From Isurus oxyrinchus (Eukaryota), in assembly GCA_026770705.1 (NCBI GenBank), contig JANJGN010000014.1:83018001-83082000 (forward strand): a DNA stretch of 64,000 bases. The letters are read 5' to 3'. Positions 1 to 64,000 of the stretch are shown here, one piece after another (the stretch's first letter is position 1; each line of letters begins with the position of its first letter). Made by a program: the position numbers and the translations under genes. Under the pieces are notes generated by a model. The model did no database searches. It had not been told where the DNA came from and was given only the letters and a program-made list of their open reading frames with translations.

Positions 1-893
1 TGACTTGGGTGAAGGGATGGATGGGATGGTTGCCAAATTTGCTGATGGCACAAATGTAGGTAGTAAAGTAATTTGTGAAGAGGACATAAAGAGGCTACAA
101 AAAGTTATAGATAGGTTAAGTGAGTGGGCAAAAATTGGCAAATGGAGTATAATATGGGAAAATGTGAAATTGACCATTTTGGCAGGAAGAATAAAAGAGA
201 GGCATATTATCTAAATGATGACAGATTGCAGAGCTCTGAGATGCAGAAGGATCTGGGTGTTTTAGTGCATGAATCGCATAAGGCTAGTATGCAGGTACAG
301 CAGGTAATTAGGAAAGCTAATAGAATGTTATCATTTATTGTGAGGAGAATTGAATACAAAATTAGGGAGGTTATGCTTCAGTTATACTGAGCACTTGTGA
401 GACCACATCTGGAGTACTGTGTACAGTATTGGGCAGCTTATTTAAGGGAGGATGTAAATACATTGGAAGCAATTCAGACAAGGTTTACCTGACAAATATC
501 TGGAATAGGCAGTTGTCTTATGAGGAAACATTGGACAAGCTAGGCTTGTATCTGCTGGAGTTTAGAAGAATAAGAGGTGACTTGATTGAAATATGTAAGA
601 TCCTGAGCGGACTTGACAGGGTGGATGTGAAGCGGATGTTTTCTCTTGTGGGAGAATCTAGAACTTGGGGTCACTGTAAAAATAAGGGGCCACCCATTTA
701 AAACAGAGATGAGGTGAATTTTTTTTTATCTCAGAGGTTTGTAAATCTTTGGAACTCATTCTGAAAAGGCAGTGGAAGTAGAATCTTTCAATATTTATAA
801 GGCAGAGGTAGATAGATTCTTGATAAGCAAAGGAGCGATAGGTTAAGGGGGATAGGCTGGATGTAGATTTGAGGTTATCATCAGATCAGCCAT
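1..893 (+). mobile_element. CR1 LINE, 3' part of ORF2 (RT C-terminus) and 3' UTR, decayed
   Basis: Frameshifted peptides AKFADGTNVG, LQKVIDRLSEWAK, WQMEYNMGKC, DLGVLVHES, RGDLIE are typical CR1 RT C-terminal motifs. The copy ends at tcagatcagccatg, like the copy at 29745-31030. Confidence 0.93.
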
Positions 894-1265
894 GGGCAAG
901 GATCTTTAGGTCGGCAAGCGGGGGTGGGGAGGGGCAAAATGATGCAGGATGATGTCAGGCAGAACTCCCCACGTCATTTCAATTTTCAGGTCAACCTTAG
1001 GTTGGGTGGGCAGGCCGGGAGTCCTGGCGGGCTTCAGAAAAAACATGAAACCTCATCCATGGGCGGGATGGGGTTTCATGAGGGTTTTTAAAAATTTAAT
1101 AAATGTTTGATTTAAAGTGATGGACATGTCCCAACTCATGTGACAGTGTCACATGAGGGGACATGTCAGGGAAATTTTGTTTGTGCATCTTTACCATTTT
1201 TAAACTTGGTGCCGACTTCCCTGAGGCAGCACCTAGCCTCAGGGAGATGAGTGTACTCTTTCATA
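894..1265. mobile_element. Partial Harbinger-type MITE (same family as 44170-44872, opposite orientation)
   Basis: Starts gggcaaggat; shares catgaaacctcatcc and the palindrome ctcatgtgaca-g-tgtcacatgag with the 44.2-44.9 kb copy. Confidence 0.75.
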
Positions 1266-1823
1266 TCCTGGAGCATGCTTTCAGAATTGACCGGCTGAAG
1301 ACTGAGATTGGATAGTATGCTCTTCCAATAGAAATGACACCCACTATGAGGTGGGCTACAGGGATGAATTATTCTTGTAGTCGCCTTGGACAGAACTTTA
1401 GCAGTTCTCATAGAAACAGTGTAGATGAGGGTCAGGCAATTTAAAGCTGGATAGAGCTCTGGTTCTGCTACTGTTTGGTTGATGGAAGATGGCGGACAGC
1501 CTCTCTCAGCTCCAGTGTGGTTTGAGGTATTTTAGATTGAAAAAGTCATTAGGTAAAGAGGAACATCTTTTTTCTGCTTTGCACCTAGGAGTTTTCTCCC
1601 ATGTGAAAAGCAGAAGTAAAAAGATGCAGAAGATCACGATGCTGGGTCTGTGTTTCCTGTGGACTGTGTGGAAATTTCCATGGATCTGCCAATAGGGTGG
1701 AACACTTGTTCTGCAAATAAGCAAAGCATGTAAGTGCTGTACCAATGAGTCTAGAAGAAGTACATTTATGCAGCAACTTTAATATAATGAAATATCCCAA
1801 GCTGCTTCCCAGTCTTGGAGGAC

Positions 1824-3326
1824 ATGACTGAATACACAGGCTAACAATGATTTAGATGGCCGTGCTTACCCACCTTCCCCTGAAGCTAATTGGGGATTGT
1901 TAAAAACTATTTGCTTTAAAATATGGAAGGACACTGCATTATCTAGTCACTTGGAAGCTGACCTGGATTTTTTTTAAAAGGGTCACTATTGGACTAGGAG
2001 CAAGCATGTCTTTTACAAGAAATCATCTGACCAGCAGGGTATTTGAGGAGGAAGAGCTGTTTGCTTGTTTGCTCTGCAATTGTTTAATGGATAGATAAAA
2101 ACTGGTTTAAAGGCAAAGGCTAGTGATTTACTAGAAATCACATGACAGGGATGAGCTTTAAGTCTTGAACTTGTTTTTGAGTTCAGTTGGGACTGAACTG
2201 AGAAAGTGAAAAGCTGCCCTTTTGCACTCCCTTTGCCATGCCTGAAATCATGTGATTTTCAATATCCAATAAAGCTCATATTAGTGGAACTTATCCATAT
2301 TTGGAAACCAAGAGGCTGAGATGAGGATTGATCCAGATCTATTTTCTTCCATGCCGAAGCACCATTGATGAGAACCTCCAGGACTCTACTGGGACTAACA
2401 ATCTGTCTTCACACGAGGGAACTTCAGATCGACAGTGTTGAAACACCATGAACTTTATCCTTTCTCTTTGATAGCATCTATTCTCCAAAGCCCATCTCCG
2501 ATTTTCACCATCCTTTTGTTTTTTTCCCATAATTTATATAGATCTTTCTTTTCCCACCTATTTCCATTATTTTTAAATGTATTTCCATCCATTGTTTTAT
2601 CTCTACCTTTTAGCCTTTTTCAATTTCTTCAGCCCACCCCACCCCCACTAGGACTATCTGTACCTTGCTCGTTCTGCTTTCTACCCTTAATTAGCACATT
2701 CCTTTAGATAATATCACCATCTTCAACACCTCTTTGTCCTTTTGTCTGTGACATCTTTTGGTTATCTCCACCTATCACTGGCCCTCTATCCAGCTCTTCT
2801 TGTCACCCCCCTGCCTTAAACCAACTTATATTTCACCCTTTTTCTATTTTTCCTTAGTTCTGTTGAAGAGTCATGCGGACTCGAAACATTAACTGTGCTC
2901 CTCTCCACAGATGTTGCCAGACCTGCTGAGTTTTTGTTTTTGTTCTTGTTTTTGTTTTGGACTTCCAGCATCCGCAGTTTTTTGCTTTTATCTGCAGAGA
3001 CCCTACCTGTTTGTCCTTTGTTTCTTTGTGTGTGTACGTGTGTTGGGAAACTTTAAAAGGGAAAAGATAGTTATGCTTCCAGATTGCAATTGTGTGTTAA
3101 CCAATTCTTGCAACTTGTTTTGAAAAAGTTTTGTTTTCTAATGAATCAATAATTCTGAGTTTATTGAAAGAAGCCTGGTTAAAGTGTATTTTATTTTGGG
3201 TCTAACTGTTACAAAGGTAAATAATTGGCCAATCTGGTGAGTGAATTAAACATTTAAACAAATAGCGTGACCAGGGGAGTAGTGGGGCTAGATAAACTGC
3301 GCACTCCTCCTATCCCGGTCGTAACA
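1824..3326 (+). mobile_element. Solo LTR (Gypsy-like), interrupted by a Penelope-type insert
   Basis: Ends ...ccggtcgtaaca. Colinear homology with 36860-38229 (ggaaggacactgcattat, tttaaaggcaaaggc, gagtttattgaaagaagcctggttaaag). Left edge approximate. Confidence 0.7.
2499..2990 (+). mobile_element. Penelope-like element 3'/pLTR fragment with hammerhead-like motif at 2856-2894
   Basis: Absent from the homologous LTR copy, where cccatctc/tgcagag is contiguous. Contains agtt-CTGTTGA-a-gagtc(atgcg)gactc-GAAAC-att-aact followed by ccacagatg..ccagacctgctgag..ttccagcatccgcagt. Confidence 0.75.
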
Positions 3327-3329
3327 GGA

Positions 3330-3790
3330 TTCACATAAACTGCTGTAAAAGACTATCAGCCCACATCAGTCAGGAGCTCGGCTACATCAATGACTCAAAA
3401 AATTACTACAGCCTTCAATTTATATGCAACTGGTTCCTTCCAGTCTGCTTCGGGTGACTTCAGTCACATCGGTCAGTGAGCTGTGTATTAAGAAGATTAT
3501 TGATGCCCTGTTCAAGCAAACATCTAAATTAATCACATTCTCAATGGATCTAGAAAAACAGAAGAATCAAGCAGTCAACCTCTAGACTTTCAGCACTCCC
3601 CAGGTATAGAGTGCTATTGATTGTACTCCTGTGGCAATGACTGCTGTGATAATCCACTTAGTTTTAATCCAGAAGAGATTTCAGTCAATTAATATGCAAG
3701 TGTTGTGTCATGCCAGTCACATCATTTTGCACATCAATGCCTGCCACTTAGGAAGCTACACATGCTTATTTATACTGTGTCAATCAATAG
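3330..3790 (+). pseudogene. Decayed HARBI1-like (PIF/Harbinger) transposase fragment
   Basis: Translates to KITTAFNLYATGSFQSASGD..CIKKIIDALF..PQV*SAIDCT..FQSINMQVLCH, the HARBI1 motifs, with stops. Confidence 0.82.
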
Positions 3791-4159
3791 TGTTTAGTGA
3801 AGACTGTAGAGCCGATTTTATCTTGGTCGGTAGGATTGGAAAAGCTAGTAGTGACCCTAGGACCAAATGTTGCACTTAGTGCCCTGTTCCCATCCCTCTG
3901 CTCCCTGCCATTGTACCCAGAGCATGTACCCAGGTGCCTAGGTTCCTGCCTGAATCTGGCAGCTGTCTCATTAAATTATAAAAATTGGGGTCCTGTGACC
4001 CTGAATGCAATTTTGAGGTAAAAATGGGCATTGTACATTCACAGAATGGCCCAGGAAATATGTATTTTTGGTGGGGCCTTGGCCCCACTGGGGCGCTTCT
4101 GGCACATTCAAGGCTCCCCAGGATGACCACTGCTGTTGTCACCTCCCACCTTTTTATCT

Positions 4160-4785
4160 TTTTTTATTCATTCACGGGATGTGGGCTTCGCTGGCTGGGC
4201 TAACATTTATTGCCCATCCTAAATTGTCCTTGAGAAGGTGGTAGTGAACTGCTGTAGTCCATGTGGTGTAGGTACACCCACTGGGCTGTTAAGGAGGGAG
4301 TTCCAGGATTTTGACCCACCGACAGTGAAGGAACAGTAATATCTTTCCAAGTCAGGATGCTGAGTGACTTGGAGGAGAACTTTCGGGTGATGGTGCTTCC
4401 ATCTATCTGCTGCCTTTGTTCTTGTAGATGGTAGTGGTCGTGGGTTTGGAAGGTGCTGTCTAAGGAACCTTGGTGAATTCCTGCAGTGCACCTTGTAAAT
4501 GGTACACACTGCTGCTACTGTGCGTCAGTGGTGGAGGGAGTGAATGTTTGCGGATGTGGTGCCAATCGAGCAGCTGCTGTGTCCTGGATAGTGTTAAGCT
4601 TCTTGAGTGCTCTGGGAGCTGCACTGATCTAGGCAAGTGGGGAGTATTCCATCACACAACTGACTTGTGCTTTGTAGTGCTTTGGGAAGTCAGGAGGTGA
4701 GTTACTCGTCGCATGATTCCTAGCCTCTGACTTGCTCTTGTAGCCACAGTATTTATATGGCTCATCCAGTTCAGTTTCTGGGCTC
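4160..4785 (-). mobile_element. Non-LTR retrotransposon 3' end (CR1-Zenon-like RT C-terminus)
   Basis: Minus strand gives SHINTVATRASQRLGIMRRVTHLLT, VMEYSPLA, CTIYKVHCRNSPRFLRQHLP, WNSLLNSPVG, then an A-rich tail. Clade assignment is by motif resemblance only. Confidence 0.82.
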
Positions 4786-5842
4786 TAACTGTCAGTAACT
4801 CAGTGGGGAGCTGGCTAAGTTCCTGTCCTCCCAAATTGGTGAGCTGCAGCAAGGTGATATTTTGGTGCTTGCAGTTTATTGGCAGAAGAGAAGTGAGCTG
4901 CAGACTTCTGAGTGCCTCAGGCCTTCAGCACTAGAGAATGGGCAATGGCAGGGTTACCTGCTGCCTGCCTTTTCTGTACCTGTATTTAAGTCATCTCTGC
5001 TGTGTCAGTACCACGTAACTGGAGTGCAGAGAAACTCCCTGCTGCATTGGTTAATGGCATTTTAAAATTTTTATTGAGCTGACAATTGGAATACCGACGT
5101 CTTGAGAGATCTATTCCATAAAGTCTAATAATTTATATGCAGCAGCAGATTGATAAATGTGTGCAGTTGTGGTAAATGTAAAAGAGAAACCTAAGAGTGA
5201 CATGCCTAGCCTATGCTGGACTTTGTGAAACTTGGCATTTCTGATATTGCTTCTGGCCTATGGAAAGATGATAATTGCATGAGCGAAAACAACCTTCCAG
5301 TGATCTCTCTAGCAGATTTTGATTGACAACTTGAACAAAAGTAAATTGATTATAATTGCTGATTGCAGAAGTTGGCTTTTCACACTCAGGCCTCTAATAA
5401 AAGTCACCAGTTAATCAGCATCCAAATAAGAAAAACATGAAGCTACAGTTCCCTTTCTTATACCCACAAACTGGAAAACCATGTTCTGAATTCACCTTGC
5501 TAATTTGCCTTCATTTACTGTGTAAAAACTTGAGCAACTAGACTGTTTAGATTGTGTATCAATTGTAGATTATTTGGGTGGTGGGCTTGTTTAAATTGCC
5601 ATGGATAGTGAAACTTTTATTGTTGATTAATATGCTTTCTGTCCTCATCTTTGCCATCATTAATAAGTGTTTAAAAGGTTTATTTCATGCAGCCTTCCAT
5701 TGAGAGAACTGGCATTACAACTATTTGTCTACAATTGGTTTACTTATCTATAAAAATGTTAAGAGGGTCTGTGGAGTTTTGCACCTCAAAGTCTCCATCA
5801 AAACGCCACACCACATCACAAAGTGTAAGTCACAGATTCACA

Positions 5843-5959
5843 GGCTGGAATTTTAGGACCCCGCCGTGGTGGGAATGGTGTCCATAAAATGCGACAACGA
5901 TTCTAAACTTCATTGACTTCAGTGGAACCGTAAAATCCTGCTGTCATAAAATTCCACCC
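5843..5959. mobile_element. Short MITE
   Basis: Terminal inverted repeats ggctggaatttta / taaaattccaccc; internal cattgactt motif shared with 57654-57814. Confidence 0.65.
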
Positions 5960-6063
5960 GTAAACCTAGGAGAAAAATTAATGATTGGTGGAAATTACTA
6001 TAGTTAATAATACTTACCAGACTATTCCATTGATTAAATTACTTCTACTTACAAAACTGGTAG

Positions 6064-7323
6064 GAAAGATCAGGGATAGTCAGCATGGCTTTGTAAGAGG
6101 GAGGTCATGCCTAACAAATTTGATTGAATTTTTTGAGGAGGTGACCAGGTATGGATTTCAGCAAAGCCTTTGACAAGGTCCCATATTGGAGACTTATAAA
6201 GAAGGCAAATGTACATGGGATACAGGGTAATTTGATAAGGTGGATTCAAAATTGACTTAGTTGTAGGAGGCAGAGGGTGATGACAGAGGGATGCTTTAGT
6301 GACTGGAAGCCCGTGTCCAGTGGCGTACCACTGTGCTGGGTCCCCTATTATTTGTCATTTATATAAACAACATAGATGACTATGTGGGGGGTAGGATTAG
6401 TAAGTTTGTGGATGACACAAAGATTGGCCTGGTGGTTAACAGTGAGGTTGAATGTCTTGGACTAAAGGAAGATATAGACGGGATAGTCAAATGGGCAGAT
6501 AAGTGGCAGATGAAATTTAACCCTGAGTAGTGTGAGGTGATACACTTTGGAAGGAGTAATTTGACAAGGAAGTATTCAATGAACAGCATGACACTAGGAA
6601 GTTCTGAGGAACAAAGGGACCTTGGCGTGTGTGTCCATGGATCTCTGAAGACAGAGGAGCATGTTAGTGGGTTGGTGAAAAAGGCATATGGGACACTTGC
6701 CTTTATCAATTGAGGCATAGATTACAAAAGTAGGGAGGTCATGTTGGAGTTGTATAGAACCTTGGTGAGGCCACAGCTGGAGTACTGTGTCGAATTCTGG
6801 TCGCCACATTATAGGAAGGATGTGATTGCACTAGAGGGGGTGCAGAGGAGATTCACCAGGATGTTGCCTGGGATGAAACATTTAAGTTATGAAGAGAGGT
6901 TGGATTAGACTTGGGTTGTTTTCGTTGGAGCAGAGAAGACTGAGGGGCAACCAGATTGAGGTGTACAAGATTATGAGGGGCATGGACAGGGTGGATAGGG
7001 AGCAACTGTTTCCCTTAGTTGAAGGGTCAGTCACGAGGGGTCATAAGTTCAAGGTGAGGGGCAGGAGGTTTAGGGGGTATGTGAGGAAAAACTTTTTTAC
7101 CCAGAAGGTGGTGACGATCTGGAATGCGCGCCTGGGAGGGTGGTGGAGGCGGGTTGCCTCATATCCTTTAAAAAGTGCCTGGATGAGCACTTGGCACATC
7201 ATAACATTCAAGGTAATGGGCCAAGTGCTGGTAAATGGGATTAGGTAGGTAGGTCAGGTGTTTCTCACGTGTCGGTGCAGACTCTATGGGCCAAAGGGCC
7301 TCTCATGCACTGTGATTCTGTGA
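6064..7323 (+). mobile_element. CR1 LINE, 5'-truncated (RT domain plus 3' UTR)
   Basis: SQHGFVRGRSCLTNLIEFFEEVT, LGPLLFVIYIN, SKFVDDTKI, WQMKFN, GLFSLEQRRLRG; ends in a (tgtgattc)-type tail. Confidence 0.95.
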
Positions 7324-7465
7324 GATACCAATTGGCAATGAATAAGTATCCCAAAAATATAATTTTGTTTAAAAAGATATGTGGAAACAATAAACTCAAA
7401 ATAAAGTAGTCAAATTACTCAAATAATGGCTGGAATGGTCCATGCCCACTGGCATCTGGTGTCAG

Positions 7466-8428
7466 GAACCACATCAGTCACATCTGCCAGCTACTGCAGG
7501 ATTTTGTGCCACGTGGACATATACGGCATCCGCTGCCAGTGGCTGTAAAAGTTACAGCCACGTTCAATTCCTATGCCGGTGGCTCCTTTCAGGGCTCCAC
7601 AGGTGATCTCTATGGGATATTACAAGCCTCCACCCATTATTGCATTCATGAGGTCACGGATGCCATCTTCGCAAGGGCACACAACTTTGTGCATTCACCC
7701 AGGACCAGGAGAGTCAGGATGTAAGTGATTGTATTTGCCCAGATCTCGGGTTTCCCACAGGTGCAGGGTGCCAGCAACTGCATTTGTGTGGCACTCAGAT
7801 CTCCATCGCAACACGCATGTCAATTGCAAGGGGTTCCATTCGCTGAATGTGCAGCTGGTGTGTGACTACCACAAAAGCATCCTGCAGGTCTGTGCATGGT
7901 TTCCAGGGAGTATCTACAATGCCTACATTCTCAGTCGGTCACAGGTCTCTGACGTCTTCCAGAGTCTACAGAAGCTGCAGGAATGGTTCCTCAGGGATGA
8001 GGGCTACCCGCAGAGGCTCTGGCTGATGGCACCCATGCGGCAGCTTCAGAGTGCAGGAGAGTGAAGGTATAGCGAGGCTCATGCTACAACTTGTAACCTG
8101 GTGGAGCAGACCATTGGGATGCCGAAAATGATGTTCTGGTGTCTGGACCAGTCTGGTGGAGCCCTGCAATACAGTCCACAGAGGGTGTTACACATCACTG
8201 TCGCCTGCTGCGCCCTTTACAACTTGGCGCTGCAACACTAAGAGGAGCTGGTTGAGGAGGAGATGGAGGTCTCCTCCGATGAGGAGGACGTCAGTGGGGA
8301 TGTGGGTGAGGATGTCCTCAAAGGTGATGATGATGGTGATGAGGCCCTCGCATTGGCCAGACCAGGCAGGCACCCTTGGGAGGCTTTAATAGCTGCTAGA
8401 TTTGTGGAGGATGATGACAACATTTAGT
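7466..8428 (+). pseudogene. HARBI1-like DDE transposase pseudogene
   Basis: HICQLLQD..HPLPVAVKVTATFNSYAGGSFQGSTGD..SGFPQVQG..VNCKGFHSLNVQLVCD..FPGS..LRDEGYPQRLWLMAP..VEQTIGMPKMMFWCLD..CCALYNLA followed by an acidic tail; frameshifts and stops. Confidence 0.92.
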
Positions 8429-9107
8429 GAAGAGAGACCATAAGATCCACATATTGCAATGTTTGACTCCAGTCTGGTTTATGGCAGCTCACATACCCTC
8501 TGTGATAATGCTCCTGTCTTGAAGACCCAGGGAAGGCTCTAATAGTCACTTGATTGCAGGACGATGATGACGACATGTAGTGAGGATACGCCATAGATTT
8601 TCACATAGCCTCTGAGAATGTTTGACTCCTGTCTGGCCGAGGGCAGCTTGCTTGCGCTCTGTGATCAGGGTCATATCATGGAGACACAGCCATGAAACTT
8701 TGTCCGCCTTCAGCACCTGAGCCCTTCAGGAGCACAGCGTCACTGGTTAAAGATGTTGAAGAGATGGGGGCCAGCCGCACCTTAAAGGTGCTGAGAGCTA
8801 CAGAGGATGACAGAACTCTGTGACACCTGCCCATGACATTCTGGCAGCAATGACAAGCATTGTCAAGGTGCAGGCATCAGTAATGTGTCTGGGGAGTGTG
8901 AGGCCGGACCATCACTTTGGTGTGAAGGCTGTACAAAGTACAGGGAAGATGTCCTAGATTGAGACACCTGCCTTTATCTTGTGCAGAAAGGTTCCACATC
9001 TGAGTAATACGAGCACTGTTCATCAGGCAGAGAGATATTCTTGGGAATTTAATGACAATAGTGAACATTATGTACAAGCGATTAAAGCCCATGCCCAGGA
9101 TGTGCAA

Positions 9108-10803
9108 CTACATCTTCTTAACCTTCCTAACCTTGCCGCTACATTTTGGTGCTCCCTGTACACCCACAGTGGAGGTGGAGGCAGCCTGCTGACTGCTACA
9201 CCCTGTCTGTGATGACCTTGATGTGCATGCTGTGGAGGGCCGAGACCTAGAAGGCCCTGGCCTGCTTTCAGGGTCCTGCTGTGTGGCAGTGGCACCTTCC
9301 TCAGCCTGTGGAGCTGGAACTGCTGAGGTTACAGGAAGAGGAGTTTCGGATGGACCAGTCACTCCCGGAGTCACCTGGGTGGATGGCCCTGCGGCGTGCA
9401 CCTACTGACCCTCCTCCCTATGGGTACCCAAGGGCCCCTCGCTGACTCTTTGAGGAGAAGAGGTAGCTGAAGTAAGATCAAGCTGCCCTGCACTCCTCTG
9501 GCATACACTGTGTTGGAGGCCAATGATGGCGTCAGCGATGGAGTTCAGCCCGCACAGCATTGCAGGAGTGACATCCTGGATCAAGGTGTCCATGGTGCCT
9601 GCGATCCTGCCAGTGTTGACCTCAGTGCATTGCATGCCAGTGCTATCACCTCAGACTGAAGGCAGACGGAGCCCTCCATCATGCCTTGCAACCTGTGGTG
9701 TGCAGCGGACCACTTTTCCTGATGTTCCTGAGCTTTCCGTTGCAGCTCCAGCAACTATGACATGACTGAGTCCAGGGGCTCATCATCTGACTCAGACTTA
9801 GGAAATTTCTGGCCTCCAGCCATCCTCTGAGTGCCAAAGAACTGGGAAGTCCCTGCCACCACTTGCTGTGGATCAGGAAATGTGATGTGATCACCAGATT
9901 GTGATCCCGAGGCTACTCTAAAGCTAGTTCCCACTGAGGCGTGTGTCTGTGTGCTGGTGGAGGGTGTGGGTGAGCGCTGTAATGGGACTTCAAGGAGGAT
10001 GCCTTCAGATTCCACTTCAGAGGTTTCTTCGGGGCTTGATTGGCGGCCCTGGGTCATGGAATCTGTCGGCTGTTTGGCAGATGTGCCTGCGAAAGCAAGG
10101 GGAGATAATTAGTGCATGGGAGTGGCCTGTGAAAAAGGACACATCACTCACGGCATGGTTGTCTGGTGGATGTTGCATTGCTGGATCCTCACTTCGTAGA
10201 ATGGTGCCAACCTCATCATCAGCACAGGAATGGTCCAGATCCTAGCCAGTCAGCTGGATGGCTCTGTTTTCAAAGTCCATGAAGAACTTGATTTCAGGCA
10301 TTCCTCCATCAGTCTGCAACCTCTCCCTCTTGTGTGCCAGTTTGTCCTGTGTGAATAGAGATGGAGAGAGTGTAAGCAGAATGCCTGCCAGGCCAGATGA
10401 TAAATATGCCTGGCATATGGCGGTGATTGGTCCCATGGACTGGATGAGGACAATGAAGGTGTGTGTGAGAGTGAATAGTGATGTCCCTTGAACCGGCAGT
10501 GAGTGAGGGCCTTGTGGATGCATGATAAGCTTGTGACTGTGTGAGTTGAGAGTAACTTACTCTGGTGGAACAAAGGAGATCATTCATCCTCTTGCAGCAT
10601 TGGGTAGCTGTCCTCTTTTCCAGGGTATTGGCGCTGACGACCACTGCCACTACCTCCCAAGCCGGATTAGTGATGTTTCTGCCTGTCCTGCGGCCAGAGC
10701 GAGGGTAAAGGACAACACGGCGAGCCTCCACTGCATCCAAAAGGTATTGGAGGGATGTGTGAGTGAATCTGGGTGCTGCAGTCTACTTGCTTTTCATGGC
10801 CAT
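9108..10803 (-). pseudogene. Harbinger Myb/SANT-like DNA-binding protein gene, 3 exons (approx. 10803-10561, 10346-10193, 10086-9108)
   Basis: LLDAVEARRVVLYP..AWEVVAVVVSAN..RTATQCCKRMNDL (Myb/SANT). GTAAGT donor at 10560; cacag acceptor at 10347; GTGAG donor at 10192; ttcgcag acceptor at 10087. In-frame stops present. Confidence 0.85.
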
Positions 10804-10914
10804 GTCTTCTTTGCAGCTGTTGTGGGCTGGAAGCACTGAGAGGTGTGTGCGCGGCTGGGCTTTAAATATGGTGCCTGGCATGATAAAGTGGCGAGGTGAT
10901 GGCATGGCAGGCGA

Positions 10915-11165
10915 ATGAGAAATTTCTTTATCCAAAGAATGTAAGAATGAGGAACTCATTACCATGGAGTGGTTGAAGCAAATAGTATAGATGCATTTAA
11001 TGGGAAATTGGATAGGCATAAGAGGGAAAAGGGAATAGATGGTTCTGATGATAGATTTAGATGAGGAAAGATGGGAGGAGGTTTGAGTGGAGCATAAATA
11101 TCGACAAGGACTGGTTGGGCTGAATGGCTAGTTTCTATGCTGTATCTCCTGTATCATGTAATCCT
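10915..11165 (+). mobile_element. CR1 LINE 3' tail
   Basis: RNFFIQR..WNSLP-type end plus ggactggttgggctgaatggc 3' UTR; similar to 45350-45550. Confidence 0.7.
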
Positions 11166-11314
11166 ATATTAGGCCTGTCCTCTTATGGCCCTGGGGAGTA
11201 TTACATACAGCTCAGAGTGGGGAAATTTCTCCTTGGTTTTGGGTACTGGAAAGTTTGAGTTCCCATCAGGGAATTATTTTATGCGAGTTGTAGTTTTCAC
11301 TATGTTTCTGTAGA

Positions 11315-11755
11315 AAAACAACAACAGTTACTTGTATTTTGCATAGTGCCTTTAACATAGTAAAACATCCTATGAATGTTACCAAATGAAACTTGACACT
11401 GAGTCACATAAGGGGATGTTAGAGCAGATGTCCATAAGTTTGTCAATGAAGTGAGTCTTAAGGCGTGCCTTAAAAGAGGAAGAAAGCAGGAGAAGTGGAG
11501 AGGTTTAGGGAGGAAATTCCAGAGCTTAGGATCTTGGCAGCTGAATGCACAGCTTTTAATGGTGATGCATTTAAAATCAGAGATCCTCAACAGGCCAGAA
11601 CTGGAGGAATGCAGGAATTTCAGAGTCCTGGGGTTGGAGGAGCTTACAAAGGTGGTGGTAGGTGAGGCCATGGAGGGATTTGGAAACAAGTTTGAGAATT
11701 TTACAATGAAGGTGCTGCTTAAGCAGTGGGCAATATAGGTTGGTGAGTATAGCTG
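11315..11755 (-). mobile_element. L2 LINE 3' fragment
   Basis: Minus strand AFSCQDPKLWNFLPKPL and a tail ending atacaagt...gttgttgtt, as in the L2 at 38640-40435. Confidence 0.75.
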
Positions 11756-23428: not shown

Positions 23429-24349
23429 GTACTTAAATGTATATGTGCTTAAGTTCCCATCTTAGGTGACCCAGCGAATTTGAAGCTAGCCTTTTTTGGC
23501 GATGCTTCACATGCTAATTTTTCTAATGGATATTCTAGCACAGCTGGTTTGATAGTATTTCTGATGGGGGAGAATGGGAAATGTCCTTTAGCTTGGGAAG
23601 CTAGGAAAATAAGAAGGGTTGTGAAAAGTACTTTGGCTGCCACAACACTGGCTCTTGTGGAGGCAGTGGTTACAGGATTATATCTATCAAATCAGACTAG
23701 AACTGTGGTTATTAAATGAAGAGGTTCGTGTTTGCAATGTGTAAATCTGTAAATAAATGCTATAAAAATGTATAAATATTGGTTCATGTTCTGTCCTTCA
23801 CCTCTGGGCTTTGTAGATTTTAACATCAGGGCATCATCCCATGGATTAACTTTGAAATATGCTAGCAAGAAAGTAGAGAAAAATTTCAAGCCACAGCTGA
23901 CAATTACTGTTGTTATATGTGTCAGGCCTATGTTGTACATCAGCTGCAGGTGTCATTGCAGCAGATGCCAGGGCAGGATATCTTTTAATCTGCTAACCTA
24001 AATTCTGAGAAAGTAGTATTCCACATTTGTTGACCTGCATATCATTTGTCTCTGTTTCTACCGTAGCCCCTTCACTGCCAGAAAGGGGGTTAAAGACAAG
24101 AGCAAGGGAATACATTTTGCAACAATGTTCTGAAAGCAATGTGTTTGATATTTTTGATCTTCAGTTGGAAGACATTGTTTTTCAGCCATAACAGGTATTT
24201 CTACTGCAGGAAGTAGCTGTAGTGTTGGGGGGATGTGATGGTGAGATAGAGCTAGATATCATCCACATGCAAATAGAAGCTGATCTCATGCTTCTGGATG
24301 ATACTGAAATGTGAAGTCACAGAAACCCCGAAGGAGTGAAGACTTGGAA

Positions 24350-25988
24350 TTATAGGGTCTCCTCCTCTTTTGCTTTTCTTTGTATCGGGGAAATATACAT
24401 GCCCCAAGGGCAAAGTTCAAGACAATCATCCCCATCATGCCTGTGAGGCCCTGTATTTTTCCGTCTCTGTAAACTGTGTAATATATTTAACCTAAGCATG
24501 GACTTTCTCTGAGTCAGGACAATTCGGCAGTCCTTTAAACATGGTGAATGGGACCCAATTCTGGGATTTCCACCCCCATTCCCGTTTCTGGCCATTTTTG
24601 CCAGCAAGGGATAAGGATCCAGGTAGCCTGCCCACATGCAGCACATCCACCTTTGCCAGCTCCATTGCAGGAGTAAGCAGTTTAAACACCCTTTCAATTT
24701 TAATGGCCTCTTCTGCATGTAGACATGGTTCACAGCCTCTCAATGAAGATATGAACCACAGGGGAACCCCAGTTCCAAGTTGGGAACCACAAAAAAGTCA
24801 CCAGCTCCAGGAACTCTTTCATTGACAGGCTTTGAAATACACACAAAAAAATTTCTTTCAGTTTCAGTAGTTAATGCTAAGTTGCAAGTTAGATGTGATT
24901 TTACTGCAGTGATTGATTATTGGGCTCTGTCCTGCAAAGTTAAATTGACCATTACTAAACCAGAGATCCCAAGCAGTGGTGAATGCATATGCATTCTTAT
25001 GCAATTCTTATGCATTCAAAACCGAAGAAAGCACTGCTTGGGATCTCTAGTGTAATAATTTAAAGTGACTTAAATACCCAGAGACCTTTCAAAATGAAGG
25101 GAAAGCCTTCAGTGGCTTGTACTTGAGAGGAAAACACCTGCTCCTCGACTGCTTTGATTGACAGGACTTCTGATGTAGCTCAGGAAACATAAAGGCTATC
25201 TTTTTTTCTGTTTCAATGGATTCCATTGTTTACATTTCCCAGAGTTTTAAAAAATTATTTTTGATATAATATTATTATGAACACTTGGTTGAGTTTCAAA
25301 AGGTCCAGAACCACTTACCTCATTGGGGTGCTATATAGAAATTTTGGTTGACGGTTGTAAGAGGTTATTAAAGAATTAGCTGTCTTTGATATGGTTAGTG
25401 AAATCGATGTCTGTTTGTTTTTACAATAGATTGACCACTTGAAGGCATTTATTTTTCTTTTGGACTGGCTTTTTTTGAAGGCGCTTTTTCAGTATAGTGT
25501 GTTTGAAGGAGATTAGATTGCTAGAGGTTTATCTTTTAATGTCTATTTCAGATATACCCTGAGGTGTGCATCATGGATACTGGGTAGGTGCCTGTGGCAA
25601 ATACATGGGCCCATGGAGGGGGCATGGGGGTAAAGGAAGCTTGGAGATGGCACGTAAGAGGGAGCATTGGGGTATGAGAGGGCATGGGGTAAGCATGGGG
25701 GGATGGTTGGGGTGAGAGATGAGGGTTTGAGGGCCTGACGTTCATCATTGAAACTGGGCTGATGTCCCAGTAAACCAAGGTGGGCGTTCTAGCCTGCGGA
25801 TGTGGCCATCCGCCCATCTCTGTTATCACCCCAGCCTACCTCCGGAGGTGGCGGGCCCAACTCCATCTCACCCCTGCCTCCACGGAACAAAAATATGGTG
25901 AGGGTGGGCCCCTTTTAAAGGAGATGGGGCTGCTGGGTTGGGAAGTTTCCCTACTTGAACTTCCTGCTTTCTCCACAAAAATCTAGCC
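24350..25988. mobile_element. Degraded non-autonomous DNA-transposon (Harbinger/MITE-like) material
   Basis: GC-rich blocks ending in the TIR-like aaaatctagcc. Boundaries and unity uncertain. Confidence 0.35.
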
Positions 25989-26994
25989 TCTTGTGTCAGT
26001 CTAAGTCACTTCAGTAAATTCACACTCCAGGTTTCAAAAGTACTTGTGAATAATGCCACAGGAGACTTGCTTCTAAATTTTAAAAGAACTTGCTGCTTTT
26101 CTTATGATTATGCAAAACACCTGCCACTGCAGTTTTGCCTGCAGATCGGTTTAAGTTTGCAGTGATGTGTTTTCCTAATATTTACAATTCTAATTGGGAT
26201 TATTATTTCCAGCTGATTTGCTAATAATTTTGTCTCTTACTGTGTAGATCAAAAAGGCAAAACTAAAGACCTTATTGTTAAAAAGAGAATAAACAGAGTA
26301 CATTGATTGGAATAGAAACAAGGTCCTGTTGGTAATTTATGCAATAGAAAATGTACATTGTCATTTGAGTATTGCAGATTGTATTAAATCCTCACAGAAG
26401 CCCCATGAAATGAACTCTACCTCTGTGGTATCCACCATTTCTACAGTATTCTGAAAGCTGTAATCAGGATGTCATTATGCAGCCTTGTTAGCAATGCTCC
26501 ATAATTATTAAAGCCACATATGCAGCTTTTTACAGGAGTCTTTTAATAATGAATGCATTTTCAAATTGTCTGCTTAGTATGCTTCACAAAGCAATTGAGA
26601 CTCATTAAAAACTGTTCAACTCTTTACATGAATAATATGTGAAATATCTTCAATTGATGCTATTTACTAAGAAATTCTGTAGCAAGGGAATTAAAATGAA
26701 AATGGCTTGTATCTTTTAAAAGCTCTGAAGATTTTCAACAGCAGTAAACAAAAATAATACTAGGAAAGTTCAATGGCTAAACAGAATAGGATACTACTGA
26801 TATAAGCCACAGAAATGGGTCAGTTCTGCGAATGTCCAAACTTGACATGGTTCTGGTGCTTTTCAAATCATTTTATATTGAAAAAGCATGTATCAAAGCT
26901 GAATTGGCCCTTTTGCTTGAAGCCACTTTTAGTTCTACAATTTTTTTTTTCAATATTATTCTGTTTGGTGAGCTGAGGACTACAGGCACAACTT

Positions 26995-27160
26995 TGGTCC
27001 AGATTTTGCTGCCAACGACAAAGCAAGGGCACTCATTGCTGACCACAAAGTAAGTCTTGCAGAAAGATCTAGAAATCTCTCTGGTGAGAATTTCACATCT
27101 GTCGCCATGCAGTAGTACGGCAACTGATAGCAACATTCTTTACTGTGGAATTCCTGGCTC
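26995..27160. mobile_element. Old MITE-like element
   Basis: Ends ggtccagattttgc / ggaattcctggctc resemble the Harbinger MITE TIRs seen elsewhere in the window. Confidence 0.4.
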
Positions 27161-27782
27161 AAAGCTGGAGTAATAATATTGAGCTGCCTAAGTAGCCAAT
27201 CATATTAAAGAATCTTCACAGACATCCAACCAGGAGACAAAAAAATCGGTTCAATAAAATCATTTAAACTTTTTTTACATAGAGCAAAGTTAAAGACTGG
27301 GACATACACATCGGTTGAAGAGAGAAGTCAAATTTTCTTCCAAAAGTTTTTAAACAATTATTATTTAATATGATCCAACTTAAAAATCCTGTTAATTAAA
27401 CATCTAACAGCATTTTGCAATTATAACATTAATTTTTTTGATGGTCAGTTTTGTTGTTTATCAAATTTTATTAATTACATCATAATTAAAACTCAGTTAT
27501 ACTTGACTAAATAAGCTCTAACTTTTTAAAGAGTTTCAAAAGGCGATCTGGAGACATAAAAGTTGAATTTCTTATTAAATTCATGACTCCCATATGTGGG
27601 GAGTCAACAGTGCAGCCTTTGGCAGGACCCCGAGTGATAGACCATACCTTCAGTATCTTCACATATCCAACATCCCAAATTTGTGGTCAGTTTCAGAGGG
27701 TTAATGACTGCAAATCGCAGCCCAATCTTTTAAATTTGTAACAGTAACAGTGGATGTCCAATAGCATTGCCCCTGTTACCAT

Positions 27783-28102
27783 GCTGTTCCCCTTAGTTGA
27801 AGGGTCAGTCACAAGGGGGCATAAGTTCAAGGTGAGGGGCAGGAAGTTTAGGGGGGATGTGAGGAAAAACTTTTTTACTCAGAGGTTGGTGATGGTCTGG
27901 AACACACTGCCTGGGAGGGTGATGGAGGCGGGTTGCCTCACATCCTTTAAAAAGTACCTGGATGAGCACTTGGTACATCATAACATTCAAGGCTATGGGC
28001 CAGTGCTGGTAAATGGGATTAGGTTGTTAGGTCAGGTGCTTCTCACATATCGGTGCAGACTCGATGGGCCAAAGGGCCTCTTCTGCACTGTGATTCCGTG
28101 AT
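27783..28102 (+). mobile_element. CR1 LINE 3' fragment (same subfamily as 6064-7323)
   Basis: LFPLVEGSVTRGHKFKVRGRKFRGDVRKNFFTQR, nearly identical to 7005-7323. Confidence 0.92.
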
Positions 28103-28159
28103 TTAGAGAGCACTTTTCCTACCTTCACGTCAACCAGGTGTAATGTATGAGATGTTGGT

Positions 28160-29500
28160 GCTTGAAGCTCACCACCTCTTGCAACTAGACCCATAGCCAC
28201 ACAACAGGACCAATACAAGGCTGCCAGTGGCCCTTAAGATCACTGTAGCCCTAAATTTCTGCTCTAATCAATCCTTTGAGTAGTAGCCTAAGCATATTTT
28301 TGGGAGTGGAAACTTACCTAGCACCTGCACCCCCCTCTCAACCTTGCAAACTGGGAAACTGGAAAAACAAAAGACTATACGTTTGGGCATAATCGGTTGC
28401 ATGAGTTGTCAGATGGTGCTAACCTGAGGGATTTTTTTGGATTTACTCCTTTAGCCATTAGCTCATGATGTTGTTGTTAATGTTGAAAGTCACTGCATGG
28501 CAGGGCTTAGAGGGCCACAGACATAGGTGTGATCTTGTCCTCCAGGTATGCAAAGGGAAAAGTTCCTGTTTGCCACTTCCCTCCTCCAGGTTGCCACTTC
28601 CACTCTCCCAAACCTCTCTACTTCCAGGCCCTCCTGATCAGTATGACTTTTTTTTCAACTCATTCCGGCTTCTTTCTGTTTTCCCGTGCTCTCCGTTGAT
28701 TGTGATGCCACTATGATATAATTGATTTCTCCTGTTTGGTTTAGCTCCTGGTGCTGCTGCTGGTGTCTTCATTGTCTTCAAGCTCACCAAAGAGAAGCAA
28801 GTAGAGGCTTTGCCAAGCTAATGGGATTCATAGTGGCGCATGGTGCAATTAACCACACCTGCGACTCTGTAGGCCCGACATGTTAATGGGGAGATGTACT
28901 GCAACCACGAGGGCTACCACTCAATGAACACACAGTTGGTGTGTGACCATGCCCAGAAGACCCTACTGGTCAATGCCTGCTATCTTGGCACCAATCATCC
29001 TGTGACAATCAGGCATACCTGCCATCTCTAAGCCACCATGAAGAAACAGAGGCTGGCTGCTGGCTGACAAGGAATGTCTGATCCACATCTGATTCATGAC
29101 TGCAGTGTATCATTTAACCATGCATGGGCCGCTTGTCTACAGCTCTCTTTGGGCATGTCTTGGGTAAACCATCAGCATCCTGAAGCAACAGCTTCACTGC
29201 TTCAAATGCTTGCGAGGAGCCCTCCAGTACTTCCCGACGCATGTCTTCAAGTTCATGGTGGCATTTCCATTTGCTATATTCCACCACAACGCTTTCTTGG
29301 ACAAAATCCTGGAAAAAAGTGACCACTGAAAGACCATTCCATTAAAACTTTATCCAACGACACTTAACAATAATTCATGCAAAACTGGGTATTCCCTAAG
29401 TACTTGTCCTGCCTGACCTAGTGCTCTTATGTAGTACTTACACAGTGGCAGCATGGCTGGTGGAAGGCTGCTCACCTTCACTGTGAAAGACTGCAGATGG
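28160..29500 (+). pseudogene. Fragmented HARBI1-like transposase relic
   Basis: LPVALKITVALNF (28224-28260); FAKLMGF..HGAINHT..YCNHEGYHSMNTQLVCDH..WLLADK (28810-29075). Confidence 0.75.
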
Positions 29501-29513
29501 CCTTGGAGGATGA

Positions 29514-29742
29514 CCTTAAGGTTGGCCGGCAGGTCCTTTAATTACATAATTGACTCTGTCAATGGCCTCAATTGGCCCTTGACAGGTCGGTAGGCGCGCA
29601 GCTGATTTTGCTGCGCCTCCGCTTCCTGAAAATTTAAATGGGGTGCGGTGATGTCGGGAGTTCCCCCCGATGTCACCGCATGTCCTTTTATGTGTCGGTG
29701 AGCAGGCTCCGCCCCCGCTCGCTGACGCGTAAAATCCTGCCC
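29514..29742. mobile_element. Harbinger-type MITE, right half
   Basis: ccttaaggttgg...taaaatcctgccc terminus; homologous to 44640-44872. Confidence 0.8.
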
Positions 29743-29744
29743 AG

Positions 29745-31030
29745 AAAAATTCAAGGCAATCAGACAGAGTCAACATGGTTTTGTGCAAGGGAAATCATGT
29801 TTAACCAATTTATTGGAGTTCTTTGAAGGAGTCACATGTGCTGAGGATAAAGAGCAACCAGTGATGTACTGTATTTAGATTTCCAGAAGGCATTTGATAA
29901 AGTGCCACATCAAAGGTTATTGCAGAAAATAAAAGCTCATGGTGTAGCGGGTAACATATTGGCATGGATAGATGATTAGCTAGCTAACAGGAAGCAGCGA
30001 GTTGGCATAAATGGGTCTTTATCTGGTTGGCAGGATGTGATGAGTGGGTGTGACACAGGGATCAGTGTTGGGGCCTCAACCTTTTACAATTTATATAAAT
30101 GACTTAGATGAAAGGACCGAAGGAGTGATTGCTAAATTTGCTGATGACACAAAGATAGGTGGGGAAGTAAGTTGTGAAGAGAATGTTAAGGAGGCTACAA
30201 GGAGACATAGATAGGTTATGTTAGTGGGTAAAGATCTGACAGGAAGAATAAAAAAGAAGCTTATTATCTAAATGGTGAGAGCTTGCAGAGCCCTGAGATT
30301 CAGAGGGATCTGGGTGTCCTTTTGCATGAATCACAAAAAGGTTAGTATGCAGGTACAGCAGGTAATTAGGGAATCTAATAGATTGCTATCATTTATTGTG
30401 AGGAGCATTGATTACAAAAGTAGGGAGGTTATGCTTCAGTAGTACAGGGCATTGGTGAGACCACATCTGGAGTACTATATACAGTACTGATCTCCTTATT
30501 TAAAGTAAGATGTAAATGCATTAGAAGCAGTTCAGAGGAGCTTTACTAGACTAATACCAGGAATGGGTGGGTTGTCTTATGAAGAAAGGCTGGACAGGTT
30601 AGGCTTAAATGCATTGGAATTTAGAAGAGTAAAAGGTGGCTTAATTGAAACCTTTAAGATCCTGAGGGGTCTTGACAGGGTGGATATGAAGAGGATGTTT
30701 ACTCTTGTGGGGAGAATCTAGAACGAGAGGTCACTGTTTAAAAATAAAGGGTCACTTATTTATGACAGAGATGAGGAGAAATTTTTTCTCTCAGAGGGTT
30801 GTGAGTCTTTGGAACTGTCTTCCTCAAAAGGCAGTGGAAGCAGAGTCTGAATATTTTTAAGGTAGAGCTACATAGATTCTTGATCAACAAGGGGGTGAAA
30901 AGTCATCGGGGATAGGCAGGAATGTGGGGTTGAGGTTACATTCAGATCAGCCATGATCTTATTGAATAGCGGAGCAGGCTCGAGGGGCCGCGTGGCCTAC
31001 ACTTGGTTCTAATTTGTACGTTCACATAAG
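29745..31030 (+). mobile_element. CR1 LINE RT plus 3' UTR, decayed
   Basis: SQHGFVQGKSCLTNLLEFF, YLDFQKAFDKVPH, QGSVLGPQ, KFADDTKIG. Confidence 0.93.
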
Positions 31031-31689
31031 CTGGCCCATGAAGTCTCCTTTTCCCCTGCAGCTCCCTCATGCTTGATGACCTACCACATGCTGTTCCCAA
31101 ATATATACTACCCTCTAAGATATGCACTGTTCTAATATAAGTGTCAGATCAAGCGACAGTGTTTATTCATCAGAGGCCTTGTGTTACTTTGCCCTTTGGC
31201 TTGAGTCTGCACTCCTTGGCCAGCTGGAAAATCTTGGGTATCTGACATTAGAAATGCAGAAGGGGACGGGTGAGAGAAGTGGGAAGGGGTGGACAGCCAC
31301 ACATCCTTAGTCACACACACGATCTGCAGCTTGCACTTCAAGCCAGATAGCAGAATGAGGGTGAAGTGGGATTTGAGAAGATGTATAAGCCAGGAACATA
31401 CTGTCTTCCTGTATGTTCTCAGCAATACTCATTGCAAGGCCTCAGTCACAACCAGCCCTATGATACAGAGCACCATCTCTTCAAAAGTGCTCAGGAGATG
31501 CATGTGTACCCCTCTCCTGCTGGCCTACTGAAATTCAGCTGCTAAAGCACATCCCTCTGCTATGCTAAGAAGCCTTGATTATTTCAGTAGCTTTTCAAAA
31601 TATTTTGCATTTAATATCATGGCTCGCCTTATCATTTTCTTTTGCTACCTCTTGTCAATCTCATATCCTGTTGTCACTTGCTGCCTCCG

Positions 31690-33130
31690 ACACTGACCCA
31701 TCTCTAAACACCTTTGTCATTTCACACCCCACCCACTACTTCCATCAACCTCTTGTTTCTCCAACAATCAGGCTCTAAGCACACAAATTTTTCTGCCCAC
31801 TACTCCCTTCTGCAGCCCCTGAGATTTCTCAGTCATAAAACTGAGACCATTCGTCGGCTGCATCCGTTGCATCTTCCCATTTTCTGTTGCCCAAAAAGCC
31901 AAACTTCATCAAAGGATTCCCCTGACCTAACATTTGGTTCTGTTTCTCTGCTAACCCACCTCATACCCTCTCCAAGCTTTTCTTGTCTACGAGACCTACC
32001 TCCAGCTCTTTCGACTCTATTCCCACTAAATTGCTGATCAACTAATTTCCCTTCCCAGCCCTCATGTTAGCTAACATTGTAAACTGTTCCATCACCTCAG
32101 GTACTATCCAATTTCCTTTCTCAACTGTAGTCACCACCGCCCCTCAAAAAAGCCACTGCTGATCTTGTTGTCCTTGTGCACTACCACCCCATCACCAATT
32201 TCTTTTCCCTTCCTAAGCCTGTGAATTTGCTTTCACTTTACTATTCCATGCCATCTTTCCCACAACTTCATGTCTCAATAATCTTCAATCAAGTCTCCAC
32301 CCTTGCCACAGCATTGAAATACCCCAAATCAACATCACAAATGACATCCTCTGTGACTCTGACCATGATGCACTATCCCCCCTCCTTTGTGACCATTCTG
32401 CTGCCTTTTACACAGTCAACCACATCATCCTTGTCCAACACCTTTCCTTTGTTAACCAGCTGATTGGAATTGCCCTCTCCTAACTTCATTCTTGCATATC
32501 CAGTCACAAGTCAGAGAATATTCTGTAATTGCCTCTGTTCCCACCTCTGCACCAAGGATCTATTATTTGCCTCTTCCTATTTCTTTTCTACATTCTGCTC
32601 CTTGCTCACATAATCTGAAACCATGGCATCAAGTTCCACATGTACACTGACAATTCTCTACCTATCCAACTGTTCTTTCAATCGCTGCACTGCCTCTGTG
32701 TTATTAGACTGCTTGTCCAATATTCGGCCCTGAATAAGCTGCAGTTTTCTTCAGTTAAACATGGGGAAGATTACTGAAGACATTGTCTGATTCCATATGC
32801 TCCCTGTCCACTATCTCAAACTAAACCGGATTGCTTGCAACCTTGCCGCTGCCTTAGCCCATTGCTAAAATCATCACTCATGCTTTTGTCACCTCCAGAT
32901 TTGATTATTTCAGTGCTCTTCTGACCAGCCTTACATCTCAATTATCCACGAATTTGGGCTCGATCCAAATCTCTGCTGCCCATATCCTAACCCACATCAA
33001 ATGCCGTGCACTCACCACCCCTGAGATCATTAACCCAGTTCTCAGCTGCCTGCAATTTGACATTCTCATCTTTTTGTTTAAATTCTTTTCTCCCATCTCC
33101 CTATCTCTGTTACCTCCTTTTACCCTAGTG
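31690..33130 (+). mobile_element. L2 LINE fragment, old
   Basis: Pyrimidine-rich; yields LDSIPTKLL, YHPITN, SAAFYTV, FHMYTDN, HAFVTSRFDY L2 motifs; homologous to 38640-40435. Confidence 0.75.
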
Positions 33131-34159
33131 CTCAAAGTTGGTGTTTGCAGGCAGCAAATTGGGCAGAAAAATTTCTGAAGTTTTCCTCAGAAAATACCTT
33201 TTTGGTTAACAGTCCCAAAGCTCATTGCTTGCATTGTTTTAATGTCTTGAATCGAAAATAGAAAATAAATTTCCTTACATTCTGCCTGTTTTTTCCCTGT
33301 CAAATGTATTGGTTTGAGATTGCAAACATGATCAATGTTCATTCTATTCAGAAGACAAATATCCTTAACAACATTTGGAGCTTGCTCTAATGATGCAGCA
33401 TGAACTGATTAGTAAGAATCAGAACATTTACAGAAAACCAGTTTGCAAAACCCAACTCAATACTTCAAGTCCACCTTCTGTTGAGGTTCATAATCATTTA
33501 TGGAAACAAACTGTAAAATAAACAGATATATTTGACTTTCCACTGGAAAATGGTACATTTTCTATAAACAGTTAGTGTTAAAGGTTATTTTTTTTGTCAA
33601 TGATTTTAACTTCTATTCTCTATTACTGGAATCAGCATGTAAGGTGTTTACACCCGAGAATTCACTAAGGACTTCTCAAAGGAAAACAATTTAGATCAGC
33701 CCCAGGTGGCTGATGTATTCTTCACAGTTGGGAACAGATAAGCCTGAGGACAATAGTAAGTTCATGGTATCAATCAGCTGAAGCCATCAGATGACAAGCA
33801 TCTTTGCTATTTTCAATTGTTGCCTACACTCAATATATGGATGAATTGTTAATATTTACGAGAAGTGATAAGAGGTATAGTTGTCCCCTGCTTTGGTTTT
33901 AGCTACATGGGTATTCAAACCTACCTGAATACCAGCCACGAGTAGTAACTTTGATTGCCAGTTGTTTGAGACTTTTTTCGGAGTAGAGTCACTGATTGGC
34001 GAGAGCCTCTGAAATGGATAACATGGGCTGCCATTAGTTCTCATTCTAAAATTATATTTGCAATCTATGACCAGTTGCAGTAAGTTTTAGTCTCACAGCC
34101 AAAAGCTGTAAAGCTGTGTGTTTATAAAATGTCCAAGCCAGTTCTGCAAGAAAAATAAT

Positions 34160-34445
34160 GAACTTGCACTTATATGGCACCTTTCATATTTTCAGTATTC
34201 CCCAAAGTGCTTCACAACCAATTACTGGCTTTTGAAGTACTAGCATTGTAAATATGTATAGAAATACAAATAAAAATTAGAAAAATAAGCAGTTAATATG
34301 TTTTGGTAGTTTTGATTGAGGGCTAAATATTGGCCTGGGTTCCATAAGTAACTCTAATGTTTTTATTGAAATAAGCCTTGACACTGTTCAGCTGACCCTT
34401 AATAGGCAGATGAGGCTTCAGTTCACCAGCTCACCTCAAACGGCA
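34160..34445 (-). mobile_element. DeuSINE/SacSINE1-like SINE fragment
   Basis: aacttgcacttatatggcacctttca..cccaaagtgcttcacaaccaat..ttttgaagt..ttgagggctaaatattggcc resembles the Deu domain and L2-type tail as recalled; not aligned computationally. Confidence 0.6.
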
Positions 34446-34535
34446 TTGGCAAGAAATTCCTGAGATATTAATGAAGCTTGCAATTATTACTTCATAAAAA
34501 ATTCAGTAATTTTCAGTTTTAAATAGAAACACCTT

Positions 34536-35066
34536 GGCCAGAGTTTTACATGAAATTGCGCAAAATGACAAGCATGCGTCCTGACATCATTGCGCACATC
34601 AACAATATCGAGGTTGGCGGACGCGTGTGGGAGTCAGACCCGTGCCCAACAACAATTGAAGGGCTAATTAAGGCCATTAAAAGCCCTATTGTCCACGATT
34701 TTACATTGTCCATGCGATTTTGCACTCATCGCACGGGCAAAATGGGCAGGCGGGTAGCCCCTTTTTAATGAAACCTCACCAAGTGCATGATGAAATGTCT
34801 GGTGTGAAACATAATAAAAGATGCCTGAGAACTGATGTTTTTTGAGTTCTACTGTCAGGTGCTTGAATGTGTTGTACAGACACAGTTTGATGCATTTTTT
34901 TCTTGTCACTTAATCTGTGCAAGTCTGCAGCTCTGCAGCAACTGTCTACCTTCAGACCAGCGAATGTGAAATTGCATTCGGGGACCGATCACGGGCGGAG
35001 ACGCATTTCATTTCCGCTTCCTGGCCTGCCAACCTGGCGCACATGCCAAGCATGACATTCAGGCCC
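34536..35066. mobile_element. Harbinger-type MITE (family of 21705-22370)
   Basis: Ends ggccagagtttta / acattcaggccc; shares cctgacatcattgcgc and atgaaacctcacc blocks. Confidence 0.75.
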
Positions 35067-35613
35067 TTGAGTTCTAACTCCCTACAATTTCTATTAGTTT
35101 TGCCAAAGCTGATTAAAGTATGTTACTGCTGTGAGGCACTCCATTTGCCCTTAATAGTGATCATGAAATTGTTAGATTTATAATTTTAATTTTCATTATT
35201 CCTGCCTCAACCATTTAGTGCTGTAGATGATCCTGTTAATGGTGTCTTCACAGTCCAAGCATGACATTCAACTTTGGAAGCCTACAAAGGCAAAAACAGA
35301 GTTGCGGAGTTGCACTCCAGAAAGCAGTGAATTGCCCCTTGAGAGTTTTTAAGCAATCTATCAATTCTGGCAATATTTTAGTTCCAGTCTTACCATTTAT
35401 ACTCCTGTTTATGTCGGACAGCAATAATTTTCAGGATGCAAAGCTGTTCCAACACTCAAAAATGCAAACTAGACAGATTCCTTTCAGAAAGTAACTTGGG
35501 GATACAGTATAAGAGTAATTTGAGATATAACAATGTAAGTATAGCATGCTTTGGAGGAAAAAGATGACTTTGGACCAGGTTCCCAAAGCTCTCCCTTGCC
35601 AGACCTTTCCTTG

Positions 35614-36820
35614 TGTCATTACTGCATCTGACGTGGACTAATTCATAGAGATTAATTGCTTTGTTATGGACAGGGGAGAAATGTCGGATAATTTCTCCCT
35701 TTTTCCCATCCCTCAACCAACCACAACAGCATGTATTTTAGAAAAGAGGTGTTTTAATCATTTGAGTTCTGTGATTTTAAGATCAGACACAAAACAGGCC
35801 TTCTGGTAAATTTAAATCAAAAGAACAGATAAACATTTATTTCTTACAACACCCCAAAATGAATGCAACAAGCACCTACTCCTTATTCACACAGACACAC
35901 ACACATGCACAAACACAAGCAAAGATGATTACCAAAAAAGGGCAGCATGCACTGATATCCTTAAGAAAAGTTCAAGAACATCAGTAATACTTCAGTCCTT
36001 CAAGATGGTTGTTGCAAATGTTATAGGGCCGGAAATTATCTTCTTCAGCAAACTGAAAGAGAAAATAAAGATTGGAGGTTTCTGGCGACAAACCCACAGT
36101 GGTACTCCAAGTAATAACAGGTGCCTGGCTTTTCAGCCAAAGTTGTGGTCAAACCTCTGTAGTGAAGAAATATAACAATGCAATTAAAATGAATTAACCC
36201 CATTTCTAAAACAAAAACAGAATTACCTGGAAAAACTCAGACAGTTCTGTCGAAGGGTCATGAGGACTCGAAACGTCAACTCTTTTCTTCTCCGCCGATG
36301 CTGCCAGACCTGCTAAGTTTTTCCAGGTAATTCTGTTTTTGTTTTGGATTTCCAGCATCCTCAGTTTTTTTGTTTTTAACCCCATTTCTATGTTATCGAT
36401 GTTTCCCATTGTCCATACAATGAGTTTATGGCAGATGTATTTGTCACATAATGGGAATGAGTAATATTCCATCAACATTCCAGCTATGATTAGCCTCTGA
36501 AATGTCTTTATTTGAAAATCCAGCTTCATGGGCCAGCAACTATTGTAGTCATTGTCATTTTAAATCCCTTCAATTGAAATAAAGAGGGGTAGTCAATCAA
36601 CACCTGGGAAGGTAAATTCCATTTTAAGTAATTTCCCAGAGAGAGGCCCAGACCTGTCTGTCTCTATCTATGCAGAAACCGCAGAAAATACCTATCTATG
36701 TAGAAAACACCCTCTGGAGCTCATTTTGTTAAGGTAAATTGTCCATAGTTTATGCTCCTTTCAAAAATAAAGTGACCATCTTCCTAATTAGGTTTTCAAA
36801 CATATGGGGTGACCATGACA
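35614..36820 (-). mobile_element. Possible solo LTR
   Basis: tgtcat...atgaca termini and a tttatt/CA-rich block like the 18266 LTR; no clean TSD. Confidence 0.35.
36209..36375 (+). mobile_element. Penelope-type mini-insert with 5' inversion and hammerhead motif (36243-36281)
   Basis: 15-bp TSD ttaaccccatttcta (36194-36208, 36376-36390). The first ~32 nt are the reverse complement of 36313-36346. Motif agtt-CTGTCGA-a-gggtc(atgag)gactc-GAAAC-GTC-aact. Confidence 0.85.
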
Positions 36821-36859
36821 GCTTTAATTAGTGAACAGCTCCATTATTATTGTATCATG

Positions 36860-38229
36860 TGTTAGAACTACATCTTCAAGAACTGTATTTTTCTTTGAAA
36901 ATTTGGAAGGACATTGCATTATTTGGACACTTGGTTTTTTTAAAAGTTTTTTTCATTAATTCACCTTGGCCTGTGAGCAAGCATGCCTTTAACAAATCAC
37001 CTGGTCTGCTTGGCACTTGAGGAGCAGAGCTATTTGCTATTTGAACCGCAATAACTTTAATTGTTGGGAAAAAAGAACAGTTTTAAAGGCAAAGGCCTGG
37101 TGATTTACTGGAAATCCCCTGACACAGCAGCTTTATGTTTTGAGCTTGTTTTCTTTGACCTCAATTGGGAATAAACTGAGAAAATGAAGCTGCCCAGTTC
37201 ACACTCTCCTTACCTTTACTAAAATAGAGTGGTTATCAATATCCAGCTAGGAATCCAAATCTCAGAGGAACTTGTCTGTCTTTGGAAACCTGAGTGACTG
37301 AGATGAGAAGGTTTGATCCAGCTCTATTTTCCTCCATGCCGAAGCTCAGTTGGTGAGAACTTCCTGACATCAAATGGGACTGGCAATCTGTCTTCACATG
37401 TGGGAGCTCTAGATTGACAGTGTCAAAACCATGCAAATTTTATCCTTTGTTTTATGGGGGAGGATTTTCCCCTCGTCAGGCGGCCGCGGCGGGCGGGCCC
37501 GGGAGCGGCTGTGCAATGGTCCACTGCCTGCAATTGGGCCCTGACCACGATTTCATGCTGGCTGGCCAATTAACGGCCAGCCGGTGTGAATAGTGTGCAG
37601 AAATGCTCAGCATTGCCTGGGTGGGAGGAGAGGAGGGCACGTGCGGAAGTCAGCATATGCATGTGGGTGCACTCACAAAAAGCTTCTTGAAGGCACAGAG
37701 CTGCTTTTTAATTGTTGGCAGGCTCACTGATGACCTTTGTGCACACCCACCGAACTAAACATCGTGCGAGTGCATTGATGATGTTGGGATGCTCGCCCAA
37801 AGTCATCCCATGCCATTTCACACTTTTGCGTGTTGGGCACAAGCCTGCATGCTGGTTGAAAAATTCAGCCCATGAAGCATTTTCATCCACTGCCCATCTC
37901 TGCAGAGACCCTATCCATTTGTCATTTGTTTGTTTGTTTATGTGTGTGTGCTGGGAATTTTAAGAGGGTTAGAGTGTCATATTTCCAGATTACAAATTAT
38001 GCAGTTCTTGCAAATTGTTTTTAAAAAGTAAGTTTTGTTTTATAATAAATCAGTCATTCCGAGTTTATTGAAAGAAGCCTGGTTAAAGATTCTTTCATTC
38101 TGGGTTTAACAGTAGCAAAGGTAATCATTGGCGATTTTGCTGAGTGATTTAAACTTTTAAACAAATGGTGCAACCTGCAGAGTAGTGAGTCTAGATCAAC
38201 TGCGCACTTCTCTCATCCCGGATGTAACA
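36860..38229 (+). mobile_element. Solo LTR (same family as 1824-3326) with nested MITE
   Basis: tgttag...gtaaca termini; 4-bp flanks catg/catt; aataaa at ~38044; colinear with 1921-3326. Confidence 0.75.
37457..37871. mobile_element. Harbinger-type MITE, internally deleted
   Basis: TIRs ggggaggatttt / aaaattcagccc with 3-bp TSD ATG. Confidence 0.85.
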
Positions 38230-38639
38230 CATTTGACTACCATGATGGTAAGAGGGGAGCTTGGTCTTTTTTCATCTATCAATTCCAAAGTTCCTAATAA
38301 AGCTGTGCAATGGACTACCTCCTGGCTATTGCATTATGCCTGAGCATGAAAGGTCCTATACTTCATGGGGACATTTCAGACAGCTTTCATGTCATTTATT
38401 CACTTGCCTCTCAAGGGCCAATAAAGCAATTTTGAAACAGAACTGGATTTCAATGTCCTCTTATTCTCCTGTTTTTAATTTCTTTCTTATTTCTCCTATC
38501 TCATTTTTTCTGTCTTTTTTAATCTACTCTCTTCCTTTCTCTATTTATTCCTCTACGGGTGTCTTAATTCAATCGATTTACTTCATTGTCATTCTCTTTC
38601 TTTCTTAATCCTTTCCTTTCATTTGTTAATGTTTACTAT

Positions 38640-40435
38640 TCCAGATTCATCCTGAAATGCAAACATAACCCCCAACTTATTTTCTCTACTGCCAGGAGTC
38701 TTCATAAACCCCTCTTTTCTATCTCCTGTACCTCACCTCCAATGACAAGTGATGGATTTCTTTGTCTCGACAGATTGAGACCATTTGACCATCTGACCAT
38801 CTGTCTATGCCTCTTCTCTCCCATCTCCTAGCCCACTGGGCCAAACTTACTGTAGGGATCCCCCACTCTAGCACTGAACGTGTTTCCTTCTCTAGTTTCT
38901 CTAATATCTCCCTTCAAGCCCTCTCCAAGTTCATCTTGTCAATGAGACCCACCTCCTTTCCTCTCGACCCTATTCCAACTAAACTACGGACCACCCAACT
39001 TCCTTTTCTAGCTCCCATGTTGGCTGACATTGTTAACTTTTCTCTCTTCAGGTTCTGTCTCTTCTTCATATCTGCCATCATTACCACTCTCCTCAGAAAC
39101 CAACCCCCAACCTCTCTATCCTTGCAAACTACTGTCCTATCTCCAACCTCCCTTTCCTTCCAAACTCCTTAAACATGTTATCATCTCCCAAATTTCCCAG
39201 AGTTCCATTTTTGAATTCTTCCAATCATTTCTGTTCCTGCCACAGTACTGAAACAGGTCTTATCAAAGTCACAAATTATATCCTATGTGATTGTGATAAA
39301 GGCAAATTAGCCCTTCTTGACATTTTTTGACCTGCCTGCAGCCTTTGACACAGTTGATTACACCATCCTTTTCCATTCGTCTCCACTGTCATCCAGCTGA
39401 GTGGGACTGCATTCACCTGGTTTCTTTTTTTGTTCATTCATAGGTTGCGGGTATCACTGGCTAGGCCAGCATTTATTGCTCATCCCTAATTGTCTTTGCT
39501 CAGAGGGATTTAAGAGTCAACCACATTGCTGTGGGCCTGGAGTCACATGTAAGCCAGACCAGGTAAAGACAACAGATTTCCCTCCCTAAAGGACATTAGT
39601 GAACCAGATGGGTTTTTTTTTTAACAACAATTGATGGTGGTTTCATGGTCATCATTAGACTTTTAATTCCAAATATTTTATTGAATTTAAATTCTGCCAT
39701 CTGCCAAGGTGAGATTCAAACCCAGGTCTTCAGAGCATTACCCTGGGTCTCTGGATTACCAGTCCAGTGACAATACCACTCGTCCATCAACTCCCCTATC
39801 CCTAGTTCATTCTTATCTATCTAATAGTAGCCAGAGTATCATGATTAAGGACTTTTCCCATTCCCACACGGTTACCTCTCATGCCCCCTATCCTTGGGCC
39901 CTTCTTATTTCTCATCTACACACTTTCCCTCGGCAACATCATCTGAAAACACAACATAATTTTCCACGTGTATGCTGACGACACCTAGCTCCATCTCACT
40001 ACCACCTACACTGGTTTCCAGTTAAACAATACCTCGGTTTTAAAATTCTCATCCTTATTTTCAAATCTCACCAGGGCCTGGCCCCTACCTATCTCTGTAA
40101 TTTCCTCCAACCCTACAACCTTCCAAGATATCTGTAGTCCTTTAATTCTTGTCTCTTGAGATCTCCAATTTAAATTGATCCACCAACTGGGGCCGTGCCT
40201 TCAGCTGCCCATGGCCTAAGCCCTGATATTCCCTCCCTAAACTTCTTTCTATCTCACTTTTCCCCTTCAAGAACTCCTTAAAACCTTATTCTTTGATCAA
40301 GCTTTTGACCAGCAGCCTTGATATCTCCTTGTTTAACACAGTAACATATTTTGTTTTATGTGCATTGTGAAGCATCTTAGAATGGTTTACTATGTTAAAG
40401 GCATTATATTTAAATACAAGTTATTGTTGTTGTTG
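38640..40435 (+). mobile_element. L2 LINE 3' portion interrupted by a SINE
   Basis: MRPTSFPLDPIPTKL, FDLPAAFDTVDY, FHVYADDT, GRAFSCPWP; tail ends ..aagttattgttgttgttg. Confidence 0.85.
39423..39797 (-). mobile_element. tRNA-derived SINE (same family as 16240-16690)
   Basis: Reverse-complement homology to 16240-16690, including the LINE-type tail. Confidence 0.85.
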
Positions 40436-41439
40436 GTTAAGGAATTTGAGCAGGATATTCATGAGGTCTCAGAAGTGATTGACGTCCTTTTAACATTCCA
40501 ACAATTTATGGAAAAAAACTAATGCAATATCAGTGGTGAGCATAAGAATTCAATTAACTTTGTTTGCTACAAGATTTGCCAAAGTTGCGATCTCTGGCCT
40601 AATATATCTAATAATGTGATAATCCTTCAATACTGCAATGAAGTGTTAGATTATGTACTGATGCCCTGAAGTTGGACTTGAATTTATGCATTCCAACCCC
40701 TAAATCTTCATATATTACTCTGTATACTGGATTAAGACATTTTTTATTATAGACCATATATTTTTATCTATTTTCATGTTGGGGTTGGGGCTGATTTAAA
40801 GAAAATATTTCTATTATTGCCTCTTTCTCATTTTACATACAATTGCCCTTATTTTCTGTATTTCACTCATTGCTTCTCCAGCAGTCTTATTACCTTGAGA
40901 CTGCAGACTGGATTTTATGTGCGCCCTGAATACCCTGCACCGCCCCCCCCCGCCCCTGACACTGCACCTCTGTTAAGCTCAGGTCTACATTTTATTTTGA
41001 ATACCCATTTGGGGGATTGATTAGTAATTGACCAGTCTGCTGGGAGACATTTTCTAGAATTTAGGTTGAGAAAGTGTGATTTCCAGAGTGTGACAGCAGA
41101 ATGTACATTTTTTATAATGTACTAGCAAATCCTCAATGGTGTTATTCACTGTGAGTCTGAGGATATACTGTTTTATAACAATCAGGATATTATCAACAAG
41201 CGCAATGGGAAAAATGCAAGTGGAAGTGTCACAGGAAGTAAGTGTGATGCTTTCAAAATGCTTGCTCTATATGCAACACTTGTAATATATTGCTAGTTGA
41301 GTTCCCAAATTGCGCACAGAGGTGGATTTTATTTTTTATGCAATAGTGTAAAATATCTGCTAGCAAGTCCTAATTTTTTTTTCCATTGACTTCAAAAACT
41401 TTTCACAGAATAGAAAATATAGGGATGCATCTTTGAAGC

Positions 41440-41870
41440 TGTAAAAGAAAAAGACAGATGATATTCAGCATTTGGGCATTCAATACAAAGACAAGGTAAC
41501 AAAGCTGAATTTGTATAAGTCAGTTGTTAGGCCACAGTTGGGTTACATGTATTTGACTCTTCATTATAAGAAGAATATTAGAACAATAGAAATGCTTTTT
41601 CCATTGAAGATTCACAAGAATGTTTCAAGGAATAATAAATGGCTTTAAGAATAGTGGCCTCGTGTAGGATTATATGGAATGCTTTATCACAAGCGATGAA
41701 TGAAGCAGGAACTATAACAGCATCTAAAATGGAGTTAAATGGAATTTAATAACTATATTTAAAGAAAAAAGTGAAAGGACAGTTAAATGTGATTTGATTG
41801 GACAGCTCCTGGTGAAGAACTAGTACTAACATAGACATATGGATGACCACCTTCTGAGTTGCAAAGTCTA
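41440..41870 (+). mobile_element. Old CR1 3' fragment
   Basis: LYKSVVRPQLG, RFTRMF and WNAL relics. Confidence 0.6.
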
Positions 41871-43170
41871 TAATTTTAACATTAAGTAGCCACATATTGA
41901 TTTGGTGAGAGAAACTTCAGCTACACCAATAATTATGCCTTTGATCAGTCCACCAAAGTTTTCTATTCATGGTAACTTTAAGGTTAGTATAAATTCCAAT
42001 TTCTTCTCACTTTAGTTTTTGGCTTTTCCTTTTTCTCATCCTACCTGGCCATTTAACAAGCTGTAATAGAGTTTCTTAAGAAGCTTTAGATCATGTGTTA
42101 TTTACAGAATAACCCTTAACCCATCCTCTCCCCTCCTTGGGTTGGACAAATTTGTATTAGGAACCAAATACAGTTTGTTAATATAAATTCATTACAAACA
42201 AATAATTTCCTTTTATTACTTAAGAAATGAATTGCTTCATATAGCTACACATGATTAAGCACATCATACACATCATCATATCTAAGACTAAAGCCTAAGG
42301 TCTGGCTTTACTGAACTTGTTAATTCTATTTGGACCAAGTGAAATAGCAGAGAGGAAAAACAAATAGATTTGGGCCCCTCCCATTAACTCTCATTGACAG
42401 TAATATTTCTCCCATTAGGTCATTAATGGAAAAATGCAACCTTTTCTGATGATTTGGGTGCCATTAACATAGATATACTGGAAAACAGTCAAGTAGCTTC
42501 TGAGAGCCATTTGTACCTGGATGACCCAAGGACAGAAACTTATCAAGGTATGGTTGAGCTCCTTTCTTTGGCTACCCATCCGAAAAAGACAATGGTCCAT
42601 TCCGCAAAATATACATTTGTTCAAATAGGGCATCTGCAATTGATAATTGTTACTCAAACCTGAGGACATAGTGTCACCTAATCTTGTGTAGGTTGGCATT
42701 TGACCAGAGCTGATTTCCATGTGATTCGTTATACCCAGAGTAGAAGTTTAAAATACAAATCGTCCTGCTTACAGTGTGACTTAGAGCCTCAAAATACTTT
42801 TACCGAATTGCCTATGATAACTGAAAATGTTTAAGCTGTTCACTTTGTAGGTTTCCAGTTGTTATTTCTTATGACAGGAAAGCCTGTGTCCTTGGCATGA
42901 TAGAAAGTAACAGCTCATTTCAATTCATTAGGTAGAAGAAGTGCAAGCTGCTATAATGGAAAAAGATCATTTACATATCCTGATACTTGCTAATATCACT
43001 TTCTAATCAGCTTTAACTGTTAGCACACTTAGAATATTTTCTTGCCTAGAGCATGAGACCAACTTAATTATTGCATATCATTTGACTTCTTTGTTTTCTT
43101 GTGTTGATGGTGTATAGTAACCCAGAGGATTGCCATTAGTTTTCTTGAGATAATGCAAGTTTCTTGAATA

Positions 43171-43267
43171 CAAAAACAAAAATAGCTGGAAAAACTCAGC
43201 AGGTCTGACAGCACCTGTGGAGAGGAAGACAGAGTTAACATTTCGAGTCCGTATGACTCTTCATCAG
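43171..43267 (-). mobile_element. 97-bp Penelope-type micro-insert with canonical hammerhead core
   Basis: TSD agtttcttgaata / agtttgttgaata (43158-43170, 43268-43280). Minus strand begins CTGATGA-a-gagtc(atacg)gactc-GAAAT-gtt-aact. Confidence 0.8.
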
Positions 43268-43474
43268 AGTTTGTTGAATAGGTTGATTGTGTTTCTTTCT
43301 GTTTCAATTCTTACTCCATTATGGATGATAAGCTATCTACAAACAGAAGACAGAAGTTAAAGTTTATTACTCAGATTGGCAAAAGGTGGGAAGTGTTGTT
43401 CCACAAGGACCAGTGCTGGGATCACTGTTGTTCACCATTTCCATAAACTTTCTGGATTCAGGGTTTTATAAATA

Positions 43475-43866
43475 TTATTTGTTCATAGGATGTGGGGTTT
43501 TGTCACAAGGCCAGCATTTATTATGTGTTCCTGAGTCCCCATGAGTAGGTGGTGGTGAGCTGCCTCCTTGAGCAACTGCAGCCCATGTGGTGTAGGTACT
43601 CCATAGTGCTGTTAAGTAGGGAGTTCCAGGATTTTGACCCAGCAATGATGAAGGAATGACAAAATATTTCCAAGTTAGGATACTGTGTGACTTGGAGTGG
43701 AAGTTGCAGCTGGTGGTATTCCCATTTGTCTTTTTCCCTTCTCTCTCAAGTATTAGCAGCCCAGAGTTTGGAAGGTGCTGTCAAAGAAGCTTTGGTAAAT
43801 CGCTGCGGTACACCTTGTAGATGCCACACATTGCAGCAACTGTTTGTCAGTAGTGGAGGAGTGAAT
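43475..43866 (-). mobile_element. CR1-Zenon-like LINE 3' fragment
   Basis: Colinear with 4160-4550. Confidence 0.8.
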
Positions 43867-44169
43867 ATTGTGCAGAAAGTACAATTTGAAAATTTCTTCA
43901 TGACACCAAATTAGGGATGGAAGAGACTGGGGTGTAGAGGAATGCATTAATAAACACAGTATGGTTGTGGGATTGATAAATGAACTTTAATATGCAAGTA
44001 TGACATGGTGCATTTTGGTAGTAAGAATAGGGAGAGCACATGTTACTTGGAAAATGGCAAATGTCAAAATGGAGTTAAGGAACAGAAAACTCTGGGGATT
44101 CAGAAACATAAATCGCTAAAAGTAGCAACATAAGCTATTGCAACCATTAAAAAGCAAACAAAACACTTG

Positions 44170-44872
44170 GGGGGGAGGGGGTGGTTGTGCGGGGGCGGGT
44201 ACAAACCCAATCGCCGCCCCCGATCGTGTCCACGCCACCATTTTGCATGGGCTGGCCAATTAAGGAGAACTGTGACATGTGCCCAGAAGCACTTAGCGCT
44301 CCTTGTGCAGGCGGTGGGGGGGGTGGTGGTTGGAGGGGTGGAGCGAGGGGGGGGGGGGGGGTCGGTGGGGGGAGGTTTCCCCGAGTCGGGGCTGCATGCG
44401 TGCAAAAGAGCGCAAAATTTGTGCCTCAGGGAGGTTAGTTTAACTTTAAAAAATTTAAATAAAGTCGAAAAAAAAATTAAGACGTCCCCTCATGTGACAG
44501 TGTCACATGAGCTGTGACATGTCAATGAATTTTTATAAAAATTTTTATTCAATTTATAAACATTTCATGAAACCTCATCCCGCCCGTGGGTGAGGTTCCA
44601 TGAGAAATGCGAAGGCTGCCTGGGTTCTTCCCTTGCCCACAAACCTTAAGGTTGCTCGGCAGCTCAGTTTATTGGTTTAATTAGTTTTTAAATGGCCTTA
44701 ATGGGCCTTTGACAGTTTGGCGGGCGCGCGGCCAACTTGGCTGCGTGCCCGACAAACTGAAAATCTAAATGACGCACGATGACATCGGGACGCATACCCA
44801 ACGTCACTGTGCATCATTTTATGCCTTGGCAAGTGGGCCCCGCCCCCGCTTGCCGAACCAAAAATTCTAGCC
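44170..44872. mobile_element. Harbinger-type MITE
   Basis: Right end aaaaattctagcc; TTG on both flanks (44167-44169, 44873-44875); central palindrome at 44489-44511. Confidence 0.8.
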
Positions 44873-46329
44873 TTGGTTTCATTTCTGGAGATAGAATTAA
44901 AATGCAGAGGAAGTTACATTAAACTTATATAGAGCATTGGTTTGACCACACTTGGAGTATTATAAACAGTTTGGGATATAGAAACACCAGAGAAGGTCCA
45001 AAAAAGAATTCAGGAGAATGATATCAAAGTTGTGAGATTATATCTGTCAGAAAAGATTGAACAGACTGGGCCTCTTCTCTTTAGAACTGATCGTGGCCTA
45101 TAAGATTATGAAAGGATTTGATAGGGTAAACATGGAGAAAATGTTTCCACTTTTGGGCTAGACCATCATAGAAGCTATAAATATAAGACAGCCATTAATA
45201 AATCCAAAAGGAAAATCAGGAGAAGTTTCTTTACCCAGAGATTAGTTAGAATGCTACCACAGAGATTAGATGGAGTCAATAGCCTAGATTCATTTATGCG
45301 GAAGTTAAAACACATAAAAGAAAGAGGAATAGAAGAATATGGAACTCACTAACTCAGGGAATGGTTAAGGGAGAAGTATAGATGCACTTAAACCAAAACT
45401 TGACAAGCATATGAAGTAGAAGGGTTACGATGATAGATTTAGATAAGAAAAGATGAGAGGAGGCTTGAGTGGAGCATAAACACCAGCATGGACTGGTTAG
45501 GCCAAATGGCCTGTCTTTGTTCTATGTATATTCTATGTAATCCGATGTTATGTATTGAAACAGTTAGTTGGAGAAAGGTTAGAGGAGACTAGTGTGGAAT
45601 ACTATCATTGGTGAGGACTGGTAGGGCTGAATGGCCTTTTCCTGTGATATAAATGCTGTCATGTGATTGAAGAAAATACTAAGTAATTTTCACAATAAAT
45701 ATTCCAGTGATTTATTGTAACTATTACAAAAAAAATATTTGCTTTTGTCACTATGCACACTCCCTGTGACCATATGAGCTTATCTTCACCCTATTCTAAT
45801 TTTTCTTCTACATGTTTTCTTTGATGTAATGCTATGTAATACTATCTACCATCATAAATGCAAAAATGCAATGTAATCTAAGTTCTTTGACTATCCCACT
45901 CATCCCATTCTTCTTTTCTATGTGATTGAGCTTTAACTTTTCCTCCTTTTTTCTATATTTCTTTGCAGCCACGTTCAAATGCTCTTTAGTCACACGTATC
46001 CATTGGCTTCTTCCTCACCACTGTTTCTGTCCTCAGGCATTCTTTCCATCTAAGAGCTGGGTGATTTTCAATTCATTGATTCTATTGGGAGGGATGTGGG
46101 TGATGTAACCCTGCTGTCCACCAATGGAATTGGTAAAAGCCCTGACCAATTTTCATGTGTGGGCCTTATTTCCAATATTCCAATGAGTTGTGAGCACTGA
46201 AACAGTGTTCACAAGGAGGTCACTAGAAACTCTTTGGGAGGGCAAGGTGGAAGTAGGAACTTGGGTGTGCTCAGTGCCTGCTTCCTCACCCTACCCATAG
46301 TAAAAAGCCATGGCACGTTGCCGTGGTTC

Positions 46330-46830
46330 ATTGAATAATTGCCAAGGGCCTGCCTTTGTCATCAAACAAGATTTGATTCTGAGTCCCATAAAGAGATATT
46401 AGAACAAGTGATAAGGTGGGTTTTAAGGGGTGGTTTAAAGGAGAAGTGGTGGGTGGGGGGATTTATGGAAGGAAATCTAGAATATAAGTACTAAGCAGCT
46501 GAAGGCTCAGCCGCCAATAGTGGAGCAAACGGAGGGCGAGATAGAAAAGAGTCAGTTATCAGAGGAATGGAAAGTTCAGGGGACGTTTTAGAGCTGCAGG
46601 AGAGTGCAGAGTTCAGGAGAAGTGAGGTCAAGAAGGGACTTCAACATGAAGCATTGGGGAACTGGAACCAGTGTAAGTGAGGATAGGGGTGATGGGCAGT
46701 TAGGACTTGATGCCTGATAACATCCTGGGAACAGATTTTTGGATGAGATGAAGTCTACAGAGGATAGAGGAGGGGAGGCTGGCAAAGAAAGGATTGGAAT
46801 AGCCAAGGTGGGAAGTGACAAAGACATAGA
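46330..46830 (-). mobile_element. L2 LINE fragment
   Basis: Similar to 11315-11755 (gcagctgaagg..ccaatagtggag, gattttggatgag). Confidence 0.6.
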
Positions 46831-46916
46831 ATAATAAAATGGTTACAGCACTGAAGAGGAACATTCGGCCCATCATGTCCTTGTTAGCTCTTTGCCAGAG
46901 CAGCTTAGCTAGTCCT

Positions 46917-48134
46917 GGGCGGAATCAGGTTTGCACTTGCATGGTAGTGAGTGGGAAAATAACATTTTACGCGCCAGCCGCAATGGTGGGTTTTCACGCC
47001 ATATTGTCCACTTCCTGCCTCATTAATTATGCAGCTACAGGGAATACGCCGTCTCGCTGAATTGCCCACCACGCCATTACCTCACTATTTCCTCGCTCTG
47101 AGTACCAGATCTAAACTGCAGACGTGTCCACACTTCTCAATGCTTGGAAGCCCAGGACGGCTCCAGTGAAAGCCAAGAAGAGTTCAGTGACCCATCACTG
47201 TAATGCCTTTTGGAGGCCTGCTGCGATGTCCTCCACCCCCGCTCTAGCCACCGGAGGTCCAGCAATCTCACCACTCCAGCTTGAATGGTGGTCAGTGCCA
47301 ATGCTGCACAGAAGAGGTTGGCCATCCTGTGCAGAAAAATGATGAATGATCTCATCTGTGCCACCAGAATAAGGCAACCATCTTATCACTCTAAACTCTC
47401 ACACTCATAAGGCCATCACACATTCACTGGCATCTCACTCACTGTCAGATCAAGGGACATCACCACTCACTCACACACACCCTCACATCTTCATCTGGCC
47501 TCATCTCCTCTGGAGACTACCTCCTCAGCCCTCACCGACTTGAGGCCACTTGCACAGATCAACATGTGCCCCCACACACACCCTGGGATGCCCCTGCTTC
47601 CTCAGTATAGTCCTCAACTGCAGCCTTGTCCCTTGCCTGAGGCCACTTCTCCTGCTTCCCCAAGCAAACCCTAGCCTGCAGCTGTTGAAAAGCCTTATGG
47701 CTGATCTGGTAGGTAGAGACCTACCCGTGAGCCCCCACTAAAAATGATGTGGTACTGCCTGCGAAGCCTGGTGTTGATGACCTTGAGTGCTGCTTGAAGC
47801 AGGATAGCAAACAAATCTTGAAGTCCTGAGCAAGGTGCAGTTCGCCAGATACATGTCGCTTATGTATAGTTGTGAAACACATCAGCGTGCAATCACACTG
47901 ATGTGCCCGTATAATCCAGCGTGGATTCCAGCGAGCAGGGCTTATAATGAAATGCTAAATATTGAAGTTAGATTCCAGACATGTGGCTGCAGGAAATGCG
48001 GCCCGCTATTAACAGGTGGCACGACGATTGCAAATTGATTTTACAATGCATTGGACTGATTTTTAGCCTTCTCACCATATTGTCTGCTCACACCCGCCAT
48101 GATGTCCAGACTAAGGGACCAGACTATTCTATCC
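46917..48134 (+). mobile_element. Non-autonomous Harbinger derivative with decayed Myb exon
   Basis: Starts gggcggaatc (compare 18367); Myb relic VVSANAAQKRLAILCRKMMNDL; right end homologous to 20450-20587; cct flanks. Confidence 0.8.
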
Positions 48135-48970
48135 CCTTTCTTTACTCCCATAGCCTTGTAAATGTTTACTCTTCCTTAGAAATTTCTTACTGCTGGCAGG
48201 TCAGTGTAAACTGAAAGTGTGAAATGATCCCTGCACCTAAACAGGTAGTCCCAAGACACCTCTGATATTGAACCTCATTTAAACGATCCCAGTGAGCTAA
48301 AAACACAGGTTTGTCATTCCCAAGTGGCTCACTGCTCAATAATTTTCTGAATTTAATGGCTCTTAGGTAGGTCATTAAAGGAGAAGGGTTAGAAATGGAA
48401 GGGGGTAATCAGGAGGTTAGGATTTCAGAACAAAGGACAGTCGGGATAACAGAACTGGGAGTGGGATAATGGAAGGTTGGGGGCGATCTAGAGGAGGATA
48501 ATTTGTAAGTTCAGATCAAAGGATAATTGAGATACCTGGACAGTGAGGACTGGCAGTGGCTTGCAATTTTAATGTGGGGTTTCGGAGGGGCAGTGTTTTT
48601 AACAAACTTAATTTTGCGGTATCCTGTGGTTAGGCCACATGATAACCCAATTTTGCACAGGTTGACTCAAACAGGCATCAGACTCCTTATTTGCAAACAC
48701 AAAGAGGCTGATACCCATTTTAGACTTGGGGTCTGGATGCCAATTGTTTTGCATATACCGATACAGCAGGCTTCTGGTTCATATTGTGCATGCACATCCT
48801 GACCCTCTCCCTTCATATTGAAGATTTAGACAACTGTTTAATGGGTGGGGCAGCAATAAATTTCAAGGTCAATGTCGTAAATTCCCCCAATTCAAGCCAG
48901 TCTTATCCTTCCCTCCTTCGGCTTTCATGCATTAATGCCTTTAATTTCTTTATGTATCTGATCCGAATAA

Positions 48971-49050
48971 TCCACAGATGCTGACTGAGCTGCCAATTGT
49001 TTTCAGCATTTCATGTTCTTAAACTTCCAGTGTTTGCCATTTTTGATTTG
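48971..49050 (+). mobile_element. Degraded Penelope-type micro-insert
   Basis: tccacagatgctg...ttttcagcattt...ttccag resembles 2904-2990. Confidence 0.45.
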
Positions 49051-52000
49051 ATTTAATAGCATCATTTTAGATGTTTATAAAAAATACATTAAAAAATTGT
49101 TTTAGTCGTGTAGAATTTCTCCCTCCAGTTTCATTTCTACTCATCCTATCTCAAGATATATTGTGATAAATTTGATGCTATTGACAAACTTGGTCATAAT
49201 CAAGATGCTTATAACAATCAGGATAATTATCAGGATAACAATTTATACAATAAGGCCACTGGCTGATTTACAGGCCAAGGTTATGTAAGCCATGTTTTCT
49301 TCAAATCTTCCATTCAATACATAAGCCTACATTTGATTTTTATTGAAGCTGAAGACAAGTAAAAAATAAGCCTGTGCCATGCGATGGTATCGTTAGCAAT
49401 AAAATCGAACACTTTCTGCTTCTGTTGACTGGCTTATTTACACATTGTGCTGAGTCTACAAACCAAAGGGTAAAACCTCGGGATTGCTGCAAGCCTCATC
49501 AAATCTTCTGCTGAGCTTGGAAAATGGAACAAAGTGCAGTTGCGCTGAACATACTGGAGAAAATCCCATTGAAGTAGGCATTTAGTAAGTGGAGTGGTAG
49601 GCCTCTGGTCACCAAAATACAGCAAAACATTGACAATATTCAGAATAATATGCATAGTCATATGTCTGTAATAAATACTTTAGCCAGTATTCATAGAGTG
49701 AGGCATGGCTTAATTTAATAAGACCTAAATGTTTCTTTATATCACAACAAGGAGTGTAATGGCAGTGCGATAATGCACTTGTTCCGAGTCCCTTGTCCCC
49801 CTCACTCAATTACTATGCAGAACAAGAGGTGCCAAGTTTAGCCCAGCCTATGTTAAATTCACCAACCTCAGATGAGAAGGTAGTGGAATTTGCATTCATA
49901 TAATGTCATTAACATAGTAAAATGTCCAGATCATTTCGCCAGAACATTACCAAATGAAGTTTGACACCAATCATAGTGCCTCCTTGATTGTTATGAATGA
50001 TGACTATAATATTAAGTTCAGACTTGATGGCTTTTACTGTTAAATGGCACACAAAATTATTGCCCAATTGACTCAGGAAGGACTGCTAGTTGGTCTCAAT
50101 AATTAAGAGTCCATTAATGATATGTACTCAGAAAACAAATACTTTTGCCTTAAGATTAATGGCATTGTCATTTAGGAGCTGTTGTAAAACATACTTGGAA
50201 GGCATGTTCAACAAGATTGCAAAAAAGTGTCTGACTGATCATGTGACATCAACACAAAGAAAGGTGATAATCAGTAATCAGAATTGGTTATTAGATATTT
50301 AACTATATTTTTCAGGCACAATTTCAAAAAAATTATTCCAGGTTGTACATTATGTTCAATTTTATATGAAATTTGGAAAATAATTTCAATTCAATTTAAT
50401 ATATCAGTAGAATTATATATCATATCTCATGCCTGATATGAAAATAGTATAGTAGTTTTTATATAGAAAATCTTTGGACCTGCAGAGAATGCAATCTAAG
50501 TTAAGCCAAAAAGTGAAAAATAAAGATAAACAGAGTTTTAAATATAGTGCATTTCGGTGAATTTTGTTTCTGTGCGTTCTTCTCATGTTTCAGTTTTAAT
50601 GCTAGGGCTTGGGCTGATTTTACAGAAGTGACATTCAGGGTAAACCTCAAAATGCCTGGTGGGCTGCTGGAAAAATCTATGATTTGCCACACAGGAAGTA
50701 CAGCGGGTAGGGCAGGTCTCCTCCCACCAGACTACGTCAGCACCCTACAAATGCAAAATACTTGAGATGGGCCATTAGCAGAAATAGGGTGGACACCATC
50801 ATACAGGCATTCTTTATATCAGAGGTAATAAAGAAAAAACTACTTGGAGTTCCAGCTCCCCTTCTAATATAAGCATAGGAGAGGGACAGAGGAAAAAAGT
50901 TCCACCTACCATTCCTGTTGGAATTTGGACAGAAATTTGTGTCCTGTTTCTTCAGAAGCCAGAAATTTCTAAAGCGGAGAATTTAACAATTCCAAGCTTA
51001 ATGATATTTATTCAAAAACACTACAGATTTACCTATCACTTAATACTCCAACTTACAAATTTTTAGATTATGAAGTTCAGAAGTTTCTATTATAAGCAAA
51101 GGTTGAATCTGAGTAGTACTCATTTATATTCATTATGATAAATGTAGCTTGAAGAGAAAAATATATTATTTTAGTTACATTTCTGATCATGTACTGAATT
51201 ATATTTCATTATTTTGTTCTGTTATTAGAATTCCTACATCAGTAGTATTCTATAAAATTTGCATGGTAGTTCATTTTGAATTGATAGTTAGATCTGAACT
51301 GAACACATGAGCACATACACATCTTATTTGTAAATATATAGTTCAATATATGTATTATGCCTCTTCATCCTGATTTCTCTCCTTGGGTTTCCCCAAGAAC
51401 TTTGTCAAATCAGTGGTACCATGCAGTTGCATCACTTTAAAAGTGAATAGTTGTGGTTATATATTACCAGACAAGCATACAAAAAAGAAAATCACCCCTC
51501 TCCCATTGAAATATTATGTAGTCTAGGTTACAGTGTATAATCCATTCTGCGCTTCAGTCTTCAGAAATATTGTCATCTTCTTTCCTAAAAATGACAAATA
51601 ATCTTCAGCATTATACTAAAAATGACTTCAAAATGTGATATACAAAGATTAAAAATTTTATTGGAAAGGCTTATTATACAAGATATAAATTTGAATGTTT
51701 GTTGTATGTCATACCTTTTGTAAATTAAATATTAATCATGCAAATGTCATTTATTTAAAGGAAAGGAGGGGCTTTTACCAAGAAATTTGAGGATCTGAAT
51801 GAGTGATTGGCAATCTGGTGAGAAAACAACAGTTCTATTTTCATAACTAGCTAAGAACACTATCAGAATAAAAAGTCTATCAAATAGCAGGCAGACCACA
51901 CCTAAATGAAGAGGAAACAAGGAAACATGTAAGGAACTTTCCGACTGGGATCAATAACCATTTGTGCTCGACAGATGGAGGAAGGGCAGGAAGGAAATCT

Positions 52001-54051
52001 GATCTCAGGCGAGACTAATTGCAGGGTACAAGGTAACTAACAGGCGGATATGGATATAGAGACACCGTGGGCAGAATTTTAATGGAACTGATGTGTTCGC
52101 AGTGGGACTACTGGCAGTGGGTTGTGAACCCGATTGTTGCAGTGGTGGTCTTTGGCATAGCTGTTTAACTCATCTATTGCATTAGCATCCTGCTTCTGAG
52201 TTTCTCTACCAATCACAGAGTGTGGGCATGATGACAACGCATACCTGCCTGTCAATGGAAAAATTTCCAGTTAAAGGGGCCCTGACAGGAATCACAATGG
52301 CTGAATTCTACATTAATTCATGTGCTTCAGCATCCACAGTAATGGCAGTGAAACGTGGGAAGGCTGTCTTCTCGTTTTCTGACTCTTTGAAGTTGGAGGC
52401 TGTAAAGGACTGCATTGAAGAGCAGTTTCCTGCAGATGGGAGGAAGAGACCAGCCTTTTAAAACAAGCAGGAATGGATAGGAGTGGCTACAGAAATGAGC
52501 AGCAGGAGTAGGGTTCGTCAAACCTGGGTACAATGCACCAGGAGATTCAATGACCACATGAGGTCAGACAAGATGATTGGCGTCCTATTCTTAGGTGCTA
52601 AACCCTACACTCTGACTTCCTAAGCATTCTCCTGCAGAGCACTCCTCAGACCCTCGAGGTACTTTCTCATCTCACCATCTAAACAAACAACATTGACATT
52701 CCATCTCAACTTTGTGTCATGCCATTTCTCATAGTCACTCTCCACAAATGTTGTCATTCCCTCTTCTCCACACAATCAATTTGTCACACTCAGTATTGCA
52801 ACTTCAGGGGACAAATATTATGTAGTCCTGGTTCCAGTGCATAATCTATCCTGCAATTCAGTCTTCAGAAATATTGTCACTTCTTTCCTACAAATGACAC
52901 ATTATCTTCAGCATTGTACTAAAATGATTTCAAAATGTGATATACAAAGATTAAAAATATAATTGGAAAGGCTTATTATACAAGATATAAATTTGAAGGT
53001 TTGAGAAATTGAATGTTTCACAAATATTGTCATCTCCTCCAGTGAGAGCTACCCTGACTGCTGCTGCTTCTGCGGAGGCCTTGGAGATTACCGGAGTGGC
53101 GGGGTACATGGCCAGTGATGATTAAAGGATGGAGGCCTCTCAGAAATCTGGTGCCAGAAATAGAAATTACATTACAACTTGGCACGGAACAATCATTAGG
53201 GTTGATTTGCTGTCAACACTACTTGAAATGTGAACCTCTACGCAATGGTGACATTTTACCTTTTCCCCATGTCATTTCTAATTCACGATTTCCACCTCCC
53301 ACAAATCCATCAGGCATGACTCAGGAGCTAGAACAGAAGGAGCCTGAGGAGTCCTTAAAGGAGATCATGTACTCTGAGGAAGCACATTTGTATGACCCAT
53401 TCACACCCTCCACCACTCAGATACACACACTTCAGTGGGGACTACAAGGGAGATAGATAGGTTGTCTCATGGTGAGCAGCGCATGACAAGTGAGCAGAAG
53501 CAGGTGTTGGATGCAGGGGCAGCAGTGGAGAGTTCCTGTTGAAGGATGTCGGACACACCACGCTGTGCTCAGCTGGATGCAGATGTAGAGACTCAGGGGT
53601 CATCCATGAAGAGGACTATTCTGGGGCAGCAGTAAAAAATGCCTGAGGTTCTTTCGGTATTTCCAGAGGCACTGAGGACCGTTCAGAGAGAAAGACGGCG
53701 TCCACTTCCATGGAAAGAGTGCCCAGCTGCATGGAGAATTAGATGCAGACAAGCAAGTGCATGCTTGCCCAGCACAATAGCCTGCACACAGCCTGTTACT
53801 AAATGGGATGAAGAAAAGCCTTATCTTAGCTATTCAGTGCCTCACTGAAGTGCAGTGAAGTGCTCTTGGACCATGAGAAAGAAGATGGAGAAAGGACACA
53901 TGAGAGTGGAAACGCTGCTTAAGGCATCATCCCTTGTCCTCTGCCTCTCAATCAAAGCCCCAAATGCTGACTCCTGCCCCAATGACTAAACCTTGCCCCT
54001 GCACAGGTGAAGGTAGGACATGATACCTAACTCAGAGGACCCAAAACCTGA

Positions 54052-56857
54052 AGAACTCATAGATGTCCACAGCACAGAAGGAGGCCATTCAGCCCATCGT
54101 GTCTGCGCCAGTCAACAAAGATCTGACTACACTAATCCAATTTTCCAGCACTTGGCCCTGGAGGCTGTGGCAATGCAAGTGACTATCTAAATACTTCTTA
54201 AATGTTATGAGAGGTTCTGACTCGACCACGCTTTCAGGCAGTGAGTCCAGATTCCCAACGCCCTCTGGTGAAAAAATTTCTCCTCAGCTCCCCTCTTAGT
54301 ATTCTACCTCTTACCTTAAATCTCTGCCCCCTGGTTATTGACCCCTCTAATGGAAAAAGTGCTTTCCTATCCACCCTATCTATGTCCCTCATAATCTCAT
54401 ATACCTCTATCAGGTCCCCTCTCAACCTTTGTTGCTCCAAAGAAAACAACCCCAGCCTATCCAATCTTTCTTCATAGCTCAGATCCTCCAGCCCAGGCAC
54501 CATCCTGGTGAATTTCCTCTCCACCCACTCCAGTGCAATCACATACTTCCTATAATGTGGTGACCAGAACTGCACGCAGTACTCCAGTTGTGGCCTAACC
54601 AACGTTTTATGCAGTTCCAGCATAACCCCCCTGCTCTTGTATTCTATGCTTCAGCTAATAAAGGCAAGTATCCCATATGCCTTCTTAACCACCTTATTTA
54701 CCTGCCCTGCTACCTTCAGGGATCTGTGGATATGCACACCAAGGTCCCTTTGATCTTCAGTACTTTCCAGGGTCCTACCATTCATCGTGTAATCCCTTGC
54801 TTTGTTAGCCCTCCCCAAGTGCATTACCTCACAACTTTCTAGGTTGACTTCCATTTGCCATTGCTCTGCCCACCCGACCAGTCCATTGATATCCTCCTGC
54901 AGTTGACGCCTTTCCTCCTCACTATTTACCACCTTACCAATTCTCATCTCATCCGTGAACTTCTTGATTATACCCCCTACATTTAAGTCCAAATCATTTA
55001 TGTACACCACAAACAGCAAGGGCCCCAGCACTGAGCCCTGCAGAACCCCAGTGGAAACAGACTTCCAGTCACAGAAACATCCCTCTGCCATCCCTGTCTT
55101 TTTCCTGTCTCTCAGCCAATTTTGGATCCAATGTGCCACTTTGCCTTGGATCCCATGGGCTCTTACTTTCTTGACCAGACTGCCATGAGGGACCTTATGA
55201 AAAGCTGTGCTAAAGCCCATGTCGACCACACCAAATGCATCACCCTCACCAACACTCCTGGTTACCTCCTCAAAAAATTCGATCATATTTGTCAAACACG
55301 ACCTTCCCATAACAAATCTATGCTGACTATCCCTGATTAATTTGTGTGTCTCCAAGTGTAGAAATATTCTGTCTCTCAGAATTCTTTCTAGTAATGTCCC
55401 TCCAACCGAGGTTAGACTGATTGACCTGCAATTTCCTGGTCTATCCCTTCCTCCTTTTTTTAATACTGGGACAATGTTAGTAGCCCTCCAGTCTTCTGGC
55501 ACCTCACCTGTGGCCGAAGACGTTTTGAAAATTGCTGCCAGGTACCCTGATATCTCTTCCCTTGCCTCCCTCAACAGCCTGGGATACATCTCATCCGGGC
55601 CTATGGATTTATCCACTTTTAAGGCTGCTAAACCTGCTTGTATCTCCTCTCTCTCTCTCTAATGTTAATTTCCTCTAATATTTCACAGTCCTCCACCCTG
55701 ATGTCTATAGCAGCGTTGTCCTTTTCCATTCTGGAGACCAACGCAAAGTATTCATTGAAGACTGCACCCACGTCTTCTGGGCCCACACGCAGATTACCTC
55801 TATGGTCCCTATGTGGCCCTACTCTTTCCCTTGTTATTTTCTTGCTCTTTTTGTATTTTAAAAACCCCGTTAGATTTTCCTTTGTTCTACCCACCACTGC
55901 TTTTTCATGCATTCTCTTAGCTTTTCTAATTTCCTATTTCAGTTCCCCTCTGCATTTTTATATTCCTCAAAGGACTCAGTCATATTGAGCCCTTGGTATC
56001 TGCCATTAGCTTCTCTTTTCTCCTTAATCCTAACCTTTATGTCCCTTGACATTCAGGGTTCTGCAGACTTGGTCCCCCCACCCTTTGTCTTTACAGGAAT
56101 ATATTTGCCCTGTACTCTCAATGTTTCCTCCTTGAATGCCTTCCACTGCTCTGACAGTTTTATCTGCAAGTAACTACTCCCTGTCCACTTGGGCCTAATC
56201 GCATCTCATTTTAGTAAAATTAGCTTTTCCCCAGTTTAGAACATTTATTCCTGGCCCAGCCTTATCCTTTTCCATAACTATCCTAAATCTAACTGAGATA
56301 TGCCTTCCACCTGCCTGGGCTCATTTCCAAGTATTAGGTCCAGAACTTTGATTACATATTTGATCCTTTCTCTCTCCCTGACTGTTTGGGGGCCTATAGT
56401 ACACACCCAACAGCGTGTCTTCCCCTTTTGTGTTTCTTACTTCTACCCATATGGCTTCATTTGATGATCCTTTCAAGATATCATCCCTCCTCAATGCTAT
56501 AATTGATCTCTTGATCAATATTGCAACCCCCGCCCCCCCATCCTATCCCCCTCTCTATCTCATCTGAATACCCTATAACCAGGAATGTTGAGCTGCCAAA
56601 CCTGAACTTTTAGCTAAGTCTCGGTCATAATTATGATATCATACTCTCACGTGCCTATCTGGGCCCTCAGCTCATTTATCTTATTCCTCAGGCTCCTTGC
56701 ATTAAAATGTATTCCATTTAACCTAGCTAAACTCACTTCTTTCTTATCTAGCCTGTTTCCTCTGCCTTCCAGACTCACTTTAACTACTAATTCATCTCAG
56801 CTTCTCTCCCCTCTGAGCTACTTTTCAGGATCCTATCCCCTGCCAATTTAGTTTAAA
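54052..56857 (-). mobile_element. CR1 LINE, near-complete ORF2 (APE endonuclease plus RT), 5'-truncated at the end of ORF1
   Basis: LLGVYYRPPNSQ (APE); 321-aa RT stretch DKSIGPDEMYPRLL..QGSVLGPLLFVVYINDL; LVRPQLEYCVQFWSP. Confidence 0.96.
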
Positions 56858-57653
56858 TCTGCCCCAAGGATGGATGGCATGTGCATCTCAGCTGACAAGA
56901 GTAGAGGAATGAGCAGCCAGCCTCTAGCTTTACCAAAGCTACAATGGTAGCACCACATAGAGATAATCAGAAGACAAAAGGAAAGACTTTTTATGTTGCA
57001 CAAGGGATTCACTTGGGTAATCATAAAAATGTTAATGCCTTAATTTATTGCAAAATGTAAATGAGGCAGACACTTTATTGTAAGTTTCCACTGCCCATTC
57101 ATCTCCATTATTGCCTCCTCTCCAAAAAGACATTAGTCTTTAGGAGAATGGGTGACCAGAGTGAAAGATGGGCAAAGGATCTGAATCAGATGGAGAGATT
57201 TCTGACTGTGGGAATGATTTGTGTTTAGGGGGTATGCAGGGCAATGAGTTTCACATTGTTGTGCCATTTTGGCTTCACATAGTCAGGATATCTGAGACAT
57301 GCCTGGATGAGTTCTTCATGGGCTTCTCTGGCAGCTGGGGCACTTTGACTGCTTCATCTCTTCATCTTACTCCTCCTCCTCTTCTGAGGATGCAATGTGG
57401 TCCTCATCTTCCTCCTCCTACAGCTCCAGTCCATTCCTCAGCACAATGTTGTACAAGGCACAGCAGACCATTATCACTCAGGAGGCCCTTCCAGGTGCAA
57501 ATTGATGTGGAAGATCTGTGCAAGCACCTGAATCACATCTTCAGCAACACAATAGCTTGCTGTATGAGTATTCTTGTGCTTATTTAACATACTTTTCCTC
57601 TGCCTCAGTGGTAGGAATCCTCTTGGGTGTTACCAGCCACATGTGCAGCCTAT

Positions 57654-57814
57654 GACCGGGATTTTCTGGCACCACCATGTCAGGACCCGCTACGGGAGAT
57701 TCGGTGGCCCAGCCAAAAGTCCATTGACTTTTGGCAGGACTGGGCGATCCTGGCGATGGACTGTGGGTGCGGTGGGTGGGGGGTGCGGGGTTGGGGTGTG
57801 TGAAAATCCCATTC
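57654..57814. mobile_element. Short MITE inside the transposase
   Basis: gggattttc / gaaaatccc TIRs; internal palindrome ccaaaagtccattgacttttgg. Confidence 0.75.
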
Positions 57815-59579
57815 GATGACTCTGTACCTGTGGGAATCCAGAAAATGTGAGAGTCCTCTGGTTCTGACTGTCCTTATTAGTGCCAAAGTGGATATAACTT
57901 GCAACCCTGGCCACCTTAGCATAAGTCACCTGGAAAATGTACTTGTGGGCAGCAGATTGTGAAATTCTGTAGATCACACAAGCAGATCCCTGAAACAAAC
58001 TGGAGATGAAGAAATTCAGGGCTGTGGTTATCTTGACAGTCACTGGCAATGTGTGCCCCCCTGGTTCACTAAGAAGGAGGACTTGCTTCAGGAGGCTGCA
58101 CATGTCAGCAGTAACCTGCTCTGAAAGCTTGAGTCTCCCGAGGCACTGGTGCTCATATTGGGCAAGTTCATTTCCGCCTGTTTACCTGGTGCTGGAGGTA
58201 TCACTTATTTCAAGCTGAACACCTCCTCTGTGTCCTGTAGAGCAGCATAAGGCTGAGGAGAATGCAGCTGCTGCATGCTGTAGGTGTTCCTCCAGCAGCT
58301 AGCTTTGGTATCGCTGCTCCTCTTGCTCCTCATCAATGGCCCAAAGTAGAGCTGCATAGGCTGTTCCCGTGCTGCCTTGAAAGCTAACAACAAGGAAGTG
58401 CAGATCAAGGTGGAGAAAGTGTAAGATAGATGAAATGACTTACAAAAGATCAGAAATCACCTTAAAAACAGCGAAAGCACACACTTGTTGATTCTGGCAT
58501 GTTTCGCACAGCTTGGAAAATTCATCGACTGGATGTAAAAGTCAAAATGCTGGGCGTAAGGCAGAACTAATAGGCTATTCACATATTGAATTTACAGGCA
58601 TCTCCACAGGGGTTTCCTGCACACCTATAAATGTGCCCTGGTAAAAACCGGAAGTGAGCTGGATCATGTTGGATGTCCAACATGCTAGAATATTTGGGTG
58701 ATCATCCCCCCCACCCCACCACCCCCTGGCCCATCCCCACCACTGGCACCAGAACATGCGCCCTCATTTCTGACAGATGAATCTGCAACACTGCTCTGCC
58801 GCCATACCCATGATAGGTTGGGATGTGTGTTGACCCCAACAACCCCCATCAAACTTGAATAACTTGCATGCATTATTTTGGTTGGGGGAGGTAGGAAATT
58901 GCTGGAAGTGCCAAGAAACAGGAGGTGTGCTGACAGGTCCAGGTGATAAAAGATTTTTTTTTTTAAATACAAATTTGTCTCTATAACAGAAAGGCCTTAA
59001 GTAGCCAAATGACTGACTGCCATAAGAAAATTGTCCATTTCAAATTTGGACCTTACTTCCACGACGTGATACTTTATGCAGGTGTGAAATAAACCGAGGT
59101 TTCCAGAGACAAAACTGGCAAGAAATCCAATATTTGCATCATCTCACCCAGTGCTGTTTCCATCTCTGATGACAGCTGGACAAGAGACAGATGAAATAAC
59201 CACAACCACGACCCACCGTGTCCACCAAACACCCAAGGAAGCAGCTGAACATCAAAAAAGGGACAAGGGTGGTTTAATGCCCCAAATATTTCAGTGTGTT
59301 GGACACTCCACATGATCCAACTCACTTTCTGTTTATAGGTTTGCAGGAAATCTCTGTGGAGATGTCTGTAATTTCAATATGTGAATAGCCAAAATTAAGA
59401 GGCCCCACCTTATTTCTGCTTCACCCACCACTGTAACTCGCCCAGTTCAGTGTAAATCAGAAGAAATTTTAGGACCAGAAACGCAGAGACCTAAATGAAT
59501 TTGAGACCAGGAAACTTGAGGTCATGAAAGAAGGCAAAGCGTAACAAGCCTGCTCAAAAAATCAGAAATAAGATGACAG

Positions 59580-60795
59580 ATGCAGCTATTGTGATCGTAG
59601 GAAAAAATAATGTAGGAATATCTGAAACATGGCTTAGTCAAGAGGATGGTAATGAATATAATATTCTGGGGGTATAGAGTGTTCAGAAAGGAATGGACAG
59701 AAAAAAAGCAGGCATAGTTTTATGGATGGGAAACCTAGAGATAAATGAATAAAGTATGAGAAAAGGACAGAGAACAGGAAGATTATTTTAATGGGTGGAT
59801 TCAGTTAACCCAATTGTTTCTAGAGTCAAATTTAATAAATGCAAAGCATAACTGTTTCTTGACAGTGCATCAGGGAAGCGACCGCAGCCAGTAACTTGGA
59901 AATGTGCCAATATGTGCCTATATTCAAGAAGATCAACAAAACAAAGGCAACCACAAACACATTAGTCTTCTGTTCTATGTAAAAATAAAGGGTTTAATTA
60001 TTAGGGACAAACTCAATAATTAAGTATACAATAAAATAACCTAGTAAACAGGAGTCATAAGATAAATAGCCAGGATGACCATCTCTTTGACTTCTTCAAG
60101 GAACTGACAACACAAGGGGACCATGGAGGCCCTACACATAATAGGTACACTAGGCTTCCAGTAGGAATTTGACAATATTTTACACAAAAGACTGTTAGTT
60201 AAGTTCAAAGTTGGAGGAATGCAGAGTAAATCTTGGGGAGTGATAAGGAATTTGGCAGAAGGTTGAAAATAATAAGTATTTGTTAGAGAAGTTACAATGC
60301 CATGAGAAAAAGTGTTAAATGAGAGATCCCAGAGATTGGTGTTGGAACATCTAATGTTTCCAATTTACATCAATGACTTGAATTCAGAAACCCAATGCAA
60401 ATCAAGGGCTTGCAGAGGGGACAGTGGAATTACAGAGGCAACTCAGAAAGTACAGAGTGATTTACACAAGCCAATGGACAGAGCAATGGCAAATAAAATT
60501 TAATGTGGACAAGTGCAGAGTACCACAAAAAAGAAAGGAAGAATGGCAACCTTATGTACTCCTTGCGTAAATACATGGAAATTGAGTTGATAGTTATCTA
60601 GATGCTTGGCATGTCAAATCACAGCAGAGCCACAATTAACAGAAGAGTGTGTTAAACTAAAAATGTAAAACAGAAAGAACATAAATCAGGGAAAGACAGG
60701 CCACAAGTACTGTGACAATTTTTGGTCACTGAGGCAGAAACACAACGTTCATGTTTTGACTGGAGGGAGTGTAGAAGAGATCCACAAGGCAGACC
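59580..60795 (+). mobile_element. Highly decayed CR1 ORF2
   Basis: VGISETWL, ANMCLYSR, LMFPIYINDL, FNVDKC relics. Confidence 0.65.
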
Positions 60796-61551
60796 CATTC
60801 ACCCCTACACTTGAGAGGGTAGATGGGGATGGTCACAGTGGCTTGGAAAAGCTGATATGGTGAAGGTCTTGCTTAATTTGTCAGCACCTCATTTGAATTT
60901 TGTCTTCTTCTTACCTGATTGGCAGCCAGGCAGTTTAAGAGATTGGCTGGCTGTTCGAGGAGTGGGGCTGTTGGTGAATGGGACATATTGTTTGGTAGTA
61001 TTAAGATGTAGCCAATGGCTCCAGACTGCATTTTGGGCAAGCTATGTGAGGCAAGTTGTGGCCCTCAGAGACACCCATTCTGTTTCTTTCTCAGTCACTG
61101 TGCTACCTCACTCTCATGATATCCCCTACCTCTTCACCTTACCCATTTCTATTCCTACCATCCTTTATTCCTAACACTAGCTTTATTTCTTCAACTTGCA
61201 ACAACCCACTTAACTTCTGTATCCTCCATATTTCTTTTTCTTTGCTGTCAATTCCCCAACCCTTACCTCATCCATTCTCTCCCACTCTCACTTAGGCCCC
61301 CAAAGGATAATAGCAAGAGGTCAGATGTTTTATCACTCATAATAAAGTTCCCTCCTCTGCAACCCTCCCCCTCTTCCCTTTCTTCTCATATTTTCTCTCA
61401 AAGAAACTTTGTTTTTAAAATCCAGCTTGTTTCTTTTAAAAATCAAAGGTTGAGGAAAGGAACTACCTTATTGCATTTATCTCCATTTTTATCTTGTTCT
61501 CTGTTTCTTTGTCTTTCTCCTATGCTGTCTTAAAGATAATAGAAATACAGC

Positions 61552-64000
61552 GGGCTAAATAGGACACCTTGTGAAAGTGGGCATGGGATCATGAAACGCG
61601 ATTACCCTATGCGCATTGTGTAATCCAGGCAGCATTCATGCAAATTTGTGCTGCCTCCTCATTACCAGGATTGAAACATCCAACCAGTGCTAACCACCCG
61701 TTGTTGATTGCTTCACACCTCAGTAGGGGGTCCAAAATCATGAAAGGGCAACACGACATAAAACCAGCCTGCAGCTCTCAAAGGGGTAGCACATCGTGGC
61801 TACAACAGATGGCAGAGGTCCGTGTACAAGACATGGAAAAAGACTGAATAGTGGCACAATATGGGAGGGATCTTGCTCCAAGGTTATTGGTGTTGCACTG
61901 GAGGCCATGCTAAAGGAACTGGAAAGGAGAGGAGCAGTGCTATATCCACAGGGACCCAGGAGATCACTCCGATAACCGTAGAAGTCAATGCTAGAAGTCA
62001 AGGCCCAAGGGCCTGGGCACAATGTGGCAAAATGTTCAGTGACATCACATGAATGGTCACAGTTTCTGAATTCATCCTCAAATGCCATATCCCACCAGTT
62101 GCACCACTAGCCTCACACACTCCTCAGTGCACCACACCCTCCTCGTTCCATCAAACAGGACTCATACCTAACATTCATAGCTGCACCTCACCCTTAGCAA
62201 TGTTGCAAGTCTCACACCTATATCTCATAGTTTGTACACACTACCAGTTATTCAGCCATGACAGCCACATCAAACAGACAAATTGCACAACACTCACTGA
62301 CACGCTTCCTTCTCTCTTGCAGTACAAGGTGGCACATAACCCCAGGCAGCAGGACAGGCATGACTTCATGTTCTTACCCACAGCGAGGAGACCATGGTTG
62401 TTATCATTGGAATGTCACCATTGGGCCAGCAGTGGGACTAAAACCACAGAAGATGAGAGTATCCTCATATCTCTTCTCACATCTCACTTCCCCCCTCATC
62501 CCACAAAAGCTTCTGATTTACAGGTGCAGATAATGTACACGTTCACCTCTTGCTTCCCTTCACCATCTCTGCTCCACAAACTTACCCTTGTGCCTTTCTC
62601 CATTCAGAAATCCATGAGGTGTCAATTCACCAGGCACAAGGTGTCAGTTCAAGGATGAGACTACACATGAGTTCTGTGCAGAGTCCTCAGATGAGCACTT
62701 TGCTGGGGTAACCTAAAGAACATGGCTGCTAACAATGCATAACAAAATGCTTGGTGCATTGGAAGCCTGCCAGAAAACCTGTGTGCAATATTAAGGAGCA
62801 TTGAGGAGTCCAGCACCAATTTTGCACAGGGATTTGTGCTGAGCTTGAATCCTATCATTTTCAGCATGGCAAACTCCAAAGGTACACTTGTGGACCAAAT
62901 CATAATGCAGTGTCTGATGACTGATGGCTTAGCTTCCATTGCAGCATGATATCTCAGTGCTGAAGTGGAAGGTAAGACTTTTGCTATAAAGAGTGTGGAT
63001 GTCAGTGTTCAAAGATGTTTATGGAGCATCACAGTAGTCCAATAATGTGTCCTCCAACAGATTACTATTATTGCTGAGACAATAGCAGCCCCCCCACCCA
63101 ACCCCAGGAGAGAGATGGTGGTACTGTGGAGCACAACCTGCTGTTCTCCAGAATGACATCATTTATGCTTCTACCTGTACCACGTACCCTTGCTCTTGCT
63201 GGTTAGCCAGCCCAGACTGCTGCTGCTCATGCTGAGGTGGTGGAATCTGAAGCAGGGCATTTAAGAGCCAGACCTACTCAAAGTTCTCTTGCAAGAGCAA
63301 CTGCAGTCTCCCCTGTGAAACTCAGCAGCCTTCCACCAGCCATGCTGCAGCCACTGGGGAAGCACTGTGTAGCAGCATTAGGACAGGAAAAGGTGCCCGC
63401 AAGACTGGTACTAAGGGTTTCATTTATATTTGCATGCAGTATAGCATGCTTTGATTTATATAGCTTGAAGTGTTAATTTTATGTTAGTTTTTATTTTTGC
63501 ATTGTGACCATGCAGCTGCTATGATGGCCATTAACCAAGGGAAGGTAATGAGTGGTACTGTTGGTGAAGTTGCAGTTGAGGGTACAGTAGTTGCCAGATT
63601 TCAGTGAGGATGTCCTTATTGAAGTGCAGGTGTCTCACACAATGTTTCCTGCCAAGGTTCAGGTCAGAGAATTGCTCCCTGAACACCCTGGATGGATATG
63701 ACCTTCTGCTGAAAGCCCTGCTCCCCCTTCACCTTCACTTCCCTCTTCCAACAGCTTTCTTTACTTTGAACCAGCTCTGCAGATCCTCCCTGTCATGCTG
63801 TCTCCCAAAGGGAAATGCCTACTATTGTACCCATGTCTGGGAGGAACTAATTGGTGCAAAAGCCTTGAAATCAGGACAAAATCCTTCAGCAAAACCACAC
63901 CACTCCCTGTTGTTATGATCCCAGCTGATGTCACTACGAGACAAGTCAGATCCCAGGGTGGAACCCGGCTCAATAGATCCTAACTTTTATTTTTAGTTTA
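61552..64000. mobile_element. PIF/Harbinger element: Myb relic (+) and N-terminal stub of transposase (-); runs off the window
   Basis: VEVNARSQGPRAWAQCGKMFSDIT (Myb, ~61980-62050); minus strand RVFREQFSDLNLGRKHCVRHLHFNKDILTE (HARBI N-terminus, ~63700-63600). Confidence 0.75.

What the first reader, a model, noticed from the sequence alone, without database searches (positions are those of the whole stretch)
36194..36390. Miniature Penelope-type mobile RNA with minimal hammerhead ribozyme (non-canonical core) and 5' inversion
Seen: a 167-bp insert with a perfect 15-bp TSD. It folds as a type I minimal hammerhead: stem I AGTT/AACT, core CUGUCGA, stem II GGGTC/GACTC, GAAAC, GUC cleavage triplet (after 36277). 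Its first 32 nt are an inverted copy of a downstream part, making a foldback around the ribozyme. The core has U instead of conserved A6 here and at 2860 (CUGUUGA), whereas 43267 has canonical CUGAUGA. Known: Penelope-like elements carry minimal hammerheads that act as dimers and often show 5' inversions. Inference: a family of 60-500-bp non-coding, ribozyme-bearing retroposons with a heritable A6U core variant.
Basis: partly seen in the sequence, partly recalled or inferred. Interest (0 to 1): 0.7.

Follow-up and report, generated by a model that had tools for sequence, protein, structure and literature searches.

The report
Penelope retrotransposon end, U6 hammerhead variant
This 167-base insert is likely the cut-short, partly inverted tail end of a very common Penelope-type jumping gene; its small hammerhead-ribozyme motif has U in place of a conserved A, a change that is likely inherited by many copies and predicted to weaken self-cutting.

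Summary
In detail: 15-nt TSD, 167-nt insert, 32-nt inverted arm and a minimal hammerhead with core CUGUCGA. The anatomy matches published Penelope-like element (PLE) insertions point by point: an extra base between positions 9 and 10.1, a palindromic stem III, an inverted 5' copy, and a 31-nt 3' tail that the arm lacks. Contigs from four runs show a very abundant family with shared 3' ends and many different 5' starts. That fits 5'-truncated PLE ends better than a fixed miniature element. No RT/GIY-YIG partner was found, and no genome was held to look for one. The inversion junction lies on an internal 7/8 inverted match, which suggests twin priming or snap-back. U6 is probably inherited: two of three window copies have it, and no T>A row at 36250 is among the 40 best-supported read differences (161 hidden; the ranking is inferred). 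I found no natural A6U in print, but a key paper was unavailable. Cleavage is untested, and the arm is predicted to block the ribozyme fold in this copy. The scan noted PLE minimal hammerheads before in other genomes, including a shark. Verdict: known element, modest new core variant.

The parts
36194..36208 (+). left target-site duplication (15 nt); its last 4 bases match the reverse complement of 36345-36348 at 3 of 4 positions
36209..36240 (-). inverted copy of element positions 36313-36344, lacking the 31-nt tail
36241..36249 (+). inversion junction: one extra base, then CAGTTCTG, which is complementary at 7 of 8 positions to 36305-36312
36243..36281 (+). PLE-type minimal type I hammerhead: stem I, core CUGUCGA (U6 at 36250), extra A 36254, stem II, GAAA, palindromic ACGU stem III, predicted cut after 36277
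   Evidence: consensus in PMC4209133
36282..36344 (+). body of the element's 3' end; A at 36315 is particular to this copy (96-100% of laid depth reads G in all four runs)
36345..36375 (+). 31-nt 3' extension present only on the forward copy (PLE 'tail'); the family end runs on in T's and overlaps the first TSD bases
   Evidence: table 7; PMC3846280, PMC8557442
36376..36390 (+). right target-site duplication
2499..2991 (+). related longer copy (about 493 nt; boundaries approximate): about 360 nt of pyrimidine-rich upstream sequence, core CUGUUGA at 2860, tail present; inserted into an older repeat
43171..43267 (-). related copy with CUGAUGA; starts at C3, ends within 3 nt of the tail-less boundary; 13-nt TSD with one mismatch at 43158-43170 / 43268-43280
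48971..49041 (+). decayed older 3' fragment, no hammerhead core
   Evidence: E 6e-05
16462..16524 (-). decayed older fragment, no hammerhead core
   Evidence: E 0.0018

Best explanation
The insert is likely a 5'-truncated, 5'-inverted copy of the 3' pseudo-LTR end of a very abundant Penelope-like retrotransposon, from a subfamily that likely inherited U at hammerhead position 6 and whose ribozyme is predicted to cut weakly or not at all. Shown: TSD, arm, 31-nt tail, motif, abundance of the family and its variable 5' starts. Inferred steps: (1) A PLE RT/GIY-YIG protein nicked both strands of an A+T-rich target 15 nt apart. (2) One nick primed reverse transcription at the tail end (about 36375-36378); the other primed at the second, tail-less start (about 36344-36348). 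(3) The two cDNA ends joined through the element's own 7/8 inverted match (36242-36249 with 36305-36312), which gives arm + forward piece. Snap-back of a single cDNA on the same match gives the same product. (4) U6 spread because insertion does not need hammerhead cleavage. (5) This copy is a dead end: it has no ORF, it is probably older than the split of organisms A and B, and the arm would sequester the ribozyme if transcribed.
For: The motif fits the PLE min-HHR consensus at every position except 6 (PMC4209133). An inverted 5'-truncated copy and a 30-40 bp tail on one end only are published PLE hallmarks (PMC8557442; a 31-bp tail and 8-10 bp TSDs in PMC3846280); here the arm lacks exactly 31 nt. 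Purified anole Poseidon protein nicks and extends both strands, starts at two RT sites that bound the tail, and inserts normally with hammerhead core mutants (PMC11167929); 35,392-48,729 contigs laid per DNA-type run; summed depth of millions in the insert against about 12-80 in the unique left flank; 3' ends pile at 36370 and 36378; 13 of 15 shown joints link the arm end to 13 different forward starts. The best match to the arm's continuation in 430 nt of the 2860 copy is at the hammerhead start, with one other 6/8 match. U6 is in 2 of 3 copies that are only 81% alike. No 36250 T>A row is among the 40 shown, whose smallest best-run share is 0.37. A6C lowers activity in natural hammerheads (PMC3088659; PMC7151607).
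Against: No RT/GIY-YIG ORF was linked: none of 102 ORFs of 90 aa or more hit GIY-YIG, and no genome was held. The U6 share is indirect: 161 of 201 difference rows were hidden, ranking by share is my inference, and A6 contigs may be clipped before 36250 (depth at 36251 is 20-63% of the mean depth in bin 36262-36285). The 13 joints have short sides (19-27 nt) and were laid at 80% likeness, so some may be alignment artefacts. Two of three window copies, and 4 of 12 shown rows of table 5c, start within a few bases of the hammerhead 5' edge, which could mean a preferred short unit. The effect of U (as opposed to C) at position 6 is not measured in any paper I could read. Contigs of organism B reach only 20 and 24 nt into the insert, under the tool's 31-nt bridging rule.
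Confidence: 0.72

Rival explanations
1. A distinct non-autonomous, SINE-like short element (about 135 nt from the hammerhead to the tail, or longer) that is transcribed on its own and moved in trans by a PLE protein.
For: The forward piece at 36242 and the 43267 copy both start at the hammerhead 5' edge. 4 of 12 shown rows of table 5c go to 36242-36243 with only 1-5 letters between. A 127-nt head-to-tail joint (36370 to 36244) is seen in 2, 3 and 1 contigs of three runs. pLTR-derived non-autonomous elements are published (preprint 10.64898/2026.07.22.740005; MRC1 in PMC8557442). No ORF partner was seen.
Against: The 2860 copy extends about 360 nt further upstream. 13 different downstream starts appear. 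The start at 36242 is explained by the internal 7/8 inverted match. The query itself begins its forward piece there, so only such joints can be listed. No tandem array at the locus.
Confidence: 0.17
2. The U6 core is a working ribozyme variant: it cleaves as a dimer with help from the PLE protein or with Mn2+, and selection keeps it.
For: All other core positions and both stems are intact in this copy. Stem II pairs in 3 of 3 copies, with a one-sided A-U to G-U change. Natural A6C cleaves with Mn2+ (PMC7151607). The anole Poseidon hammerhead cleaves only with protein (PMC11167929).
Against: No two-sided covariation in 3 copies. The double-hammerhead fold scores -11.3 kcal/mol against -18.4 for an alternative dimer (nearest-neighbour models handle such folds poorly). 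Even canonical min-HHRs cleave weakly; 8 of 9 frog retrozyme dimers did not cleave. Intact stems also follow from recent common descent.
Confidence: 0.2
3. U6 is only post-insertion decay that struck two copies in this window independently.
For: Only 3 core-bearing copies are in the window; the hidden rows were not seen; this copy has at least one private change (36315).
Against: It needs the same A-to-T transversion twice. If A were the family base, a T>A row near 100% should appear as the A>G row at 36315 does; none is among the 40 shown.
Confidence: 0.1

Closest known systems
Minimal hammerheads of metazoan Penelope-like elements (Cervera & De la Pena 2014, PMC4209133; parts 1-2 of 4 of the text and part 2 of 3 of supplement file 2 read)
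   Same: Type I, short stem I, extra base after A9, G10.1-C11.1 pair, palindromic loop-less stem III, U-rich upstream; mostly found as single motifs of truncated PLEs.
   Different: U at position 6. All 44 rows of the Fig. S3 alignment that I saw have A6; the printed consensus is CUGANGAH, and the authors note that their descriptor biases the catalytic boxes. Their reported core variant is U3-A8. No cartilaginous fish is among the rows seen.
Penelope/Poseidon insertions with inverted pLTR and tail (PMC3846280 passages; PMC8557442 passages; anole PAc, PMC11167929 parts 1-2 of 4)
   Same: Inverted 5'-truncated copy, about 31-nt tail on one end, TSD, A+T-rich target, 3' end about 90-125 nt after the hammerhead core.
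   Different: No ORF seen here, so the clade is not assigned; the TSD (15 nt) is longer than the 8-10 nt rotifer examples; no start codon at stem II as in PAc.
Natural A6C hammerhead of phage Bcep176 (PMC3088659 passages; PMC7151607 parts 1-2 of 4 and supplement search)
   Same: Natural substitution at core position 6.
   Different: C rather than U, one phage ribozyme with measured low Mg2+ activity; here a probably amplified animal repeat, activity unknown.
Non-LTR retrozymes (bioRxiv 10.64898/2026.07.22.740005, parts 1-3 of 5)
   Same: pLTR-related, non-coding, type I hammerhead, reported in one chondrichthyan.
   Different: Defined as tandem arrays; this locus is a single dispersed copy with TSD and inversion.

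Membership tests
PLE minimal hammerhead (min-HHR) | Core CUGANGA with A6 | tested here: not met
   CUGUCGA at 36247-36253; the consensus has A6
PLE minimal hammerhead (min-HHR) | Extra base between 9 and 10.1, G10.1-C11.1 pair, GAAA, palindromic 15.1-16.1, H17, stems I and II | tested here: met
   A36254; G36255-C36269; ACGU 36273-36276; C36277
PLE minimal hammerhead (min-HHR) | Compensatory covariation in stems across the family | tested here: inconclusive
   3 copies only: 0 of 9 pairs change on both sides, 1 on one side
PLE minimal hammerhead (min-HHR) | Self-cleavage as a dimer | not testable with these tools
   needs an in vitro assay; folding energies are not decisive
Rfam hammerhead families | Covariance-model match | tested here: not met
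   no hammerhead family among 7 matches with E up to 5; the A6 copy at 43267 is missed too
EN+ Penelope-like elements | Target-site duplication | tested here: met
   15 nt exact; 13 nt with one mismatch at the 43267 copy
EN+ Penelope-like elements | Inverted 5'-truncated copy next to the forward copy | tested here: met
   also in other copies, table 5
EN+ Penelope-like elements | Optional 30-40 bp tail on one end | tested here: met
   the arm lacks 36345-36375 (31 nt); the 43267 copy ends within 3 nt of that boundary; 119 contigs of X5 have loose ends behind 36345
EN+ Penelope-like elements | ORF with telomerase-like RT and GIY-YIG endonuclease linked to this pLTR | tested here: inconclusive
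   none among 102 window ORFs; no genome held; no related loci in two collections
Non-LTR retrozymes | Tandem array with a hammerhead in each unit | tested here: not met
   no tandem repeat at the locus; a rare 127-nt tandem joint exists elsewhere
Non-autonomous miniature element | Fixed 5' end and unit length | tested here: inconclusive
   inserts of about 97, 167 and 493 nt; 13 different starts, but some clustering at 36242-36247

The most novel reading that the evidence does not exclude
A highly amplified vertebrate Penelope subfamily has fixed U at hammerhead position 6 and still cleaves, as a protein-assisted or Mn2+-dependent dimer: a natural A6U ribozyme lineage present in many thousands of copies and invisible to CUGANGA descriptors. 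Side by side with A6 sister subfamilies in the same genome, it would test directly whether PLEs need ribozyme cleavage in vivo.
Probability: 0.2. Interest if true: 0.6.

Novelty: new variant of a known kind. Interest (0 to 1): 0.32.

Why it matters
The element and its inversion are ordinary PLE anatomy. What remains of value is U6. The role of the hammerhead in EN+ PLEs is called unclear in print (PMC8557442), and core mutants do not stop insertion in vitro (PMC11167929). A subfamily that amplified with U6 is a natural test. If it does not cleave, cleavage is dispensable in vivo; if it does, the tolerated core is wider than current descriptors allow and such motifs are undercounted. The junction on an internal inverted match also gives a concrete, checkable model for PLE 5' inversions.

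Tried and rejected
Rfam scan: no hammerhead hit. No whole genome held. Pfam on all 102 stop-to-stop ORFs of 90 aa or more: RVT_1 twice, DDE_Tnp_4, Myb/SANT and one weak DUF, no GIY-YIG. A six-frame scan with short recalled PLE motifs gave 6 unconvincing matches. A six-frame read-through Pfam scan was not completed, so short decayed PLE ORF pieces could be missed. Two family patterns found 0 loci in metagenome and viral contigs. No RNA holder listed; run X17 is only guessed to be RNA and its contigs say nothing on expression or cleavage. No empty-site joint among the 15 shown joints (62 hidden). Summed contig depth is not a copy number and is used only as 'very abundant'. Dimer folding energies were not decisive. 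Lunse et al. (RNA Biol, PMC5785218), the main survey of PLE hammerhead variants, was not held; it may already list U6. Paper searches for A6U, CUGUUGA or CUGUCGA with hammerhead listed no title or abstract start on a natural U6 hammerhead; I saw 25 of 145, 20 of 139 and 3 of 3 listings. Supplement file 1 of PMC4209133 could not be searched, and bioRxiv supplements are closed. Look-ups of earlier findings by sequence, by place and by the A6U words were empty. Rejected: chance origin of the motif and a tandem retrozyme at this locus.

Full report
Observation. An exact 15-nt repeat lies at 36194-36208 and 36376-36390 and brackets 167 nt; 2 of 1500 random positions gave as long a repeat. Bases 36209-36240 are the reverse complement of 36313-36344 with one mismatch. 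The motif reads AGTT, CTGTCGA, A, GGGTC-ATGAG-GACTC, GAAAC GTC, AACT. A descriptor with positions 6-7 left free hits 36247 and 2860 only, and nothing in 200 Markov controls. Rfam has no hammerhead match in the window. The predicted fold of the whole insert is a long hairpin (z -10.6 for 36205-36350) in which hammerhead stems I and II have probability below 0.01; in the isolated motif they reach 0.18-0.66.

Setting. The window is repeat-rich animal DNA with LINE-type RT pieces, a DDE_Tnp_4 piece and Myb/SANT pieces. No genome was held. Two more copies carry the core. One spans about 2499-2991, has CUGUUGA and about 360 nt of extra upstream sequence, and sits inside an older repeat whose homologue lies at 37264-37448 and 37899-38229. 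The other spans 43171-43267 on the minus strand, has CUGAUGA and a 13-nt TSD with one mismatch. The 43267 copy starts at C3, so it lacks the 5' strand of stem I. Two decayed 3' fragments lie at 48971-49041 and 16462-16524. None of the 102 ORFs of 90 aa or more hits GIY-YIG.

Family evidence from reads. I laid 4 of the 24 listed runs on 35950-36650 at 80% likeness: X1 (organism A), X5 and X12 (organism B), and X17 (organism A, guessed RNA). 48,729, 35,392, 41,499 and 2,614 contigs were laid. In the three larger runs summed depth is about 2-12 million over most of the insert and about 12-80 in the unique left flank; the tool warns this is no copy number, so I take it only as very abundant. Loose ends pile up behind 36370 (512, 518, 496, 44 contigs) and 36378 (311, 275, 263), and behind 36345 in X5 (119); 24 rows were shown and 1300 hidden. 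Of 15 shown joints (62 hidden), 13 link the arm end to 13 different forward starts between 36266 and 36333, one changes strand, and one goes back 127 nt (2, 3 and 1 contigs). The 13 have short sides (19-27 nt), so some may be artefacts. Organism B holds pieces 35950-36228 (5 differences) and 36352-36502 (3 differences) that enter the insert by 20 and 24 nt. This suggests, but by the tool's 31-nt rule does not prove, that the insertion predates the A/B split.

Position 6. Of 40 shown difference rows (161 hidden) two fall in the insert: 36315 A>G (96-100%) and 36251 C>T (36, 40, 45 and 22%). No T>A row at 36250 is shown. I computed shares for 28 of the 40 rows; the other 12 have X1 shares of 0.72 or more by inspection. 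The smallest best-run share shown is 0.37. Low-depth flank rows are shown while high-depth insert rows are hidden, so I infer ranking by share, and so that A at 36250 is below about 37% of the depth laid there. Against this: A6 contigs may be clipped before 36250, since depth at 36251 is only 63%, 20% and 40% of the mean depth in bin 36262-36285 in X1, X5 and X12. Even so U6 would be a large part of the family. Together with U6 in two copies that are 81% alike, I put inheritance at about 0.8-0.9. C>T at 36251 is a CpG site, so CUGUUGA may partly be decayed CUGUCGA (inference). Covariation cannot be judged from three copies: 0 of 9 pairs change on both sides and one on one side.

Mechanism. The arm begins 31 nt before the forward copy ends. 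Published PLE insertions have an inverted 5'-truncated copy and a 30-40 bp tail on one end (PMC8557442, passages; 31 bp in PMC3846280, passages). The anole Poseidon protein nicks and extends both target strands and starts at two RT sites that bound the tail (PMC11167929, parts 1-2). At the inner junction, the sequence that would continue the arm (reverse complement of 36305-36312, CAGGTCTG) matches the start of the forward piece (CAGTTCTG) at 7 of 8 bases. In 430 nt of the longer 2860 copy only two sites reach 6 of 8, and one is the hammerhead start. At the outer junctions the TSD end matches the reverse complement of 36345-36348 at 3 of 4 bases, and the family's T-rich 3' end overlaps the first TSD bases. 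I infer twin priming from the two RT starts, with the cDNA ends joined on the internal match. Snap-back of one cDNA gives the same product, and self-priming has been proposed for PLE inversions. These steps are inferred, not shown.

Ribozyme. Apart from position 6 the motif fits the PLE min-HHR consensus (PMC4209133); all 44 alignment rows that I saw have A6, under a descriptor that the authors say biases the catalytic boxes. Natural A6C has low activity (PMC3088659) and prefers Mn2+ (PMC7151607). I found no measurement for U6 in the searches, and could not read Lunse et al.. Canonical min-HHRs cleave weakly even as dimers, the anole one only with protein, and its core mutants still insert. 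The simplest reading is that U6 weakens a ribozyme that insertion does not need. A working variant is not excluded; the dimer energies (-11.3 against -18.4 kcal/mol) do not decide it.

Verdict. This works like, and has the insertion hallmarks of, a truncated EN+ PLE end. Membership is not complete because no ORF could be linked and A6 is not met. A separate miniature family is possible but less likely. The scan has noted PLE minimal hammerheads before on other DNA (e1-7858369, e1-7786987); A6U was met in no earlier finding. New variant of a known kind; interest 0.32.

Noticed in passing
window:2829-2857 (+): A long pyrimidine tract ending in AG lies directly before helix I of the 2860 copy, like a 3' splice site; in D. 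virilis Penelope the intron end maps to the 5' end of helix I (PMC4209133). Possible PLE intron end, untested.
   Followed up: partly
window:12819-12919 (+): Near full-length U6 snRNA copy (Rfam 94.8 bits) that runs into an A stretch instead of the U tail; probably a retrocopy.
   Followed up: no
window:22705-23034: Tandem of 2.1 copies of a 156-nt unit (94%), each with a weak tRNA-like match on the minus strand; probably a duplicated tRNA-derived SINE head.
   Followed up: no
window:7729-8064 (+), 10309-10782 (-), 18619-19050 (+): DDE_Tnp_4 and Myb/SANT fragments, with long inverted matches between 9788-10794 and 18649-19670: Harbinger-type DNA transposon remnants (family name recalled).
   Followed up: no
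window:36454-36645 and 36118-36189: Both flanks hold older low-to-moderate copy repeats (raised depth and many differences).
   Followed up: no
joint 36370 to 36244: Rare 127-nt head-to-tail tandem of the hammerhead-to-tail unit in three DNA-type runs; such tandems would be the natural dimer substrate and resemble a minimal retrozyme.
   Followed up: no
table 7, behind 36326: Many contigs (161, 164, 138, 16) diverge after 36326 with a shared different sequence, pointing to at least one further subfamily with its own 3' end.
   Followed up: no
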